Source: an uncultured Planctomycetota bacterium
GTDB lineage: Bacteria; Planctomycetota; Planctomycetia; Gemmatales; Gemmataceae
DNA: 64,000 bases
Direction: 5' to 3'
Assembly: GCA_963783095.1 (NCBI GenBank)
Contig: CAWAMR010000018.1
Coordinates: 9,920 to 73,919 of the forward strand
The translations under genes and the position numbers were made by a program. The notes beneath the pieces are model-generated. The model had not been told where the DNA came from. It made no database searches and worked only from the letters and a program-made list of their open reading frames with translations. Positions 1 to 64,000 of the stretch are shown one piece after another. How positions within the stretch are numbered: position 1 is the stretch's first letter; the number at the start of each line of letters is the position of its first letter.

Positions 1-250
1 CAATTCGGAGTTGATTGACGGCAAAATCCGTCACGAGGACGGCACGGTTGCCAGGCTCCTGCGAAAGTTCGACGATAATAGGAAGCTGGTCGATGAATTG
101 TTCCTGATGTTTTATTCCCGGCTGCCGACCGATCATGAAAAGTTAATTGTGGCCGAGCACTTCCGCAAATATCCGAATAGCCGAAGAACTGCTGCGGAAG
201 ACTTGGTCTGGACGATGGTGAATAGTAAAGAATTTTTGTTTAATAGATGA
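1..250 (+). CDS. DUF1553 (PSD1-like) family protein, C-terminal fragment; gene continues upstream of window
   Basis: ORF frame open from window edge. The C-terminal motif ...LVDELFLMFYSRLPTDHEK... is typical of planctomycete DUF1553 proteins, which precede DUF1501 genes. Confidence 0.6.
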   Translation, partial: NSELIDGKIRHEDGTVARLLRKFDDNRKLVDELFLMFYSRLPTDHEKLIVAEHFRKYPNSRRTAAEDLVWTMVNSKEFLFNR

Positions 251-260
251 AAATAATATT

Positions 261-387
261 CTAACCACAGAGTCACAGAGGACACAGAGATGACAAAATA
301 CACCGCACACGTACATTGATGTTCATCCCTGTGTAATCTAGGCTTCATGTTTTGTCTTCTCTGTGACCTCTGTGACTCTGTGGTTAG
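261..387. repeat. Inverted repeat with ~29 bp arms built from tandem CACAGAG-like units and a ~67 nt spacer, lying between the DUF1553 stop and the DUF1501 start
   Basis: ctaaccacagagtcacagaggacacagaga ... tctctgtgacctctgtgactctgtggttag; the arms are reverse complements with 1-2 mismatches. Confidence 0.6.
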
Positions 388-414
388 GTTGATTTGAAAC
401 TGTTGGAGCAAATC

Positions 415-1743
415 ATGCCGAAAATATCCCCTGCTTTCTGCGATGGCTTGACCCGTCGAGACGCTCTTCGACTCGGCACTGCGGGTTTGTTCGGCATGGG
501 CCTGTCGCTTCCGCAACTGCTCGCGGCCGAGTCGCAGAAGCCCCACGCGCCGGCGAAGGCGATGATCTTTCTATTCCTTCATGGCGGCCTGAGCACCATG
601 GACACCTTCGATCTGAAGCCGGATGCGCCTGTCGAGTTTCGCGGCGAGTTCAAGCCGATCGCTACCAATGTCAAGGGAGTCCAGGTTTGCGAACACTTGC
701 CCAAGGTCGCACAGGTCATGGATAAAGTGTCGCTCATTCGTTCCTTCCGCCATCATAACTCGGATCACGGCGCTGCCGATCACTATATGCTGACCGGTTA
801 CTTTCCGGGGCCAGGGTTCAATCCCAATCTCAACCCCAACAATCAACGGCCCGCGCACGGCTCCATCATCGCGCGAAAGCTTGGCCCGCGCGGCTCCGTT
901 CCGCCGTACGTTTGCTTGCCGAAGATTCATCCCAGTTTCGGATCGGCCTATTTGGGTGCATCGGCCGCCCCCTTCGGCGTCGATGGCGATCCCAATGCAC
1001 CGACTTTTAGCGTCCCCGACGTGCTGCCGCCGATCAACATCGCCGCGAATCGCCTATCGGATCGCCGTCGGTTATTGACCGAGATGGATCATCTGCAACA
1101 AAGCGGTGAAGTCGCCGCCAATAAGCATGCCGAGACGGTGGATGTGTTTCAGAAGAAAGCATTCGAGTTGATGACCTTGCCCGCAGCGAAGAAAGCGTTC
1201 GACATTCAGTCCGAATCGGCGAAGTTGCGGGATGCTTACGGCCGGCATTCCCTGGGCCAGTCCTGCCTGATGGCCCGCCGGCTGGTGGAAGCCGGGGTAC
1301 GCTGCGTCTCGGTCGACCATAGCAACTGGGACACCCACGACAACAACTTTGCCATCTTGAAGAATAGCCTGGTTCCTTCGCTCGATAGTGCGATGTCAAC
1401 GCTGTTCCGCGACCTGGCCGATCGGGGAATGCTCGATTCCACACTGGTCGTCATCACCGGCGAGTTTGGCAGAACGCCGCGGATCAACAAGAACGCGGGC
1501 CGGGATCACTGGGGACCATCCTTCACGGTAATCCTGGGTGGCGGCGGGATCAAGGGTGGTCGAGTCATCGGCAAATCCGATGCGCGTGCGGAACGACCGG
1601 CCAGCGATCCTTTTGGTCCGGAAGATCTCTCGGCGACGATGTATCAACTACTGGGTATCGATCCGAAAGAGGAATTTCATACTCCCGACGGCCGGCCTGT
1701 TGCGATCGTCAACAACGGCAAGGTGATCCACGATTTGCTGTGA
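415..1743 (+). CDS. DUF1501 domain protein (sulfatase-like fold) with Tat-type signal
   Basis: N-terminus MPKISPAFCDGLTRRDALRLGTAGLFGMGLSL (twin-arginine motif). Motifs FDLKPDAP, HGSD, DHWG and a C-terminal GRP...I are typical of DUF1501. ATG at 415 is preferred over the TTG at 394. Confidence 0.85.
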   Translation: MPKISPAFCDGLTRRDALRLGTAGLFGMGLSLPQLLAAESQKPHAPAKAMIFLFLHGGLSTMDTFDLKPDAPVEFRGEFKPIATNVKGVQVCEHLPKVAQVMDKVSLIRSFRHHNSDHGAADHYMLTGYFPGPGFNPNLNPNNQRPAHGSIIARKLGPRGSVPPYVCLPKIHPSFGSAYLGASAAPFGVDGDPNAPTFSVPDVLPPINIAANRLSDRRRLLTEMDHLQQSGEVAANKHAETVDVFQKKAFELMTLPAAKKAFDIQSESAKLRDAYGRHSLGQSCLMARRLVEAGVRCVSVDHSNWDTHDNNFAILKNSLVPSLDSAMSTLFRDLADRGMLDSTLVVITGEFGRTPRINKNAGRDHWGPSFTVILGGGGIKGGRVIGKSDARAERPASDPFGPEDLSATMYQLLGIDPKEEFHTPDGRPVAIVNNGKVIHDLL

Positions 1744-1775
1744 CCAAAACTGGGCGAGCAGGGAACGGGAGCGGT

Positions 1776-2120
1776 ATGATCGTCGGCGCACATGTTGTCA
1801 TCTACAGCACGAATCCCGATGTGGACCGCGCTTTTCTGCGCGACGTGCTCAAACTGACACACGTCGACGTGGGTGGGGGTTGGCTGATATTCGGTTTGCC
1901 GCCGTCAGAAGTCGCCGTCCATCCCTCGGAAAAGAGTGATGTGCATGAGCTATATTTGATGTGCGACGACGTGCAATCGTTCATTGTCGAGATGCAGCGA
2001 CACGGTATTGCGTGCGGCCCAGTTCAAAGCATGGGCTGGGGCTTGTTGACACAGTTGACGCTGCCGGGCGGTGGGAAACTTGGGGTTTATCAGCCAAGGC
2101 ACGATCGGCCAAAGGCATGA
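1776..2120 (+). CDS. VOC/glyoxalase-bleomycin-resistance family small protein
   Basis: MIVGAHVVIYSTNPDVDRAFLRDVLKL...GGGWLIF...VHELYLMCDDV pattern, ~115 aa. Start could instead be the GTG at 1740, which overlaps the upstream stop. Confidence 0.5.
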   Translation: MIVGAHVVIYSTNPDVDRAFLRDVLKLTHVDVGGGWLIFGLPPSEVAVHPSEKSDVHELYLMCDDVQSFIVEMQRHGIACGPVQSMGWGLLTQLTLPGGGKLGVYQPRHDRPKA

Positions 2121-2169
2121 CCTCGGCGTGGGCTCTTGCCCTGCCTTGCGTCGTTTTGGGATTATTCAG

Positions 2170-4550
2170 ATGCAGCGCAGCATTAGCCGAGCCACGCGAA
2201 TCAGGTTTCTCTCAATTCTGCTGACTTGCCTTGCAGCAACTCCGCTGCGAGCGGAGCAGCCGGTCGGCGTTTACCTTTTTCCCGCCGGCGCTCAGCGCGG
2301 CACCTCTCCCGAGATCCTCATCGGCGGCTTGTTTCTCAACAAAACCTGCAACCTGGAAATCCTGGGTGCCGGCATCGAAGCACCCAAACAAATCCATCGC
2401 GCTATCTCACCCTGGTTCGAGGGGCCGGTCCTGCCCTTGCCGGAGTCGCAGCGACAAGAAGATTATCCGCGTGCGATGTCGGCGAAGTTCCAGATTCAAC
2501 CGGATGCCAAGCTGGGTAGTCGGGAAGTGCGGATGTGGACTTCGCAAGGCGTCACCGCCCCCCTGAAGTTCATCGTTGGCGACTTGCCGGAGATTGTCGA
2601 AAAGGAAATCGCCGGAGAGCCGATCCCCGTTCCGGTTAAGGCTCCGGTAACGATCAATGGCCGGATTTTTCCGCACGAAGACATCGATATTTACACGGTC
2701 TCCCTGAAGAAGGATGAGACGATTACCTGTTCCGTCGACGCCGCCAAGCTAGGCTCACCGTTGCAAGCTCATCTTGAAATTCGCGATGAGCAGCAGCGCC
2801 GACTCGCCGAGAGCAGCGAGTGCCGGTATGCCGAGCCTCGACTGGCTTTCACAGCGCCGAAACAAGGAATTTACCAAATCGTCATCCGCGACCTTCGCTT
2901 TGACGGTGGATCGGCGTTCGTCTATCGCCTGACCATCCTGACGGGGCCATCGGTTGCGCGAGTCTTCCCGCTGGGTGCCCGGCGCGGCACCCAGACTCGA
3001 TTTGAGATTTCCGGACCCTCGCTTCGGAACAACATCGCGAGCCTGACCATCCCGCAAGATGCTCCCTCGTCCTATCGGACTCGGTTTCACGTTGGCGAAG
3101 AGGACACGAATCCCGTCGTACTGGATGTGGACGATCTCCCGGAGATCGTCGAAACGCAGCCTGCAACGGATCCGATCAAAGCCAATTTCCTTTCCGTGCC
3201 CGCGATTGGCAACGGCCGAATTTCCAAACCCGGCGAGATCGATGACTGGAGTTTTTCCGCTCGAAAGGGCGACGTGCTCGACATCGAACTTCGTGCGGCC
3301 CGGCTCGGTTCTCCTCTTTTGGGAATGTTGACGATTGTCGATCGATCGGGCAAAGTGCTTGCTCGTGACGAACCCGGAATTAGTTCCCATCCATCACTGC
3401 GATTCACTGCCCCACAGGATGGGCTTTACCGCATTCGGGTCCAGGATCAGTTCCGCTCGCGCGGTGGTTCCGACTATTCCTATCGGCTCCGCGTCGATCG
3501 TCCCAAACAAAGTTTTGCACTGCATTTCAGCACGCCGTCGCTGACTGTTCTCCAGGGTGCTCAGACACCTTTGAAATTGACGGTCAATCGAATGGGTGGG
3601 TTCACCGGCCCCATATTCCTGCGTGTTGAGGGAGTTCCTCCGGGAATCACGCTGCCAAAAGAGTTGCTGATCGCCGCGAATCAAAGTAGCGTCGATGTTC
3701 CACTGAAGACGGAAAAAACCATACCGCTCGGTTCGTCGATTATTCGAGTTACCGGCACGGCGTTTTTGCCCAATGCGTTTAGCTCCATCCCGCTTCCGAT
3801 GCAGCGGGAAGCCGTTCTTGACGCGTATAGTGATGATCTGGCGTTCTCGCAGGTTCGTCTGGTTGTTGCGATCGCTACACCCTTCAAAATCGTCGGTGAA
3901 TATGTGTCCAACCAGGTGCCGCGCGGGACGATGTACACGCGCCGATACAAGATCGAGCGCGCAACGGCTTCACAGGGCCCATCGAGATTGCGATGGCGGA
4001 TCGCCAGGCCCGTCACCTGCAAGGTGCGGCAGGGCCAACGATCATCGTTCCGGCAGACAAGAATGAATTCGAATATAACGTGCAATTGCCGCCCTGGATG
4101 GAAACCGGGCGAACGTGCCGCGTTTGTGTGATGGGAACGGGTGTCATCAAGCAAAGCGACGGCACCGAGCATGTGGTGGTGTTCTCTTCTCGCGAGCAAA
4201 ACGATCAAATCATCGCGGTCGTCGAACCCGAAAGACTCGCTCTGATTGTGGATCGCACCAGTTTGCGGGTCGAAGCGGGACAGAAAATCGAGATTCCGGT
4301 TGAGATTCGGCGAGGTGAAGGATTGAAGGGCCCCGGACGGCTCGAATTGATCGTGCCGGAAACCATCTTGGACATTCGCGCAAATGCGGTGACAATTCCA
4401 GCCGATTCGGGTCGAGGCACTTTGACGGTCAGCTTCGGACCCAGCGCCAAAGGGCCATTTCCCGTACCGATTATCGTTCGCGCAACCGTCGATGATCGCG
4501 GCAAGCCTGTGGTGGCGGAAGCGAAACTCGACCTCGTAGGCAGTCGATAA
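2170..4550 (+). CDS. Large secreted protein with at least three PPC (bacterial pre-peptidase C-terminal)-like domains; apparent frameshift near 3965-3990
   Basis: Signal peptide MQRSISRATRIRFLSILLTCLAATPLRA. Repeated G(R/N)I...DIDxYTV/DDWSF...LGSPL...YR(L/I)RV modules. ORF 2071..4131 ends in an R-rich non-protein-like tail, whereas the overlapping ORF 3993..4550 in another frame is protein-like. Confidence 0.6.
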
Positions 4551-4655
4551 CGCTATGAAAATCCGTCGCCGATCGGGTGGCGATGAGGTTCATTTCCCCT
4601 TACAATGCCCTGTGTTGCCTCTCCGTGCTGCCCAAATACCTGGGAGTATTCAGTT

Positions 4656-5540
4656 ATGTTGATGCGTCGATGGTTTATTAGTGCGTTGCTGTGTTCCGTA
4701 CTCGTCGGTACGACACAGGCGGCGGAAACGCCGAAGAAACGGCTCCTGCTCGTGACCGATTCGGGCGGCTTTATCCACGATTCCGTGGGGCTGGCCGAGA
4801 AGATCCTCAAAGAGATCGGGCCCGATTACGGCTTTGAAGTGACCTGCTATCGCTTCACGCGCGATCCTGAAGATGCGAAGGTTTTTGACGAATACGCCAA
4901 GCGTTTTCGCGGAACCACCGGTGTGCCGGTCGAGAAAGAAAATTGCGGCCGGGTCAACGCCGAGACGCTGAAGAAATTCGATGTGGTGCTGTTCTTCACG
5001 ACGGGAAACCCGCTCAACGAACAGGAAGTCAACGATCTGGTTGCCTGGGTGAAGGCAGGAGGCGCAGTGGCCGGTACTCACTGCGGTTCGGACACGCTCT
5101 ATTTCAGCAAGGATCGCCCCTGGAACGCCGGTTACGGCGAGCTGATCGGGGCCTATTTCGACGGTCATCCCTGGCATCAGAAGATCAAGCTGAAAGTGGA
5201 AGACCCAAAACACGCCGCCGGGAAAAGTTTCAAGGATGGCGATGAAATCACCGACGAGATTTACCAGTTCAAACCGCAGCCGTATAGTCGGGAAAAACTG
5301 CACATCATCATGAGCGTGGACAATTCTTCGATCGACGTCAAGAAAGGCAAGCGGCCCGATAATGATTATGCCGTGGCGTGGTGCCGGGAAATCGGCAAGG
5401 GCCGAACCTTCTACACGTCGCTCGGACATCGCCAGGATGTCTGGAAAGACAAGCGGTTTCAAGAACACCTCATGAATGGTTTGAAGTGGACGGTTCGCAC
5501 AGCGGAGGGCGACGCCACACCGAGTGGCAAGGCGAAATAA
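4656..5540 (+). CDS. ThuA-domain (trehalose-utilisation-like, class I GATase-like fold) protein with signal peptide
   Basis: MLMRRWFISALLCSVLVGTTQA signal; RLLLVTDSGGFIHDS, VLFFTTGNPLNEQEVNDL, GGAVAGTHCGSDT and WCREIGKGRTFYTSLGH motifs. Confidence 0.7.
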   Translation: MLMRRWFISALLCSVLVGTTQAAETPKKRLLLVTDSGGFIHDSVGLAEKILKEIGPDYGFEVTCYRFTRDPEDAKVFDEYAKRFRGTTGVPVEKENCGRVNAETLKKFDVVLFFTTGNPLNEQEVNDLVAWVKAGGAVAGTHCGSDTLYFSKDRPWNAGYGELIGAYFDGHPWHQKIKLKVEDPKHAAGKSFKDGDEITDEIYQFKPQPYSREKLHIIMSVDNSSIDVKKGKRPDNDYAVAWCREIGKGRTFYTSLGHRQDVWKDKRFQEHLMNGLKWTVRTAEGDATPSGKAK

Positions 5541-5631
5541 TTAAGAACTCGACGCGTCAGCGAGGGATGAACTCCGACCCTCGCTGACGGCCGGGTGAAG
5601 GAAATTCCAAAAGCCCGACGCGGAAGTTCGC

Positions 5632-6544
5632 ATGGATCCATTTGCAGCGCTGGTTCCTCCCCTCTTGACGGCTGACCTTCCAGGCATCGGCGGACAAATC
5701 AAGGCCCAGCCCGAAGATTTCGAGGTCGAGGAGATACCGGCTTACGAGCCGGGCGGCAGCGGCGATCATCTCTTTTTGTGGATCGAAAAGCGCGATATGG
5801 GGCGGAATTCTTTAGCCGGCAGATCGTGCGCGACTGGGTATCGCGCCCGGCGACGTGGGCATGGCGGGGTTGAAAGATCGTCATGCCATCACCCGGCAAT
5901 ATGTTTCCGTGCCGGCATCTGCGGAAGAGAAACTTTCGCAATTGGAAGGCGATGGGATTCGCCTTCTTCGACATGCCCGACACAACAATAAACTTCGACC
6001 CGGCCATTTACGCGGCAATCTTTTCCGCATCTTGATCCGAGACGTCGATCCAGCGCTGGCTCCGAATCTGGAAGCAATCCTTTCTCGCATCGAACAATTC
6101 GGGCTTCCCAATTTTTATGGCGACCAGCGTTTCGGCAAGGACGGTGAAACCGCCCACCTGGGAATGGCCCTTCTCAAGGGCGAGGGGAAGCCGATCCGAG
6201 CGCCCTTTCTGCGAAAACTCTCATTGTCGGCGGCGCAATCTCTGTTGTTCAATGCCTATCTCGCACAGCGCATGAAAGATGGTTTGATGCGAACGGTGTT
6301 GCCGGGAGATGTAATGGCCAAATGGCCGGCAGGAGGGATGTTCACTGCTGAGGATGTCGAAGTGGAGCAGGTGCGCGTCGATGTGCGTGAAACCGTCCCT
6401 GCGGGACCGATGTTTGGTCGAAAGACATTCCCATCAAAAGGAGTTGCCGCCGAGCGAGAAGCGAAAATTCTCGAAGACGCAGGGTTGACGAAGCGATCGT
6501 TTCGACGGCTTTGGAAAACTGCTGATGGGAACCCGACGACATAA
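5632..6544 (+). CDS. truD: tRNA pseudouridine(13) synthase TruD; single apparent +1 frameshift near 5825-5830
   Basis: [31 protein letters not shown] in ORF 5632, then [28 protein letters not shown] in ORF 5855 in another frame. Together these match the conserved TruD N-terminus including the catalytic-Asp region GLKDRHA. Confidence 0.8.
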
Positions 6545-6778
6545 TTTCGTCTATGTGGGCGAAGTCCAGACGGCATGGGAAGCGGAAGGTGTCAGATTAT
6601 CGTTTAGTTTGCCTGCGGGCAGTTATGCGACGGTGTTGTTGTGGGAAATCACTCGCGGAGCGATGCCGGAGATCGGGGAAGGGTGATACGACCTGGCGGA
6701 ATGATTGGGCCTATCGCAACTATCGCAACAACAATTGCGTCGATCAGTGCTTCTTGTCACAATAACTATATATCGGGA

Positions 6779-7078
6779 ATGATTGAGCTGAAACGATCGC
6801 AGTCGCGGCCTTTGGATGATCTCTTGGAGAAACTTATGGCAAGCGTCCCGCTAAGAACGGAATCGGAATTGGTCCGGCAATCGGAGGCGACACAACCTAA
6901 GTCGCTGAAACGAGTCAATGGAGAAGAGCGAACCAGTGCGGTTGATTCCCTGCTTGAATCGGAAACAAACGATCGGGCAGTTTCATTTGAAGAATTTCTA
7001 AGTTGCGAATTCACCGATGCGCTACTCGATCACTTCCATCGCGCCAAAAGAGCCGCTCTGCTTGAGAATGGAGAGTAG
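6779..7078 (+). CDS. Small acidic protein immediately upstream of the zeta-toxin gene; putative antitoxin
   Basis: ~100 aa starting MIELKRSQSRPLDDLLEKL; the 7 nt gap to the toxin gene fits a TA operon. No recognisable family. Confidence 0.4.
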   Translation: MIELKRSQSRPLDDLLEKLMASVPLRTESELVRQSEATQPKSLKRVNGEERTSAVDSLLESETNDRAVSFEEFLSCEFTDALLDHFHRAKRAALLENGE

Positions 7079-7084
7079 TTTGAC

Positions 7085-7732
7085 ATGCAGGTTCCTCAGC
7101 TCTGGATCGTTGCTGGTCCGAATGGCGCAGGCAAAACGACTTGTGTGCAAAAAGAGCCAATTTCGCAAATTCTGCCCAGTGTTACTTTTCTCAATCCCGA
7201 TAATTTGACCTTGGAAAAACTGGTTGCAAGGGGATATTCTGGATTCGCCGATGCTCCTGTCGATATCCAAACCAGCTTGTTTTTTGAATCTGCGGATGAG
7301 GTTTTCGCTCGACTAACGGACGCATTATCCCAAAATCAGTCAGTAGGCGTTGAAACGGTTCTCAGCAGCGACAAGTATCGTCCACTGGTTGAGTTGGTCG
7401 AGGAAAAAGCCGGATTTGTCGGACTCATCTATATCACCTTGACATCTCCTGCAATTGCTCAGCAGCGCGTAGCCCAACGGGTCCGACGTGGTGGACATGG
7501 GGTTCCCGATGACAAGATCGAGAAGCGATTCTTTCGGTCGATCGAGAATTTGACCTGGTTCGCAAGTCGTGCAACGGCGTTCTGGGTAATAGACAATTCG
7601 GATTCTGATCCGAACAATCCTCCTCAGCTGATTGCGTTCGGCAAACGTGGAGTTCTCCATTTTCTCGATCTTCAAGCAAATCCCGCAATACAGTCGGCAT
7701 TCGCGATGTTTCCTCGCCATGAGCCGAGTTGA
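7085..7732 (+). CDS. Zeta-toxin family P-loop kinase (PezT/zeta-like)
   Basis: Walker A IVAGPNGAGKTT and the zeta signature ...RVRRGGHGVPDDKIEKRF... Confidence 0.75.
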   Translation: MQVPQLWIVAGPNGAGKTTCVQKEPISQILPSVTFLNPDNLTLEKLVARGYSGFADAPVDIQTSLFFESADEVFARLTDALSQNQSVGVETVLSSDKYRPLVELVEEKAGFVGLIYITLTSPAIAQQRVAQRVRRGGHGVPDDKIEKRFFRSIENLTWFASRATAFWVIDNSDSDPNNPPQLIAFGKRGVLHFLDLQANPAIQSAFAMFPRHEPS

Positions 7733-8529
7733 GTCTGAACCACGAAGCCACCAATTTATGGGACACCTTTAGAAACTACTTTTGCGGCATCAAACGTCCA
7801 ATCACTCGCCGAGCCGTTGCCGGCGTTGCCTGGCGAGTATATTTGCATCAATCGCCCCTCGATTATGCACATTATAATAGATTGGTGCAAGAACAACCGA
7901 TTTTTGTGGACGTTCTCTTGGCAAGAAGGCTGTCGTACGAAATGTGGCATGGGCAATTGTCATCGCCTCCGCGGAATCACAAGATGAAATTCACCGAATC
8001 CGACATCCAAACTCGCTTTGAAAAAGCACGCGACGAAGCGATGGAGTTGCTTTCCAGGCTGGAGGTAGCCAACGGCCGTAAACCAGAAAAACTGAGAGGA
8101 TTAACTGGCTGGATTTATGAGCAGACCATCCGCAGTTGCTTGGAAGAAGAATTGGAAATCCTGGGGATTGCACCCGAGATCAGTGAGCAGGTGCGTTTGG
8201 GCAAGACAGGGCGCATCACCCTTGATCTGGTCGTTGGTCAAGTTGTAATCGAAATCAAATATGGCGGTTTCATTGGCTCAGCGGATCCAGAAAAATATCG
8301 AAAATACAGGGAACAGAGAACCGAATGTTACAACTTGCTACAAGTTTTTCAGCAGTCAGAGCCGCGACCGTTAGTAGGAAGCGATGTGGCCGTGAACAAA
8401 ACGCTACAACTTGCTACAGATTTTCAGGTTGCTCAAAAACCGGGAAATGCAAACGAACAATCTGGTGAACAAAATATTACAATTGGATCAGCGTTACAGA
8501 AACCAACCGTGTGGAAGTCGTTTTCCTGA
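7729..8529 (+). CDS. Hypothetical protein, third gene of the zeta operon (start uncertain)
   Basis: ORF starts with a TTG overlapping the zeta stop (TTGA), but an internal ATG at MKFTESDIQ is also possible. No family recognised. Contains a 23 nt internal direct repeat. Confidence 0.4.
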   Translation: MSLNHEATNLWDTFRNYFCGIKRPITRRAVAGVAWRVYLHQSPLDYAHYNRLVQEQPIFVDVLLARRLSYEMWHGQLSSPPRNHKMKFTESDIQTRFEKARDEAMELLSRLEVANGRKPEKLRGLTGWIYEQTIRSCLEEELEILGIAPEISEQVRLGKTGRITLDLVVGQVVIEIKYGGFIGSADPEKYRKYREQRTECYNLLQVFQQSEPRPLVGSDVAVNKTLQLATDFQVAQKPGNANEQSGEQNITIGSALQKPTVWKSFS

Positions 8530-8613
8530 AACCCGTCCACACCGTTGTCGGGTACAATATGTACCACTATTCACACTCAACCATTGCCCCCGCCGAACAT
8601 CCGGGAGGAATCC

Positions 8614-10362
8614 ATGCGTACTGTCCCTCGAATGATCCTCGCCGGGTTTATCGCGTTCACTCTCTTTTGCCCCATTCTCGCGTCCGCGGCAACTAAAGAT
8701 CCGCTTCGATTCATCCCCGACAAAACCGACCTCGTCCTCAAAATTGAGCGGCCTCGCCAATTCATCGAAGCCTTCTCGAAACTGGATGCCGTCAAGGACG
8801 CTCAACAACTCGATCCCGTCCGGAAGGTGCTCGATACGGCCCCCGTGCGGCGATTTTTCCAACTGGTCGCCTATTATGAGCGTGACCTCGGTCATTCCTG
8901 GCCCGAACTCATCGACAAGCTGGCCGGCGGCGGCATTGCTCTGGGAGTGAAATACGAGAACGGCCCCGCAAGCCCGGCTCTTATCGCAATTCAGGGTACC
9001 GATGCAGCCGTCATGAAGAAGTTTCTGGAAAGTGCGAGCAAGGTTCTTGAACAGGAGTTCAACCGCGAGGAGGTGAGGACCAAACTGTCCAGGATCCGGT
9101 ACAAGGAATTTGAAATCTGGACCTATGGCGATGGACTTAATCTGGCACTGGTCAACGATGTCATTCTCGCTTCCAATAGCCCCAAAACTCTACATACGAG
9201 CCTCGACCTGGAGTCCGGTATGCGTGCCGGCAAGCCCGCGCCTTCCATTCTCGACGTCAAGGGAATCGTCGATGCGAAGAAGCTGTTGCCAGCCGATCCG
9301 CTCATGTGGGCCTGGCTTAACCTGGAATATGTCAAGCAACGGCCCGAAGCGAAGACCGTCTTCACCACACCGCGGAACGATAACAATCTCACAATCCTGT
9401 TCGCAGGTTTGCTCGATGCCGCCCGCCGGTCTCCCTTCCTCGCGTTTGGATTCTACAAGACTTCCCAGGGCTTCACTGCAACCCTGCGAATGCCGGCCGG
9501 CCGGGAAGGCCGTGGAGCAGATGTCGTGTTGCATCTTCCCGAAGATAAAAACAGCACCTGCACGCTGCCCCTCCTGGAGCCGAGGGGAGTCATCTTTAGT
9601 CACAGTTTCTATCTCGATCTGGGAGCCATTTGGGAAAAACGCGACAAGATCTTCAATGAGAAGAACGCCAAGGAATTTGAAAAATCGGTCAAGGAGGCGT
9701 CGCGATTTCTGCCTGGCGCGTCGATCGACAAGTTGTTTATGCAAAGCGGCGTTTACCATCGCTTCCTTGTCGTTCAACCCGCAAAGCTGCCTTACACCAG
9801 GGAGCCTGGCGTTCGCCTCCCGGCCTTCGCCTTCGTGACCACCATGCGCGACGCGAGCTTTGCCAAGTCGATTGAACTTCTGATTCGAGGCGGAAGCGTG
9901 CTGGCGGGAACTCAGGTCAAGTTCAAGTCATTCGAGGAAAAGGTTGGAGATGTTTCGATACTTGGCTATCGCTTCCTGGAGGATGGCACTTTTGCCGCCG
10001 ATGAGCAGAATATCCGCTTTAACTTTGTGCCCTGCTTCGCCCACGTCAAGGATCAGATGATCTTCTGCACCAATCTCGAGTTGTTGAAGGAACTGATTCA
10101 ACTGGTTCAGAAGGAGGATCGGACCAAGTTGACGAAGAATATGCAGATGCGAGTATATGCCAAAGGACTTGCTGAACTGGCGAACGCCTCTCCGGAACAA
10201 CTGCTTACGCAGTCGATTCTGGCCCAGGCAATCCCGGAAGCGGAAGCGAAGAAGCAGGTAGAATCGCTCTTGAAGTATGCCCAGAACCTGGGAACGCTTC
10301 AGTTTGAAACCGACTGGTCCGCGCACGAGTTTCGTTTCAATATTTCTTGGAAATACAAATAG
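8614..10362 (+). CDS. Secreted hypothetical protein (~580 aa)
   Basis: GGGAGGA RBS upstream of the ATG. Signal peptide MRTVPRMILAGFIAFTLFCPILASAA. No recognisable catalytic motifs. Confidence 0.6.
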   Translation: MRTVPRMILAGFIAFTLFCPILASAATKDPLRFIPDKTDLVLKIERPRQFIEAFSKLDAVKDAQQLDPVRKVLDTAPVRRFFQLVAYYERDLGHSWPELIDKLAGGGIALGVKYENGPASPALIAIQGTDAAVMKKFLESASKVLEQEFNREEVRTKLSRIRYKEFEIWTYGDGLNLALVNDVILASNSPKTLHTSLDLESGMRAGKPAPSILDVKGIVDAKKLLPADPLMWAWLNLEYVKQRPEAKTVFTTPRNDNNLTILFAGLLDAARRSPFLAFGFYKTSQGFTATLRMPAGREGRGADVVLHLPEDKNSTCTLPLLEPRGVIFSHSFYLDLGAIWEKRDKIFNEKNAKEFEKSVKEASRFLPGASIDKLFMQSGVYHRFLVVQPAKLPYTREPGVRLPAFAFVTTMRDASFAKSIELLIRGGSVLAGTQVKFKSFEEKVGDVSILGYRFLEDGTFAADEQNIRFNFVPCFAHVKDQMIFCTNLELLKELIQLVQKEDRTKLTKNMQMRVYAKGLAELANASPEQLLTQSILAQAIPEAEAKKQVESLLKYAQNLGTLQFETDWSAHEFRFNISWKYK

Positions 10363-10455
10363 TTTTCAGTTTTCAGTGTTCAGTGTTCAGTAAATGCAAA
10401 GGCAATCGACCCGCAAGTATTTACTGAACACTGAACACTGAAAACTGAAAACTGA
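10361..10455. terminator. Perfect ~33 bp-stem hairpin made of tandem TTTTCAG/TGTTCAG heptamers, immediately after the stop codon; putative intrinsic terminator / REP-like element
   Basis: ttttcagttttcagtgttcagtgttcagtaaat - 23 nt loop - atttactgaacactgaacactgaaaactgaaaa; arms are exact reverse complements. Confidence 0.6.
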
Positions 10456-10464
10456 GGGTGTGTT

Positions 10465-11837
10465 ATGTGGGAGCCTTACAAACCGAGCGCGAGAAATCCC
10501 TGGAACCTTCATAAGGTCGGCCATCTCTATCGCCGCGCAGCCTTCGGTGCCAACTGGAATGAACTTCAAGTCGGCCTTGAACTGGGACCGGACAAGCTCA
10601 TCGACAAGCTGGTCAAGGGTGGCACTGGCCTTGCTGATTTCGAGAAGGAGACGCTTCGCTGGGGGGCCTCGATCCGGAAGGTCAATAATGCACCCCAGTC
10701 ATCCGAGTGGTGGTTGTATCGGATGCTCTATACACCGCATCCGCTCAAAGAAAAGATGACACTATTCTGGCACAATCACTTTGCGACCAGTTTTGCCAAG
10801 GTGCTGAACACCTCATACATGATGGGTCAATATGACTTGATGTACCGGTCTGCCCTGGGCAATTTTGCCGAACTGCTCCAGGCGATCTCCAAAGATCCAG
10901 CGATGATGGTCTGGCTGGATACTGTGCAAAGCAAGAAAGGGATGCCCAACGAGAACTATGCCCGCGAGTTGATGGAACTGTTTAGTCTCGGCATCGGCAA
11001 TTACACCGAGGTGGATATACGCGAAGCTGCCCGTGCTTTCACCGGCTGGGAAATCAAGGAAGGCAAATTCTTCGACAACTCCAATCAGCATGACCGCACG
11101 GAAAAAACCGTACTCGGACGGAAAGGGAATTGGAAGGGCGATGACGTGGTTCGGATTTGCCTGGAACAGAAAGCGTGCCCGCGCTTCATCGTTCGGAAAC
11201 TCTACAAGTTCTTGATCAGCGAGAGTGAATCACCGGCTGCGGAAGTGATTGAACCGCTGGCGCTGCAATTCGCGAAGGACTATAATTTCGGCGCGGTCGT
11301 CGAAACCATGCTACGATCGAATTTGTTCTTTTCGGACTTCGCCTATCGGTCGCGCATCAAAGCGCCGGTCGATTACGTGCTGGGAATCGTGCGCGGACTT
11401 GAAGCCCGCCTCGGCGTGACCACCCTGGCCCGCGCTGGACCAGCTTGGACAGAACCTGTTCAATCCGCCTTCGGTCAAGGGCTGGGATGGTGGCGCGGAC
11501 CTGGCTCAACGGTCAAACTCTTTTGACCCGCCAGAACCTGGCATTGACCCTTTGCGAAACCCGGAACAAGGATGAAGGCGCAAAGGATTCATCGCCCCTG
11601 CCCGTGCTGCTGGCCCGGCATCATGGAAAGAAAGACAGCGAACTGGTCGATTTCTTCTTGGAGCTATTCCTCCAAGGTGCGGTGCCTCCCGAAACGAGAA
11701 AGCACCTCACCGATTATCTTGCTTCAACCTGGAAACAAACCTATCCGGTTTACTGGAGCAAAGAAGACATTGCCGATCATCGCATTCTGAGCATATGCCA
11801 TCTGGTGTTGACGTTACCTGAATTTCAACTGGACTGA
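10465..11837 (+). CDS. DUF1800 family protein; two apparent frameshifts (~11438 and ~11495)
   Basis: FWHNHFATS, VWLD and NENYARELMELF motifs. The three frames in succession read ...LEARLGVTTLARA / LDQLGQNLFNPPSVKGWDGG / TWLNGQTLLTRQNLAL...LVLTLPEFQLD, which reconstitutes a DUF1800 C-terminus. Confidence 0.8.
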
Positions 11838-11876
11838 CAATCTACCCCGTCTCAGCAACTCTTCCGGAGTTTACCC

Positions 11877-13105
11877 ATGCAAAATCGCCGCGATTTTTTG
11901 AAGAATACCAGCCTGGTTGGGATGGGAACGGTCATCCCGACATTCCTGGCGAAGACAGCACTCGCAGCGCCCAGTGCTTCCGCAACAGGGGCCAAGGATA
12001 CCATCCTCCTCGTCGTTCAGTTGACGGGCGGCAACGATGGCCTCAACACCGTCATCCCCTACAAGGATGATCATTACTATTCCTATCGCCCGACGATTCG
12101 CATCCCGAAAGACCGAGTCCGCAAGATAAACGATTCGTTCGGACTGCACCCATCCCTGGAAGGGCTGGCGGGATTGCTCGAAGACAAGGCTTTGTGTGTG
12201 GTGCAGGGGGTAGGTTATCCCAATCCCAGCCAGTCGCACTTCCGCTCCATGGACATCTGGCAAGCGGCCAGTACCGCCGAAACCCTGAACGAGGGCTGGG
12301 TTGGCAAGGCGCTCAAATCTCTCAAATCCCCAGCCTTCCATATCGCCACCGCCAACGAAGCGGCACCTCTCGCATTGACTGGTGCGCCGATTCGCGTTCC
12401 GTCGATCACCTCGATCGAAGACTTTCAGCTAAAGATGACGGCAGCAACGGCGGCAGACAAAAAGGATCAGAAGTCGTTGATTCAGGGAGCGGTCAAGAAC
12501 AGCAGTCAATCCGGGCTTCTCGATTTCGTTGCCAAGACAGCGCTGAATACTTATGCCAGCAGCGAAAAGTTGCAGGAGATCGGCAAGAATTATCAGGCCA
12601 AGTCTCCTTACCCTCAAGGCAACTTGCTCGCCAACCGTCTCAAACTGTGCGCACAACTGATCGATTCGGGGATCGGTGCGCGAATCTTTTACGTTTCGAT
12701 CGATGGGTTCGACACTCATGCCAATCAAGGTGGTCCAACCGGTGCCCATGCGAACTTGCTCACGCAGGTATCCGGCGCGATCACCGCGTTTTACAAAGAC
12801 CTGGCGGCACGCGGCCACAAAGATCGGCTCCTGGTGATGACGTTCTCCGAGTTCGGTCGGCGCGCCAAAGAAAACGGCAGCAAGGGAACCGATCACGGCA
12901 GCGGCGCTCCGATGCTGCTCGTTGGGGGCAAAGTGAAGGCCGGGATCGTCGGCGACATCCCGACTTGACCAAATTAGAGATGGGCAATCTCAAGCATGCC
13001 ATCGATTTCCGTCAGGTATATGCAGCGGTCCTCGATCAGTGGCTTGGGGTCAACAGCAAGGAAGTCCTGGGAGGGGAATACCAACACGTAGGGATTCTTG
13101 CATAG
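11877..13105 (+). CDS. DUF1501 domain protein (Tat signal); apparent 1 nt deletion near 12950
   Basis: MQNRRDFLKNTSLVGMGT... with GGNDGLNTV, DGFDTHANQ and MTFSEFGRR. The C-terminus ...DHPDLTKLEMGNLKHAIDFRQVYAAVLDQWLG is recovered in the overlapping frame (ORF 12194..13105). Confidence 0.85.
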
Positions 13106-13292
13106 TACCCCCAACGGTTGCAACTGAGACTCATTGGACCCAAGTTCATTCCGGAACTTTGGGTCCAGCTTTTTTCCTCGTTCAGCATTTTTGAAGGTAC
13201 GAACGATGAACTTTGGTGGGAATGAATTGATGTAAGATAGGCCGATCCGTAGAATGCGAGAGAACGCCATCGACAAAGAAGGTATCTGAATT

Positions 13293-13378
13293 GGAGAGGT
13301 GGCAGAGCGGTTGAATGCGTCGGTCTCGAAAACCGATATACCGCAAGGATATCGGGGGTTCGAATCCCCCCCTCTCCG
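13293..13378 (+). tRNA. tRNA-Ser (anticodon CGA), class II with long variable arm; no encoded CCA
   Basis: GGAGAGG acceptor stem pairing with CCTCTCC; D-arm GCAGAGCGGTTGAATGC; anticodon loop CTCGAAA; long variable arm; T-arm GGGGGTTCGAATCCCCC. Confidence 0.85.
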
Positions 13379-13500
13379 TTTTCATTTCATGTCATTTGAT
13401 GTAAATTATTGCAAATTAAATACTTACATCTCAAGTTTTCTCACTTATGAACCCTCCTGGTGCACGCTTGGTGCACATACCGTGCACAGGAGTGTGTTTC

Positions 13501-14850
13501 ATGAGGTCTCGTCGAAGAGGCTCACCGAAGCGATTTCGCATTGGACGAGTCTCGGTTTACCCTCACCACGGAGCATGGTGGGTTTATTATCGCGATGCCG
13601 GCCAACCCGTGCGTCAAAAAGTCGCACTGGAGCACAAGGATGCCGAACAGATTGCCGCTCAAATCAATAGCCAATTGGCGTCCGGTGCCCCGCTACTTCT
13701 CTCATTCAGTCCCACGACGGTTGCCCACTTGCGAGAATCTTTTCTCGGGCATCATGAGTTCGTCCTGAAATCTTCTGTGGCGACCATCCAGCGCTATCGA
13801 GCCGCAACGCAACATCTAGAAGCCTTCACATTACGGGACACAAAATCACCGCGGGTCCACGAAGTTTGCGCCGAAAACTTCGTCCGTTATCTGCGTGAGA
13901 TTCAAGTCGCTCCCAATGGTCATCAGAATACCAAGCGGCGAAACCTTCGCGACAAGGGGATTCAGTTCATTCCAGAAACCTGCCGTGCGATGTACGGATT
14001 CGCGGCAAGGCGACGGCATCTTCCACCGTATATGGGAAACCCGTTCGCAACATTGCCTCTCGACCGGCTCAAGATCGAAGACTCCAAGCCAATCTTCCTG
14101 TTTAATGCCGAGAGCGAACTCGCTTTTCTTCGTCGAGCCGATGTCTGGGGATTCCCCATCCATTTCACTCTTGCCAAGACCGGCATGCGAAGCGGAGAAC
14201 TCTGCCATCTGCTGATCGAAGAAGTTGACCTCGAAGGTGGTTGGCTGCACGTTCGTAACAAGACCTCGCTTGGCTGGCGAATCAAGACTGGGAATGAAAG
14301 GGCCATCCCGCTTCTGGGGGAATTGGTTGCTCTTCTACGGGTCGTCATTGCTAATCGGAAGGCGGGTCCGGTCTTTTCGCCAGCGGTCGCCGTCATCTCC
14401 CGGGCGTCACACTCAATCGCGCCGCTTGATTTTTTCAAAAACACTTTTCCTGAAGGTCCCACTGCGCGCGCCTTGGTTCGCCAAGCAAATTTCGCCACGG
14501 ACTTTGATCCATTTTCCCGTGAAAAAAGCCTGAACAGAACGCCACACAAGATTCGCTGGACTAACACACCCACTGCGCGCCTTGGTTCGCCAAGCAAATT
14601 TCGCCACGGACTTTTGCCGATTTTGCCCACGAAAACCAGTGAACATACCGCCACACGACATTCGCTGGACCAACACACCCGGCACACTTATCAACGATCT
14701 TGTACAGGATGCTCTATTTACTCCGCTTTCGCGCCACACTGGGCCGCACCGGATCCAGGACTCGGCTCACCTTGTTTTTCTGAAGGGTCTTTACCAGATG
14801 CGCACCAGCCGCTCTTGAGTTCCAGTTCCCGTTCCCGTTCCTCCGCATAG
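13501..14850 (+). pseudogene. Phage-type tyrosine integrase, C-terminally truncated/degenerate
   Basis: N-terminal arm-type region (VYPHHGAWWVYYRD) and the catalytic-Arg box (TLAKTGMRSGELCHL) are present. The HxxR...Y box II is missing, and the sequence after ~14385 is non-protein-like and repetitive. Confidence 0.65.
14458..14690. repeat. Two tandem degenerate ~115 bp repeats inside the integrase 3' remnant
   Basis: cccactgcgcgc(gc)cttggttcgccaagcaaatttcgccacggactt ... cgccacac.attcgctgga..aacacaccc occurs twice consecutively. Confidence 0.6.
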
Positions 14851-15780
14851 AGCGGCATCATCGTGTAGAACTGTACGACGCGTCCATCGTTGAGCGTCGC
14901 CGTCGGAATATCGGACATTTCTAGAAACAAGCCCATGCAACTGAGTTGGGTATTGGCTGCGAACGGCTGCGGCGGCTCGTCATTGGCAATGATCGTGACC
15001 GGCGCTCCCAGCCAGGTCTTGTTCTGGTGCGGATACAGGGCGATTCGACGCATCCATTCAATCGGCCAAAACAATTCGGGGTTGCCCAGCGATGCTTCAT
15101 CCAGCGGCCATTTCTTCCCGGGCGGAAGCTGCAGCACCAGTTCGGCGAACTGAAACTCTTCTTTGCCTTTCGGGACGGTCATGGGCTTGTCGCACATCCC
15201 GGTCGTGAAAAGCGTGTTGTAGGCCCTCTTGCGCGTGGAGGGCACGAAGTGAATGGCAATATCCGGATCCGTTGGCACGATGGATCGTAGTGCCAGCGTC
15301 TGGGCGCGCCGACGCGCCAGAAACATGTTCGAGAATTGCCTCACGCGAACGAACGAGCGGCTTGTCCGACGCCCACCAGGGTTCGGTATAACCGGAAGGC
15401 AGAACAGCACCCTTGGAAGCCAAATACTTGTAAATCTCTGGATGGCCAAGCGCGTTCGATAAAGCATTCATCCCTGCCCATTCGGCATTCACATCGGCAC
15501 CGTGCTCAACTAACAGCTTGACAATATCAACAAAACCGTGACTCGCAGCAGTTGAAAGAGCAAAATTACGGACGGCACCATCTACTGTGCAATTGGAGTC
15601 TGCGCCTTGTTCCAGCAGCCACCGGACGACAACTACATGACCTCCAAGTGAAGCGCTGTAAATCGGAGTTTCTGGACTCTCTGAGGGATTTTGAGGTCGG
15701 GGTGCGTTTACACTCAATCCCATGCTCACCAGCCTTTGAACAGTGGCTAGCATCCCTTTTTCGCCGCCATGTGAAGCCAA
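14718..15780 (-). CDS. Ankyrin-repeat + SUFU (suppressor-of-fused)-domain protein; putative immunity protein; apparent frameshift near 15310-15320
   Basis: ORF 15097..15780 carries ANK repeats (GADSNCTVDGAVRNFALSTAASHGFVDIVKLLVEHGADVN). ORF 14718..15467, in another frame, carries a bacterial SUFU-like core (HFVPSTRKRAYNTLFTTGMCDKPM...YPHQNKTWLG...NDEPPQPFAANTQL...MPLYAEERERELEL). The junction falls in a GC-rich run. Confidence 0.65.
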
Positions 15781-15907
15781 GTTTGATTCCCCACATCACG
15801 ATGTAGCAAATCGGGGTGCATGCTTAGTAGCCGCTGAATTTCGTCCGCGTCATCGCGATTCATTGCCCCACTTATTGTGTTTAGCAAGACATCTGTTTCA
15901 TCTAACG

Positions 15908-16867
15908 TCATGGTGATTTGAACTCTCCTTTTGCGAATCGGTCACCAAGATCCTTGAGCTTATTTATGATGTCTATCTTGTTTTTGGGAGTAGCCTTTAA
16001 TTCCTTGTAAACAGCTAACGCGTATTTCTTGGTATGGCTCCAATTCGGTGCCCACATAAGATTCTCAGGCCCATTTATTGGATCGATTTTGACATCCTTC
16101 AGGATTTGCTGGCTTTCTTGTACCGGGGTCGCCGACCCATCCGTTACACGATCGTATGTCGCCGACGGGCCTTTCCGCATGACGATATGGTGAGCGTGAA
16201 TCGTGACGTCATGATTGGTTTTTTTGGCATTGTTCAGGTAGCCTTGAATCGCAAGATCCGGAGTCGGCACGGATTGGCCTTGAAAGTATTGATGGCCCAG
16301 TGCGTCGCCGCCGTTATCTTTTTCGTATTTTTGCAGGAGCGCTTTGAATTTCGCCTCATCGGGGTCCTTGGGCTTCAGCAGGCCCTCAAGGAGTTCAACG
16401 AGATTGATTCCTTCTTTGGCAAGCTTCGGGTTTGCCGCCTCGAATTTCTGGTCGATGACGTAGCCTCGAACATCCTTGAGGCGTTCGTGCGGCTTTTGCA
16501 TCCCTTCAATGAGCTTGGCAAGTTGAAGGTGAATCGTGCTTTCCAGTTCCTTGAGCAGTTTCGCGCGGTTTTCCTGCTTCTGCTTTTTCTGCTCCGGCGT
16601 CCGTCCGCCCGGCTGGCTCCCCGCGACCTTGGCGAGCTTGTCGTAGGCATCCTTGATTGTTTTCTTGGCCGCGTCGAGTGATTTTCCTGTCAGTCGCGCG
16701 TTGACGCTCGCGACATAGATTTCAATTTCATCCTTGTCGTTGACCTCCACCCATAGTTCGTGTGTCCCTTCATATTCAAACGTCCGTGTTTTGCCCAGCC
16801 GGTTCGGGCGGTCGTTAAACAGTTTCCCAAGGCGGCCAAGGGTCGCCCCTACGATCTTGTTGATCAA
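15908..16867 (-). CDS. Toxin-like protein with C-terminal AHH-family (HNH/EndoVII-fold) nuclease domain; TTG start
   Basis: C-terminal ...TIHAHHIVMRKGP...ENLMWAPNWSHTKKYALAVYKEL matches the AHH motif pattern (AHH..P ... N..W.P..H...Y..V). Helical N-terminal region. Sits directly upstream of the ANK-SUFU gene on the same strand. Confidence 0.65.
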   Translation of the reverse strand: MINKIVGATLGRLGKLFNDRPNRLGKTRTFEYEGTHELWVEVNDKDEIEIYVASVNARLTGKSLDAAKKTIKDAYDKLAKVAGSQPGGRTPEQKKQKQENRAKLLKELESTIHLQLAKLIEGMQKPHERLKDVRGYVIDQKFEAANPKLAKEGINLVELLEGLLKPKDPDEAKFKALLQKYEKDNGGDALGHQYFQGQSVPTPDLAIQGYLNNAKKTNHDVTIHAHHIVMRKGPSATYDRVTDGSATPVQESQQILKDVKIDPINGPENLMWAPNWSHTKKYALAVYKELKATPKNKIDIINKLKDLGDRFAKGEFKSP

Positions 16868-16939
16868 GTCTTCGACAGGCTTTTTGACTTTGCTAAGAAG
16901 GTAGTTGTAACTCGATCATCCACTCAAGAACTCATCGCT

Positions 16940-16975
16940 GGTGCACAAGTGGTGCACAAGTGGTGCACAAGAAAG
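16940..16975. repeat. Three tandem copies of GTGGTGCACAA near the island's right end; putative recombinase-binding iterons
   Basis: gctggtgcacaagtggtgcacaagtggtgcacaag. The related ctggtgcacgcttggtgcacataccgtgcacagg occurs at 13448-13490 next to the integrase start. Confidence 0.55.
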
Positions 16976-17110
16976 TCAAGCTGGGGGCAAGGTTCTGATA
17001 GTGGAGGTTCGTGGAAGAATGATGAAAAAGGTGTTTTTTCCGAGGTTTTGTGCATCAGATGGGGTTCGCGAGTGAGAAAACAAGGCATGACGGAATAATT
17101 TCTCGGAGAG

Positions 17111-17125
17111 TCCCCCCTCTCCGTT
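17111..17125. repeat. Putative attR: direct repeat of the tRNA-Ser 3' end
   Basis: tcccccctctccgtt vs tRNA 3' atccccccctctccgtt (13362-13380). Confidence 0.5.
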
Positions 17126-17246
17126 GGTTTGTTGGCCTCTGTTTATTGTTGTTTTTCCGCGATGCAATAAAGAAAGCGTTCGCCGCGGAGGAACAGGTCC
17201 TGGCCGGCGAGCGCCGCCGAGGCGCTGAAGGAGTCGTCGAGGCGGT

Positions 17247-18502
17247 TTACGGCACAGCATTTTGACGTGTCGGCTCGCCGTGGCTGATGACCTGGGTGAC
17301 GCCGTCGAGGCTGGTGACGTAGATTCGGCCGGCGGCGCCGACCGGCGACGCATAGACGTTCCTGATGGCGTCCAAGCGCACGGGATCGCCCAGGTCTTTC
17401 CCCGTCTTGGCATCGATGCGCACGAGGACGCCCTGGTAGTGCTGCAGGTTATAAATCGTGCCGTCGTAAAGCAGCGGCGATGGAACGTAGGGCGTTCCCC
17501 GGTGGCGAGACCAGACGACCTGGTTGGTCCCCGTGATGTCGCCTTTGGCGCCGTCGAGTTGGATTGCCAGCATGGCGCGCGTGTCGTAGCTGCTGCCGGC
17601 GTAGACGAACCCGTTCGCCGCCACCGGCGACGCCACGATGTTGGACGACAGCCCACCGCACTCCCAGACGATCGCGCCGTTGGCCAAGTCGTAGGCGCGC
17701 ATGCGTTTCGTGCCCGGGACGATGACCTGGGCCTTGCCGTTGTGCTCGACCACAATCGGCGTCGCCCACGAAGTGTCCTCGGCGCGAGCCACGCGCCAGC
17801 GTTCCTTGCCGGTGCGTTTGTCGAGGGCGACGACAAACGATTTCTCTTCGTGGTCCCAGTTGATGATGAGCGTGTCGCCGTGAAGGGCCGGGGAACTGCC
17901 TTCGCCGTGGCCGTGCTTGGAGTGCATCTCGCCGAGGTCTTTTTTCCAGAGCAGCTTACCGGCTACTGTCCAGGCAGTACAGGCCGTACGAGCCGAAAAA
18001 CGCGAAGACATGCTCGCCGTCGGTGACGGGCGATGCCGAGGCGAGGCTGCCGGTGACATGACCGGCTTCGTGCGGCGTCGCCTTGTTGCAGCGTTTGCTG
18101 CCAGAGAATCTTGCCGGTGCCCGGCTGACGGCCAGCACTGCGAATTCGTGGTTGCGGGTCAGTGTCAAGTTGTCGTGAGCACCTGGACGAACGAAGCGGG
18201 GCTTCACCGGATCGCCGTAAGGGATCGCCGTGGTCAGGTAGAGGCGGTCGCCCCAAACGATCGGCGTGGAATGCCCCTTGCCGGGCAGCGCCGTCTTCCA
18301 GCGGATGTTCTTGTTCTTCGTTCCATTCGATCGGCGGCTGGGCATTCGGTGCCACGCCGGTTGCTAGCGGTCCGCGCCATTGCGCCCAGGAGTCCGGCGC
18401 TTCGACCTTGCCGCGCTCGGCATTTACCGCTCCGGCCAGCAAGCAGGTTGTCGCCAGATTGCCAATAATTGACATCATGACGATGCCCCCTTGGTTTGCC
18501 AC
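17247..18502 (-). CDS. Secreted PQQ-like beta-propeller repeat protein (BamB-like fold); at least two apparent frameshifts
   Basis: Signal peptide plus WAQWRGP start (ORF 17963..18502); propeller blades in ORFs 17956..18345 and 17247..18059 (PIVWGDRLYL, FVYAGSSYD, GRIYVTSLDG). Confidence 0.7.
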
Positions 18503-18714
18503 CTCGAGAAGTCCAAGTTGCCCCCTGACCGATTCTATACCCCGTCGCGCAAGTCTGGCAAGCGACAGTTACAATGCACGCTTTCGTATCTGAGGAACGG
18601 CACCTGCCGCCGCAAATCGTCGGCATTGCGCGGAGAAAATGTCCATTTTCTGACAGCTTAATAGAACAAAGCCACACAATATGCGCGTTTTCCAACACAC
18701 CTTGAGGATCATCC

Positions 18715-19463
18715 ATGTATACTGCTTTGTGTTTTGTTCTCGCCTCCATCCCCACCGACTACGAAGCCAATTATTCCAGGGCGATCGCAGAGGGCAAGCC
18801 GTTCATCGTTCTCGTCGGGACGGCCAAGCAGGTCGAAGTCGATGGCGCGCTCGTCGTCCGCGTCGATAAGCTGGAGGGCTATTCATCCGGCGTTGCCGTC
18901 GTGAGCACTCCGGAGGACGGCAAACTCTTTTGGCAAGCGACGGTCGAACCAACCACGGCGGCCATCCGCCAGGCCCTGCCTGTTTCCAGTGACGCGCTCG
19001 ACGAGGTGAACGCGGCTCGCGCCGCTCAGGGCCTCGCGCCGTTCACAAAAGACCACGGGCTTACCCTCGCGGCAACGGGCAGGCGGAATTTCGGGCGGCC
19101 AACTTGATTGCAGGCCACACCGAAAATGATTTTGCGTATGTGCCGACCGGATCGTCGGCAACCTCGGCGGGTTGTGCGGCGTGGGATGGCAACGACTGGG
19201 GCTCATGTTGCACCTACGACAACTATACCTATGCGGGCGCAGCGTGGAAACGCGGCAGCGACGGCCGGCGCGATACATGCACTTGTTTGTACGTTGACCG
19301 CGTAGACTTCGGTCGCACGGGCTGCCGCGATCTACAAATGCGACAGCCCTGTGACCAACCCTATTTCATTTTTCTGATGTTCAGCGTGGTCGGTTCGGCA
19401 GTAATCTTCATCCTCGGAACGGTGATGCATCCCGTGGCGTCTGGCCCGATTTCTTGTCGGTGA
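18715..19463 (+). CDS. Hypothetical protein; two ORFs likely joined by a frameshift near 19080; weak CAP/SCP-like N-region
   Basis: LDEVNAARAAQGLAPFTKDHGLTLAATG followed in the alternate frame by AEFRAANLIAGHTENDFAY, which loosely resembles the CAP-domain start (L..N..R...GL.PL......LA..A..H). Cys-rich C-terminal part. Confidence 0.3.
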
Positions 19464-19628
19464 GCTGATCGGGCCAGGGCAGCACGTCATTGGTCGAGGC
19501 GTTGGTGAATACCGGATAGGACTCGTTTTTCTTGACGCTGAGCCAGTCGAACGAGTTGATGAGGTCATTGACCTTCATGATATTCTCGTGGTTATTGGCG
19601 TGGCCGAACGGACGCCAATACATGAAAG

Positions 19629-20471
19629 TCAAACCAAAGCGATGGGCCGAATGGGCGAGCCGGTGGCACCCTGGAATTTCAGGGGAATTCCGATAAATGC
19701 AAACGTGTAAATCCCGGCCTTCGCCAGATCCCTGAGATCGAGGTTCTCGATGATGTAGATGCCTTTTTGCGTGAGCAGGTGGACATGGGCAAACAGCGTC
19801 GCACCGGTTTCGGGATCGATGTCTTTGGGGGCGTCCCATGCCATGTTATCCGCGCCGACGGCGACGACTCCTTTTTCCGCTGCCCAGAGTGTTCCCGATT
19901 TCCCAACCCCGGCCGCCTGAAGATACACTTCATCATCATCCCAAAGGGTATCGTATCCGGTTCGCACCAGGAGAACATCGCCCTTTTCGATCACCACATC
20001 TTGAGCTTTCGCGCACGCGATCAACTCATCGGCCCCGATGCTATAATCGCGAGGCAACGGGGTTTGCCGCTTCCATGTCGCCACATCCAGAAGAACGCCC
20101 CGCGTCACCAGGGGAGGAACATGCTCGATGCCGAGTTGCCTGAATCCCGCCGGGGTTTCAACACTGCTGGCATCCACGTCGCCGAATAATTTTAGGCAGC
20201 AGGCTTGATGGCAAAGCGCATCGATATGTGTTCCGGTATGCTCCATCATCGTCAAAATGCCGGATGCGCCCGAGCGCGGCCCGTGCACGGCCGGCTGATA
20301 GGTATCGCGATGCCGGCGATGCAGCGCATAATGGTAGCCGGGTTTATGCGAAGGATGGATTGGCATGCCTTGAAAGCGGGGCTGCTCAAGATCGATCACG
20401 CGCGCCTTCTGAAGCAGGCCAACGAGGGACGTTATCGCTTCCACAGGTGCTTTGTTTTGGGCAAACTGCAT
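19629..20471 (-). CDS. Putative cyclase family protein (kynurenine-formamidase-like)
   Basis: MEHTGTHIDALCH, GVLLDVATW and VLLVRTGYD motifs. Confidence 0.75.
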   Translation of the reverse strand: MQFAQNKAPVEAITSLVGLLQKARVIDLEQPRFQGMPIHPSHKPGYHYALHRRHRDTYQPAVHGPRSGASGILTMMEHTGTHIDALCHQACCLKLFGDVDASSVETPAGFRQLGIEHVPPLVTRGVLLDVATWKRQTPLPRDYSIGADELIACAKAQDVVIEKGDVLLVRTGYDTLWDDDEVYLQAAGVGKSGTLWAAEKGVVAVGADNMAWDAPKDIDPETGATLFAHVHLLTQKGIYIIENLDLRDLAKAGIYTFAFIGIPLKFQGATGSPIRPIALV

Positions 20472-20611
20472 ATTTCCGCACTTTCTTCAATGTTCCGCGT
20501 CGATGCCTTCGCGAATCAGGCCAGTTCTGGCCAACAAAATTCGCAACAGTGAGAAAGAGATTATCATACTCAACTGGCACAATGTGAAGTCAGTTGGCGA
20601 TTGAAAACTCC

Positions 20612-21449
20612 ATGATCCACGTTCGACCGATGACCGCCGCCGATTCGTCCCTAGGCCTTGACCTCAGCCGGGATGCGGGCTGGAACCAATTGCCTGCCGA
20701 CTGGCAGCGCAGCTCTGGACTTGCAGCCGAGCGGATGCTTCGTGGCCGAGTGGGCCGGCCAGCCGGTTGGCACAACGACGAGCTGCATTTTCGACCGCAT
20801 CGCCTGGATCGCGATGGTGCTGGTCGAGACAACGCATCGCGGCCGGGGTATTGGAAGGGCTTTGATGGAACATACTCTTGAGCATCTCGATCAACATGGT
20901 GTTGTCACCGTTCGGCTGGACGGGACACCTCTGGGACAACCCGTCTACGAACGTCTCGGTTTCGTGGAACAGTTTCAGTTGGCGCGGTATGAAGGAGTGT
21001 TCGCGCCGACCTCCGGAGTTTTAGGAGTTGAAGTTGCCATGCCGGAAGAGTGGGAAGCACTGGTCAGGTTGGACCGTACAGTCACGAACACCGATCGGCG
21101 GCAATTTCTATTGCGCCTATTTGCCGAAAACCCTCAAAACGTGTGTTATGTGCCAGGCACGGGCGGCGTGGCCGGCTTTATCACTGCCAGGCCGGGGGCC
21201 AACGCCCTGATGCTAGGCCCGTGCATTGGTACGCCCGACGCCGCCCATCTGCTCTTTGCAGATTCAGGTCGCAGGTACGCAGGCCAGCGCATCTTCGTCG
21301 ACGTTCCATTGGTGAACCGAGCGGCGACAATGCTTGTGGAGGCCCACGGTTTGACAGTACAGCGACGCCTGACTCGTATGTGCCGGGGTGCGGCGATCTG
21401 CGAGCGGGTTGAGTTAATGTGGGCTGGATCGGGGCCGGAGAAGGGGTGA
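20612..21449 (+). CDS. GNAT family N-acetyltransferase; apparent frameshift near 20710
   Basis: N-terminus MIHVRPMTAADSSLGLDLSRDAGWNQLPADWQR is in ORF 20594. It continues in ORF 20658 as FVAEWAGQPVG...HRGRGIGRALMEHTLEHL (acetyl-CoA-binding motif). Confidence 0.7.
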
Positions 21450-21517
21450 TGCCGTGCAAACAGCGGCGGATCAGCGCTTCTTCCACCGCTCATGCCGCCT
21501 CGCGTGATCGCTCGACT

Positions 21518-21760
21518 TCACTCCACCGTTTGAACTCGTCTCGTCCGGGCGGCTTCATAAAAGGCGAAGATGCTTCTGAGGACGTGAAGCCCCTCATCGG
21601 CAGTAATAGGCGGTTCCTCAAGCCCGGCACTGGCCCGTACTGCCGATCGGAGAAAATTCAAATATCCCCGCGTGTCCTTGGGATACTCAAACCGTTCAAC
21701 TTTTGCATCCTTAGCGTCTTTGCTGCTGTGCCATTCCAAAGGCGCTTCTTCTACCGCTGC
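21518..21760 (-). pseudogene. Remnant of the C-terminal ~80 aa of a Gfo/Idh/MocA-type oxidoreductase
   Basis: ...YLNFLRSAVRASAGLEEPPITADEGLHVLRSIFAFYEAARTRRVQTVE resembles the conserved C-terminus of Gfo/Idh/MocA proteins; the upstream part of the frame is not protein-like. Confidence 0.35.
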
Positions 21761-21949
21761 CAGCCTCAACCACCACCGGTGACGACAACGCGTCCGGAAA
21801 TGATCGCAGCGGACGGCGCGAGAAGTTTCTCGGGCATGGTGCCCACGACACTCCACGCGTTGACTGCGGGATCGAATTGCAGCAAGTCGCCGACCAAGTT
21901 TCGTGCCGGCTGCGAACTGTTGCACCGTCCACCGTGAAATGTCACTTTG

Positions 21950-22921
21950 TCATTTCCCCTTGGAGTCCTTGATCGCTTTTTCGATCGACTCCCCTTTGAG
22001 AACTCCCGTTACGACGAGCGCTTTACCCCTGGACATCACTTTCAACGAGTTGACTAACTCAACAATCGGTTCAAGTTCCGGCTGCTGCACCGCTGCAACT
22101 TTGACCTGCGCCTTCAACAGATCGAGGCCGCCTTGTGCCAATTGCTCAAAGGATTTCGCAACCTCAGCTGTTTCGACTCCGACACCGATCTTCAGATCGA
22201 CATCTTGGTGGGCCTTGAGATCGATCGTCAAGAAATAGATCTGCTCGAGAACCTTTTTGATATTCGGATCGGGCAGAGGGATCTTTTCCAGATTGCCTCG
22301 AACGATCGCGGCAAAATAGACGGACGATTGGCTATCCATCTTTGCCAATAGTTCGGCAAGCTCTTTTCGGATTTCGACCTTGGTGGTTCCTTGAGCGGCT
22401 TCAAAGGCTGCACCGATGTACTCTTTGCTCGTTCCCAGGACAATGGTCTTCGAGTCGATCACCGCGCCGTAGCTCGCCGGATGATCGCCATTGGTGAACT
22501 TGTAGATTGTCTTGCCGTTGACTACGTCGGTGCTGATCTTTTTGCTGTCTTTTTTGGCTTCAGCATCGAGAGTGGCAGTAATCTTTTTGGGATCGAATTT
22601 CCCTTCGATCAGGACCGATATCTTGGGCGTTTTTGCACCATCAATGGCAGCGCCGATGGTGACGCGCTCAAAGTCTTTCAAAGGGTCGAGTCCCGTCGCC
22701 TTCATGGCCAACTGGACTTCCTTGTTCTTCTCCAAAACGTCTTTCACCAGATCGAGAGCGTTCTTCTTGAAAACCAAGGAATCCAGAATCTGCTGAAAAT
22801 TCACCGACAAAACGGCATCGGTCTCTTTCGGCAGAAACTTCTCCAAGTCGGCAGCCCTTCCGGAGGCTGCAAGCACGAGCAGGCAGAGCGTGCCGAGAAA
22901 ACACGAACAAATCTGACGCAT
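21950..22921 (-). CDS. Secreted hypothetical protein (~320 aa), Lys-rich
   Basis: Signal peptide MRQICSCFLGTLCLLVLAASGRA; no recognised domain. Confidence 0.55.
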   Translation of the reverse strand: MRQICSCFLGTLCLLVLAASGRAADLEKFLPKETDAVLSVNFQQILDSLVFKKNALDLVKDVLEKNKEVQLAMKATGLDPLKDFERVTIGAAIDGAKTPKISVLIEGKFDPKKITATLDAEAKKDSKKISTDVVNGKTIYKFTNGDHPASYGAVIDSKTIVLGTSKEYIGAAFEAAQGTTKVEIRKELAELLAKMDSQSSVYFAAIVRGNLEKIPLPDPNIKKVLEQIYFLTIDLKAHQDVDLKIGVGVETAEVAKSFEQLAQGGLDLLKAQVKVAAVQQPELEPIVELVNSLKVMSRGKALVVTGVLKGESIEKAIKDSKGK

Positions 22922-23058
22922 ATCAATCCTTTCGAGCAAGGAGCGAGATTGGTTTTTGAGACTCAACACTATTACTTCCTTTGAACAATGCGAGTTTCGT
23001 AACTTTACCGTTGACTGTGATACCAGAAATCAAATGGGAAAGGGAGTTCGACTTCGTT

Positions 23059-23583
23059 TTATTTGTGTTGCAACAATCGGAGCATCGCCAGCATGAACGC
23101 GGGCAGGTCGTCCGGCTTTCGACTGGTGATGAGATTGCCGTCCACGACACATTCCTCATCCACGTATTGAGCGCCGGCATTAATCACATCATCCTTGATC
23201 GCCATGAAGCAGGTAGCCTTCTTGCCGCGCAGACCCGGCGTTGAACAGAGAACCCAAGGCCCGTGACAAATGGCTGCGACGACTTTGTTCTGAGCGACCA
23301 TATCGCGCGTGAATTTCAGCATCGCCTCGGATCGGCGGATGTAATCGGGTGCAAAGCCTCCGGGGATGACGATGCCATCGAAGTCTGCTGCGGAAATGTC
23401 TTTGGCGGCCTTGTCGCTCTTCGCCGGATAACCGAGCTTGCTGGGATACATGACTCCCGCTTCCGGTCCGACGAAAACGACCGTGCAGCCGGCCTCGCGC
23501 AAGCGATAAACGGGGTACCAGACTTCCAGTTCCTGATACTGTTGCTCGAGCAATATGGCAACCCGTTTGCCTTTGAGATCCAT
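23059..23583 (-). CDS. DJ-1/PfpI family protein
   Basis: KRVAILLEQQYQELE, GIVIPGGFAPD and VAAICHGPWVL (nucleophile-elbow Cys). Confidence 0.8.
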   Translation of the reverse strand: MDLKGKRVAILLEQQYQELEVWYPVYRLREAGCTVVFVGPEAGVMYPSKLGYPAKSDKAAKDISAADFDGIVIPGGFAPDYIRRSEAMLKFTRDMVAQNKVVAAICHGPWVLCSTPGLRGKKATCFMAIKDDVINAGAQYVDEECVVDGNLITSRKPDDLPAFMLAMLRLLQHK

Positions 23584-23800
23584 TGTTGTGTCTCCTGGAA
23601 GGTGTGGATGGGCTAGAGTAGTTATATGAGCGAGTTCAGGTTTCATGGAGAAGTCTGGATTACGAGTTTGACCCTATGAGTTGCGCAGCGAGAGCCAGTT
23701 GGCTGTCTTCGTTCCAGGTCAAGCTCTATCAGCCAACGTAGATCAGATCAAGTCTGCGTACTGACGTAGGGCGGCTACAGTCTGGGCAAGCCCCTGCCGT

Positions 23801-24313
23801 TCAAGAGAAAGAGAGGAACGCGTCAACTATCAACGGTGGGTTCTTCAGGCTCTCCCGCTGTTTCTTGGCCGCTGAGCACACAAGGTTTGGGGCCAGATCG
23901 ATCAGGCACATTACAAACTCGTCCGGATGCTGTACGTAGATGCCGTACTTGGCAAGCACGTCCTTCCGGAAGTCCGACAAGTTACTGGTTACGATTACAT
24001 CTGCACCTGCACGAATTGCGGCAGCCAGGACATGACGATCATCCGGATCAGGGAGAGTAATTGCCTCAATCAGATCTTCGTATCCAGTAACAAGACAATC
24101 CCGGACGTGGGAGTTCATAAGGTCGCGTGTCCGCTCGATCTTTTCTCGGGTGATGTCGGGATAGTCCTTTTGGACATTCCGCATCCACTCTTCATGAATT
24201 GCGTCGGTCCACTTTGCCCTGAATAAGTCGGTCATCGCAAGATACATCAGAAGGCTCCTCAAGGGAGCCGGATACAGGACGCATGCGTCGAAAACAGCAG
24301 TGACGTTACTCAC
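23801..24313 (-). CDS. PIN-domain toxin (VapC-like)
   Basis: AVFDACVLYPAPLRSLLMYLA...DPDDRHVLAAAIRAGADVIVTSNLSDF; its start overlaps the upstream antitoxin gene stop by 4 nt. Confidence 0.75.
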   Translation of the reverse strand: MSNVTAVFDACVLYPAPLRSLLMYLAMTDLFRAKWTDAIHEEWMRNVQKDYPDITREKIERTRDLMNSHVRDCLVTGYEDLIEAITLPDPDDRHVLAAAIRAGADVIVTSNLSDFRKDVLAKYGIYVQHPDEFVMCLIDLAPNLVCSAAKKQRESLKNPPLIVDAFLSFS

Positions 24314-24792
24314 TGTTCGTAACCCATCCCGCCCAATTCCTGGTCATGGGCGGATAATTCTTCAAGAGCGTTGAGCCTATCGGCATCAATCTTCTGTTTG
24401 TAGGTCATCAGATCCTGGAACTGGATGCGGCGATGCGTGCCCACTTTTCGATGCGGGATCAGGCCTTTCTCGACGAGTTCAATCATGAATGGCCTGGAGA
24501 CATTCAAGAGGTCTGCGGCCTCCTGGGTGGTTAGTTCAGCGTGGACAGGTATCAGCGTTACCGCGTTGCCTCGTGCCATTTCGGTCAGGACGTCCGCGAG
24601 CAAACGGAATGCGGCCAGCGGCACTTCGACCGTTTCTTCCGGCTCGCTGTCGGGCTGGATGCGGAGGCGCAGTTTGGGCTTCTTTCGTCCACTTAGAAGT
24701 CTGGTAAGCGTGCGGCTTGATTCTTGGGCGATTTTCGCTTCGGCAGGCGTCGGGGTGACGGTACCTGATCGGCCGATAAGTGCTGCGCTCAT
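24310..24792 (-). CDS. Helix-turn-helix DNA-binding antitoxin partner of the PIN toxin
   Basis: TTQEAADLLNVSRPFMIELVEKGLIPHRKVGTHRRIQFQDL is an excisionase/MerR-like HTH; operonic overlap with the PIN gene. Confidence 0.7.
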   Translation of the reverse strand: MSAALIGRSGTVTPTPAEAKIAQESSRTLTRLLSGRKKPKLRLRIQPDSEPEETVEVPLAAFRLLADVLTEMARGNAVTLIPVHAELTTQEAADLLNVSRPFMIELVEKGLIPHRKVGTHRRIQFQDLMTYKQKIDADRLNALEELSAHDQELGGMGYEQ

Positions 24793-25142
24793 AGTCAGTT
24801 CTCCTCCTCTTCTTTCATCTTAAATGCAGAGTATCCGAAAATCGAAGCAAACGCAATAGTCGAAATAATCGCAACTTCCATCCGGAACGAGGAATCGCGT
24901 TTCGCTGAACAGAAAAATCAGGACTGGATCTATCACATCGAGTTAAATCCGCCATCCTGGGCATGAATGCGGGAAATCACTTCGTTTACACCGAATATAA
25001 CGCCACTTCCCCGAGATCCCCACCTACCGCAAAGCGATTGTCGTTCGGTGCCCATTTTAGTTGTGAAACACCTGCCTCTGAGAACTGTGTAGTCGTCAAT
25101 ACCTTTTTCCAGACGGCCGGGTACCACAGCGCGATGACGCCA

Positions 25143-26030
25143 TCAGCGCACGCCAGAAGCCAGGATCGGTCCATTGTTTTGGAAAGCCAGCGCCGTCAAC
25201 GGCTTGAGGTGTAACTCAAAACTGATGGGAGTGGAACCTGCCGGCCCTTTGCCGGAACAATCCCAGATCGTGACTTGCTCACCGCCTCCGGTTGCCAGAA
25301 ATCGGCTGCTCGAATCCCAGGAAAGTTCTTTCACTTTCTGCGGATAGCCGGTCATTTCAAGGTTTTTTCCGTTCTTCACATGCCAGAAATGGACCAAGGC
25401 ATCCTGGCAACCACCCGCGATGAATTGACTATCCGGCGACACGGCCAGGGCGAGCACTGAGCCTTTCCACTCGAATCGGCGAATAAGACTGTCATTTTCC
25501 GGCGACCAAAAAAACACGCCCCCGTAGCAGGTGGTAATGAATTCTTTCCCTTTGGGCAACCAGGAAACCGCCGCGATCGTTGCTGCCTGATCCGGATAGT
25601 TTTGCAGAAGCTCTCCTTTGGCGTTCCAGAGACGGAGTTTTTTGCCGGCGGCGGACACAAGCCATTCGCCGCAAGGATGCCAGATAAGCTGTTCAACCCA
25701 GGCTGAGCCACCGTCCATCGCAACCATTTCCGAACCGGTTTCGCCATCCAGAGTCGAACTTTCCCATCTTGCCCGGCACTTGCGAGCAATTTGCCGCCGG
25801 GCTGCCAGGCGATCGCGGCCGTGCCAAAGCCATGACCTTTCAGAGTTTGTTTGACGCCGCCAGTAGTTGTGTCGAACAAGGTGATTGGTCCGCTTATCGA
25901 CCCGGCCGCGAGAACGGAACCATCTGTGGACCAGGCAAGAGAAATGACGTGGTCGCCGATATTTGCGAGCCAGGCGCTGTCTGAGAACGGGAGGTTGTGT
26001 CACCTTGGCCATGAGAGTTCCAAATTCCAA
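25143..26030 (-). CDS. WD40-repeat protein; at least one apparent frameshift near 25745
   Basis: Blades such as GHGFGTAAIAWQPGGKLLASAGQDGKVRLW (ORF 25376..25879) and LVHFWHVKNGKN...LATGGGEQVTIWD (ORF 25143..26030). Confidence 0.7.
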   Translation of the reverse strand: MEFGTLMAKVTQPPVLRQRLARKYRRPRHFSCLVHRWFRSRGRVDKRTNHLVRHNYWRRQTNSERSWLWHGRDRLAARRQIARKCRARWESSTLDGETGSEMVAMDGGSAWVEQLIWHPCGEWLVSAAGKKLRLWNAKGELLQNYPDQAATIAAVSWLPKGKEFITTCYGGVFFWSPENDSLIRRFEWKGSVLALAVSPDSQFIAGGCQDALVHFWHVKNGKNLEMTGYPQKVKELSWDSSSRFLATGGGEQVTIWDCSGKGPAGSTPISFELHLKPLTALAFQNNGPILASGVR

Positions 26031-26210
26031 GTTTCAAGTTCCAAGTTGGAGACCTGCCAGCCTTCAGGTTTTCAACGTGGAACTTGGAACTTAACGCGCT
26101 CTTAGGAGAAGATATGTACGTGTTGGGAACTTGAAAAGCGTATCACAGTTCCAGGTTGAAAACCGGAAGGATTACCGGTCTTCAACTTGGAACTTGGAAC
26201 CTGGAACTCA
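26015..26210. repeat. ~190 nt structured element of tandem TTCCAAG/CTTGGAA-type heptamers forming nested long-range stems
   Basis: gttccaaattccaagtttcaagttccaagttgga pairs with cttcaacttggaacttggaacctggaactc, and inner ttttcaacgtggaac pairs with gttccaggttgaaaacc. Lies 3' of the rimI-like gene and 5' of the WD40 gene. Confidence 0.5.
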
Positions 26211-26691
26211 GTTTTCTTCGTATTGGGCAATTCGGTTCGTTGGTTCTTCGGCTTCGACGCCGGAGTCTGAAGCAATGTGGAATTGCATCAGGATAGGCAT
26301 CTTCGCCGCTATCCTCGTAGTAGCTCTTCAGGACTTTGGCTGCTCGAAAATCCTGAGTCCGGAAGAACAGCTGCGCGGGCAGGTTCGATTCGCGAACTGC
26401 CAGCGTAATTCGTGTTCTCCGATGGCTCGATAGTTTGCCGATCAGTTTCGCTACCATCTGGCCGCCGATACCGACCCGGCGATTCTCCGGAGCCACCGCA
26501 AAATTCATGATGTGCAGTTTGTTCTTGTGCAACTCGTAGATCATGAAACCGATCACCTTTTCGCCTTGCTCGGCGACCATGCCGATGCAGTTGCGTTGCC
26601 GCAAGCAGCGAAGGAAATCTTCCTCGGTCCACGCGAAGTCAAAACTTTCCTGCTCGATTTGTAATACTTCCGGCATGTCTCGCCGAATCAT
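26182..26691 (-). CDS. RimI-like GNAT N-acetyltransferase (ribosomal-protein-alanine acetyltransferase family)
   Basis: MIRRDMPEVLQIEQESFDFAWTEEDF...IMNFAVAPENRRVGIGGQMV...YYEDSGEDAY; the C-terminal tail runs into the repeat element. Confidence 0.7.
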   Translation of the reverse strand: MIRRDMPEVLQIEQESFDFAWTEEDFLRCLRQRNCIGMVAEQGEKVIGFMIYELHKNKLHIMNFAVAPENRRVGIGGQMVAKLIGKLSSHRRTRITLAVRESNLPAQLFFRTQDFRAAKVLKSYYEDSGEDAYPDAIPHCFRLRRRSRRTNEPNCPIRRKLSSRFQVPS

Positions 26692-27024
26692 CCAGCGAAT
26701 ATGCACGCGAAGCTGTTGTTCCCTCTGTAATCGACCCGTGCTCATCGGCGGAATCCTCCCTCGCACGGAACACCCCGTATTCCTACGGTGGTTCTGCGAA
26801 CCGCTCCCTGGTTCGACTTGGCGGGCAGAGCGTTGCTGTTTTCCATCCAGCGAATTCCCTTGTCAAAAGGGGTGGCATCATGCACTCAATTCCCGGATAT
26901 TAACAGCCCCCCCGAACTGCCTCAAGTCCATCTCCACCCACATTGAGCGGAGAAGCCTATTTCTGTCATAAATCCAGACGATCGCTTTATGCTACGATCG
27001 TCTCCCCCAGCTCTCATAACTATG

Positions 27025-28872
27025 CTACTGCATGAAAAAGCTCGTACTTTCTTCTTTCACGATAGGCTGCTTCAATTGATCGCACGACATCTGGACCTTG
27101 AACCGCATATCCCCAGGGATTGTGCCCTTGGCTTTGACTTTGATGACCGCATCGGCCTTCATCGCCAGATTTGGGATCGGGTCGAAGTGCAACGCCTGCC
27201 CGACCGACTTGTAGGGTACCGGCCCTGTTGCAGTACCAGGCACTAATCCTTCCGACGTGATCGCAGTGATGCGAATGTTGGTGCAAGGACAAGTCCCTGT
27301 ATTCACAATTCGGATTTCGTAGGTCGTTTCTTTTCCTACCTCGATCGGATTTTCAAGATTTGCTACTTCGAAGCTCAGGGCCGGGACTCCTTCCGCTGCG
27401 ATAATCGCTTCGGATCGGGCACCGAGCTTCGGGCCGGCCTGAGCCACCGCTCGAACCGCGAGTGAACCAGCACCCGTCGAACGTGTCTTAATGGTGAGAT
27501 TGCGGCGCAGTCCCCGCATCCGCTGGCCCAAAGTTCCAACTCACCGTCCGAGTTGCGGCATCGTAAACGCCCCCGTCACTGGCCGAGACGAAGTCCAACC
27601 CTTCCGGGAAGGCAGTGGCAATCTGGACAGGCTGCGTAGCGCAGGTGCCCGGATTTCCAATCTCCAGTGTAAAGGTCGGCTCTGCCCGCACCATACAGCG
27701 GCGTGGCCCCGTCAACGCCAAGGCAAGTTTGGGCTGATTCAGTTGGATCTCTGCTCTGGCAATCGCCTTTGGCGATCCTTCACATGTTGCGCTCAGGCTG
27801 CAATTATGTGTTCCGGTGGCAATGGCCTGAACCTTGAGGGTGATGGACTGAGTGTCACCCGGTAGAATCCGGGGCAAAGTCGCTTCGATGTCTTTTCCTT
27901 CGGGATGTTTCAGGCCATCACTCAGCGGCGCTTTAATGCTGACCTTGTTTGCATCGCCTGTGCCGGTGTTCATTACCTGAATTTGGATTGGAATCTCATC
28001 TCCAACTTGGCGGCGTTGGGAGCAGTCAAAGTCACGCTCAAGGTCGGTCGAGTGACCTTGACGAGCATATGCGTGTGGGTCGAATAGGAGAGCGATGGGT
28101 TGGTGTTCAAATCGCCTTCCGGATTGGGCCGAACCGTGACCTGGATGCGCTTTTCGTCGTTTGGACCCATTGAGCCGAGCATCCACAGAATTTTTCCGCC
28201 GGCCTGTTCACCGGCCGGCTCGGCACTGATGTATTTTGTGCCCTGAGGCAACTCTTCCTCAACGCGGACATGCGTGACGGCCGCTTGGCCGACGTTCCTC
28301 ACGAGGATTTCGTAAGTAACGGGTAGGCCGTGGCCGACGGTATCCGGTCCTGTAGTTTCAATCGACAGACAAGGCACAATACGATTTCCGGAAGCTGCAT
28401 GGGTTTTCAGCGGCACCGGCCCCGGCAAGGTAGAGCCGGGATGATGGGTGGATTGAAACCGGAGTTCCGATGCCGGTGCTTTCGGAACAGTCCGTGGCTG
28501 GAGTAGTGTAGGTTTTGGCCTATCGGGCAACACGATCGCCGGCTCGCCCGCGGGTGCAATCGGCGATGCGCTGGTTTTGGGTTGGTTCGGGTCGATGACC
28601 GGCAACACGAGACTTGGCGAATCGTTTTTGGGTTGCGGCAAAGGGGCCAATGTTGTTGGCGCAGAAGGTGCCGATGGTATTTCAAGAGGCTCCGGTGTCG
28701 GAATTGCCGGCGTAGAGCTCGAGCCATCCTTCTTGGAGAATGAGTAGGTTGTGGGCTGGACTTGAGGGAGTTTCAAATCAGGTTGCGCGGTAACGATATC
28801 ACCATGGATCAACCCGATGCCGCAAAGACCCGCGATACCCAGCATCAGCGTAAACGCCTGAATTCGTCTCAC
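27025..28872 (-). CDS. Secreted protein with Pro/Thr-rich linker and three DUF11 (conserved repeat) domains; two apparent frameshifts (~27510, ~28180)
   Basis: Signal peptide MRRIQAFTLMLGIAGLCG; repeats ...TYEI.V.N.G.A..T.V.V.D.LP.GL.F... spread across ORFs 27973..28872, 27488..28186 and 27025..27531. Confidence 0.65.
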
Positions 28873-29065
28873 CGCTTGGCCCCCCTGCTCGGTCGATCGT
28901 CGGCGTCGGCGATCGGATCGCCTCCGTCCGACTTTGGATTTTTTCTCTTTCGATTGGTCGTGCGGGCCGAGGCGACGTTTTCCCCCCGGAAATCATCTCA
29001 TCGTGGCTTCCCACGACGGTATGCGTCGCCTCGTCCCGCACCAACCTGCCTGCCTGCTCTCAACC

Positions 29066-29150
29066 AGTAGTGTTCAGTGTTCAGTTTTCAGTTTTCAGCA
29101 TCCAAAGGTCTTGAACTGAAATCTGAACACTGAAAACTGAACACTACACT
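29066..29150. terminator. Hairpin of TGTTCAG/TTTTCAG heptamers, same family as 10361-10455 with an imperfect stem, overlapping the mazG-like stop codon
   Basis: agtagtgttcagtgttcagttttcagttttcag - loop - ctgaaatctgaacactgaaaactgaacactacact. Confidence 0.55.
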
Positions 29151-29470
29151 GGATATTTAACCTCGTTTTTCTTCATCTTCGCATGGACAACTGCGCTGAG
29201 ATCAATGCCGCTGTGGTTACTGAACTGGAAAACCAGGCAAGCCACATCGGCCAGTTCATCCGCGATGGCTTCTCGTTTCAGGGGATCGAGAATCGTCTGT
29301 TGCGATTCCTCACCCGTCAGCCAGAGAAAATGTTCCATCAGTTCCGAGGCTTCGCACGCCAATGCCATACTCAGGTTCTTGAGTGTGTGGTACACAGCCC
29401 AATGCCGAGCGCCGGCAAAATCGCGGACGATTTCCTTGAGCGATTCGATCGTCGTGATCGCATCGGACAT
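29144..29470 (-). CDS. MazG-like nucleotide pyrophosphohydrolase domain protein
   Basis: RHWAVYHTLKNLSMALACEASELMEHFLW...EAIADELADVACLVFQF motif pattern. Confidence 0.75.
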   Translation of the reverse strand: MSDAITTIESLKEIVRDFAGARHWAVYHTLKNLSMALACEASELMEHFLWLTGEESQQTILDPLKREAIADELADVACLVFQFSNHSGIDLSAVVHAKMKKNEVKYPV

Positions 29471-29649
29471 AGAGCCTTTTCGGGTTCTTGAACATTTTGC
29501 TCGGTAATTCGAGCCGCCAATGTCGCCCCCGGCGGTTCAATTCACGAGAGGGGGCATATAAACCCAATATGGAGGGCTGTCAAGATGAAGAAACGAATTC
29601 AAATCTTAACTCTCGTAGGCGTGACTGAACCGCCAAGTAGATTCAACTC

Positions 29650-29740
29650 GTAGCCGAATTCGCCAGAATTCGGGTCTGATTGCGGCAATCGGCGCGTGCG
29701 CATCCAAAGTCTGCCCGAATTCTGGCGAATTCGGCTACGG
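29650..29740. repeat. Long inverted repeat (~26 bp arms, ~38 nt spacer) in the divergent mazG / P-type ATPase promoter region
   Basis: gtagccgaattcgccagaattcgggtc ... gcccgaattctggcgaattcggctac; each arm contains two GAATTC sites. Confidence 0.5.
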
Positions 29741-29803
29741 AAAAGATCTGTCCAACCATAGACCTGGATTTTCCGCGCTTGAAGCTGACAATACCTCCAT
29801 CCC

Positions 29804-31888
29804 ATGCACCGTGAAATCTCACACACCGATGAAGTCTTCGGCGAATCGAGCAATGCCGGGCTGTACTTGCTCACCGCCCTCCTGGCGATTTTGCTTGCTC
29901 TGGATTTGTGGACGCCTCTCGCAAGCTGGCTCACGTCGCTGAATCTCGGCATCGAATGGCCCATCTGGCAGCGTGAGTTCTCGGGTTATCGCTATGCTCT
30001 CATCGCGGCAGTTCTCGGCGGTGCCCGCGTATTGTTCAATTCATTGGAAGCCCTCTTTGACGGCAAGCTTGGTGCCGACCTCGCCATTGCCGTTGCCTGT
30101 ATCGCAGCCATCCTGATCGGTGAGCCTTTGGTCGCTGCGGAGGTGGTCTTCATTGGCTTGATCGGAGAATGTCTCGAAGCGTTCACGTTCGCTCGTTCCC
30201 AGCGCGGCATTCGCAAACTCGTCGAAGTGTTTCCGCGCAAGTGCTGGTTATTGCGCAACGGGCAGGAAATCGCGGTCAACACCGATGAGGTTCGGGTCGG
30301 CGATCGAGTTGTGGTCAAACCGGGCAAGAAAGTCCCCGTCGATGGCGTTGTCGTCGAGGGCCGATCTGCCGTTGACGCTTCACCGCTCACCGGTGAGAGC
30401 TTGCCCATCGATAAGGAGCCGGGTAATGATGTGCTTGCCGGCAGCATCAACCAGTTCGGCTTGATGATCGTTGAGGCGAAGAAGGTTGCGGAGCAAACCG
30501 TCGCGGGCCGGGTGATCGAACTAACCTCGAAGGCGCTCAAGGACAAGGCCCCCATCCAGCGCGGAGGTCGATCGGCTCGCAAGATACTTTCTCCCGGCAG
30601 TGTTGGGGCTGGCATTTCTCAGTTTCTTGATCAATGCGATCTATCTGGCAGGGCCATTTCGACCAGAATCGAGCCGGCTCAACTGGTCCGCTGCCGCCCG
30701 GCTCAGCATGTATCCTACCCTGGGCGTACTCGTCGTTGCCTGCCCATGCGCTCTGGTGCTGGCAACGCCGGCAGCGGTCATTGCTGCGCTCGGCAGGCTT
30801 GCGGGAACCGGTGTGCTCATCAAAGGAGGCAGCGTCCTCGAACGGCTCGCGACGGTGAAGACTTTTGCTTTCGACAAAACCGGAACTTTAACCGAGGGTC
30901 GGCTCGAGCTTGGCGACATCATTCCCGCAGATGGGATTGAAGCGAATGAGGTATTGCGAACCGCTGCACTTGCAGAACAAGGAAGCGAACACCCCATTGG
31001 GCAGTTGCTGATCCACACTGCGCGGGATCGGTCAATCTCCCTGGAGCCCTTGACGGAATTTCAGGCCCATCCGGCGCAGGAATCTCAGCGCTTGTTTCCG
31101 GTCATCATCTTCTCGTCGGTACGCATCAGCTGTTGGAATCCGAAGGTGTCGCGATCCCTGCCGCGATCAGGGACGCCTTGACTCACCTGGATGAATCCGG
31201 GCAAACTTCCCTCGTCGTTGTTCGCGATGGTGTGGTTCTGGGAACGATCGGGATGCGCGACAAGATTCGCCTGGACGCAGCAGACATCGTTGCGGAATTG
31301 CGCAGCGCCGGTGTCACTCGAATGATGTTGTTGACCGGCGATCGCGCTTCGGTTGCCCGCACGGTTGGTGAGCAATTACGGATCGAAGAAGTCCACGGCG
31401 AATTGCTGCCGGCCGACAAGGCAAACTTGATTTCCCAGGGGCAAGCCGCAACCGGCCCCAGCACCGCTTTTGTCGGGGACGGCATCAACGATGCTCCCGC
31501 ACTGGCCGTTGCAACGGTCGGGATCGCCGTGAGCGGTTCGGATATCGCTGCCGAGGCGGGCGATGTGGTCTTGATGGGCGAGCCGCTACGACACCTCCCT
31601 CTATTGCTCCGGCTCTCGCGCGAAACAATGCGCATCATCCGCCAAAACATTGTCTGGTTTGCTTTTGGTGTAAATCTGGTCGGTGTGTTGATCACCGGCA
31701 TTCTCTGGCCGCTGTTCGCCACGTCGCCCGACTGGTACGACAAGTCTCCGCTGTTCGGTGTCATCTATCATCAGGCCGGCTCGTTGCTGGTTTTACTCAA
31801 CTCCATCCGACTACTGGCCTTTGAGCGCCGATCGACGCATGCAGGCTGGCGGCGCTGGACGGACCGATTCGCCGCAATTGACCTGTGG
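29804..31888 (+). CDS. P1B-type heavy-metal-translocating ATPase with no N-terminal metal-binding domain; two apparent frameshifts (~30590, ~31090)
   Basis: TM-first N-terminus; TGESLPIDKEPGN actuator region, CPC in VVACPCALVLATP, DKTGTLT phosphorylation site, GDGINDAPAL. Spread across ORFs 29804..30940, 30600..31181 and 31133... Confidence 0.8.
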
Positions 31889-33119
31889 ATGCAACGAAAC
31901 CTGACGGTCGATAGCGCCTTGCACGAATTGACTCACCGCTGGCGTTGGGCGCTGGGCGGACTGGGAACGCTGGCCCTGATTGCCTGGCTGTCGACGAGCC
32001 TGGTGCAGGTTTCACCCGATCAGGTAGGAGTGTTAAAGCGATTTGGACGAATCGAGGAAATCTTACGGCCGGGGCTTCACATTCGCTGGCCCTGGCCGGT
32101 CGAGATTGTGATGAAACTGGCTCCCGATGAAGTGAAAACAGTAGGGCTTGGGTATCGCTCACCCGAAGAAGAAGAAACGGATGAGGATTTGCCGCGCAAG
32201 CGAGTTATGAAACCGAAAGCAGGTCAGGCACCGCAAGGGGCAACCTGGACCAGCCTGCATGGTGGAACCGAGAGCTTTGCCGAAGAAGCAGTGATGATAA
32301 CCGGCGATGGCAACCTCGTCGAGATTCTTGCGACCGTCGAATACCGAATCGACGACCCGAAACAGTATCTTCTCGCCGCACGGCAACGAAAACCGATACT
32401 GCGTTCGGCAATGGAATCGGTGCTGCGGGAGATGGTCGCGGGCCGGACTTTCGCCGATTTGTTGACGGTCTATCGAGCCGAATTCGAAGCCTCAGCACAG
32501 GCTCATCTCAAGCAACGAATTCGAGAACTGGCACCCGAAGGCTTAGGCATCCATCTCAATGGCTTCATCGTTCACGATCTCCATCCGCCCAGAGCTGTGG
32601 TGGCCGACTATTACGAAGTGGCCCGCGCCATTCAGGCCCGCGATCGGATGATTAACGAGGCGCAAGCCGAGGCGATCCGCAAACGTCGCCGAGCTGAGGA
32701 GGATGCCATTCGACTGGTGAATTCGGCCGGCACCGCGGCGAATGAGCACGTTGGCAGACAGGCGCTGAAACGGCGAAATTCTCGCGCTGCAACAGGCCCG
32801 TCAACAACTCGAACTGGTCGATGAGGCCAACCTGGCAGCGGAATTAAACCTTGCGCTGATAATGGGACAAGACCAAGCCACTGCGGTGAGCGACTATCTG
32901 CTTCGGCGTAAGAGATTGTTGTTGCTCAGGCGATCGATGATCGATTCGCGTCTCGCCTGGGAAGCATTGACGGAAGTTCTCCGCAAGAGAGACAAGATCA
33001 TTCTCGACATCGAAAAGCTACCGGGCCGGCGGCACTTATTTCTGGTCGATCCCGAATGGTTAAAGCCAACGATGCTGGTTCCCCCCGGCCCGCTGCTTCC
33101 CAATAGGGAAAGTAATTAG
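31889..33119 (+). CDS. SPFH/band-7 HflK-like protein, in frame with (no stop after) the ATPase; apparent frameshift near 32765
   Basis: TM helix ALGGLGTLALIAWLSTSLV followed by VSPDQVGVLKRFGRIEEILRPGLHIRWPWPVE...NGFIVHDLHPP...EAQAEAIRKRRRAEEDAI. The C-terminus RLAWEALTEVLRKRDKIILD continues in ORF 32862..33119. ATG at 31889 is a possible independent start. Confidence 0.6.
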
Positions 33120-33344
33120 AGCGATCGAGAGAAACTGCTCTCGTAACTTGACGGCGCAGAGCATCGGCAGCGCGTTCCCGACTACGATACATCTCGGCAT
33201 CGAGACCAGCGATCCAATCGCTCACTTTCGCTGCCGACAACGGTTGGCTTGGAGGCAATTTATCTTTGATGAACCGCACCGCGTTGGGTGAGCTTTGCGA
33301 GCCGAGAGTTGAGCATGGGATTCTCCTCGTCGTTCCAAAAGGAT

Positions 33345-33410
33345 GGATTGTCGTAGCACAAGCGTCTCGCTTGTGTGTGCCTAAATGCACAAGCGAGACG
33401 CTTGTACTAC
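33345..33410. terminator. Nested palindrome (23 bp arms, each internally palindromic) downstream of the aminotransferase gene
   Basis: gtagcacaagcgtctcgcttgtg tgtgcctaaatg cacaagcgagacgcttgtactac. Confidence 0.5.
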
Positions 33411-33436
33411 GGCTTTCCGGATATGCTGTCAGCGCT

Positions 33437-34810
33437 CTAAATCATACCCTCCGCCTTCAATATCTCCAGTGTCGCCCCGACCGCCTCGACCGTTTGATCC
33501 AGGTCGGTCTCGCTGTGTGCTGCGGTCAACCAGCCCCCCAAGCCCGGCAAGTCCACGCCGTTTAGTAACATTCCTTGACGGAATGCACTCACCAACTTGG
33601 CATCGCGTGGGCCATCGAGTTTGTTCATATCGCCGCCGTAGGGAATGATGCCATCGTTATCGCACTTCGCTTCGTGGGCCGGTGTGCCGTTGTAGTTCGG
33701 CAAGAGCCGAAACATCGAAAAATCAACATAAGCGACCCAGTTCCAACCTTGCTCCGCAAACATGGCGTTGAGTCGATTCTTCAATAACCTGCCCATTTCA
33801 TTGGCTTTTTGCGTCGGTTCGCCCGTTGCGATCCGCTTCAGTGTGGCAATACCCGCTGCTGCGGAAAGGGGGTTCGCATTGTAGGTGCCCGGATGTTGCA
33901 TCTTCGGTTTGCCGGGCCGGCTCGCGATCTGGTCCAGGATGTCGGCCCGGCCGACCAGACAGCCTCCGGGCAATCCTCCGGCGAGAATCTTGGCCAAAGT
34001 CGTCAGATCCGGTACGACGCCATAAAACTGCTGCGCTCCGCCGGGTGCAACGCGGAACCCCGTTATCACCTCGTCAAATATCAGCAGTTGACCATAGTTG
34101 CTGGTCAACTCGCGCAGCACCATGAGAAAGTCGCCGCGAATCGGCACCGCTCCCCAGTGGCCGCCGGTCGGTTCGAGAATAACGCCACCAATTTCGGGAT
34201 CGGTTGCCAGCGTCTTTTCGAGCAAGGCCAGATCGTTCGGCGGTATGACAACCGTGTTTGCCAGTACCTCGGCAGGGACGCCCGGAACCGAAACCGTATC
34301 GTAAGGCGGGGCTGCGCCCGGCAGGACGGCATCGTGCCAGCCGTGAAAGTGACCGAAGAATTTTAGGATCTTTCGACGCCCCGTGTACATTCGGACCAGC
34401 CGAACGGCCATGAGAGTTGCTTCGGTGCCCGACCCGGTGAAGCGCATCTTTTCCGCACAAGGAATGAGCCGTTGCACCCAGTGCGCCCATTCGATTTCCC
34501 CTTCGTGGCAGCCGCCGGCGTGGGTCGATCGCGCAGCCTGTCCCTGCACTGCCCCTGCCACTTCCGGATGCGAATGACCCAAAAGCATCGATCCGTGACC
34601 CGACCAGTAATCGACGAATTCATGGCCGTCGATGTCCCACTTCCGGCTCCCCAGTTGCCGGTCCACATAAATCGGGAAGGGGTCGAGATAGCGTAAGTCG
34701 TGCGTCACGCCGTTCGGAAAGAGTTTCTTCGCTTCCTCGAATCGGCGCTGTGAATTTGCGAAGGTTTCGTGAAATTGATCGCGCAAGAGCATCGTTGCAT
34801 CGGAAATCAT
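33437..34810 (-). CDS. Class III (PLP-dependent) aminotransferase, glutamate-1-semialdehyde-aminomutase-like family
   Basis: MISDATMLLRDQ...; GSGTEATLMAVRLVR, LIFDEVITGFR, and a lysine-region AKILAGGLPGG typical of the family. Confidence 0.75.
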   Translation of the reverse strand: MISDATMLLRDQFHETFANSQRRFEEAKKLFPNGVTHDLRYLDPFPIYVDRQLGSRKWDIDGHEFVDYWSGHGSMLLGHSHPEVAGAVQGQAARSTHAGGCHEGEIEWAHWVQRLIPCAEKMRFTGSGTEATLMAVRLVRMYTGRRKILKFFGHFHGWHDAVLPGAAPPYDTVSVPGVPAEVLANTVVIPPNDLALLEKTLATDPEIGGVILEPTGGHWGAVPIRGDFLMVLRELTSNYGQLLIFDEVITGFRVAPGGAQQFYGVVPDLTTLAKILAGGLPGGCLVGRADILDQIASRPGKPKMQHPGTYNANPLSAAAGIATLKRIATGEPTQKANEMGRLLKNRLNAMFAEQGWNWVAYVDFSMFRLLPNYNGTPAHEAKCDNDGIIPYGGDMNKLDGPRDAKLVSAFRQGMLLNGVDLPGLGGWLTAAHSETDLDQTVEAVGATLEILKAEGMI

Positions 34811-34888
34811 CTTGTCCTCCTTTCCCCGCGATTGTAGGCAATCTTGGGACGGTGTGAACCGATCCGAGGAAAATTGCGGAGATCGAGC

Positions 34889-35803
34889 ATGGGATTGATG
34901 GAACGATTCATGGGCGAGGCGGACCCGGATCGTCCCTTTGCGGACCTCGTTGCCAACCCCGCCATCGAGCGCCCTCTGAGCTATCAAGTGCTCTTCATGA
35001 CGCCTCTGGATCTCGATGCCGACGCCATTGAACTGGCTCTGCGCAATTATCATCCCGATTTGGCACAGGCCCGATCGGAGTTGATGGAACTGCCTCCGGA
35101 AGAAGAAAATCCAAACGAAGCACATTCGCTCATCGGTTTGGTGGGCTGGAAGAATCACGTCATCAAGCTCATCGGGTTCAATGCACTTCTTCCGGAATCA
35201 GTCTATGAAGCCTGTGTTCGTCCCGCCCATTTCAGCCAACAGCTCAAGGCCGATGCCCGGGAACATCGTTCCCATGTTTTGCTCTTCTACGCCGGTCATG
35301 AAACCGATCCGCTGGAGCAGTATGTCGCTCTGACCGTCCTGGCCGCTGCCCTGGCTCGATTCGATGCCATTCTGGTTCTGAATGAAGCTGCACGGTCGGC
35401 ATTCCCGGCCGAGGCGCTTCTGGCCGATGAACCCGACCAGGATCGACTCGAGCAGTTACGCGGCTTACCGATACCGCTTCTTTATGGCGGGTTTATCAAG
35501 ATTGAAGTGGAAGGAACGGAAGGCGTCTGGATGCGAACCTTCGGCAACACCTTGCTTGGACTGCCCGATCTGGCAATGTTGCGCATGGGGCACGATCAGG
35601 GAGTTGAGACCTTTGAAGTGTTCTCCAACATGCTCGCCTACCTGCGTGCATCGGGATCGGAATTTGCGCCGGGCCACACCATGCAAATCGGTCAGCACGA
35701 TTATTTACGTCTGCGTGAGCCGGCAACTCAGGAATGGTGGCTCAACAGCGAAGGACAACTTCTCGTCGTGGAGCAGATCGAACCGGATCAAATCAACCGC
35801 TGA
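34889..35803 (+). CDS. Hypothetical protein (~300 aa)
   Basis: Protein-like composition from MGLMERFMGEADPDRP; no recognised motifs. Confidence 0.5.
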   Translation: MGLMERFMGEADPDRPFADLVANPAIERPLSYQVLFMTPLDLDADAIELALRNYHPDLAQARSELMELPPEEENPNEAHSLIGLVGWKNHVIKLIGFNALLPESVYEACVRPAHFSQQLKADAREHRSHVLLFYAGHETDPLEQYVALTVLAAALARFDAILVLNEAARSAFPAEALLADEPDQDRLEQLRGLPIPLLYGGFIKIEVEGTEGVWMRTFGNTLLGLPDLAMLRMGHDQGVETFEVFSNMLAYLRASGSEFAPGHTMQIGQHDYLRLREPATQEWWLNSEGQLLVVEQIEPDQINR

Positions 35804-35922
35804 TCGGTGCCGGTCACCAGCACTTATATGTACCCACAAGTTGGAGGAATTTCTTTTATGTTGGGGTTGTCAACTTCTTTCTCCGGTTTTGTTAGAATAA
35901 CATCAATCTTGTGGAGAATGCC

Positions 35923-36225
35923 ATGCCGATTCCGATTTTCGACACCCTGAAATACGCAAACGCGCTGAAGGCGGCCGACGTCCCGGAGAAGCAGGCCGAA
36001 GCCCAAGCGATGCTGATGGGAGAGGCGCTGTCGGTGAACTTGAAGGAGCTTGTTACCAAAGATGACTTGCTCCAGGTGGAACAACGGCTCAACGCCAAGA
36101 TCGACGTCCAGTCAGCCAAATTCTCCGGCGACATCAATCAGTTGCGCTGGATGATGGGGATTTCGCTCAGTCTAACACTGGCGGTCCTGGCGCTCCTGAT
36201 TCGACTCCTATTCGTCAAGCTTTAA
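35923..36225 (+). CDS. DUF1640-like small coiled-coil membrane protein
   Basis: MPIPIFDTLKYANALKAADVPEKQAEAQA...LVTKDDLLQVEQRLNAKID...LRWMMGISLSLTLAVLALLIRLL (C-terminal TM). Confidence 0.6.
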   Translation: MPIPIFDTLKYANALKAADVPEKQAEAQAMLMGEALSVNLKELVTKDDLLQVEQRLNAKIDVQSAKFSGDINQLRWMMGISLSLTLAVLALLIRLLFVKL

Positions 36226-36449
36226 GAACACAACTCTTTGGCAACTTCGTCAATCCTGGCATGAGATCCTGATCGGGTTGGGCGTCTTCATGGCCGCCGG
36301 CAGGTTGCGTTTGACGATATCGGGGATCGGTGCCGAATGACCCAGAGTGGCTGGGTATTTCACCCCGGCAATCGCCGTGTTTTGTAAGAATTTCCCTTGT
36401 GCGATCTTCGATTCAAGGTATCGTCTCGCTCCTGGAAAGGACACCCTCA

Positions 36450-36872
36450 ATGAATCGGAGATTACCCATGTTTGCGCATCTGAGGCTAATTGCCGCGGGT
36501 CTTGTCGCCATGCTGTTCACCATCACGCCAACTCATGCGAAACCTCCCGAATTGCCCGGCCAGCCCATCGAGTTCAAGGTTGTACCGGAGCGGACACAGG
36601 AATTCTTCCAGCCGGAACGCACATCGGCTGATCCCGTTGAAGAAGTTTTTCCTGGCGTTCCCGACGAAGCACCCTATTCCGATTCGAAGACTCTTTCGGC
36701 CCGCGCTGCCTTGATGTTCTTTGCCGGCGGCCTTTCGACCGAGATCGAACCGAACCAGATGCGTCCCGAAACTCTGGAAAAATGGTGGTCGATCAAAGCA
36801 TTCTTCGAGATCGTGATACCGCACGACCCGAGAAGAGATTGTCATGAAGCAGGACGTTGCACGCGACCATGA
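36450..36872 (+). CDS. Secreted hypothetical protein (~140 aa)
   Basis: Signal MNRRLPMFAHLRLIAAGLVAMLFTITPTHA. Confidence 0.45.
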   Translation: MNRRLPMFAHLRLIAAGLVAMLFTITPTHAKPPELPGQPIEFKVVPERTQEFFQPERTSADPVEEVFPGVPDEAPYSDSKTLSARAALMFFAGGLSTEIEPNQMRPETLEKWWSIKAFFEIVIPHDPRRDCHEAGRCTRP

Positions 36873-36902
36873 GCGGCCCCCCATAGGGCCCACGTCTTAA
36901 GA

Positions 36903-37001
36903 GGCCGGCTATCCTAATCGTAATCATAATCATAATCGTAATCTTAATCGGATTAGGATTACGATTATGATTATGATTATGATTATGAAAAACCCGCCGG
37001 C
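36903..37001. terminator. Near-perfect ~45 bp-stem hairpin of tandem TAATCG/TAATCA hexamers between convergent genes; putative bidirectional terminator
   Basis: ggccggctatcctaatcgtaatcataatcataatcgtaatcttaatc g gattaggattacgattatgattatgattatgattatgaaaaacccgccggc. Confidence 0.6.
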
Positions 37002-37091
37002 AGGATTGCAACAGTAAATGGCCTCTAACGAGATCAATCGATAGATTTTTGGCGTTGGCCGGATGAACCAGTCGCCCCTCCGATGTACCAA

Positions 37092-38138
37092 TTATCGGTC
37101 ATCGGGGTGGGCGAGCATTTCCAGAAACTCCGGATCGACGTCGCTTCGGAATGTTCTGACACTGCCATCGGCCATACCGAACATCGTGATTCCCTTTCTT
37201 GGACCGCCAAAACCATCCGGCGACCGTTGCAAACCAAGATTCGGATCGCGCACATTCATCGGTTTTCCCCAGGCGGGATAATTTTCAGCAGCATCGCCGA
37301 TCAAGAGAAAATTGGAGGTTCCGCGCCCCTCCATGATTTCGTCAATTTTCGCGTTCCCACTCGGACTGACGGCGTGAATGTTCAATGAGTAGGATGTGAT
37401 TGCATAACCGTCCGCTCCGATGGTGGGGTACACGTATGGTGATTGATAAGTTCTCACATTTTTGGAAAATGCACTTCGATTGGCGGAATGGTTCCAGGGC
37501 TTCGTCAAATCAATCTGTTGAAAAAGTGCATTTTGTTCCAAGTAGGGCAGAAGGTATGTCTCCCATCCGTGCAACTGCCTACCATTTGAGTCAAAAGTGG
37601 CCGGAAGAGGAACTGCACCATGGGCATCGTGATAGTTCCAGAAACCGATGGTAATTTGTTTCAAGTTGTTCGCCGATTTGGCGCGCCCATCTCCACCCCT
37701 TCTATCTCTTAGTCGTGGTTCATCTGATGTCAGCAACCACAAAGTCTGATGGGCCAATCCCACGGCGGAGATGCCTGCCGTGAACACCAGAATGATGATT
37801 CCAACGAGAGAAATCGTCCACCGGAACCGCCAGTTTCGAGCAGTCCCCACTTCGTCAAAATGCCGGGTAAAGAATCGTCGGCACAACAGATGCATCCCGG
37901 CCGTCAGCAGCAACAACGCACCAACCCCTGTGGCGACAGCCTCTGGCGAAACATTTATCGAGGGAATCTTTCGGAAAAGAAAATACGCCCAACCAGTAAG
38001 AAGAACCTTCAAGAGAACACAGAGCACAGACAAGAGACTGGTGAAGAGTGCAACAAGGATAATAACAATGGCACTGATGACCCCAAGGACGATCAGCACA
38101 TCTGCGCCACGATACTTGTAAATTTGTGGTTCTGTCAT
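37092..38138 (-). CDS. DUF1559-domain protein with polytopic N-terminal membrane anchor (paralog C)
   Basis: MTEPQIYKYRGADVLIVLGVISAIVIIL... (3-4 TM), then ANNLKQITIGFWNYHDAHG...WETYLLPYLEQ...SPDGFGGPRKGITMFGMADGSVRTF (DUF1559, H-X9-DG-like C-terminus). ATG overlaps the upstream stop (ATGA). Confidence 0.65.
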   Translation of the reverse strand: MTEPQIYKYRGADVLIVLGVISAIVIILVALFTSLLSVLCVLLKVLLTGWAYFLFRKIPSINVSPEAVATGVGALLLLTAGMHLLCRRFFTRHFDEVGTARNWRFRWTISLVGIIILVFTAGISAVGLAHQTLWLLTSDEPRLRDRRGGDGRAKSANNLKQITIGFWNYHDAHGAVPLPATFDSNGRQLHGWETYLLPYLEQNALFQQIDLTKPWNHSANRSAFSKNVRTYQSPYVYPTIGADGYAITSYSLNIHAVSPSGNAKIDEIMEGRGTSNFLLIGDAAENYPAWGKPMNVRDPNLGLQRSPDGFGGPRKGITMFGMADGSVRTFRSDVDPEFLEMLAHPDDR

Positions 38139-39167
38139 TTTCCACTTCCTCCCGGATCGGTGAGAGCATTCAGAACCTCCGGATCGACATCGTCTGTGAA
38201 TATACGCACGCTGCCGTCGGCCATTCCAAACATTGTGCGCCCTTTTCGTTGGACCTCCGAAACCGTCTGGAGATCTCCCGAGACCCAACTTCGGATCGCG
38301 CACGTTCCAAGCATTTCCCCACGCAGGAAAGTTGCCTGCGGATTCACCAATCAAGAGGAAGTTGGACGAGCCGTGAACTCTTTCAATCTCTTGCATCGTG
38401 AACGGGCGGTCGCCGCGAATCGCCGTTTTGCAGAGCGAATACGTCGTGATTGGATATCCATCGATTCCAGTGGTGGCGGCAACCCTCGGATCTCGGTAAG
38501 CGCTGACTTCAGTCAAAAACGGCGCACGATTGTCGGGGTGCATCCAGGGTTTGCTCAAATCGATTTGCTGATAAAGCTTTTCTTCGCCGATGTAAGGCAG
38601 CAAGCTGGTTTGCCAGCCATGCATCTGTCTGCCAACCGGATCGAATGTTCCCGGAACTGGAATCGACTTCTTTTCCTGGTCAAAATTCAGCACGCCGAGC
38701 GCCATCTGTTTCAAGTTGTTCATTGATCTTGACCCGTTCAAAGGGTTGCTGCGATTAAGTAACGGCTCATCGGATCTGACCAGCGCCGTAGTTTGATGAG
38801 CGAACCCGGAAGCGAAAATGCCGGCCGATATCATGAGGATCACACCGCCGACAATCGCCGCCGTCCAGCGGAACCGCCAGATTCTCACCGTCTTCGATTG
38901 CGTATCTGCTCCGTTGAAAAAATGCCGAAAAACAAGGTGAATTGCAGCAAAGACGAAAACAAGTGTTACAAGCCCAATCGCCAATAACGCAGGCGAATGC
39001 TGAATGTGAGAAAATGTCTGATTACCTGATTCAGCCCAGCCCAGCACGAGCGGCTTCGCGATCTTGCGAAGCTCTTCGGAAGCCAAAAATACAAAGAATC
39101 CGATCGATCCCAGTCCAATCAGCGCCAAGCGGATGGGACCGCCGATGGATTTGTGAAGCAGGCTCAT
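38135..39167 (-). CDS. DUF1559-domain protein with polytopic membrane anchor (paralog B); apparent frameshift near 38245
   Basis: MSLLHKSIGGPIRLALIGLG... with NNLKQMALGVLNF...SPDGFGGPTK; the C-terminus RTMFGMADGSVRIFTDDVDPEVLNALTDPGGSGK is in ORF 38135..38350. Confidence 0.6.
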
Positions 39168-40177
39168 TTTGCTTGTTCTCGGGGATAGGTGAGAGCTTTC
39201 AGAACCTCCGGATCAACATCGTTCGTAATGGTTCGCACACTGCCATCCGCCATCAGGAATTGAGTGCCATTTCTCCAGGGGCCGCCAAATCCATCCGGCG
39301 AGCGATTCAGGCCGAGATTTGGATCGCGGACGTTGAGCGGATAACCCCAGGGCTTGAAGTTGCCTGCTACCTCGCCGACCAAAAGAATGTTGGATGCGCC
39401 ATTCTCAAAATCGGCAAGCTTCGGCGGGTGCGGCCCGCTCCAGGCGTGAACATTGGTGGCATAAGTGGTGATTCCAAAGCCATCAGAGTCTTTAGCATTC
39501 GGCACCGGCACTCCCACATGGAAATAGCACTCAACTCCGTGGCGAAAGTACTCTGCGTTTTCGGAGTGATTCCAGGGTTTTTTCGGATCGATTTGTCTAA
39601 AAAGGGAGTTTTGTTCGATATATGGAAGCAAAAAATAATGCCACCCGTGCAAAGCTCTTCCGTCTTCATTGAAGATGGTCGTTGCCGGCAATGCTCCGAA
39701 GCCTGTCGCGTAGTTTGCTGTTGCATTACCAATTTGTTTCAGATTGCTTGCAGACTTACTTCGAGCGGCATCATGCTTGGGGATATTCTCCTTGGAGCGG
39801 TCGTTCATGGCACGCCAAAGTTGCCCAGACTGCTCTTTCATTCCGACAACCGAAAGTCCGGCACAAAACACCACACCAATCAAGCCCACTGCAACGAGTG
39901 TCGATCGAAATCGCCATCGCGAAATGGAACCATTCTCTGCAAGTGACCGGGAAGTAAGCCAGCGCATGACTCGATGCAGCACCACGATCACCAGCATGAG
40001 CACGATCAGACCGGTTACGATCGCATCGAGTTGAAGATGCATGCGGGGGATGTTCCATTCAAGAAACTCAGTCCATTCCGTTAATAGTTGCCACGCGATC
40101 ATCGGCCAGATACAACCCCAAACGACAACGAGTAGGATTGCGATTCGCACGAACCACCTGCTGATGAAGGATGTCAC
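39164..40177 (-). CDS. DUF1559-domain protein with polytopic membrane anchor (paralog A)
   Basis: MTSFISRWFVRIAILLVVVWGCIW... with SASNLKQIGNATANY...WHYFLLPYIEQ...SPDGFGGPWRNGTQFLMADGSVRTITNDVDPEVL. Confidence 0.65.
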   Translation of the reverse strand: MTSFISRWFVRIAILLVVVWGCIWPMIAWQLLTEWTEFLEWNIPRMHLQLDAIVTGLIVLMLVIVVLHRVMRWLTSRSLAENGSISRWRFRSTLVAVGLIGVVFCAGLSVVGMKEQSGQLWRAMNDRSKENIPKHDAARSKSASNLKQIGNATANYATGFGALPATTIFNEDGRALHGWHYFLLPYIEQNSLFRQIDPKKPWNHSENAEYFRHGVECYFHVGVPVPNAKDSDGFGITTYATNVHAWSGPHPPKLADFENGASNILLVGEVAGNFKPWGYPLNVRDPNLGLNRSPDGFGGPWRNGTQFLMADGSVRTITNDVDPEVLKALTYPREQAK

Positions 40178-40896
40178 GGTTTGGCTCCCTTCAGCAGCGC
40201 TTCGATCTGATCGGCTTTCAATTTCCGGATCGACCCGTTCGTGAAAAGGGTGTACTGCCCATCGCCAAACAACTCAGGCTCCCAGGCGAGCGGCCTGGCC
40301 TCGCCTTTCCGCTTCAAACCGCCGACGTAGATGTACGGCAGCTCGGTCGGGTGCGGCACTTTCCACAGGTCGGCTGGGATCGCATATTGCGTAACCGATA
40401 GAGGAAACGCGCCATCGTTCATTTGGGCATAATCCCAGAGCGCAAATCGCAACTCCTCCAACTTGGCTTTGCGGTCGCGGTCAACGATGTCGGATCCGGA
40501 AGCCGGCTTATCCTGGACCTTGAAGGTTCGTCCATCGCGTTCCCACGCCGCCGGCGTCATCAGCTCGCGGGCTCCGGAGATCATCGTCAACACCAGGACA
40601 AAAATCAAACCCCACAACAACGTCACGCCGAGAGCCAGACGATACGACAATCTCGGCAGTTGAGTAAACTGGCTCTGAAGATAGTTCCACAAGAGACGGA
40701 TCAGGAACGCGGAAACAAAGAAACCAACCAGGAAGAAAGAGATGTTCTGGAGCCGAATCTCCGCCATCTCGGTGAGCGTAACTGTGACGGTGGGCATTCC
40801 CGCAGAAACGACACCGGGTAAACAGGTCGCGCTCAGTACAACCAGAAGTGTTGTGAAATGTGTCCGCATGGCTTCACCTGTTGCGAGTTGATTCAT
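40174..40896 (-). CDS. Hypothetical membrane protein, first gene of the four-gene operon
   Basis: Signal/TM N-terminus MRTHFTTLLVVLSATCLPGVVSA plus two internal TM helices; its stop overlaps the next gene's start. Confidence 0.5.
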   Translation of the reverse strand: MNQLATGEAMRTHFTTLLVVLSATCLPGVVSAGMPTVTVTLTEMAEIRLQNISFFLVGFFVSAFLIRLLWNYLQSQFTQLPRLSYRLALGVTLLWGLIFVLVLTMISGARELMTPAAWERDGRTFKVQDKPASGSDIVDRDRKAKLEELRFALWDYAQMNDGAFPLSVTQYAIPADLWKVPHPTELPYIYVGGLKRKGEARPLAWEPELFGDGQYTLFTNGSIRKLKADQIEALLKGAKP

Positions 40897-41034
40897 CGGC
40901 GTTCATTATATCCTGCCGCCCTGCGGGTGTTACAGAGTTTGATCGACAATTCTCCGCACTTGCCCGTTTCCTTCCTCGGTATGAGTTATTACACTTGACA
41001 GAAGCGTACATTCCCACTCTCCAGGAATGCCCCC

Positions 41035-42810
41035 ATGTCCATTCGCATCCGTCTCGCTGCGCCACTTCTGCTCCTGGCTCTTGGCCTGCCCGGTTGGGCG
41101 GATGAACCTTCGGAGGGCATCAAGGAAATTGCCGAGTTGAGCAAGACCGGCAAGCTCTTCGATAAGGAGAACTACAAGGCCGTTCGAGCGGCCTGTACCA
41201 AGGTCTTTGTCGAGAAGCACAAAGACCAAATCCAGGCGGCGTATAGTGAGGATTTCGATGCCTTCAGCGCCTGGCTCGACAAGAATGTGGCCATCAAGGA
41301 AGAGTTCTACACCGCGATCAACGAAAAACTCGACAATATTCCCGGCGTGCTCAAGCTCTTCAAGGATCTGTGGAAGAAGTATCCCGAACAGGTTCAAAAG
41401 TATTACAACCTCGCCATTGCCACCGCAGTAGTCTGGGATCAGTCGCGCGGGCTTTACGACTATCGACAACACCAGGTTCGCACGCACAGCAGCTTGCCGG
41501 AATCGTATTCCAAGGTCGATGCAATCGATTCCTTCAAGTTCCTGATCGACAATCAAAAAGAGTTGCTGGGAAGTGAGAAAGTCAATCGTCTCGAGAAGTT
41601 GCCCTGGGAATTCCTCGTTTATGTGGTGGATCACCAGACTCCGTTCGACGAACGAAAATGGGCGATGAAGAAATATATTCCCAGACGGCCCATGATCGGC
41701 AAGATTTACAGCGACGTGCAATACGACTACGAGATGTTGCGAACCCAGAGCAAGACATGCAAGCTCGGCGACAAGCCGTACACGCTGGCGAACATCTTGA
41801 CGTATGGCGGAGTCTGCGCCATGCAGGCCGATTTCTCGGCACGAGTGGGCAAGAGCATTGCCGTGCCGGCAGCGTATGTCGGCGGCGAATCGCAATTCGG
41901 CGAACTGCATGCCTGGGTCATGTGGGTGGAAGTTCGCTCGGTCGTGGCCGGCAAGGTGAACTTCACCCTCGAATCGCACGGCCGATACCTGGGCGACAAT
42001 TATTACACCGGAACGCTGCACGATCCCCAGACGATGCAGCAGATTCTCGATCGCGACATGGAACGCCGGCTGGCCGCGGTGGCAAGCGATCGCATCGGCA
42101 AGCGCCAGGCCGAATTGGCCATGAAATATTACGACGAAGTGGTGGTAGCACGCGAACTGCCGCAAGCCCGCAAAATCCGCTATCTCGACGGCTGCCTGAA
42201 GTTATGTCACTTCAACGAAGCGGCCTGGCTGGAGTTGGCCAGGCAAGTTGCGCAGGGCGAGCTGGAAGCGGAATTGAAGACGATCGTTCTGCAACACTGC
42301 GAATCGATGTTGAAGACCTTTGCCAAGTATCCGGATTTCACATTCAAGCTGGCCAACGATCTGTTGAAGATCCAGCCTAACAAGGCAGCGCGCAATAAGT
42401 TCTACGAAAGGCTGGTGAACCTGTACGAAGCCGCTGGACGACCCGACCTGGCCTGCGAAGCCCGGCTCAAGTGGGCCGATTTCATCGCGGAAGAGGAGAA
42501 ATGGACGATCGCGGCGAAGGGGATTGCGCTGACAGTTCAAAAGTTCCCGGCGGAGGGGCGCTATATCCCCAAGCTGATGGCCAAGCTGGTCGAAGTATGC
42601 GGCAAGTACAAAACGGGTAACGACTTTCTCGCGCAGCAATACCTTCTGTTGCTGAAAAACATCCCAACGAAGCGCGGCAACGATCCCAGCAAGTTCTGCA
42701 TCGACATGCACGAGAAGGCAATCCTATACTTCAAGACGCTGCCGAAGAAGGACAAGGTGGTGAGGGAGTTGGAACAGCGCCTGGCGGCGATCAAAACCGG
42801 AAAGTCGTGA
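41035..42810 (+). CDS. Secreted transglutaminase-like (papain-fold Cys protease-like) domain protein
   Basis: Signal MSIRIRLAAPLLLLALGLPGWA; core YGGVCAMQADFSARVGKSIAVPAAYVGG ... HAWVMWVEV (Cys...His of a transglutaminase-like fold). Confidence 0.55.
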   Translation: MSIRIRLAAPLLLLALGLPGWADEPSEGIKEIAELSKTGKLFDKENYKAVRAACTKVFVEKHKDQIQAAYSEDFDAFSAWLDKNVAIKEEFYTAINEKLDNIPGVLKLFKDLWKKYPEQVQKYYNLAIATAVVWDQSRGLYDYRQHQVRTHSSLPESYSKVDAIDSFKFLIDNQKELLGSEKVNRLEKLPWEFLVYVVDHQTPFDERKWAMKKYIPRRPMIGKIYSDVQYDYEMLRTQSKTCKLGDKPYTLANILTYGGVCAMQADFSARVGKSIAVPAAYVGGESQFGELHAWVMWVEVRSVVAGKVNFTLESHGRYLGDNYYTGTLHDPQTMQQILDRDMERRLAAVASDRIGKRQAELAMKYYDEVVVARELPQARKIRYLDGCLKLCHFNEAAWLELARQVAQGELEAELKTIVLQHCESMLKTFAKYPDFTFKLANDLLKIQPNKAARNKFYERLVNLYEAAGRPDLACEARLKWADFIAEEEKWTIAAKGIALTVQKFPAEGRYIPKLMAKLVEVCGKYKTGNDFLAQQYLLLLKNIPTKRGNDPSKFCIDMHEKAILYFKTLPKKDKVVRELEQRLAAIKTGKS

Positions 42811-43222
42811 ATCGAATCGGAACTGGCGATCGGGTTGCTGCGCAACGGAGGCACGATGGTGCCTCCGTTTGTTTGCGTATCCCCAGAGGTGCAAATATAC
42901 TGCATCCAGCCAAGAACGAGCCTGGGGACGTGGGGTACGCGTCTCGCGTGCCCGTCAGCCGATGCCGAAGGCGACGCGGAACGGCCCCTCGAATCATTGA
43001 AATGCGCTTTGTATTTGAACATAATTTCAGTATAATAGGTGTGGTGAATTCGCCGATGAATCGGATGGGTGGGTCAAACGATTATCGATTTGATACACCA
43101 ACGCTACTACTGAATTTGGTTGTCTATCTTGCAACCAGACTGCAATCATGGGATAAGAAAACGCCCACACGATCGTGGGTATCGAATCGCTTCTTCCTCA
43201 TGGAGAAGAACCAGGAGCGACT

Positions 43223-44338
43223 ATGAACAGTTTTCGTCTTGTCAGTCTCGCGTTTCTTTTCTCGATGTCGCCGGCGTTTGCGGCGGGCGATGACACTCGG
43301 GCAATCGCTGCCAACAAGCGCGGGAATAAACACGCTGATGCCGGAGAATACGACAAGGCAATCGAATCTTACAGTGAAGCTATCCGTCTCGATCCAAACT
43401 TCGCGAAAGCGTACCGCAACCGGGGCTGGGTATACGGCCATAAAGGTAACCACGACAAGGCGATTGACGATTTCACCGATGCGATTCGCCTCGATCCGAA
43501 GAATGCGGATGCCTACCGAAGCCGGGGTGTCGCCTACGAGAAGAAAGGCGACCTCAACAAAGCAATTGAAGACTACACGGGTGCGACTCGCTTGAATTCG
43601 AAGGATAGCACTGCTTACAACAACCGGGGCAATGCATACCAACTGAAGGACAATTTCGACAAGGCAATTGAAGACTACACCGAAGCGATCAAGATCAACC
43701 CGAAGTATGCCAAAGCCTACTCCAATCGCGGTTTGGCATACTGCAACAAGGGTGATCTCGGCAAGGCAATTGAGGACTACACCGAAGCGATTCGCCTCGA
43801 TCCAAAGGATGCCAAAACCTACTGCAACCGGGGTTGCGCCTACGAGGACAAGGGAAACCTTGACAAGGCAATCGACGACCACTCCGAAGCGATTCGCCTG
43901 AATCCGAAGTCGCCTACTTCGCGCTTTAACCGTGGTATCGTATGGACAAAGAAGGGTAACCTGGACAAAGCGATTGTCGATTTCACCGAATCCATTCGCA
44001 TCAATCCGATGGATTCGGATGCCTATTACGCCCGAGCAACGACTTACATCGTGCAAGAAAAGCTCGACGAGGCGATTGCGGACTTCACCGAAACCATTCG
44101 CCGCGATTCCAAGTATGGCAAAGCCTTCAACAACCGAGGTGCCGCATACGTTAGGAAGGGTGAGTTCAACAAGGCAATCGAGGACTTCACCGAAGCGATT
44201 CGCCTCGATCCGAAAAATGCAGGAGCATTCCACAATCGAGGCAACGCATACAAACTGAACGGCGATCTGGACAAAGCCAAAGCCGACTACATCGAGGCTG
44301 CCCGGCTCAATTCGAAGATTGGGGAGAAATTGAAGTGA
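43223..44338 (+). CDS. Secreted tetratricopeptide (TPR) repeat protein
   Basis: Signal peptide, then ~10 tandem 34-aa units (DKAIEDYTEAIRLDPK.A.AY.NRG.AY..KG). Confidence 0.85.
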   Translation: MNSFRLVSLAFLFSMSPAFAAGDDTRAIAANKRGNKHADAGEYDKAIESYSEAIRLDPNFAKAYRNRGWVYGHKGNHDKAIDDFTDAIRLDPKNADAYRSRGVAYEKKGDLNKAIEDYTGATRLNSKDSTAYNNRGNAYQLKDNFDKAIEDYTEAIKINPKYAKAYSNRGLAYCNKGDLGKAIEDYTEAIRLDPKDAKTYCNRGCAYEDKGNLDKAIDDHSEAIRLNPKSPTSRFNRGIVWTKKGNLDKAIVDFTESIRINPMDSDAYYARATTYIVQEKLDEAIADFTETIRRDSKYGKAFNNRGAAYVRKGEFNKAIEDFTEAIRLDPKNAGAFHNRGNAYKLNGDLDKAKADYIEAARLNSKIGEKLK

Positions 44339-44503
44339 GAGGAGCCATGCGCCCTCTTTGCCCACGCAATCGTTCCTGCGAGTTTCCCTTCCGATCATTC
44401 TCCCCTTTTTCGGATGCAGTCCATTGAACCGCCATCGGATGTCGGTTAGACTTTCCTTATATGGTGCCCGCCTTCCTTCCCTCCCTTTTCGTTTGAGGCT
44501 TTT

Positions 44504-45994
44504 ATGGGTCCGTTCAATCGTCGTGAATTTCTTCAACAGTCGGCCGTCATCAGCGCAGCCCTCGCTGCTCTCGAAGGTGGTTCCTTAGTCGCCGAAGAAC
44601 CCAAACCTACTGCTGCCCGTTCGGTCGGAGCCAACGACAAGCTGCGCGTGGCCGTCGTCGGCGTTCACGGGCGCGGCATGGCCCACGTCAACGGCTTCAA
44701 CAACATCGAAGGCTGCGAAATCGTCACCATCTGCGATTGCGATGAAGCCGTCATCGGCTCCGCGATGAAGTCGGTCGAGAGGAAAAACGGCAAAGCGCCC
44801 AAGTACGAGCAGGACTTGCGCAGAGTCGTCGAAGATAAGAGCATCGACATCGTTTCCATCGCCACACCCAACCACTGGCATGCTCTTGCTGCCATCTGGG
44901 CACTGCAAAACGGCAAGGATGTCTACGTCGAAAAGCCGGTTAGCCATAATGTCTGGGAAGGCCGGCAAATCGTCGAGTCGGCGCGCAGGATGAAGAAGAT
45001 CTGCCAGGCGGGCACGCAAAGCCGATCGACGACCGGGATGCGCGATGCCATGCAGTACATTCACGACGGCAAAATCGGCACGGTGAAACTCGCCTACGGC
45101 ACTTGCTACAAGCGGCGCGGCAGCATCGGCAAAGTCACCGAGGACCAGGCCGTTCCCAAGAGCATGAACTACGATCTGTGGTCCGGCCCCGCTCCGATTC
45201 TGCCGGTCCATCGCAAGAGCCTGCACTACGACTGGCACTGGATCTGGGCCTACGGCAACGGCGATCTCGGCAACCAGGGCATTCATGAGATGGACAAGGC
45301 TCGCTGGGGGCTCGGCAAAATGGATCTGCCCAAGAGCGTCATAAGCGTCGGCGGCCGCTTCGGTTACGTCGATGACGGCGAGACGGCCAACACCCAACTG
45401 GCGCTGTTCGATTACGGCGACTCGGAACTGATCTTCGAAGTCCGCGGGCTGGAAAGCATCAGCCCCTATCCCGGCAAGGTGGCGGCTGCCAAGAAGGGGA
45501 GCAATTTCGTCGGCAACATTTTCTACGGCGATCAGGGCACGGTCGTCTGCCCGAACTACGGCAGCGGCATCATCCTCGACAAGGATCTGGCGGTGGTGAA
45601 GAAATTCTCCGGCGGCGGTGATGGTGCCCACTTCGAGAATTTTGTCAAGGCGGTGCGGAGCCGAAAGGCCGAGGAACTCAACGGTCCTATTCTCGAAGGG
45701 CATCTTTCCAGTGCGCTGTGTCACCTGGCCAATATCAGTTACCAGCTTGGCACTTCCAAGCCCATGAGCGAGGTGAAAGAGTTCACCGACAACAAGGACG
45801 CTCAGGAAGCCTTCACTCGAATGATGGCTCACCTGGAAGATAACAAGGTCGATCTCAGCCAGGCGATGGGCCGGGTTGGACCATTGCTGCAAATCGCTGC
45901 GAAGTCGGAGAAGTTCACCGGCAACGTCAAGGCCAATGGGTTATTGACGCGAGAATATCGCAAGGGTTTTGAAGTCACGGCACCGACCGTTTGA
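44504..45994 (+). CDS. Gfo/Idh/MocA family oxidoreductase with Tat signal
   Basis: RREFLQQSAVISAALAAL; Rossmann LRVAVVGVHGRGMAHV; EKPVSHNVWEGRQIV. Confidence 0.85.
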   Translation: MGPFNRREFLQQSAVISAALAALEGGSLVAEEPKPTAARSVGANDKLRVAVVGVHGRGMAHVNGFNNIEGCEIVTICDCDEAVIGSAMKSVERKNGKAPKYEQDLRRVVEDKSIDIVSIATPNHWHALAAIWALQNGKDVYVEKPVSHNVWEGRQIVESARRMKKICQAGTQSRSTTGMRDAMQYIHDGKIGTVKLAYGTCYKRRGSIGKVTEDQAVPKSMNYDLWSGPAPILPVHRKSLHYDWHWIWAYGNGDLGNQGIHEMDKARWGLGKMDLPKSVISVGGRFGYVDDGETANTQLALFDYGDSELIFEVRGLESISPYPGKVAAAKKGSNFVGNIFYGDQGTVVCPNYGSGIILDKDLAVVKKFSGGGDGAHFENFVKAVRSRKAEELNGPILEGHLSSALCHLANISYQLGTSKPMSEVKEFTDNKDAQEAFTRMMAHLEDNKVDLSQAMGRVGPLLQIAAKSEKFTGNVKANGLLTREYRKGFEVTAPTV

Positions 45995-46062
45995 TCCTTC
46001 CTCTCCCACGACATGCAATCTTGCATTGGGTGTCGTGGGAGACTTTCTTTTCGGAGTCCACC

Positions 46063-47091
46063 ATGCGCTTTCTTCTCCTCGTTCTCTTGGTCACCTCACC
46101 CGCTTTCGCCGAAGATGCCAAGAAACCCGCAGTCACACGAGGCGATGAGCCGATCGCCAAGACGTTTTCTGCCGAGAAAAGTGCAGAATTTCTCGACGGC
46201 ATCAACTTGGCTTGGACGCGCGAGCGGAAATGCTTTGCCTGCCATACCAACGTCTTTTTCATGCACGCCAGGCCGCTGGTTCAAACCGGAAAATCAGCAG
46301 CGCTGGATGAACTGCGGACGTTCTTGGAGGAGCGCGTCGCCAACTGGGAAACCAAAGCACCCGGAGCAGATTACAACGTCCTCGCTTCCGCCATGGCACT
46401 GGCCGGAAATGATGCTGCCACCACGGGGAAATTGCACCCAATGACCCGGAAGGCACTGGACTGGTCGATCAAACTGCAAAAAGCCGATGGCCGCTGGAAC
46501 TGGCCCAAGTGCGACTGGCCGCCACTGGAACACGACGATTACTATGGCGTTGTCTTCATGACACTGGCCATCGGTATCGCACCGGAAGAGTACGCCAAGA
46601 CGGAAGCGGCAACAGCTGCTCTGGAAAAAGCCAGGGCTTACTTGAAGAAAAATCCAGCACCCGATCTGCACCACAAGGCCATGTTGTTGTGGGCATCAAT
46701 GAAAGTAGATGCGTTGATGTCGCCTGAAGACCGGCAAGAAACGATCAAGGAATTGCGAGCCAAGCAGCACGAAGATGGCGGCTGGAGTTTGCCTTCCTTG
46801 GGCACCTATAAGCGCCGAGACAAGCAAAAAACACTGAACGATCCCAATGCGCCGAGCGACGGCTATGGGACGGGCTTTGTCACTTATGTATTGCGGCAAG
46901 CCGGGGTGAAGGCGGATGATGAAGCGCTGAAGAAGTCGGTGCATTGGCTGGTCAAGAACCAACGCGAATCGGGCCGATGGTACACGCGGTCGCTGAACAC
47001 CGATACGGTGCATCTCATCACCAACGCCGGTTCCGCGTTTGCCGTGCTGGCCCTCGATGCGTGTGGTGTGCCGATGAAGAAAGTCGATTAA
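46063..47091 (+). CDS. Secreted protein with an N-terminal CxxCH haem-c motif and a terpenoid-cyclase/prenyltransferase-like repeat region
   Basis: Signal MRFLLLVLLVTSPAFA; KCFACHTN; repeated DGRWNW / DGGWS / SGRWY motifs reminiscent of alpha-alpha toroid repeats. Confidence 0.45.
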   Translation: MRFLLLVLLVTSPAFAEDAKKPAVTRGDEPIAKTFSAEKSAEFLDGINLAWTRERKCFACHTNVFFMHARPLVQTGKSAALDELRTFLEERVANWETKAPGADYNVLASAMALAGNDAATTGKLHPMTRKALDWSIKLQKADGRWNWPKCDWPPLEHDDYYGVVFMTLAIGIAPEEYAKTEAATAALEKARAYLKKNPAPDLHHKAMLLWASMKVDALMSPEDRQETIKELRAKQHEDGGWSLPSLGTYKRRDKQKTLNDPNAPSDGYGTGFVTYVLRQAGVKADDEALKKSVHWLVKNQRESGRWYTRSLNTDTVHLITNAGSAFAVLALDACGVPMKKVD

Positions 47092-47163
47092 CCGAAAGGA
47101 GGTTGAACGATGGTCGTCGAGGCACCCCGGCGGAGCTATGGCTCAGCCGATCATGGACGAGCG

Positions 47164-47358
47164 ATGAGTTTGAAGACGTTTCTCGCCGCCAACTGGGAGG
47201 AAGGTTTCAAATACGAGCTGATCGATGGGAAAGTCTACGTGTCGCCAAAGGCCAATTTACCTCACGATCGGATCAATCTCTGGTTATCCGACGAAGTCTA
47301 CGAGACCAGGATACTGCCGGGATTCTCGCTGGTCGTCGATCCATTCCACAAAGGTTAG
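47164..47358 (+). pseudogene. Uma2 (DUF820) family endonuclease remnant, internally deleted (65 aa)
   Basis: MSLKTFLAANWEEGFKYELIDGKVYVSP (Uma2 N-terminus) directly followed by ...LPGFSLVVDPFHKG (Uma2 C-terminus); the middle ~120 aa are missing. Confidence 0.35.
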
Positions 47359-47453
47359 ACGCTGGGTTAGCAGATCGCATCAGAACTTTTGCCCACAGCA
47401 ATCCGTAGAAAATGTCCCCTGCCGACGATTCCTCCAACACGAGAGATTCTCCG

Positions 47454-49811
47454 ATGTTTCGTCTCCTTGTTCCTGTGCTGTTCGTTTCTGCCCCGGCCTT
47501 CGCCGACGAGCCGAAGACTCCGGACAACCTCGCCGAATGGTTGCGAAAACAGAACGCCAATGTCCTCGCCACTTCTCCCGAGAAGACGAAACAACTCGCG
47601 TCGATGGTGAACGACGATCTCCGGAAACGCCGCGATCTGATCCACGACCGCGAACGCAAGGCCTGGGCGGAAATCTCGACTCGCGCCCAGTGGGAGAAAT
47701 ATCGCGATGAGAAAATTGCCGCACTGCGCCAAACCATCGCCGATTTTCCAGAGACCCCGAAAGCAGTCCGGACGCTCATCGCAAAAACGATCGAAGGCGA
47801 CGGTTACGCGATCGAGAATATCGTCTTTGAAAGCAGGCCCGGTTTTTGGGTCACGGGGAATCTCTATCGGCCCGCGAAGCTGGGGGCAAAAATGCCTGGT
47901 ATCCTTATCGCTCACAGTCATCACAATCCAAAAACCGAAGGCGAGCTTCAGGATATGGGCGTGACCTGGGCCAGGGCCGGCTGCCTGGTCCTGGTGATCG
48001 ATCAACTGGGCCACGGCGAGCGTCGGCAACATCCTTTCGTCAACGAAAAATCGTATCCCGAACCTTTCCGAGTTGGCCGGCAGGATTATTATTTTCGCTA
48101 CAACTCAGGCGTTCAATTAGCGCTGGTCGGAGAAAGTCTCATCGGCTGGATGGCCTGGGACTTGATGCGCGGCGTCGATGTGTTATTGGCACGTCCCGGC
48201 ATTGACAAAGAGGCGATCATCTTGCTGGGCGCGGTCGCGGGCGGCGGCGATCCTGCTGCTGTTACAGCTGCACTCGATCCCCGTATCAAAACAGTTGTTC
48301 CCTTTAACTTTGGCGGCCCGCAGCCTGAAACGAGATTCCCACTTCCGGAGGGTGTGGAAAAGACTTTTAACTATATGGGCGGCGGCAGTTGGGAATCGAC
48401 CCGAAACATGCGGCTATCCGGGCAGGCCGGTTTTTTGCCTTGGGTCATCGTCGCGGCCTCTGCGCCGCGCGGAATGATTGATGCTCATGAGTTTGCCTGG
48501 GATAAAGAGCACGATCCTGCCTGGGCACGCTACCAGAAAATCTGGGGATTTTACGATGCCGGCGACAAACTCGCCTCGACTCACGGTAGCGGCTCCGTGA
48601 CCGGCAAGCCACCCGAGTCCACTCACTGCAACAATATCGGTCCGGTTCATCGAAAAGATATTCATGCCGCGTTCGAGAAGTGGTTCGGCATCAAGTCCGT
48701 GGAATCGAAGGATCGCCACAAGGCCGATGAGCTGCGATGTCTCAACGAGGATCTGGTCGAGCAAATCCGGCCAAAGTCACTTGTTGATGTCTTGAAAGAA
48801 CGCACGAATTCGCTCTTGAAAACAACTGCCTCGGAACGGGAACAAGTTCCTTCATCCGACCGGGCAGCTCATCTCCGAGAAGTCTGGGCTAAAACGCTTG
48901 GTATCAACGAGGTCGCATTCGAAGCTACAATCGCCGAAGTGAGCAAATTCGGCGATTATACATGCGAACGGATCGACATCCGGTCCGAACGGAACATCCA
49001 TGTCCCCACCCTGCTCCTGATGCCGATGAGGAAGGAAAAGGAATCCTTTCCGGTGGTAATCTGCGTTTGCGGTGACGGCAAACAGCGGTTCTTAACGGAA
49101 AACGCCGAAGCGATCGATCATCTCCTGAAGAATCGAATAGCGGTCTGTCTGCCGGATGTTCGAGGTACGGGCGAGACAAAACCGGGCGACAGCCGAAGTC
49201 GAACCAGCACGTTGACCAGTCTTTGCTCGACGGAGCAGATGCTGGGCGGCACCCTGTTAGGCGGGCGACTGAACGATGTCAACGCGGTTTTCCAGTATCT
49301 GACCACGAAACGCAAGGAAGAAATCAATCCCAAAAAGGTGGCGATGTGGGGAGAGAGTTTTGCGAAGGCCAATGCTCCCGATCGCAAATTCGCCGTACCG
49401 CACGAAGCGGACAGGTATCCGAACCTTGCCGATCCTACGGGTGGATTGCTTGCCGCATTCAGCGGACTCTACCATGACTCGATCCGTGCTCTCGCGATCC
49501 GGGGCAGCCTGGTGAATTATCGTTCGATACTGGAGAGTCCCTTTTTGTATGTGCCTTATGATGCCATCGTTCCCGGGGCGATTTTTGCGGGCGACCTGGA
49601 TCGAGTGTACGCGATCAAGAAAGGCCGACCACTTCTGATCGAAGGCACGGTGGACGGTCTGAATCGTCGGCTCTCGACCAAAGCGATCAACGAGAGCATG
49701 AAACCGCTTCGAGCGGCTTATGGGAAGGATGAGGCAGTATTGGAAATTCGCGCGGAGCCGCGCCCCGCAATGGAAGTGGCAAAGTGGTTGGTGAAGGCTT
49801 TGAATCGATGA
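47454..49811 (+). CDS. Secreted two-domain alpha/beta-hydrolase-fold protein (acetylxylan-esterase/dienelactone-hydrolase-like)
   Basis: Signal MFRLLVPVLFVSAPAFA; GILIAHSHHNPKTEG...IDQLGHGER and a second module VVICVCGDGKQRF...MWGESFA. Confidence 0.5.
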   Translation: MFRLLVPVLFVSAPAFADEPKTPDNLAEWLRKQNANVLATSPEKTKQLASMVNDDLRKRRDLIHDRERKAWAEISTRAQWEKYRDEKIAALRQTIADFPETPKAVRTLIAKTIEGDGYAIENIVFESRPGFWVTGNLYRPAKLGAKMPGILIAHSHHNPKTEGELQDMGVTWARAGCLVLVIDQLGHGERRQHPFVNEKSYPEPFRVGRQDYYFRYNSGVQLALVGESLIGWMAWDLMRGVDVLLARPGIDKEAIILLGAVAGGGDPAAVTAALDPRIKTVVPFNFGGPQPETRFPLPEGVEKTFNYMGGGSWESTRNMRLSGQAGFLPWVIVAASAPRGMIDAHEFAWDKEHDPAWARYQKIWGFYDAGDKLASTHGSGSVTGKPPESTHCNNIGPVHRKDIHAAFEKWFGIKSVESKDRHKADELRCLNEDLVEQIRPKSLVDVLKERTNSLLKTTASEREQVPSSDRAAHLREVWAKTLGINEVAFEATIAEVSKFGDYTCERIDIRSERNIHVPTLLLMPMRKEKESFPVVICVCGDGKQRFLTENAEAIDHLLKNRIAVCLPDVRGTGETKPGDSRSRTSTLTSLCSTEQMLGGTLLGGRLNDVNAVFQYLTTKRKEEINPKKVAMWGESFAKANAPDRKFAVPHEADRYPNLADPTGGLLAAFSGLYHDSIRALAIRGSLVNYRSILESPFLYVPYDAIVPGAIFAGDLDRVYAIKKGRPLLIEGTVDGLNRRLSTKAINESMKPLRAAYGKDEAVLEIRAEPRPAMEVAKWLVKALNR

Positions 49812-49877
49812 TGAAGGTACCTTGCATGCAACGAGGCCGGATTGGTTTTGTTCAAGCCAGTTTTGCAAGGTCTCGAT

Positions 49878-50759
49878 TCAATCGGTTTCGAGCAGTTCCT
49901 GCCAAGTTTTGACTTTGTGAATTCTCTCGATCATCCGGTCAAGTCGATCGAGTTCCTCCGCAGTGCCCAAGGCGGTCAATCGAGCGGTAACCGATTCGTC
50001 GGGAGGGCCTATTGACGCCTTGCCCAACCGCACAATCATTTTCTTGGCGTGTTCGATCGCCCCTTCTTCGAGGATGCCCATATAAGTTTCGGATTCACGC
50101 ATGGCTTTGACTCCTTGAAACATTTGCAGCGATAGCTGTTTGGGAATTCGCAATCCTGTGAGGACGTAGGCCGCAGTCAGCAACCTTCGAACTTGCTCGG
50201 GCGGTGCCTCAATTAGCAGTCGTTCGATGATCTGGTGAATCACTGCCGCCAACCCGGCTTCCAGATCAACTCCGGGTGGCAACTCTCCCAGCACGGCCAA
50301 CGGCAGAACGCCCACATCAGCCTTGAGCAGATCGGCAACGGGAATTTCCCAAAGCCGCACGACCTCGTAACGAAAATCCATTTTACCCCGTTCGGGACGA
50401 GGCGAATAGGCCACTGCTCCCTGAAGATTGCTGTGCGCAGCCTTTGGACGCAAAAGAACTGCGATGCTGTGGACCGGGACGAGGTACTGACGATATAGCA
50501 GCGCACTATATACGAGTACATCGGCATGCTTGGTCGCTGAGGCGCTGGCCTGAAAATCGAGATGCACGATTTCTTGAAGCGGAAGGCCAAGACCGAAGAC
50601 CAGGTCGGCAGCGGTGGTAACGGTGGATAAATCGATGTTGAGCAAGGATACCGGCAATGTTGGTGCGGCATCGAACGTGGTGAGTATACCGCGTGGGCTT
50701 ACCTTGCCCATGTCTTTCAGCGTGGCATCGAAAGGTAATGACATAAGAGCGTTCTCCAA
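49878..50759 (-). CDS. DUF4351-containing Rpn-family-like (putative recombination-promoting nuclease / transposase-like) protein
   Basis: C-terminal ...LLTAAYVLTGLRIPKQLSLQMFQGVKAMRESETYMGILEEGAIEHAKKMIVRLG resembles DUF4351; N-terminal family assignment is uncertain. Confidence 0.4.
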   Translation of the reverse strand: MENALMSLPFDATLKDMGKVSPRGILTTFDAAPTLPVSLLNIDLSTVTTAADLVFGLGLPLQEIVHLDFQASASATKHADVLVYSALLYRQYLVPVHSIAVLLRPKAAHSNLQGAVAYSPRPERGKMDFRYEVVRLWEIPVADLLKADVGVLPLAVLGELPPGVDLEAGLAAVIHQIIERLLIEAPPEQVRRLLTAAYVLTGLRIPKQLSLQMFQGVKAMRESETYMGILEEGAIEHAKKMIVRLGKASIGPPDESVTARLTALGTAEELDRLDRMIERIHKVKTWQELLETD

Positions 50760-50943
50760 CGTTTGCTGTGGTAGGTTACATTATCCACCCACATCTCGCT
50801 ATGACATACTCGCAGGAATTGTTCGCCCTATGCCGGAAAAAGTGTTGCATGAACGTGAAGAGAAGTTAAACTACATCTTCCTGCCAAGAGTACGTCATTC
50901 CATACCTGCCTTGTGTTCTTCCCTTTTCACTCCGGACATTACC

Positions 50944-52353
50944 ATGTTCCCCACCCGTTCCACTACCCTGTTGCTTTGCGTTCTTTTCGCCAATCTCGTC
51001 AGCGCTCAGGAGACCATCGGCTTTCGCACCGACGGCACGGGCCGGTATCCCAATGCTCAACCGCCAATATCGTGGGGGCCGGAGAAAAACGTCGTCTGGA
51101 AAATCAAACTGACCCAGAGCAATGCCATCCCAGTCATTCTCGGCGACAAACTCTTCACCTGCACCGATCCATGTGTGCTCCTCTGCATCAACAAGGCTGA
51201 TGGCAAAATACTCTGGCAACACGAATCCTTCTACAAGGAAATCGAACCATCCGATAATGAGAAGGTCCAAATCGAAGTCGAAAGGAAACAAGATGTCGTC
51301 CTTGCCGAGCAGCAATCTGCGCTCGAGAAGCGCATAAACATTTTGCGGAAAATGACCTCTTCGCTTCCGTATCTGCTTTCGGGGCTGTGCCTGCCGGTCA
51401 AAGTGATGGAGAAGGAGGCGAATGCCATCCGAAACAAACGCAAAGCGTTCACTACGCTCGAACGCTACAAGGAGCCTGGCAAGACAACCGGTGCTTATCA
51501 TCCTGTGGGCGGCTATACCTCTGCCACGCCGGTGACGGATGGTAAAAACGTCTACGTCATCTATGGCAACGGACTGGCAGCTGCTTACGATCTCGAAGGC
51601 AAACGCCTCTGGCTCAAACTGATCGAACACTCGACGGCCGCCTTTGGGCATGGCGCTTCGCCGGTCCTGGTCAAAGATAAACTGATCGTCCATTTCGCAG
51701 ACCTGGTCGCCCTGGACACCAAGGATGGCAGCGAAGTTTGGCGCACGAAGATATCGCCGAGCCACGGCACGTCCATGCCCACGCGCATCGGCGACGTCGA
51801 TGTCCTCATTCATCCAACCGGCCTGGCCATCCGCGTCGCCGACGGCAAGATTCTAGCCAAGAATCTTGGTTCGTGCGGCCCCAACTCGCCTCTTATCCAG
51901 GATGGCAAAGTTTACTTCATGGCGGGTCAGGCACGCGGATTTACGCTGCCAACCTCTCTGGAAGGGACGGCCGCCTGGGAGCCGCTCTGGAAACGAAAGG
52001 GCGCAAACATGAAGGGCGGCGGTTATTGGTTTCCTTCGCCCATCCTGTACGAAGACCTGCTTTATGCTCTGAATGCAACCGGAAATTTTACGGTGGTTGA
52101 TGCCAAGACCGGCGCGAAGATTTACGAGGACAAGTTGAACTTTGGCGGAGGCCAGTGCTATCCCAGCATTACTCTGGCGGGTAAATATCTATTCGTCAGC
52201 AGCGACAATGGTCGAACGCTCGTCCTGGAGCCGAGCCGAGAGTACAATGAGATCGCCAAAAACTCTTTGGAGACCTTCCGCAGTTCACCAGTGTTTGAGG
52301 GGAAGAGAATGTATGTCCGCACCGTCAAGCATCTGTGGTGCATCGGGGAATAG
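50944..52353 (+). CDS. Secreted PQQ-like beta-propeller repeat protein
   Basis: Signal MFPTRSTTLLLCVLFANLVSA, GFRTDGTGRYP...WGPEKNVVWK start, repeated blade motifs. Confidence 0.75.
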   Translation: MFPTRSTTLLLCVLFANLVSAQETIGFRTDGTGRYPNAQPPISWGPEKNVVWKIKLTQSNAIPVILGDKLFTCTDPCVLLCINKADGKILWQHESFYKEIEPSDNEKVQIEVERKQDVVLAEQQSALEKRINILRKMTSSLPYLLSGLCLPVKVMEKEANAIRNKRKAFTTLERYKEPGKTTGAYHPVGGYTSATPVTDGKNVYVIYGNGLAAAYDLEGKRLWLKLIEHSTAAFGHGASPVLVKDKLIVHFADLVALDTKDGSEVWRTKISPSHGTSMPTRIGDVDVLIHPTGLAIRVADGKILAKNLGSCGPNSPLIQDGKVYFMAGQARGFTLPTSLEGTAAWEPLWKRKGANMKGGGYWFPSPILYEDLLYALNATGNFTVVDAKTGAKIYEDKLNFGGGQCYPSITLAGKYLFVSSDNGRTLVLEPSREYNEIAKNSLETFRSSPVFEGKRMYVRTVKHLWCIGE

Positions 52354-52365
52354 GTCGGCGAATTC

Positions 52366-52530
52366 TTGTAGGGCGGGTCGAGGCTTTGCGAGGCCCGCCA
52401 GAACTACGAACACCTGAAGCCGATCATGGAAGTCAGCGAATTCTTGTAGGCCGGGTCGAGGCTTTGCGAGGCCCGCCAGAGTGAGAGCTGCTTCATGGCG
52501 GGCCTCGCAAAGCCTCGACCCGCCCTACCT
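52366..52530. repeat. REP-like element: two direct copies and one inverted copy of a ~45 nt GC-rich palindromic unit
   Basis: gcgaattcttgtagg.cgggtcgaggctttgcgaggcccgccaga x2, then ctggcgggcctcgcaaagcctcgacccgccctac. Confidence 0.55.
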
Positions 52531-52565
52531 CGAATCCGCACATGAGCGGTTTCGCAGCCAGGCTT

Positions 52566-53825
52566 CTATCGTGTGCCGACTTCTCGCTTCTCCTCTATTT
52601 GAGACCTCTCCGTCGCGGAGGCGGGAATGACTTCGCTTTCGGCCAGTCCAAGCCCAGCGCGGATTTCTACGAAATTCAACACATCTCGCAAAGTCAGTAG
52701 CCCCACAAGTTTCCCGTTATCCAGCACGGCCAATCGACTCTCCCCGCTTTCTGCCAGTTTTCGCCAGGCGCGAATGACCGATTGGGTCGGGTGGAGAACG
52801 GGTAAAGATGATCGTCGCTCGATGACATCCGATACGTGCAACTCATCCCATTGAACCGCGCTCGACTTCTTGAGCCGCTCGTAGAGTCAGCAAGCCCAGA
52901 AATCGACCGTCCTCGACCACGGGATAAGCCTTGTGAGAGTATCGCGTGAAATACCGGTACACGGCTTCGTGTACCGTCAGTTGCGAGTCAATGGTAATCG
53001 GGTTGCGGTTCATGATCTCCGCAACCGTAACCCCGTGCAATAACTGCTGAAGTTGAGCATAGCCCATGCTCGATTGGGCAGCGCTTCGTAAAAACATTCC
53101 CAGGAAGAAGAGCCACAAGCCTCCGATCAAGTTGCCCCCAATTACCGAAAAAAATCCGCCGATGAACATCAGGTACGAAAAAAGTATGCCAATTCCGCCG
53201 GCAATGCGCGTCCCGGTCAGGTAGTCGCCGGTGGCACCCCAGATGATCCCGCGCAGGATTCTTCCACCGTCCAGAGGAAACGCAGGGATGAGATTGAAAA
53301 TCAACAGCACCAGGTTGATCATTGTCAGGTAAAACAGCAAGCCGGCGGCACCTAGGGCAACCAATGATTCGCCTGTTAACTGGAATTGGTTGCCTTCAAA
53401 CTCCCAGGAGATGTTGTTGGCGCTGAGCACCAGGGTCAGGGCAACCCCAAAGAGGCCGATCAATCCGAGGGTGACGAGCGGCCCGGCCGCGGCAATAGCG
53501 ATCTCGTGACTGGGTTTCTTGGGGTCGCCTCGAAATTCGGCGATACCGCCAAAAACAAAGAACCGAATTCCATGAACCGATACTCCCAATCGCCGCGCAG
53601 CAGCGCATGACCCATCTCATGAAGAAGCACTGAACCAAAAAGGGCCAGCGCAGCGATCACGCCCAAAGCCCAGTACACCTCGGGTTTATTCTGATATTGC
53701 GGAAGAGTTTCGGGGAAATAACCGATGGAGAGCGTCCAAACGATCAGAAAGACGGCCAGGAACCAACTCCAGTGCAGCCGAAACGGTATTCCGAATATTT
53801 TCCCAAGATAAATGTCGCCTGACAT
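52566..53825 (-). CDS. Site-2 protease (M50 family) with C-terminal CBS domain pair; two apparent frameshifts (~52845, ~53590)
   Basis: HEMGHAL (HExxH) in ORF 53460..53825; NLIPAFPLDGGRIL and TM core in ORF 52843..53589; CBS residues in ORF 52566..52841. Confidence 0.75.
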
Positions 53826-54353
53826 GGTCGTTCCTCTATGTGGATGACGTCACTCCTACCGTTGAGCAATGTGCGTGTTGCCAAATGAGTTCTTGCGGAC
53901 CACTTCACGACTAAAACAGAGCAAAATCGATGCCACTCCCGTCAGGGCCTCGGGTTTGTACGCCAAAATCAGCCATTCTACGCCAACCCAAGCGTATGAA
54001 GTGCACATCCCTGTTTTTGGCCGCCAGTGCTTGACAATTGAAATTACGTACACTATTATGAATTATGGGTAAGGTTATGTTGACGGAGATAGTTTGAAAG
54101 ATATGCGGACCAAAAAGTCAATCTGCTACAGAATGCATCAAAAGTGAAAACGCTTGGGAGCCAAAAATCGGTATTGAGGGGTTTTTCATCAGCCCGCCCG
54201 GAGCTTCTTTGCCATGAGCTGCCTCTTGTCGTCAGTGCACAGGAGTTCGACAATCACTCCGGTGGATCGTTTCCCTCACTCAAACGTCTTGAAAAATTCG
54301 GCCGATGCGTCATTGGCCGATGAATTTGACGCTGAATCGCATAGAGGAGTTTG

Positions 54354-54929
54354 ATGGACTCCGATGGCACGGCTTCTGCCCCGAACCTGGAGCGCTTTCG
54401 GGAATACCTCCGCCTGTTAGCCAGGCTTCAGTTGGATCCTCGTCTCCAGGGAAAAGTCGATCTCTCTGGTGTCGTGCAGCAAACCTTGCTGGAAGCCTAT
54501 CAGGCGCAGGAACAACTGCGGACCATGGACGATGCCCGGCAGGCGGCCTGGCTGCGACGAGCTTTGGCAAACAACTTGACCGATGAAGTTCGACGGCTCG
54601 GCCGAGTATCGCGCAATCTGAGACTCGAGCAATCTCTTGAGGCCGCTTTGGAGTCCTCATCGTGCCGGTTGGAAAGTTTATTGGCATCGGAACAGAGTTC
54701 ACCCAGCGAGCAGTTGATCCGAAACGAACAACTGTTGCTGCTCGCCAATGCGCTGAACCAGTTGCCGGATGACCAGCAAACTGCGGTGATCCGGCATCAC
54801 CTGCAAGGCTGCCCCCTGGCGGAGATTGCACAGGAGCTGAACCGAAGTAAGGGTGCCATCGGTGCACTTCTGCTTCGAGCCATGAAGAAGCTGCGACAAT
54901 TGCTCGAAGAACCCCATGCGGATGCATAA
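54354..54929 (+). CDS. ECF-type RNA polymerase sigma factor
   Basis: Region-2-like DLSGVVQQTLLEAYQ and region-4 HTH LPDDQQTAVIRHHLQGCPLAEIAQELNRSKGAIGALLLRAMKKLR; its stop overlaps the kinase start (TAATG). Confidence 0.75.
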   Translation: MDSDGTASAPNLERFREYLRLLARLQLDPRLQGKVDLSGVVQQTLLEAYQAQEQLRTMDDARQAAWLRRALANNLTDEVRRLGRVSRNLRLEQSLEAALESSSCRLESLLASEQSSPSEQLIRNEQLLLLANALNQLPDDQQTAVIRHHLQGCPLAEIAQELNRSKGAIGALLLRAMKKLRQLLEEPHADA

Positions 54930-57900
54930 TGGATTACGCCACAGAAACTTTCGACGACCGGGAAGAACGGCTCGGCGAGCTTTTTTCGGACTGGCTTGAA
55001 GTTCTGGAGTCGGGCCAGTCGCCCGATCGGCAAGAATGGCTGGCCCGTTATCCGGAATATGCCTCCGAGCTGGAAGAGTTTCTCGCCGATGAGGACCGAA
55101 TGCGGTCTCTCGCAGCACCGTTGCGAGAAGCAGCCCAGGCCGCATTCGTCGCCACGCCTTTGCCCTGGGAAACCCTCTCTCCACAGTGTCTCTGGAAGAA
55201 CCTCAACCCGGTTCTTTTGGAGACTACGAGTTGTTGGAAGAAATCGGGCGAGGCGGCATGGCGGTTGTTTTACCGCGCCCGGCAAAAGGGGTTGGAACGA
55301 TTCGTTGCCCTGAAACTCTTCCGCACCGATCGACTCGGTCGAGTGACGGATCTCGAGCGCCTTTCGGCATGAGGCGCAATCGTCGCGCAGCTGGATCATC
55401 CTCTGGTTGTGCCGATCCACGAAGTGGGGGAACACCAGGGGTATATCTATTTCACGATGAAGTTGATCGAGGGTGGAAGCCTCGATGCCCATCTGGCTCG
55501 AATTCATCGCCGACCCTGCGCCGCTGCCCGCCTGATGGCAGCTATCGCCAGGGCTGTGAATCATGCTCATCAGCCAGGCATTCTGCACCGCGACCTCAAA
55601 CCTTCCAATATCCTCGTCACCGGATCGCTCAATGATCCTCTCGACCTTCTGATTCCGCACATCAGTGATTTTGGTCTCGCAAAGCGTTTAGACACCGATA
55701 TGAGTCTCACTCAAACCGGAGCGGTGGTGGGCACTCCTGCCTACATGGCACCCGAACAAGCTGCGAATGAAAAGAACGCCGTCACAACCGCGACCGATGT
55801 CTATGGCCTGGGAGCTATTCTTTATGCCTTACAAACGGGAAAGCACCCTTCCGAGGCGAATCGGTCCTCGAAACATTGGCCCAGGTAAAGGAACGCGAAC
55901 CCGAACCTCCCGGGCGGATCAATCCGAAGGTGCCGCGCGATCTTGAGACGATTTGCTTGAAGTGCCTCAGAAAGGAGCCGCTTCGACGATATGAATCGGC
56001 GTCGGCTCTGGCCGATGATCTGGAACGCTGGCTCAAGGGAGAACCGATCTGGGCGCGGCCGGTCGGTCGGGTGGAACGGCTATGGCGCCGGTGCCGCCGG
56101 CAGCCGATCCAGGACGCCGTCAGCGGGACTAATCCTGGCAGTAGTAGTTGGATTCATCCTGGTCCTTTGGCAATGGCGGCGAGCCGAGGACAACTTCGTC
56201 CGGGCAGATGAGAACTACCTTTCCGCAGAACGGCACCGAGAGGAGGCCGCAACGCGCGGCGTCGAGTCGGACGAGAGCTTCCGTCTGGCGCATGACGTGG
56301 TCCGGGATTTTACCGGAATCCTGGAGGAAAGCGGGCAGCTTGAAAACCGTGGATTGGACCCCATCCGACGAGAACTGCTGCTGAAAGTACAAAGCTACTA
56401 CCGGAGGTTCCTCGAACAGCGGAAACATGATCCCACACTCAAGCTGGAACTTGCCCAAGCTTCGGCAACTCTTGCCGATATCATCCGTCAGATCGGCACG
56501 CCGCAAGAAGCTCTCGAAGCCTACGTAGAAGCCAGAGACCAAGCGCCTGAAGCTGGCGCAGGACGATCCCAATAATGTGTCGATTCAACTGGCTCTGGCT
56601 GAATTGCATAACCATCTAGGATCGGTTTATGCCTTGCTTGGCCGGCCGGAAGATTCTCTTGAGTCCATGAAAGAAACGAGACGAATACTCGATGCCCTCC
56701 TGATCGCGCATCCGGATGACAGTTCGGTTCAGGTTAAACTGGCCCAGACACTTCACAATGTGGGAATGCATCACTCGAATTCCAACCGTGTGCAGGAGGC
56801 GATGCGATGCTATGCCGATGCCGAACAGATTCTGGAAAAACTGCTCAACTGGCAGCCTGACGACGTTAATGTTCGGAGAAATCTGGCCAACACCCTCAAT
56901 AGCATAGGCCTAGCCTATTCTCGGCAGGGCAAGATTACGGATGCCTTGCAGAACCTGTGCAGGGCCGTTGACCTGAGCGATCGGATCGCGCAGTCCAATC
57001 CCAACGATCGGCTGTTGCAGCACGTCTTCGCGTTTTATCTATGTAATCTTGGCGAATGCCTTTGCAAACTTGAGAATCCAAAAGAGGCGCTGACCCATTT
57101 CAACCGTGCCCGAGGCATCCTCGAAGACCTGGCATGCGAACCCATCAATCGCATCCATCCAGGCGACTCTTGGGAGGTGCTGTTCGCTTATGGCCCGCGC
57201 CTCGATCGATGTCAATGATCTTGATCGGGCAGCAGAATCCCATAACCGCGCCAAGGCGGTTTTCAGGCAACTGACAAAAGACTACCCGAATAGCCTCGAA
57301 TATCCGTATCGGCTGATCCTGGTTTTGATCGAGATCGCTCAAACCCATACCAGGTTCAAACAACTCAAGCAGGCAGATGATGTGTATGAGGAAGCTCGCG
57401 ACGTCAGTGTTCGGCTCGTGGAGATGTTCCCGGACGAGTCAAAATACCTCGCCCAACTGGCGGGAATTCTTCACGATTTGTCGGCCGGGCAAGCGGATCA
57501 GGGTCGGTTCGGGGATGCACGAGAGATGATTCTCCAGGCCATCAAGCACACAACTCGACTGCTGGAAAAAGACCCATCCGATGTTAATCAGCGACATCAA
57601 TTGAGCAACCATTATGCTTTTCTCGCCTATTTCAACCGCGAGCTGGGACGGATCGATGAGGCAATAGACGCAGCGGACAAACGGCTGAAACTGTGGTCGA
57701 AGGAGCCGATTGAGTTGTATGGTGTCGCAGCGGACTATGCCCTCACGGGTGCTGCTGCCAAAACCGACATGAAGTTGCAACTGCGTTGTGCCGATCTCGC
57801 TATCGAGACGCTTCATCGCGCGATCAAAGCCGGCTATCATGATGTCGAGCACGCCCAGACGAATCCCCAACTGGACTTTATACGTTCTCGGCCGGAGTTC

Positions 57901-57954
57901 CAGAAACTGCTGACCGAAATGAGCAAGATTCCGCGACAACTGAAGAAAGAATAG
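54929..57954 (+). CDS. Ser/Thr protein kinase with TM segment and C-terminal TPR repeats, ECF-coupled; at least five apparent frameshifts
   Basis: [18 protein letters not shown] (Gly loop), [11 protein letters not shown] (catalytic loop), DFGLAK, and GTPAYMAPE, spread over ORFs 54929, 55186, 55409, 55876 and 55991. TPR in ORFs 56577..57218 and 57106..57954. Confidence 0.7.
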
Positions 57955-58039
57955 CAAGCCAAAGGCCAGAAGATACGAACGGTTCAAACCAACTGGCCAT
58001 TGACGCGTCTGGCGGAAAGTTTGGGCGAACTAAAGTGAA

Positions 58040-58115
58040 AGATTTCCGCTTACTACGTGTCGCGGCTCTCTCCGAGAGCTAAAGAGCCTGCGCACGTAGT
58101 AAGCGGTTGCGGGCA
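58040..58115. terminator. Putative bidirectional terminator hairpin between convergent genes
   Basis: ccgcttactacgtg ... cacgtagtaagcgg stem followed by ttttgtttttgcc. Confidence 0.5.
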
Positions 58116-58136
58116 ATTTTGTTTTTGCCGCTCGCC

Positions 58137-59631
58137 TTACTTTCCGAACGCATAAAGATGTTTGGCCGTTCGGATGTACAAAGTGTTGTCGGCGATCGCC
58201 GGGGTTGCTGCCACGCGCTCGCCCAGTTTCGGGTTCTTGACGACAACCTCCGGCGCATCGGTGCCTGCCTTGAGAACCGTTACCGTGCCGTCGTCGAGCG
58301 TCGTGAAATAAATGTTGCCGTTGGCAGCCACGGGCGAGGCATAGTATCTGCCGGCGGCAACGGCTCGATCGAGGAGGTAGATCTCTTTGCCTGACTTTGC
58401 ATTATAGGCAGTCAGCAACCCGCCATCCTTCACCATGAGAAGCTGGTTGCGATAGACGATCGCGGAAGGTACGTAGGGTAATCCCTTGGTTTTCTTCCAG
58501 AGTAAATGGGTCTTGCTCACATCTCCGGTTCCACCCGCCTTGAGGGCAAATGCGCTGTTTTTCGATGCCGACATGTATTTCATGGAAGCATCCCACTCGT
58601 CGCGGGTCAACTTGCCGTCTTTGTTCGTATCGTTGTTGTCGAAGAACCCTTTGAGCATGGTTTTTTCGGACCCGGGTTTGGTCAGATACCCCTGCTTCTG
58701 CTCACCTGCCTGCTTGAGGATGTCGTCGAAGGACGGCATCTTGAAATCTTTCTCCTCGGGATCGCCCGGCGACCAGCCTGCAAAGAACAGAGTACCATCG
58801 ACCACCGAAGGAGATGCGCAGCACGCAGAAGGCATTCCGGCAACCGACCATTTCTCGTCCCCCGTCTTCAGATCGTAGCCGATCATCCGTCCGAAACCTG
58901 CGGCAACCACTTGTTTGCCGGCTGGGGTGTCCCAGATAACCGGCGTGGCAAACGAAGTGGGAGATTGGCGTTTCTTTTCCCATTTCAACTTCCCGGTTGC
59001 GGCGTCGATCGCCAGGATTTTCGCATCCTTGGTTTCATCGCGCACAAGGACGACGACCCCGTCGGCCAGCACCGGCGAAACGCCCGTGCCGAAGTCCGCG
59101 AACGTGACAGCGGTCGGGAGGTCGTACTTCCAGAGTTGCTTTCCGTACAGGTCATAGCAGAACAACCCGCACGAGCCAAAATACGATACAATCCGCTCCC
59201 CATCGGTCACGGCAGTCGACGCCGCCGGGCTTCCTTCCGTCTTGTGATATGCTTCGATCTTTTTTGCGGGTGCTTCAGCGCCAGACCTCTTTTCCATCGG
59301 TACGCCGATAGGCGATCGTATACAGTTTCCCATCGTCAAACGCAGTAATGATCAGGTTCTCACCTGCCACGATCGGTGATGAGAAGCCGCTTGGAACCGG
59401 AACCTTCCATTTGACATTCTTCTGAGGGCCTAACTCTATCGGTGGTTTTTGATCGTCCGCCACTCCCGATCCACTCGGTCCACGAAACTGCGACCAGGCA
59501 AGAGGCCCCTCCGCAGCATGTGCTGACCGCGCGAGCAATCCGAGTAGCGCAATAGCTATCAATCTCTTCATCACTATTCCCTCCGAAGTTTTGGATGCCG
59601 CCCGGGAGAGGTGGGGGATTCCTTGAGACAT
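58137..59631 (-). CDS. Secreted PQQ-like beta-propeller protein with an inserted EF-hand-like Ca-binding loop; apparent frameshift near 59300
   Basis: Signal MKRLIAIALLGLLARSAHA; blades (ITAFDDGKLYT, TLFFAGWSPGD); DTNKDGKLTRDEWD is a canonical EF-hand loop pattern. Confidence 0.7.
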
Positions 59632-59911
59632 GGATCTTGTCGATTGCCTATCAGGAATGATCCATGATAGCCAATTGAAAGCCTATCTTTTGTGGCGATA
59701 ATCGGCAATATCGAACCGATCCGGTAACGGTTCCATTCGACCGTTTGAGAAAGATTAACAAATTCTCAGTCCCGGCGTCATCATTTCTGAATTTCATCGC
59801 TTCTCCAATAGAGACCGCAATGAGTTCTTTCCTCCGAGCGGAGCTGGGCTGCTCAAAATTCGGAGAAGGCGACTTCATTTTTTGAAATGCCCCCTTGGGT
59901 GAGGACTTTCC

Positions 59912-60316
59912 ATGATTCGCTTGAGTGCCAAGGCAGTTGTTGTCCTTTTCTTGGCGAGCCACGCTCACGCGCAGCCTGGGATTACCGGGCGCGGCATCAA
60001 CGGCGGGATTCAGGGCGGCTTTCAAGGTCAGCCGGCGATGGGGATCACCGGCATTCAAGGCCGCCCAGCCATGGGGATAAACGGAAATTTCAATGGTGGC
60101 ATCACTGGAAATCCGGCGATGGGGATTAACGGTACCGGGATCACCGGAATGCCGGCCATGGGGATCAATGGCGGCATGCCGGGAAACATGACAGGCAATC
60201 CTGGAATGGGAATGACAGGGAATGGCCCCGGCAACATGATGGGTAACGGCAATATGGGGATGCCGGGCGGCATGCCCGGAGCCGGCGAGAAGCAGTGGCA
60301 ATGCACGAGTTTGTAA
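59912..60316 (+). CDS. Small secreted Gly/Met-rich repetitive protein
   Basis: Signal MIRLSAKAVVVLFLASHAHA, then PAMGI(T/N)G repeats and GNMTGNPGMGMTGNGPGNMMGNGNMGMPGGMPG. Confidence 0.55.
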   Translation: MIRLSAKAVVVLFLASHAHAQPGITGRGINGGIQGGFQGQPAMGITGIQGRPAMGINGNFNGGITGNPAMGINGTGITGMPAMGINGGMPGNMTGNPGMGMTGNGPGNMMGNGNMGMPGGMPGAGEKQWQCTSL

Positions 60317-60359
60317 AGCGATCGTAGCGACCGGACCCACGCCTCCGAAAATTGACAAA

Positions 60360-60594
60360 TGTCCCCAGTGCGGTACGCGCATCGGCTACTATCAGGACGG
60401 CACGGGCAAGCACGACATGCCCGATTCGGAAGGCTCGATCGGCAACAGCAAGGTCTTGAAGATTGTCCTCGGCGTTGTCGTCGGCGCGGGCGTCGTGATC
60501 GGGATCATTGTGGGAATCGTGAAGGGAACTTCTTCCGGGAAAAAGAAGAAACGCCGAAAACGTATCCCAAGCAATGACTGGTAAGGCGCATTTC
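60360..60594 (+). CDS. Possible small CPxCG-motif membrane protein with polybasic tail; no canonical start codon found
   Basis: Frame reads ...KCPQCGTRIGYYQDGTGKHDMPDSEGSIGNSKVLKIVLGVVVGAGVVIGIIVGIVKGTSSGKKKKRRKRIPSNDW*. May be joined to the upstream gene by an indel, or spurious. Confidence 0.25.
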
Positions 60595-60686
60595 TTGCTG
60601 ACCAAAGCCCTACACAAAATCGAAACTCGCGTCATTGATCAACGAGGAGAGAGTTTCTGTCTCGATACCAGGATCAAAATTCACAT

Positions 60687-60881
60687 ATGCCGTTCACGTT
60701 GAAATGTCCCAATTGTCGGGCCGGATTAAACTCTCCAGTCGAAATTCCCACTGGGAAATCGATCCGCTGCCCTCGATGCAAAACGGAATTCAAAGTCACA
60801 AATCAGACGGGGAACAACGACGACGTACAGCATACCGCCAAACGCAAAAACCCCGTCGGCAGCAGCGACTTCCAAGGCTAA
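60687..60881 (+). CDS. Small zinc-ribbon protein
   Basis: MPFTLKCPNCRAGLNSP...IRCPRCKTEF (two CxxC pairs). Confidence 0.55.
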   Translation: MPFTLKCPNCRAGLNSPVEIPTGKSIRCPRCKTEFKVTNQTGNNDDVQHTAKRKNPVGSSDFQG

Positions 60882-60935
60882 TTCCACCTCGGAGCAATTG
60901 AAGGAAACCGAATCAAGGAAGAAGCGGCAATAAAG

Positions 60936-61988
60936 TTGAGGAGGATATACCCAAAGCTCCGAAACGCGATCGAGACGAAGATAATGATGGCGGTGAACGT
61001 CGCAATTCCAAAGATGAGGAAAAGGATCGACGGAGGCGATCCAGGGAAGAAAATGACGAAAAACCACGTTCGAGACGCCGGCGCGAAAGACGAGAGCGAC
61101 TCGGAAGATCTCGATGATGAAGATCGGCCCCGCTCAAGGCGTCGCAGCAGGTCCGATGACGACGATCGAAATGCCGATCGCCGAAGTAGGGACAATGGCC
61201 GCGATTCCAAACGCAAGAAAAAGCAACCCAGGAAATCGAGAACGGTGTGGATCGTTGCCGGTGCGGGTTTGCTTATCGGTGTCGCATTGTTGGTCTGGTT
61301 TCTCTTCCTGAGCGGCAACAGCTTTGACAGCGAAATAATTGCCCTGCTGCCTGCCGAAGTAACCGATGTGTACGGGATCGAAGTCGAAGATCTTCTGTCG
61401 GCGGCAATTGACAAAGACAAAGAGTTGCTTCGTTTCGAACACCCCGAAATCGCCGAATTTGGGCTTGAACTGGACCAGGTCAGGCGAATCATCGTCGCCG
61501 GCGGGAAAAATCTCGGCATGATCATGGTGATCCGCCTGACCAGGGATGCCGGCAAGGAAAAACTGAGCAAAGACTCGACCGAAATGAAAGAAAACGGCAA
61601 AACCTATTACAAGTCCAATAAGGATAGTTCTTGCATCAGCCTCGTATCCGGCAAGTTGATCGTGGCGGCCGAACGAGAGGACACGATAAAGAGCATTCTC
61701 AAGCAACCGGAAGGCAAGGTCCAAATCTCCGAAGACCTCCTGTCACTCGTCAAGAAAGCCGCGAAGGGGCACAATTGGGTTGCGTCCATTTCCGAAGGAG
61801 CGGGACACATGGGATTCATGCTCGCGCCCGAAGAGTTGAAAAAACTAAAAGGAAACTATGGCTATACGAAGTTAAGCGGCCGATCCGTGGATTATCGATC
61901 GTTCATTGTCTGCGACAGCGAAGGAAACAGCCTCGAAGATCACCGACGCCTGTCAGCATCACATCGACGAATACAAGAAGAAAGCTGA
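60936..61988 (+). CDS. Membrane protein with highly charged (D/R/K/S-rich) N-terminal region, one TM helix and a C-terminal globular domain
   Basis: TTG start; ...DDEDRPRSRRRSRSDDDDRNADRRSRDNGRDSKRKKKQPRKSRTVWIVAGAGLLIGVALLVWFLFL... Same frame as the zinc-ribbon ORF, separated by one TAA. Confidence 0.5.
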   Translation: MRRIYPKLRNAIETKIMMAVNVAIPKMRKRIDGGDPGKKMTKNHVRDAGAKDESDSEDLDDEDRPRSRRRSRSDDDDRNADRRSRDNGRDSKRKKKQPRKSRTVWIVAGAGLLIGVALLVWFLFLSGNSFDSEIIALLPAEVTDVYGIEVEDLLSAAIDKDKELLRFEHPEIAEFGLELDQVRRIIVAGGKNLGMIMVIRLTRDAGKEKLSKDSTEMKENGKTYYKSNKDSSCISLVSGKLIVAAEREDTIKSILKQPEGKVQISEDLLSLVKKAAKGHNWVASISEGAGHMGFMLAPEELKKLKGNYGYTKLSGRSVDYRSFIVCDSEGNSLEDHRRLSASHRRIQEES

Positions 61989-62276
61989 AAACGGCACGTC
62001 CCGAGCAATGCAGAATCTGGACGAGCAGAGCAAACGGCTCTATCGTCGCCGCCGCCACGCGAGCGATTAGCCGGAGCGGACGGGTCGTGGAGTACTCTGT
62101 TACGCAGGAAATGAAGGAAGGGTCGGCGGCGAATATCGGATTTCCGGGACGACCCAGCCGTGTGAACCGGCCAGCCGCAGTTCCCAAAACAATGAACTGG
62201 ATTTGCCTGCGAAACCCGGAAGAACGCGGGATGAAATGGATCGCTGCCTGCAGCATAAGTTTCTTTGCATGCTGCT

Positions 62277-62570
62277 TCACGACAACTTTCTGATGGTAAA
62301 ATCAAGGGAAAGGATCAACTTCAAGGTTTCGAGCGCTGTTTTGCGATCATACTCCTTCTCGGACTCAGGCAGATCGGCATAGGGTACCAGACATGGATGC
62401 TTCTTGCCGGCGTCATCGCGCATTTCGCCATAGGTCCAACCTTGATTGATCCGCTGTAATGCCCAGACATCGTGGTTATTCTCGGCCAGTTTTTCCTGGA
62501 GTTCCAGGATATCGGCAGGGAGTGTAATGTGAGCAGTGTCAATGGGCCGAGGATGATAGGTGATCCGCAT
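62277..62570 (-). CDS. RyR (ryanodine-receptor-type) domain protein
   Basis: ...AENNHDVWALQRINQGWTYGEMRDDAGKKHPCLVPYADLPESEKEYDRKTA matches the bacterial RyR-domain pattern. Confidence 0.6.
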   Translation of the reverse strand: MRITYHPRPIDTAHITLPADILELQEKLAENNHDVWALQRINQGWTYGEMRDDAGKKHPCLVPYADLPESEKEYDRKTALETLKLILSLDFTIRKLS

Positions 62571-62667
62571 CAGGTGATTCTCCTATAGCTTTCTTCCCTG
62601 GCTGCAGGGCAGCTCGCCTTCACCAACAGAAATTTTACCATATCACCGACCTTTCTCCCGTCAACCC

Positions 62668-63410
62668 TCAGTTGCCGTCGAACGCAGAGGTGCCATGACG
62701 AGTTGAATAAGAGCAGCGCGTAAGATTGCGTGCAGCCAGATTCGTGTGTTTCGCCAGTCGAATGCACTCCGGAATGAGTTGAGGGTAGCGAAGGCAATTC
62801 CAGGCCACCCGCCACGGAGAAACCTCACCACCGGAAAGGAGCTGAGTCAATCGGGGCGATAGAGCGTCATGGACGGTATCTGAAATCGCGCGCACGGCCG
62901 CAAACGATATGCCGGCAGCATGACATCGGCGAGCGATCGTGGCCGATTCCATATCCACCGCGACAGCTCCGAACTGGCGAGCGATTTCGCGTTTCTCTTC
63001 GCGCGACGCCACGAGATGATCGGCGCAGAATAGCCGAGTTTTGGGATCGCCGAGCTGTGCCAACCACTCTGAGCCAGTCGAATCCGCCATGGTGCCGGGT
63101 CTCACGACATCACCGATATTGAGCGATTCGGTGTAGGCCGCCGGCAAAGCCTGAACTGATGATGAGTTGGGGTTTTGTGTGGCACAGTAACCAGTCAACG
63201 CGCAGGGTTAATGCGAGCGTTCCCCACTCCTGGAGCCAGGATCAGCACGCGGCGATCGGGAATTTCACGAAACTGGGCCAGCCAGACTGGAAAAGGTGTC
63301 GCATCCACGCGCAGGCGCTGAGTCGGATGCACGCAGAAACGGCTTGGCTTCACGCTTGAGCGCAAAGCAAATACATATGCCCGCAAAGTTTTCAATTGCA
63401 GTTCCGGCAA
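62668..63410 (-). CDS. hpnG: Hopanoid-associated phosphorylase/nucleosidase (PNP/MTAN family, HpnG-like); apparent frameshift near 63195
   Basis: RVLILAPGVGNAR in ORF 63195..63410, then ...AVAVDMESATIARRCHAAGISFAAVRAISD in ORF 62668..63198. Adjacent to hpnH. Confidence 0.55.
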
Positions 63411-63419
63411 CGAACGAAC

Positions 63420-64000
63420 TCACGTCACCTGCCACATCAGCATCTTGAAGGTATCACCGAACTGGGCGTTCACTCCCAGCGCAGCGGAAGGTTCGTAGCC
63501 GCAGTGGACCATGCAGTGTTCGCAGCGAGGGTCGTTGCCGTAGCCGTACTCTTCCCAGTGCGTATCGTTCATGAGACCCTCAAAGGTCTCGTGATGCTCA
63601 TCGGTGATGAGGTAGCAAGGCCCCTTCCAGCCTTTGACGTTTCGAGTTGGATTGCCCCAGGCCGTGCATGTCAGCTCGCGTTTTCCTTGCAGAAATTCGA
63701 TGTAAATCGGCGAGGTCGCCATCTTATACTTCTTGGTCAGATGATCGGCTTCCTTGAATTTTTCACGGATCTCATCGCGCGTAAGGAAGATCTGCGACGC
63801 ACCATTGGGATTGGTCTTCTGAACCGCTTCATACCCATACGCCGGCGACATCATGAAGCCATCGACGCCGAGTTTCGTCAAGTAGCCGAAGAGGAGATCG
63901 AGTTCCTCCATATTCGTTTCCTTGTAGACCGTCGTGTTGGTGCAAACGAGGAAACCGGCTTTCTTCGCGGCCTTGATTCCCTCGACGGCTTGCTGAAACA
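63420..64000 (-). CDS. hpnH: Adenosylhopane synthase (radical-SAM, HpnH), C-terminal DUF3463 part; continues beyond window
   Basis: ...CEHCMVHCGYEPSAALG... and the frame stays open to the window edge (…KAAKKAGFLVCTNTTVYKE upstream). Confidence 0.6.
   Translation of the reverse strand, partial: FQQAVEGIKAAKKAGFLVCTNTTVYKETNMEELDLLFGYLTKLGVDGFMMSPAYGYEAVQKTNPNGASQIFLTRDEIREKFKEADHLTKKYKMATSPIYIEFLQGKRELTCTAWGNPTRNVKGWKGPCYLITDEHHETFEGLMNDTHWEEYGYGNDPRCEHCMVHCGYEPSAALGVNAQFGDTFKMLMWQVT

What the first reader, a model, noticed from the sequence alone, without database searches (positions are those of the whole stretch)
31700..32000. In-frame junction between P1B-type ATPase and an SPFH/HflK-like protein
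The ATPase's last TM helix (…LLNSIRLLAF) runs without a stop codon through a ~45-aa linker into a TM helix and full SPFH/band-7 domain (VSPDQVGVLKRFG…). A covalent ATPase-SPFH fusion would be an unusual architecture, coupling a membrane-microdomain scaffold to a metal pump. The alternative is two genes (internal ATG at 31889) with the ATPase stop lost to one of the many indels here; frames +1 and +2 have stops at ~31823 and ~31887.
Basis: partly seen in the sequence, partly recalled or inferred. Interest (0 to 1): 0.6.

Follow-up and report, generated by a model that had tools for sequence, protein, structure and literature searches.

The report
Metal pump fused to HflK scaffold
The junction is real: a heavy-metal-pumping ATPase is joined in one protein to an HflK-type membrane-scaffold domain, and the same undescribed design recurs in hundreds of Planctomycetota and Acidobacteriota, suggesting pumps hard-wired to a scaffold ring.

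Summary
The reading frame that carries the last ATPase helix (…LLNSIRLLAF, ends 31822) runs without a stop through a 41-residue linker into one transmembrane helix and an SPFH/Band_7 domain.

The fusion reading is supported and the "lost stop" alternative is refuted:
- All 120 best protein hits span the junction.
- 55 of 80 species-level genome loci hold one intact ORF of about 1,105 aa covering the ATPase and the SPFH C-tail.
- Linker length is fixed at 34-39 aa.
- Linker codons differ from the closest relative mainly at third positions.

The same architecture occurs in Gemmatales, Planctomycetaceae and Acidobacteriota. It is often followed by an hflC-like and a second hflK-like gene.

The pump is a P1B ATPase with an unusual site signature: CPC in M4 and an invariant YHQxGS in M6. 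The SPFH half is closest to HflK.

The window copy has four single-base frame breaks elsewhere (~30566, 31070, 32761, 32773). Other genes in the window are broken too, so these are probably long-read errors.

Most likely function: the pump is tethered covalently to an HflK/HflC-type ring, giving a fixed metal-efflux platform. This step is inferred, not shown. No paper describing the architecture was found.

The parts
29804..33119 (+). Whole ATPase-HflK-like fusion gene. The reconstructed product is 1,106 aa. In this window it is interrupted by four single-base frame breaks.
   Evidence: tblastn of relatives P0001, P0004 and P0042; reconstruction; single-frame alignment over q1-~1100 in 55 intact relatives.
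29804..30565 (+). ATPase piece 1 (frame mod3=2). It holds the conserved N-terminus MHREISHTDE, helices MA, MB, M1 and M2, and the actuator domain with TGES (30389-30400).
   Evidence: Pfam E1-E2_ATPase E=2.7e-35. The N-terminal MHRE is at least 85-98% conserved in 55 intact relatives.
30563..30569 (+). Frame break 1 (frame 2 to 0) inside …KDKAPIQR|VDRLARYFLP…
   Evidence: The exact base could not be fixed because the closest relative's contig starts downstream.
30567..31071 (+). ATPase piece 2 (frame mod3=0). It holds M3, M4 with CPC (30741-30749), the phosphorylation motif DKTGT (30873-30887) and SEHP (30984-30995).
31070..31070 (+). Frame break 2: one C is missing from a C run (CATCCCGG in L003 against CATCCGG here).
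   Evidence: DNA alignment to L003.
31073..31822 (+). ATPase piece 3. It holds the rest of the N and P domains (GDGINDAP 31475-31498), M5 (31646-31723, invariant N624), a family-specific periplasmic loop SPDWYDKSP (31724-31750), and M6 (31751-31822) with the invariant YHQxGS (YHQ at 31766-31774).
31823..31945 (+). Cytoplasmic linker of 41 aa (ERRSTHAGWRRWTDRFAAIDLWMQRNLTVDSALHELTHRWR). This is the junction named in the finding.
   Evidence: No stop in frame. Length 34-39 aa in 55 relatives. W695, H707 and H711 are conserved within Gemmatales. Third-position-biased divergence. AlphaFold2 predicts two helices for the equivalent segment of P0042 at pLDDT 63-76.
31946..32008 (+). Ninth transmembrane helix, which is the N-terminal anchor of the SPFH module. 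It is always 21 residues long.
   Evidence: hydropathy; invariant length; AF2 helix 716-733 in P0042.
32009..32653 (+). Periplasmic SPFH/Band_7 domain. It carries a variable insertion with an invariant W-x-S-x-H (32246-32260).
   Evidence: Pfam Band_7 E=7e-21. E. coli HflK is the only solved relative, 7vhp, E=1.7e-13. TIGR01933 hflK E=1.4e-35. Conservation.
32654..33119 (+). Coiled-coil and 'hat' region plus the conserved C-tail (…DKIILDIEKLPGRRHLFLVDPE…). It contains frame breaks 3 and 4, single-base deletions at 32761 and 32773.
29648..29740 (.). Perfect 28-bp inverted repeat, 65 nt upstream of the start codon. It is possibly a 5'-UTR or operator element, and whether it belongs to this gene's control is unproven.

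Best explanation
Window 29804-33119 encodes a single polypeptide of about 1,106 aa.

The N-terminal 673 residues are a complete, catalytically equipped P1B-type transition-metal ATPase. It has eight helices and no HMA domain. Its site signature is CPC in M4, N in M5 and YHQxGS in M6.

The cytoplasmic C-terminus of the ATPase continues through a linker of about 40 residues into a ninth transmembrane helix. That helix places an HflK-like SPFH domain, its coiled coil and its C-tail in the periplasm, which is the normal HflK topology.

Proposed mechanism, inferred and not shown: the HflK-like half oligomerises as SPFH proteins do. Where the partner genes are present, it does so together with the hflC-like and second hflK-like genes that follow the fusion gene in many relatives. 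Each fusion subunit would then tether one pump to the ring. The result would be a fixed-stoichiometry, clustered metal-efflux platform.

Simple geometry suggests the pumps would sit around the outside of a 24-mer cage unless plain HflK-like subunits dilute them.

The metal is not Cu(I)-typical. His-rich tails in some members point to a borderline divalent metal (Zn, Co, Ni or Cd), but this is unassigned.

The four frame breaks in this copy are most likely consensus errors of a long-read assembly.
For: Shown here:
- The junction is open in frame.
- All 120 best hits span the junction.
- 253 species genomes match the junction pattern. Of the 80 fetched, 55 hold an intact ORF of about 1,105 aa, and most of the rest are cut by contig ends.
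- The closest relative, P0001 (81% identity), is identical in two independent assemblies, L003 and L004.
- Linker length is constrained, and linker codons are under purifying selection.
- All P-type catalytic motifs are present, and TIGR01525 scores 545 bits against a cutoff of 346.
- HflK is the only solved SPFH relative.
- The architecture recurs in Planctomycetaceae and in Acidobacteriota.

Support for assembly with partners:
- An hflC-like gene lies directly downstream in 26 of 50 Gemmatales loci, together with a second hflK-like gene in 17 of them. In L003 the hflC-like gene scores 155 bits on TIGR01932 against a cutoff of 134.
- The same gene order is found in Bryobacteraceae L086, Blastocatellia L087 and the Planctomycetaceae-type locus L090.

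Support for a metal platform:
- The HflK-like partner in L087 carries a His-rich cytoplasmic tail.
- A TolC-like OEP gene follows the operon in L090.
- There is a published precedent: mycobacterial P1B pumps need PacL scaffolds to cluster and to be stable (PMC9374683, PMC13460109).

Support for sequencing error:
- The deletions at 31070 and 32773 lie in C runs.
- Other genes in the window are frame-split at 3960 and ~25745, and two overlapping DUF11 ORFs at 27488-28872 may be a third case.
- Frame-broken homologues occur mainly in long-read assemblies: L001, L002, L055 and L064.
Against: - No experiment and no multimer model supports ring assembly or clustering. The AlphaFold2 model is a monomer of a relative, with only moderate confidence in the linker.
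- This window has no hflC-like or second hflK-like gene anywhere in its 64 kb. 24 of 50 Gemmatales loci also lack them nearby.
- The HflK equivalog model is below cutoff for this protein: 123 bits against 159.
- The His/Trp motif of the linker is not conserved outside Gemmatales.
- Metal specificity is unassigned. The signature fits none of the described P1B subgroups.
- Without reads, true pseudogenisation of this copy cannot be excluded. Four breaks in 3.3 kb is at the high end for this window.
Confidence: 0.72

Rival explanations
1. There are two separate genes, an ATPase and an hflK-like gene starting at the ATG at 31889. The ATPase stop codon was erased by an indel or sequencing error at the junction.
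For: The gene does contain indels. An in-frame ATG exists at 31889. A 70-codon open stretch could arise by chance.
Against: - There is no gap against the intact closest relative between 31462 and 32215.
- Every one of 120 hits and 55 intact genomic ORFs is continuous across the junction.
- The Met at 31889 is present in only 24 of 121 sequences.
- The linker shows coding-type divergence.
Confidence: 0.02
2. The architecture is genuine in relatives, but this window's copy is a decaying pseudogene and the four frame breaks are real mutations.
For: - There are four breaks in 3.3 kb.
- The hflC-like and hflK-like partners present in the 81%-identical relative L003 are missing here.
- Some relatives are also disrupted. 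L005 has two in-frame TAA codons, and G. obscuriglobus LR593888 has a frame change in a P-domain insertion.
Against: - All catalytic and family-invariant residues are intact.
- Divergence from L003 is dominated by synonymous changes.
- The breaks are single-base deletions, two of them in C runs.
- Unrelated genes in the window are frame-split too, which fits a window-wide technical error rate.
Confidence: 0.12
3. The fusion serves proteolytic control rather than scaffolding. By being part of an HflK/HflC cage that houses FtsH, the pump is presented to, or shielded from, FtsH, which sets its turnover.
For: - The SPFH half and the neighbouring genes are HflK-like and HflC-like.
- PGAP names the acidobacterial members 'FtsH protease activity modulator HflK'.
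- HflK/C cages enclose FtsH and modulate degradation of membrane proteins (PMC13220708).
- The P-type ATPase MgtA is a known FtsH substrate. This rests on my own knowledge; only related MgtA and MgtS references appear in that paper's reference list.
Against: No ftsH gene is linked in any locus examined. The FtsH-binding surfaces could not be tested. This reading overlaps with the main explanation rather than excluding it.
Confidence: 0.15
4. The system is a metallation or sequestration compartment. Pumps inside the ring deliver metal into the closed periplasmic lumen of the SPFH cage, either to load a client protein or to confine the metal.
For: - The SPFH domain is periplasmic and of the cage-forming HflK type.
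- The periplasmic M5-M6 loop is extended and conserved.
- An invariant W-x-S-x-H lies in the SPFH insertion.
Against: By my area estimate, twelve ATPase headpieces do not fit under a 20-nm cage. No conserved candidate client gene was found in the flanks. This reading is wholly speculative.
Confidence: 0.07

Closest known systems
P1B-type heavy-metal ATPases: AfCopA/LpCopA (P1B-1), ZntA (P1B-2), sCoaT (P1B-4; PDB 7qbz)
   Same: Full catalytic core (TGES, DKTGT, SEHP, GDGINDAP) and CPx in M4. TIGR01525 is above cutoff. Sequence E-values to the solved pumps range from 1e-87 to 1e-101, and Foldseek's top hits are P1B pumps. M6 aligns end to end only with sCoaT, HEGST against HQAGS.
   Different: The signature CPC / N / YHQxGS fits no described subgroup.
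- It lacks the YN and MxxSS of Cu(I) pumps, and TIGR01511 is below cutoff.
- It lacks the K and DxG of Zn pumps.
- It has CPC instead of the SPC of P1B-4.

The nearest non-fused relatives are only 41-46% identical over the C-terminal third. There is no HMA domain. The M5-M6 loop is longer. About 430 residues of HflK-like protein are attached to the C-terminus.
E. coli HflK/HflC (FtsH-associated SPFH cage; PDB 7vhp, 7wi3, 9cz2)
   Same: N-in single TM followed by a periplasmic SPFH domain, a coiled coil and a C-tail. HflK is the only solved homologue found. An hflC-like gene follows in the hflK-hflC order in many relatives, and in L003 it passes the HflC equivalog cutoff.
   Different: The short cytoplasmic N-tail of HflK is replaced by a 673-residue pump. 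TIGR01933 is below cutoff for this protein. The SPFH domain has an extra insertion with W-x-S-x-H. A third SPFH gene, a second hflK-like gene, is often present. A link to FtsH is untested. No partner genes lie in this window.
Mycobacterial PacL-Ctp 'effluxosomes' / metal efflux platforms (PMC9374683, PMC13460109)
   Same: The concept is the same: P1B pumps are held in high-molecular-weight membrane clusters by a single-pass scaffold protein. Some scaffolds carry His-rich metal-binding motifs, DLHDHDH in PacL1 against DHPHPHDHGDGGHHHGHDHSHE in the L087 partner.
   Different: PacL proteins (DUF1490) are described in those papers as small single-pass proteins, not as SPFH proteins. They are separate polypeptides that bind the pump's N-terminal domain. 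The platforms form independently of flotillin. Here the scaffold is an SPFH protein and the link is covalent and C-terminal. This is an analogy only, and no homology was tested or claimed.
P1B-5 ATPases with a C-terminal hemerythrin-like domain
   Same: They are a precedent for a P1B pump that carries a large extra C-terminal domain (from my own knowledge; Smith et al. 2014 could not be read).
   Different: That domain is soluble and cytoplasmic. Here the addition crosses the membrane and is an oligomerising periplasmic scaffold.

Membership tests
P-type ATPase, class P1B | Catalytic motifs TGES (A domain), DKTGT (phosphorylation), HP in the N domain (SEHP) and GDGxNDxP (P domain) | tested here: met
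   All are present in the reconstructed protein at residues 196, 357, 394 and 558 and conserved in 55 relatives.
P-type ATPase, class P1B | CPx-type motif in M4 and curated family model | tested here: met
   CPC at 313-315 (30741-30749). TIGR01525 scores 544.7 bits against a cutoff of 346.
P-type ATPase, class P1B | Eight-helix topology (MA, MB, M1-M6) | tested here: met
   Hydropathy peaks. The AlphaFold2 model of relative P0042 shows the expected helices. Foldseek top hits are P1B structures.
P1B-1 (Cu+/Ag+ pumps, CopA) | M5 YN and M6 MxxSS; usually N-terminal HMA domain(s) | tested here: not met
   M5 has VN and M6 has YHQAGS. There is no HMA hit. TIGR01511 scores 369.8 bits, below the cutoff of 397. 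The JGI label 'Cu+-exporting ATPase' is therefore unsupported.
P1B-2 (Zn/Cd/Pb pumps, ZntA/CadA) | CPC in M4 with K in M5 and DxG in M6 | tested here: inconclusive
   CPC is present, and TIGR01512 scores 418.8 bits against a cutoff of 313.5. However, the M5 Lys and the M6 Asp are absent. The K and DxG signature is taken from my own knowledge.
P1B-4 (Co/Zn/Cd pumps, CoaT/CzcP) | SPC in M4 and HEGxT in M6 | tested here: not met
   M4 has CPC, not SPC. M6 has HQxGS, so His is kept and Glu becomes Gln, which is invariant in 121 sequences. The nearest non-fused relatives do carry SPC and HEGST.
SPFH / Band_7 superfamily | Band_7 domain after an N-terminal membrane anchor, followed by a coiled coil | tested here: met
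   PF01145 E=7e-21 against a gathering score of 23.6. TM at 715-735. The AF2 model has an alpha/beta SPFH fold followed by a long helix.
HflK (FtsH protease activity modulator) | Curated equivalog score (TIGR01933) | tested here: not met
   123 bits against a cutoff of 159.4. It is HflK-like, not a certified equivalog. PGAP nevertheless names the acidobacterial fusions HflK.
HflK (FtsH protease activity modulator) | Paired with an adjacent hflC gene | tested here: not met
   No second Band_7 gene lies anywhere in the 64-kb window. The feature is met in relatives: 26 of 50 Gemmatales loci and L086, L087 and L090.
HflK (FtsH protease activity modulator) | Forms a 12+12 cage with HflC and binds FtsH | not testable with these tools
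   This needs multimer modelling or biochemistry.
PacL-type efflux platform | PacL-type (DUF1490) scaffold encoded next to the pump | not tested
   No such domain was looked for specifically. Pfam scans of the neighbouring ORFs show unrelated families. It is treated as a functional analogy only.

The most novel reading that the evidence does not exclude
These proteins define an unrecognised P1B subfamily with the signature CPC/HQ. Its members are built into an HflK/HflC-type cage as covalent subunits. This would be a natural 'Rosetta-stone' fusion showing that SPFH cages take ion pumps as clients. The machine would be a ring of up to twelve pumps around, or feeding into, a closed periplasmic chamber. 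It would also imply that unfused HflK/C and P-type ATPases interact in other bacteria.
Probability: 0.3. Interest if true: 0.8.

Novelty: new variant of a known kind. Interest (0 to 1): 0.66.

Why it matters
What SPFH scaffolds actually organise is a long-standing question. For bacteria the only well-defined client is FtsH.

A conserved, covalent pump-SPFH fusion, spread over two phyla and usually accompanied by HflC-like and HflK-like partners, names a client outright. It also gives a tractable system for structure and genetics, because cultured Gemmata, Fimbriiglobus and Schlesneria carry it.

For metal biology it adds a pump clade with a new binding-site signature. It is also a second, independent case, after the mycobacterial PacL platforms, in which P1B pumps appear to need a membrane scaffold.

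Practically, current annotation splits or mislabels these genes as 'Cu+-exporting ATPase', 'HflK' or 'hypothetical'.

Tried and rejected
- Riboswitch upstream: Rfam scans of the whole window and of 29100-29900 found only a tRNA elsewhere and miRNA-like hits. The latter merely reflect a long hairpin.
- Hairpin as a shared regulatory element: the arm sequence occurs nowhere else in the window or in 85 related loci.
- Linker His/Trp motif as a universal metal site: it is conserved in Gemmatales but not in the Planctomycetaceae or acidobacterial subfamilies. I therefore do not build on it.
- Conserved non-SPFH neighbours, such as a metal regulator, ftsH or a chaperone: clustering of flanking ORFs across the fetched related loci gave only the two Band_7 genes and their antisense shadows.
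- Foldseek of the whole model against the PDB: the list is saturated by P-type ATPases and says nothing about the SPFH half.
- Literature: eight full-text searches found no description of the fusion. The key P1B classification paper, PMC4119550, is not held, so I cannot exclude that it lists this architecture.
- Cluster look-up of divergent members gave almost no taxon names. Taxonomy came instead from two further homologue searches.
- Frame-break test with overlapping ORF pairs scanned against Pfam was only suggestive. tblastn with proteins of related loci gave two clear extra frame splits.
Full report
**1. The observation**

Reading 31500-32200 and listing ORFs shows one ORF, 31133-32824 (563 aa, frame mod3=2). 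It contains the end of a P-type ATPase and then a Band_7 domain.

Pfam finds Hydrolase (E=2e-11) and Band_7 (E=7e-21) in the same ORF.

Between 31780 and 31990 this frame has no stop, while the other two frames have three stops each. The in-frame ATG at 31889 exists.

The description is therefore accurate. The linker is 41 residues (31823-31945) rather than about 45. By itself a 70-codon open stretch at this GC content is not remarkable (my estimate is about 0.08), so the question has to be settled by comparison with relatives.

**2. The gene as a whole is frame-broken, but not at the junction**

tblastn with relatives places the ATPase and the SPFH module on four frame segments: 29804-30565, 30567-31071, 31073-32761 and 32775-33119.

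A DNA alignment with the closest relative, L003 (protein P0001, 81% identical), shows uncompensated single-base deletions at three places:
- 31070, where CCC has become CC
- 32761
- 32773, in a C run

A fourth break lies near 30566.

There is no gap between 31462 and 32215, so the junction is colinear with an intact gene.

Other genes in the window are frame-split too:
- a PPC-domain protein at 3960
- a WD40 protein near 25745
- probably a DUF11 protein at 27488-28872

Frame-broken homologues elsewhere are concentrated in long-read assemblies: G. obscuriglobus LR593888, Flye-style 'contig_' records and MFD MAGs. I therefore read the four breaks as probable consensus errors. True decay of this copy remains possible at about 0.12.

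Joining the segments gives a protein of 1,106 aa.

**3. The fusion is real and conserved**

- A homologue search with the junction ORF returned 120 listed proteins. All of them have residues in every column from M5 through the start of the SPFH domain.
- A pattern scan of one genome per species found 253 matching stretches.
- Of the 80 best loci, 55 hold a single uninterrupted ORF that aligns to residues 1 to about 1,100 of the reconstructed protein (median 1,105 aa). Most others are truncated by contig ends.
- These include isolates (Gemmata algarum JC673, Gemmata sp. IIL30, strain CJuql4) and many short-read MAGs.
- P0001 is identical in two independent assemblies.
- The linker is 34-39 aa in all 55 and the following helix is always 21 aa.
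- The Met encoded at 31889 is present in only 24 of 121 sequences, so there is no conserved internal start.
- Across the 62 linker and TM codons, the window and L003 differ by 30 synonymous-only and 12 amino-acid-changing codons. The base differences fall 15:4:36 by codon position, which is the signature of translated sequence under purifying selection.

The 'lost stop' alternative is refuted.

**4. The architecture is much wider than this lineage**

A search of 1.84 billion cluster representatives with the ATPase C-terminal third showed many proteins of 1,000-1,150 aa with the match at about residues 440-690. The sequences fetched revealed further subfamilies that also end in an SPFH module. 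Two follow-up searches placed them:
- One subfamily (N-terminus MHY(V/I)PES…, HE in M6) is in Planctomycetaceae, including Schlesneria.
- One subfamily (about 1,000 aa, CPC in 116 of 119; of the 60 proteins in which my M6 pattern matched, all have H-Q) is in Acidobacteriota, in Blastocatellia and Bryobacterales. NCBI's pipeline names these 'FtsH protease activity modulator HflK'.

**5. The two halves**

*ATPase.* TGES, DKTGT, SEHP and GDGINDAP are present. TIGR01525 is far above cutoff. The Cd-type model TIGR01512 is above cutoff and the Cu-type model TIGR01511 is below it.

Solved P1B pumps of all subgroups match about equally, with E-values from 1e-87 to 1e-101. Only sCoaT (P1B-4) aligns through M6, HEGST against HQAGS.

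Within the family, N624 in M5 and Y655-H656-Q657 and S660 in M6 are invariant. CPC is invariant in M4 wherever M4 is covered. An extended periplasmic M5-M6 loop with a conserved proline is family-specific.

The nearest non-fused relatives are only 41-46% identical. They are either SPC/HEGST pumps or CPC/YN/MxxSS copper pumps.

The signature CPC / N / YHQxGS matches none of the described subgroups, as listed in PMC13460109 and PMC7558416. The 'Cu+-exporting' label is unsupported and the substrate is unassigned.

There is no HMA domain. A short His-containing N-terminal motif (MHREISHTD) is conserved, and some distant members have frankly His-rich N-termini.

*SPFH half.* E. coli HflK is the only solved homologue (E=1.7e-13). 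TIGR01933 gives E=1e-35 but is below the equivalog cutoff.

An AlphaFold2 model of relative P0042 (mean pLDDT 78) shows the following, in order:
- the P1B fold
- two linker helices, at pLDDT 63-76
- a transmembrane helix
- an SPFH alpha/beta domain
- a long helix

Topology follows from established P1B topology, in which the C-terminus is cytoplasmic. The linker is Arg-rich and cytoplasmic, and the SPFH domain is periplasmic as in HflK.

**6. Context**

In this window the neighbours are unrelated: a MazG-like gene upstream on the other strand and a class-III aminotransferase downstream on the other strand. No second Band_7 gene exists in the 64 kb.

In relatives the dominant conserved neighbour is a pair of SPFH genes directly downstream on the same strand. 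One is hflC-like; in L003 it scores 155 bits on TIGR01932 against a cutoff of 134. The other is a second hflK-like gene.
- Of 50 Gemmatales loci with enough downstream sequence, 17 have both genes, 9 have the hflC-like gene only and 24 have neither.
- The same three-gene order occurs in Bryobacteraceae (L086), Blastocatellia (L087) and the Planctomycetaceae-type locus L090. In L090 a TolC-like OEP gene follows. The order is not found in L088.
- The HflK-like partner in L087 has a cytoplasmic tail DHPHPHDHGDGGHHHGHDHSHE.

**7. How it most likely works**

*Shown.* One polypeptide joins a complete P1B pump to an HflK-like module. The design is conserved in two phyla and is frequently encoded together with HflC-like and HflK-like proteins.

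*Inferred.* The SPFH half assembles into an HflK/HflC-type ring and thereby tethers pumps into a fixed cluster.

From the published dimensions of the E. coli cage (about 20 nm, 24 subunits; my own knowledge), twelve pump headpieces would not fit underneath it. They would fit on a circle about 4 nm further out, which a two-helix linker could span. I therefore expect pumps on the rim, or dilution of the fusion by the plain HflK-like subunit.

The nearest functional precedent is the mycobacterial PacL-Ctp efflux platform. There, an unrelated single-pass scaffold, sometimes carrying a His-rich motif, is needed for P1B pump stability and clustering (PMC9374683, PMC13460109).

Two alternatives cannot be excluded:
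- coupling to FtsH-dependent turnover (PMC13220708 for the HflK/C-FtsH background)
- pumping into the cage lumen

**8. Novelty**

Both parts are well-known kinds. The combination was not found in eight full-text searches. One relevant classification paper could not be read.

I rate it a new variant of a known kind. It is common in sequence databases, unrecognised in annotation, and mechanistically suggestive.

**9. Verdict**

| Question | Result |
|---|---|
| Observation | confirmed |
| Its alternative (lost stop) | refuted |
| Identity of the fusion | about 0.95 |
| Scaffold-platform mechanism | about 0.5 |
| Interest | 0.66 |

Noticed in passing
window 29648-29740: A perfect 28-bp inverted repeat (CGTAGCCGAATTCGCCAGAATTCGGGTC…) with a loop of about 35 nt lies 65 nt upstream of the fusion gene's start codon. 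It sits in the divergent intergenic region shared with a MazG-like gene. The RNA fold is -62.7 kcal/mol with z=-9.6. The repeat is unique in the window and absent from 85 related loci. Its role is unknown.
   Followed up: partly
window ~3960, ~25745 and 27973-28186: Other genes are also split between reading frames: a PPC-domain protein (2197-4538), a WD40 protein (25155-25948) and probably a DUF11-repeat protein. This suggests a window-wide single-base indel rate of roughly one per 1-2 kb, typical of an unpolished long-read assembly.
   Followed up: partly
L001 5700-5900 (Gemmata obscuriglobus LR593888.1): The deposited annotation splits the orthologue into an 'ATPase' of 639 aa and an 'HflK' of 498 aa that begins inside the ATPase, before M5. 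The frame change lies in a low-complexity P-domain insertion that contains a GGGGGG run, not at the junction.
   Followed up: partly
L031, L032, L037, L042, L044, L047 (Gemmata spp.), P-domain loop before GDGINDAP: There is a hypervariable, low-complexity, in-frame insertion of 20-55 aa (for example …LLPSPLAGEGAASPRAAGEGG…). It looks like translated GC-rich palindromic repeat DNA, tolerated in a surface loop of the pump.
   Followed up: no
L005 8878-8895: One relative (protein P0042) has two in-frame TAA codons 15 nt apart in the coiled coil, with the reading frame continuing to the normal C-tail. This could be a genuine truncation or split, or an assembly artefact.
   Followed up: no
L087 9917-10993: The second HflK-like partner in a Blastocatellia operon carries an N-terminal cytoplasmic His-rich tail (DHPHPHDHGDGGHHHGHDHSHE). 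It is reminiscent of the metal-binding motif of mycobacterial PacL1.
   Followed up: partly
L086 10867-11370 and L087 11020-11451: A small conserved gene of 143-167 aa, with one N-terminal hydrophobic helix, no Pfam hit and 32% identity between the two copies, ends the acidobacterial four-gene operon.
   Followed up: no
L090 10886-12472: A TolC-like outer-membrane efflux protein (PF02321) follows the fusion and the two Band_7 genes in a Planctomycetaceae-type locus.
   Followed up: no
L002 8937-10877: The hflC-like and second hflK-like genes are called as one 646-aa product in this long-read contig. This is either a second SPFH-SPFH fusion or another indel artefact.
   Followed up: no
record titles of L034, L045, L052, L065, L066, L076 and protein P0471: Contigs carrying the Gemmatales-type gene are labelled Alcaligenaceae, Ilumatobacteraceae or Isosphaera in their MAG records, and one homologue sits in a eukaryotic protein set. 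These are probably binning, taxonomy or contamination errors.
   Followed up: no
window 13293-13378 (+): This tRNA gene is the only Rfam match above gathering score in the window.
   Followed up: no

Follow-up and report, generated by a model that had tools for sequence, protein, structure and literature searches.

The four overlapping genes between positions 37,092 and 40,896 of the window (the whole stretch of 64,000 nucleotides that was analysed, from an uncultured Planctomycetota bacterium) are best explained, at a probability of about 0.55, as an operon whose products form a heteromeric complex in the inner membrane, with non-extractable, pilin-like heads exposed to the periplasm. The first gene encodes a membrane protein, denoted P0, and the other three encode the DUF1559 paralogs A, B and C, each of which has a three-helix membrane domain (the N-domain) ahead of its head. 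P0 and the N-domain make up a two-gene module for which there is neither a family model nor a published description.

In many Planctomycetes genomes no paralog family is larger than DUF1559, which is without demonstrated function (PMC10632474, PMC2754498). Planctopirus limnophila has 68 DUF1559 paralogs, two of which are essential (PMC10632474). The papers found to mention DUF1559 give no function for it; a search for 'H-X9-DG' found nothing relevant, and one with Myxococcus stipitatus locus tags found nothing.

Layout of the locus and the reading frame of B

The genes are co-directional on the minus strand (40896..37092), in the order P0, A, B, C. P0 (40174..40896) has a 240-aa product when read from the first ATG, and its hydropathy is that of a membrane protein, in agreement with the original prediction of a further membrane protein upstream of the paralogs. 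Translation probably starts at the second ATG (40869), which has AGGTGA just ahead of it and gives 231 aa, compared with ~232 aa in homologues. Upstream of P0 lies a sigma-70-like promoter candidate, GTAACA-17-TATAAT (40905..40933, minus strand), with 10/12 matches, as a match to the consensus only.

Paralogs A (337 aa, GTG start, 39164..40177), B (38135..39167) and C (348 aa, 37092..38138) are tandem DUF1559 proteins, as had been proposed. They share 38-51% identity pairwise (BLASTP E from 4e-65 to 2e-101) and match PF07596, at 82.1 bits for A and 129.5 bits, over three stretches, for the open reading frame (ORF) containing B and C (gathering cut-off 23.3 bits). ATGA stop/start overlaps had been expected at every junction. 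They occur at A/B (39164..39167) and B/C, but the P0/A overlap (40174..40177) reads GTGA, the start codon of A being GTG. The ribosome-binding site reported ahead of C is confirmed by direct reading: the Shine-Dalgarno-like GGGAGGAAG lies at 38153..38145, 6 nt 5′ of the ATG.

As it stands in the window, the sequence joins B and C into a single 691-aa ORF (39167..37092), because an extra A in a homopolymer AAAA (38246..38243) shifts the last ~35 codons of B. Over 328 bases, the independent Logan assembly L001 (ERR10755938) differs only in having AAA in place of AAAA. With one A removed B has 343 aa, ends in KGRTMFGMADGSVRIFTDDVDPEVLNALTDPGGSGK followed by the stop codon, and regains its ATGA overlap with C. 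The fused ORF on record comes from a 356-kb NCBI/ENA contig; on a sibling 7.4-kb ENA contig the same genes are split into pieces of 284, 160 and 185 aa, as expected from an indel-prone assembly. Programmed +1 frameshifting in B, at A_AAA_AGG_G, was also considered and is ruled out by the AAA and normal ORF of the independent assembly and by the indel-ridden sibling contigs.

A two-gene module in three phyla

The N-terminal region of the paralogs is a conserved domain and no random anchor. Its family comprises 1,692 cluster representatives at E<=1e-3 (1,271 at E<=1e-10), and its position is always N-terminal. For P0, homology search gave 1,335 matches, with 265 loci among GTDB species representatives, and the P0 of the window matches the P0 HMM at E = 7e-126. 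Among 83 GTDB loci surveyed, an N-domain gene lies directly 3′ of P0 in 80/80 with downstream DNA, the remaining three ending at P0. The two genes have a stop/start overlap in 74 of 79 pairs from three phyla, which argues for coupled, stoichiometric synthesis. At the window locus, too, a P0-family gene is immediately upstream and overlaps its partner, through the GTGA junction. Together, adjacency and overlap make it very likely that P0, A, B and C form one membrane complex, a physical association which the original prediction had proposed and which we infer from these gene arrangements. Across the 83 related loci no third conserved neighbour gene was found, the other large clusters being antisense shadow ORFs.

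The pair is present in Planctomycetota, Verrucomicrobiota and Myxococcota, and its recurrence in well over a thousand sequences of these three phyla points to a real, uncharacterised envelope module. Homologous operons are abundant, and the concern raised with the original prediction, that they might be absent elsewhere and the N-termini artefacts of assembly, does not apply. A related explanation is that the locus is an array of decaying paralogs, or an artefact of assembly or annotation, in which B is a pseudogene and the N-termini are mis-assembled. B is indeed frameshifted in the window, and other genes of the same assembly series are broken; however, B is intact in the independent assembly, the invariant residues of the family are kept in all three paralogs, and the same architecture recurs in ~1,700 cluster representatives as well as at every GTDB locus with downstream DNA, leaving this explanation hardly any weight.

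Of the two partners, P0 is better conserved and more diagnostic of the module. It has a predicted Sec-type signal peptide ending VSA/GMP (the slash marks the site), and in 53 of 78 P0 sequences the mature end follows an AxA/GMP site. Two transmembrane (TM) helices are predicted, with a positively charged cytoplasmic loop between them (mean K+R 3.8 in the family). The invariant motif of the family is LVLTMISGARELMTPxAW, and invariant polar residues (Arg110/Glu111, Asn71 and Arg82) lie at the helix ends. The C-terminal part is a ~105-aa alpha/beta head, predicted to be periplasmic, which ends in LFTNGSIR. P0 may itself be a paralog of its partners, for which the comparisons are only suggestive: hhalign gives a probability of 30-38%, colinear across TM-loop-TM-helix, with a local motif match, PxxFG...LFxxGSxR, at 34%; in BLASTP, P0 and A share 24% identity across 103 aa (E = 0.002); and the partner in Tepidisphaerales matches the P0 HMM (9e-7) as well as the end of PF07596.

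Neither P0 nor the N-domain has a Pfam or NCBIfam model, and both are named 'hypothetical protein' in every source, which bears out the earlier remark that no functional description exists. Candidate families from Pfam and NCBIfam (COX1 at E = 0.012, MASE2 at E = 3.6e-4, AmaP and Yip1) were rejected as sub-threshold noise, and PDB sequence profiles gave nothing for either protein.

The module is specific neither to DUF1559 nor to Planctomycetota. By hhalign, the N-domains that bear DUF1559 heads are homologous to those that do not (probability 99.9%, E = 1e-34), and beyond the class Planctomycetia, where the heads are full DUF1559, the N-domain bears other heads. In Tepidisphaerales this is a mini-head whose match is limited to the C-terminal end of PF07596 (25 bits), and in Myxococcota, Verrucomicrobiota and Ca. 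Uabimicrobium the heads are unrelated and of ~110 aa.

The membrane domain and the relic of a prepilin signal

Each paralog has a membrane domain of ~135-145 aa with three helices. The original prediction of 3-4 TM helices in ~150 aa before the DUF1559 core is thus right for three, but hydropathy and an AlphaFold2 (AF2) model of C show the additional one to be an interfacial helix. The NLKQ motif follows the three hydrophobic helices at residue 145, 151 and 158 in A, B and C, respectively. In A the N-domain covers residues 1 to ~132 and the head ~139-337; in C the three-helix N-domain is followed by a linker (138-148) and the head (152-348). The model of C (pLDDT 88, pTM 0.70) has helices at 11-60, 65-92 and 105-137 and a head helix at 149-173. 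The linker after TM3 has a pLDDT of 58-73, compared with 84-97 for the flanking helices, and the architecture is not that of a single N-terminal TM helix continuous with the alpha-1 helix of the head.

The N-domain motifs are GW in the interfacial helix, a His in TM2, a WxxRWT loop, and AGxxxVGxxHQxxWL at the end of TM3. The full set is present in B and C; in C they are GW, the conserved His83, the cytoplasmic WRFRWT loop and a TM3 ending in AGISAVGLAHQTLWL. A has the most divergent N-domain of the three, with EW for GW and KEQ for THQ, and still matches the N-domain HMM at E = 3e-37. The heads carry the DUF1559 motifs in order in their translations (NNLKQ, LLPY(L/I)EQ, PW and DGSVR), at near-invariant columns of the family alignment. 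TIGR04294, the H-X9-DG model (cut-off 19 bits), scores 21.9 in A, 14.0 in B and 15.7 in C. The His ten residues ahead of Asp-Gly is replaced by W, T and R in A, B and C, and is present in 4/67 family members as against 5/6 canonical examples.

The anchors had been described as standing in place of the prepilin-like N-terminus. This is half right: A and B carry no cleavable prepilin signal, A lacking the Gly of the class-III site and B reading GG/P. PF07963 (N_methyl) has no match in A, B or C at E<=1, helix 3 included, and a regex scan found no GFTxxE-type prepilin motif in any ORF of the window. C retains a relic of the site at helix 1, YRG/ADVLIV, without Glu5. However, of 88 full-length relatives with a fused DUF1559 head, 18 (~20%) have a canonical class-III prepilin helix as helix 1, MRRGFTLIELLVV, with Gly-1, Phe+1 and Glu+5 all in place and two more helices after it. 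Carriers include P0002-P0004, the closest homologues of C (48-51% identity). Because these relatives keep the canonical helix, the membrane anchor is an extension of the prepilin helix and not a substitute for it. The perfect signal also hints that some members still interact with prepilin peptidase or with the machinery of pilus assembly.

Could these be ordinary prepilins, whose N-terminal region is a long leader removed to free a normal pseudopilin? The Arg-Gly before the first hydrophobic helix of C, and its relatives with perfect class-III sites, would fit. However, the peptidase cuts before helix 1, so that only 4-13 residues would be lost and all three helices would stay; A and B have the defective sites described above, helix 3 gives no N_methyl match, and helices 2 and 3 are conserved better than the rest of the protein, which is unexpected for a discarded leader. 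We regard this explanation as very improbable.

The same relatives, together with the retention of NNLKQ, LLPYxEQ, PW and DGSVR in the heads, also lend themselves to another reading, in which the three-helix proteins are the base or nucleator of a DUF1559 pseudopilus, a first or last subunit that cannot be extracted and from which the numerous canonical, prepilin-type DUF1559 paralogs would polymerise, so that the fibre is anchored in the inner membrane or limited in length. This is unlikely, since most members, A and B among them, lack Gly-1 and Glu+5, the flexible linker parts the head from helix 3 and leaves no continuous alpha-1 helix, and non-DUF1559 heads occur in phyla where such a role is impossible. 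GspE/F/D and PilB/C/Q are not conserved nearby in the 83 related loci, nor were they found among the scanned neighbours in the window. Pfam found no secretion or pilus families in the ten flanking genes, and a DUF1559-core HMM and prepilin-motif scan found no further DUF1559 or prepilin genes among the ORFs of the window.

Proposed membrane-locked heads and known systems

In the favoured explanation, that of a membrane complex with locked heads, P0 would after signal-peptidase-I cleavage be a two-helix subunit, with both ends and its small alpha/beta head in the periplasm. It would team with one or more of A, B and C, each with its conserved three-helix domain and a cytoplasmic N-terminus, and a flexible linker of 10-15 residues would join this domain to the periplasmic, pseudopilin-like DUF1559 head. 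The predicted topology draws on hydropathy, the positive-inside rule, the AxA site and AF2; in the partners, mean K+R is 4.2 for the loop joining TM2 to TM3 and 2.2 for the N-terminus. With three helices tethering it, and no continuity with a single N-terminal helix, the head should not be extractable into a filament in the way of a pilin, and it may serve as a fixed, membrane-proximal binding or docking module. The membrane core of P0 and N-domain would be the constant part and the head the exchangeable part.

Where the last helices reach the periplasm, both kinds of subunit have strongly conserved polar motifs (HQTxWL in the partners, SGARELMTPGAW in P0), which suggest that the core is more than an anchor. 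A rival explanation is a small heteromeric transporter or channel, in which the five to six helices of P0 and a partner form a conduit and the tethered head captures a ligand. The conserved membrane core with its variable head would suit this, as would the invariant polar residues at helix ends (His83 and the His-Gln after TM3 in the partners, together with those of P0), and PF07596 has been termed a solute-binding family (PMC2754498), with the historical Pfam name SBP_bac_10. Against it, we found no experimental basis for the solute-binding label of DUF1559, and no likeness to transporter families in Pfam, NCBIfam, PDB sequence or fold searches; the helices are very few and no ATPase or energy-coupling gene is linked, making a transporter quite improbable.

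A bolder version of the locked-head model, which we consider speculative and rather doubtful, is that P0 and its three-helix partner are an unrecognised multi-phylum envelope machine whose exchangeable head was captured from, or donated to, DUF1559 in Planctomycetia, and that the locked heads act as an inner-membrane dock for the assembly or cargo handover of canonical DUF1559 pseudopilins. If true, it would provide the first functional entry into the DUF1559 expansion. The analysis defines two unannotated protein families (>1,300 and ~1,700 representatives) and a distinct, conserved sub-architecture, in which a pilin-type head, predicted to be permanently membrane-bound, has an obligate second conserved membrane protein as partner. 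As a simple two-gene unit the module is genetically testable in cultured Singulisphaera, Limnoglobus, Myxococcus stipitatus/fulvus and Archangium, and the relatives that combine three helices with a perfect class-III signal offer a natural test of how the prepilin peptidase and pilus machinery handle a non-extractable substrate.

The canonical H-X9-DG prepilin-type proteins of Planctomycetota (PF07963 + PF07596 + TIGR04294) share the head, a full PF07596 with its motifs, and their MRRGFTLIELLVV start is shared by some relatives. In contrast to them, the proteins described here have an interfacial helix and two extra TM helices between the prepilin helix and the head, have lost the class-III signal (A and B) or keep it in degenerate form (C), replace the H-X9-DG His, carry a subfamily-specific SPDGFGGP motif and are obligately paired with P0. 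Foldseek and sequence searches gave no significant match to the major pseudopilin of type II secretion (GspG/PulG/EpsG); the head here is about twice the size, a continuous alpha-1 helix is lacking, and type II secretion genes are not nearby.

The inner-membrane alignment subunits PilN/PilO and GspL/GspM come in co-translated pairs that act as heterodimers, and their periplasmic alpha/beta heads are small. The likeness lies in the pairing, the co-translation and such heads; Pfam and NCBIfam detected no homology to the module, and unlike it those proteins are bitopic, have ferredoxin-like heads and are known only from within pilus or secretion operons. In the Sulfolobus bindosome, sugar-binding proteins have class-III signal peptides. 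The shared idea is a pilin-type signal on a periplasmic or surface binding protein and not on a fibre subunit, whereas bindosome proteins are processed, have a single helix and need a dedicated assembly ATPase and platform, none of which is linked here.

The archaeal proteins FlaF and FlaG (ArlF/ArlG), accessory to a type IV filament machine and anchored in the membrane, have pilin-like N-termini. No sequence or fold relationship of either to the module was found. FlaF is described as a monotopic membrane protein which anchors the archaellum (PMC4425475). It has one helix, in contrast to the three here, its head is a beta-sandwich, and its gene belongs to the archaellum operon; the analogy is that of a filament-family protein which is kept in the membrane and does not enter the fibre.

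Operon layout and the frameshift between its last two genes

Four co-directional open reading frames (ORFs) with no intergenic space lie on the minus strand at 40896..37092. The first, P0 (40896..40174, minus strand), encodes a membrane protein of 240 aa and is followed by A (40177..39164, minus strand, 337 aa, GTG start), a DUF1559 paralog, and then, as the window reads, by a single ORF of 691 aa (39167..37092, minus strand) in which two further paralogs, B and C, are joined by a frameshift. This ORF is paralog B up to codon 308. Past an AAAA run at 38246..38243 it departs from the frame of the family (..GGPTKRAHNVWNGRRQ..), and the shifted frame continues in frame into the ATG of C at 38138. 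Deleting one A of the run restores the end of B as ..GGPTKGRTMFGMADGSVRIFTDDVDPEVLNALTDPGGSGK*, with a TGA that overlaps the ATG of C. An independent Logan assembly (L001, run ERR10755938) has AAA in place of AAAA and is otherwise identical over 328 aligned bases. The fused ORF has been deposited in NCBI/ENA from a 356-kb contig, and on a sibling 7.4-kb ENA contig the same genes are broken into pieces of 284, 160 and 185 aa. The ENA assembly series of these related loci is indel-prone. Because the Logan assembly has AAA, and the sibling contig and related assemblies are broken, the extra A at 38243-38246 is most likely an assembly indel, and at most a strain variant. The original prediction of three separate paralogs is therefore borne out once one A is removed, and biologically A, B and C are three genes.

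Stop/start overlaps of the type ATGA had been claimed for all junctions; this holds for A/B and B/C, but P0/A is GTGA. The ribosome binding site noted before C is present (GGGAGGAAG, 6 nt ahead of its ATG). A sigma-70-like sequence, GTAACA-17-TATAAT (40933..40905, minus strand), is a candidate promoter by its resemblance to the consensus. Taken with the AGGTGA that precedes the second ATG (at 40869), and with the length of homologues (~232 aa), it suggests that translation of P0 starts at Met10.

Upstream of the operon is a divergent gene (41035-42810, plus strand) whose 591-aa product has an N-terminal signal-like segment and falls in none of the Pfam families; an identical protein is recorded solely from the same contig family. 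Downstream are a class-III aminotransferase gene and small genes for hypothetical proteins. Among the flanking genes scanned with Pfam there is none for secretion, pili or prepilin peptidase, and the window ORFs beyond the operon contain neither a DUF1559-core HMM match nor a prepilin motif.

A P-type ATPase gene (29789-32824, plus strand) is apparently split over frames: the E1-E2_ATPase domain lies in frame 1 as far as 30940, frame 2 encodes a membrane segment (30525-31181), and frame 1 resumes from ~31133 with the HAD hydrolase domain; the last ORF of the region also has an SPFH/Band 7 domain (residues 292-514). This reflects either further indel errors or an unusual fusion. A 387-aa protein at 43175-44338 (plus strand) consists almost wholly of TPR repeats, and its gene is entirely covered by a 470-aa antisense ORF (within 43124-44536), presumably a shadow ORF that arises from the periodicity of the repeats. 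Of two near-identical loci in ENA assemblies, L003 has an intact amidohydrolase gene of 444 aa and L004 has it in three pieces (4533-5869); in L002, ABC-transporter and FtsX genes are fragmented.

Distribution of P0 and its pairing with the N-domain

The further membrane protein that had been noted ahead of the paralogs is P0, with a predicted signal peptide and two helices. It has no family match in Pfam or NCBIfam, and its 1,335 database relatives are all named 'hypothetical protein'. One genome for each GTDB species was scanned with a pattern, which gave 265 P0 loci, in Planctomycetia (Gemmataceae, Isosphaeraceae, Pirellulales, Gimesia, Planctomicrobium), Phycisphaerae (Tepidisphaerales), Ca. 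Uabimicrobium, Verrucomicrobiota and Myxococcota (Archangium, Myxococcus, Corallococcus, Polyangium, with Melittangium and Pyxidicoccus from a further look-up).

Neighbourhoods were compared for the best 80 of the 265 loci and for 3 more that came from other look-ups. Wherever DNA downstream of P0 is available, the gene directly after P0 carries the N-domain, the three-helix membrane region that also opens A, B and C; in the three exceptions the sequence stops at P0. Stop/start overlaps join 74 of 79 pairs of P0 and partner (any protein with an N-domain) in this set, by 4 nt (n=53), 1 nt (n=11), 8 nt (n=4) or 11 nt (n=6). All-against-all ORF clustering of the same loci gave no third conserved gene, the other large clusters being only antisense shadows of P0 and partner genes. 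P0 is thus the diagnostic partner of the module. Each P0 in the set is accompanied by one to five partners: one locus (L056, 5995-12237) has a P0 followed by five partner paralogs, two of them starting class-III-like, and in another (L049, 5929-11405) the entire module is tandemly duplicated as P0-X-X-P0'-X-X. Homologous operons therefore exist, the pair recurring in Planctomycetota, Verrucomicrobiota and Myxococcota, and to regard the locus as an artefact or a decaying paralog array is hardly credible. The locus of the window is one member of a widespread, unannotated two-gene membrane module.

Membrane regions, variable heads and the prepilin helix

Among 1.84 billion proteins, a profile of the N-domain alone matched 1,692 cluster representatives with E<=1e-3 (1,271 with E<=1e-10), without exception at the N-terminus. 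Lengths peak at ~335-360 aa for proteins with DUF1559 as the head (the C-terminal domain, predicted to be periplasmic) and at 240-290 aa for those with other heads; shorter matches are fragments. The N-domain is a distinct family: in hhalign, N-domains that precede a DUF1559 head and those that precede another head align with each other at 99.9% probability (E = 1e-34). The other heads go unmatched in Pfam, except for the ~100-aa head of a 242-aa partner from a Tepidisphaeraceae (Tepidisphaerales) MAG (L067:6627-7355), which aligns to no more than the last 22 positions of PF07596 (25 bits). This partner is also matched by the P0 HMM (9e-7) and may be an intermediate that connects the heads of P0, mini-heads and complete DUF1559 heads. 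The P0 head itself has motifs similar to those of DUF1559 (KLEELRFALWDYAxxxxGxFP to NLKQIGLAxxNYxxxxxxLP; PELFG....LFTNGSIR to PDGFGGP....xMADGSVR). The similarity statistics are weak (hhalign probability 30-38%; BLASTP of P0 against A, E = 0.002), and a common origin of P0 and partners is plausible.

The DUF1559 core proposed for the paralogs was confirmed, with PF07596 (cut-off 23.3 bits) matching A at 82 bits and the B+C ORF at 130 bits. The alignment begins at profile position 9, directly behind the membrane region. Overall, the pairwise identity of A, B and C is 38-51% (heads 47-55%, N-domains 26-43%). Their C-terminal H-X9-DG signature seems eroded: TIGR04294 scores are 21.9, 14.0 and 15.7 bits for A, B and C (cut-off 19), and the residue ten before DG is W, T and R, respectively. 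The His is kept in 4 of 67 members of the N-domain/DUF1559 subfamily versus 5 of 6 canonical prepilin-type examples.

The paralogs had been described as having polytopic anchors instead of a prepilin-like N-terminus. PF07963 (N_methyl) matches none of the paralogs even at E<=1, and a GFTxxE-type motif is absent from every ORF of the 64,000 nt. However, in many of the ~33 database proteins that align to C over its full length, helix 1 is a classic class-III signal (MRRGFTLIELLVV) at the start of the protein, after which come an interfacial helix, TM2, TM3 and finally the DUF1559 head. A class-III-like motif is found at helix 1 in 18 of 88 full-length DUF1559-fused members (strictly canonical in 10) and in none of 19 with other heads. 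The nearest homologues of C (P0002-P0004, 48-51% identity) have canonical signals, and C itself has a relic, YRG|ADVLIV. Since this helix persists in relatives and as a relic in C, the most fitting description of the polytopic region is a prepilin helix behind which a block of interfacial helix, TM2 and TM3 is inserted; the class-III signature decays in most lineages. Because prepilin peptidase would cleave ahead of helix 1, even a product with an intact site would keep three helices; that these are ordinary cleavable prepilins is very improbable.

Hydropathy shows three transmembrane helices per paralog, where three to four had been expected. An AF2 model of C, built from a 32-sequence alignment (pLDDT 88, pTM 0.70), has helices at 11-60, 65-92 and 105-137, then a linker of low confidence (pLDDT 58-73), a head helix at 149-173 and beta strands. 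In many relatives the first helix is broken by a Gly/Pro-rich stretch after ~20 residues, and we therefore read that of the model as a putative TM1 plus an interfacial helix bearing a near-invariant GW motif. Mean K+R across 76 partner-family members (N-terminus 2.2, loop before TM2 1.4, TM2-TM3 loop 4.2) points to the N-terminus being inside and the head outside, as in an unprocessed prepilin. The P0 signal peptide ends AxA|GMP in 53 of 78 sequences and between the two helices that follow lies a loop of positive charge (mean K+R 3.8), which would place both ends of mature P0 in the periplasm. The mature N-terminus of P0 (GMPTVTLTEMAEIRLQNISFFL; residues ~33-56, window 40750-40800) resembles DMAFPRxNNxSFWL of cytochrome oxidase subunit I, probably by chance (Pfam COX1 E = 0.012, PDB 8ucj_a E = 3.6, both below significance).

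Polar motifs are strongly conserved at the predicted periplasmic ends of the last helices (HQTxWL..SPEP in partners, SGARELMTPGAW in P0), suggesting a role of the membrane core other than anchoring alone. That the module is a small transporter or channel to which a binding head is tethered is rather improbable.

A proposed complex with fixed heads

The explanation that we rank above all four alternatives is that P0 and partner would form a stoichiometric inner-membrane complex, as the genes are always adjacent and translationally coupled, and the core is conserved and the head varies. The periplasmic heads would be fixed and displayed, because the features of pilin processing and extraction (single helix, Gly-1/Glu5, continuous alpha-1 helix) are lost; in the window organism, one P0 would be shared by up to three different DUF1559 heads. 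Held by three helices plus its partner, the protein could not be pulled into a fibre, and this tethering favours a head that serves for binding or docking close to the membrane over a fibre subunit, with a probability of about 0.55. The relic class-III helices would also fit a role as nucleator or fixed base of pseudopili made of canonical DUF1559 proteins, which is unlikely given the members with non-DUF1559 heads and the absence of assembly genes from the neighbourhood.

The original observation thus holds with corrections, and its interpretation is partly right; it falls short in that the pair extends over several phyla and the prepilin helix persists in part. In the Planctomycetia branch of the module the heads are DUF1559 and the prepilin helix is decaying. 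Planctopirus limnophila has 68 DUF1559 paralogs, two of them essential (PMC10632474), and DUF1559 has been termed a new solute-binding family on Pfam's word, with stress-regulated members noted (PMC2754498). As had been supposed, the papers found to mention DUF1559 report neither a function nor the P0/three-helix architecture. The DUF1559, pilin-like kind of protein was already known; new here are two undescribed families, P0 and the N-domain.
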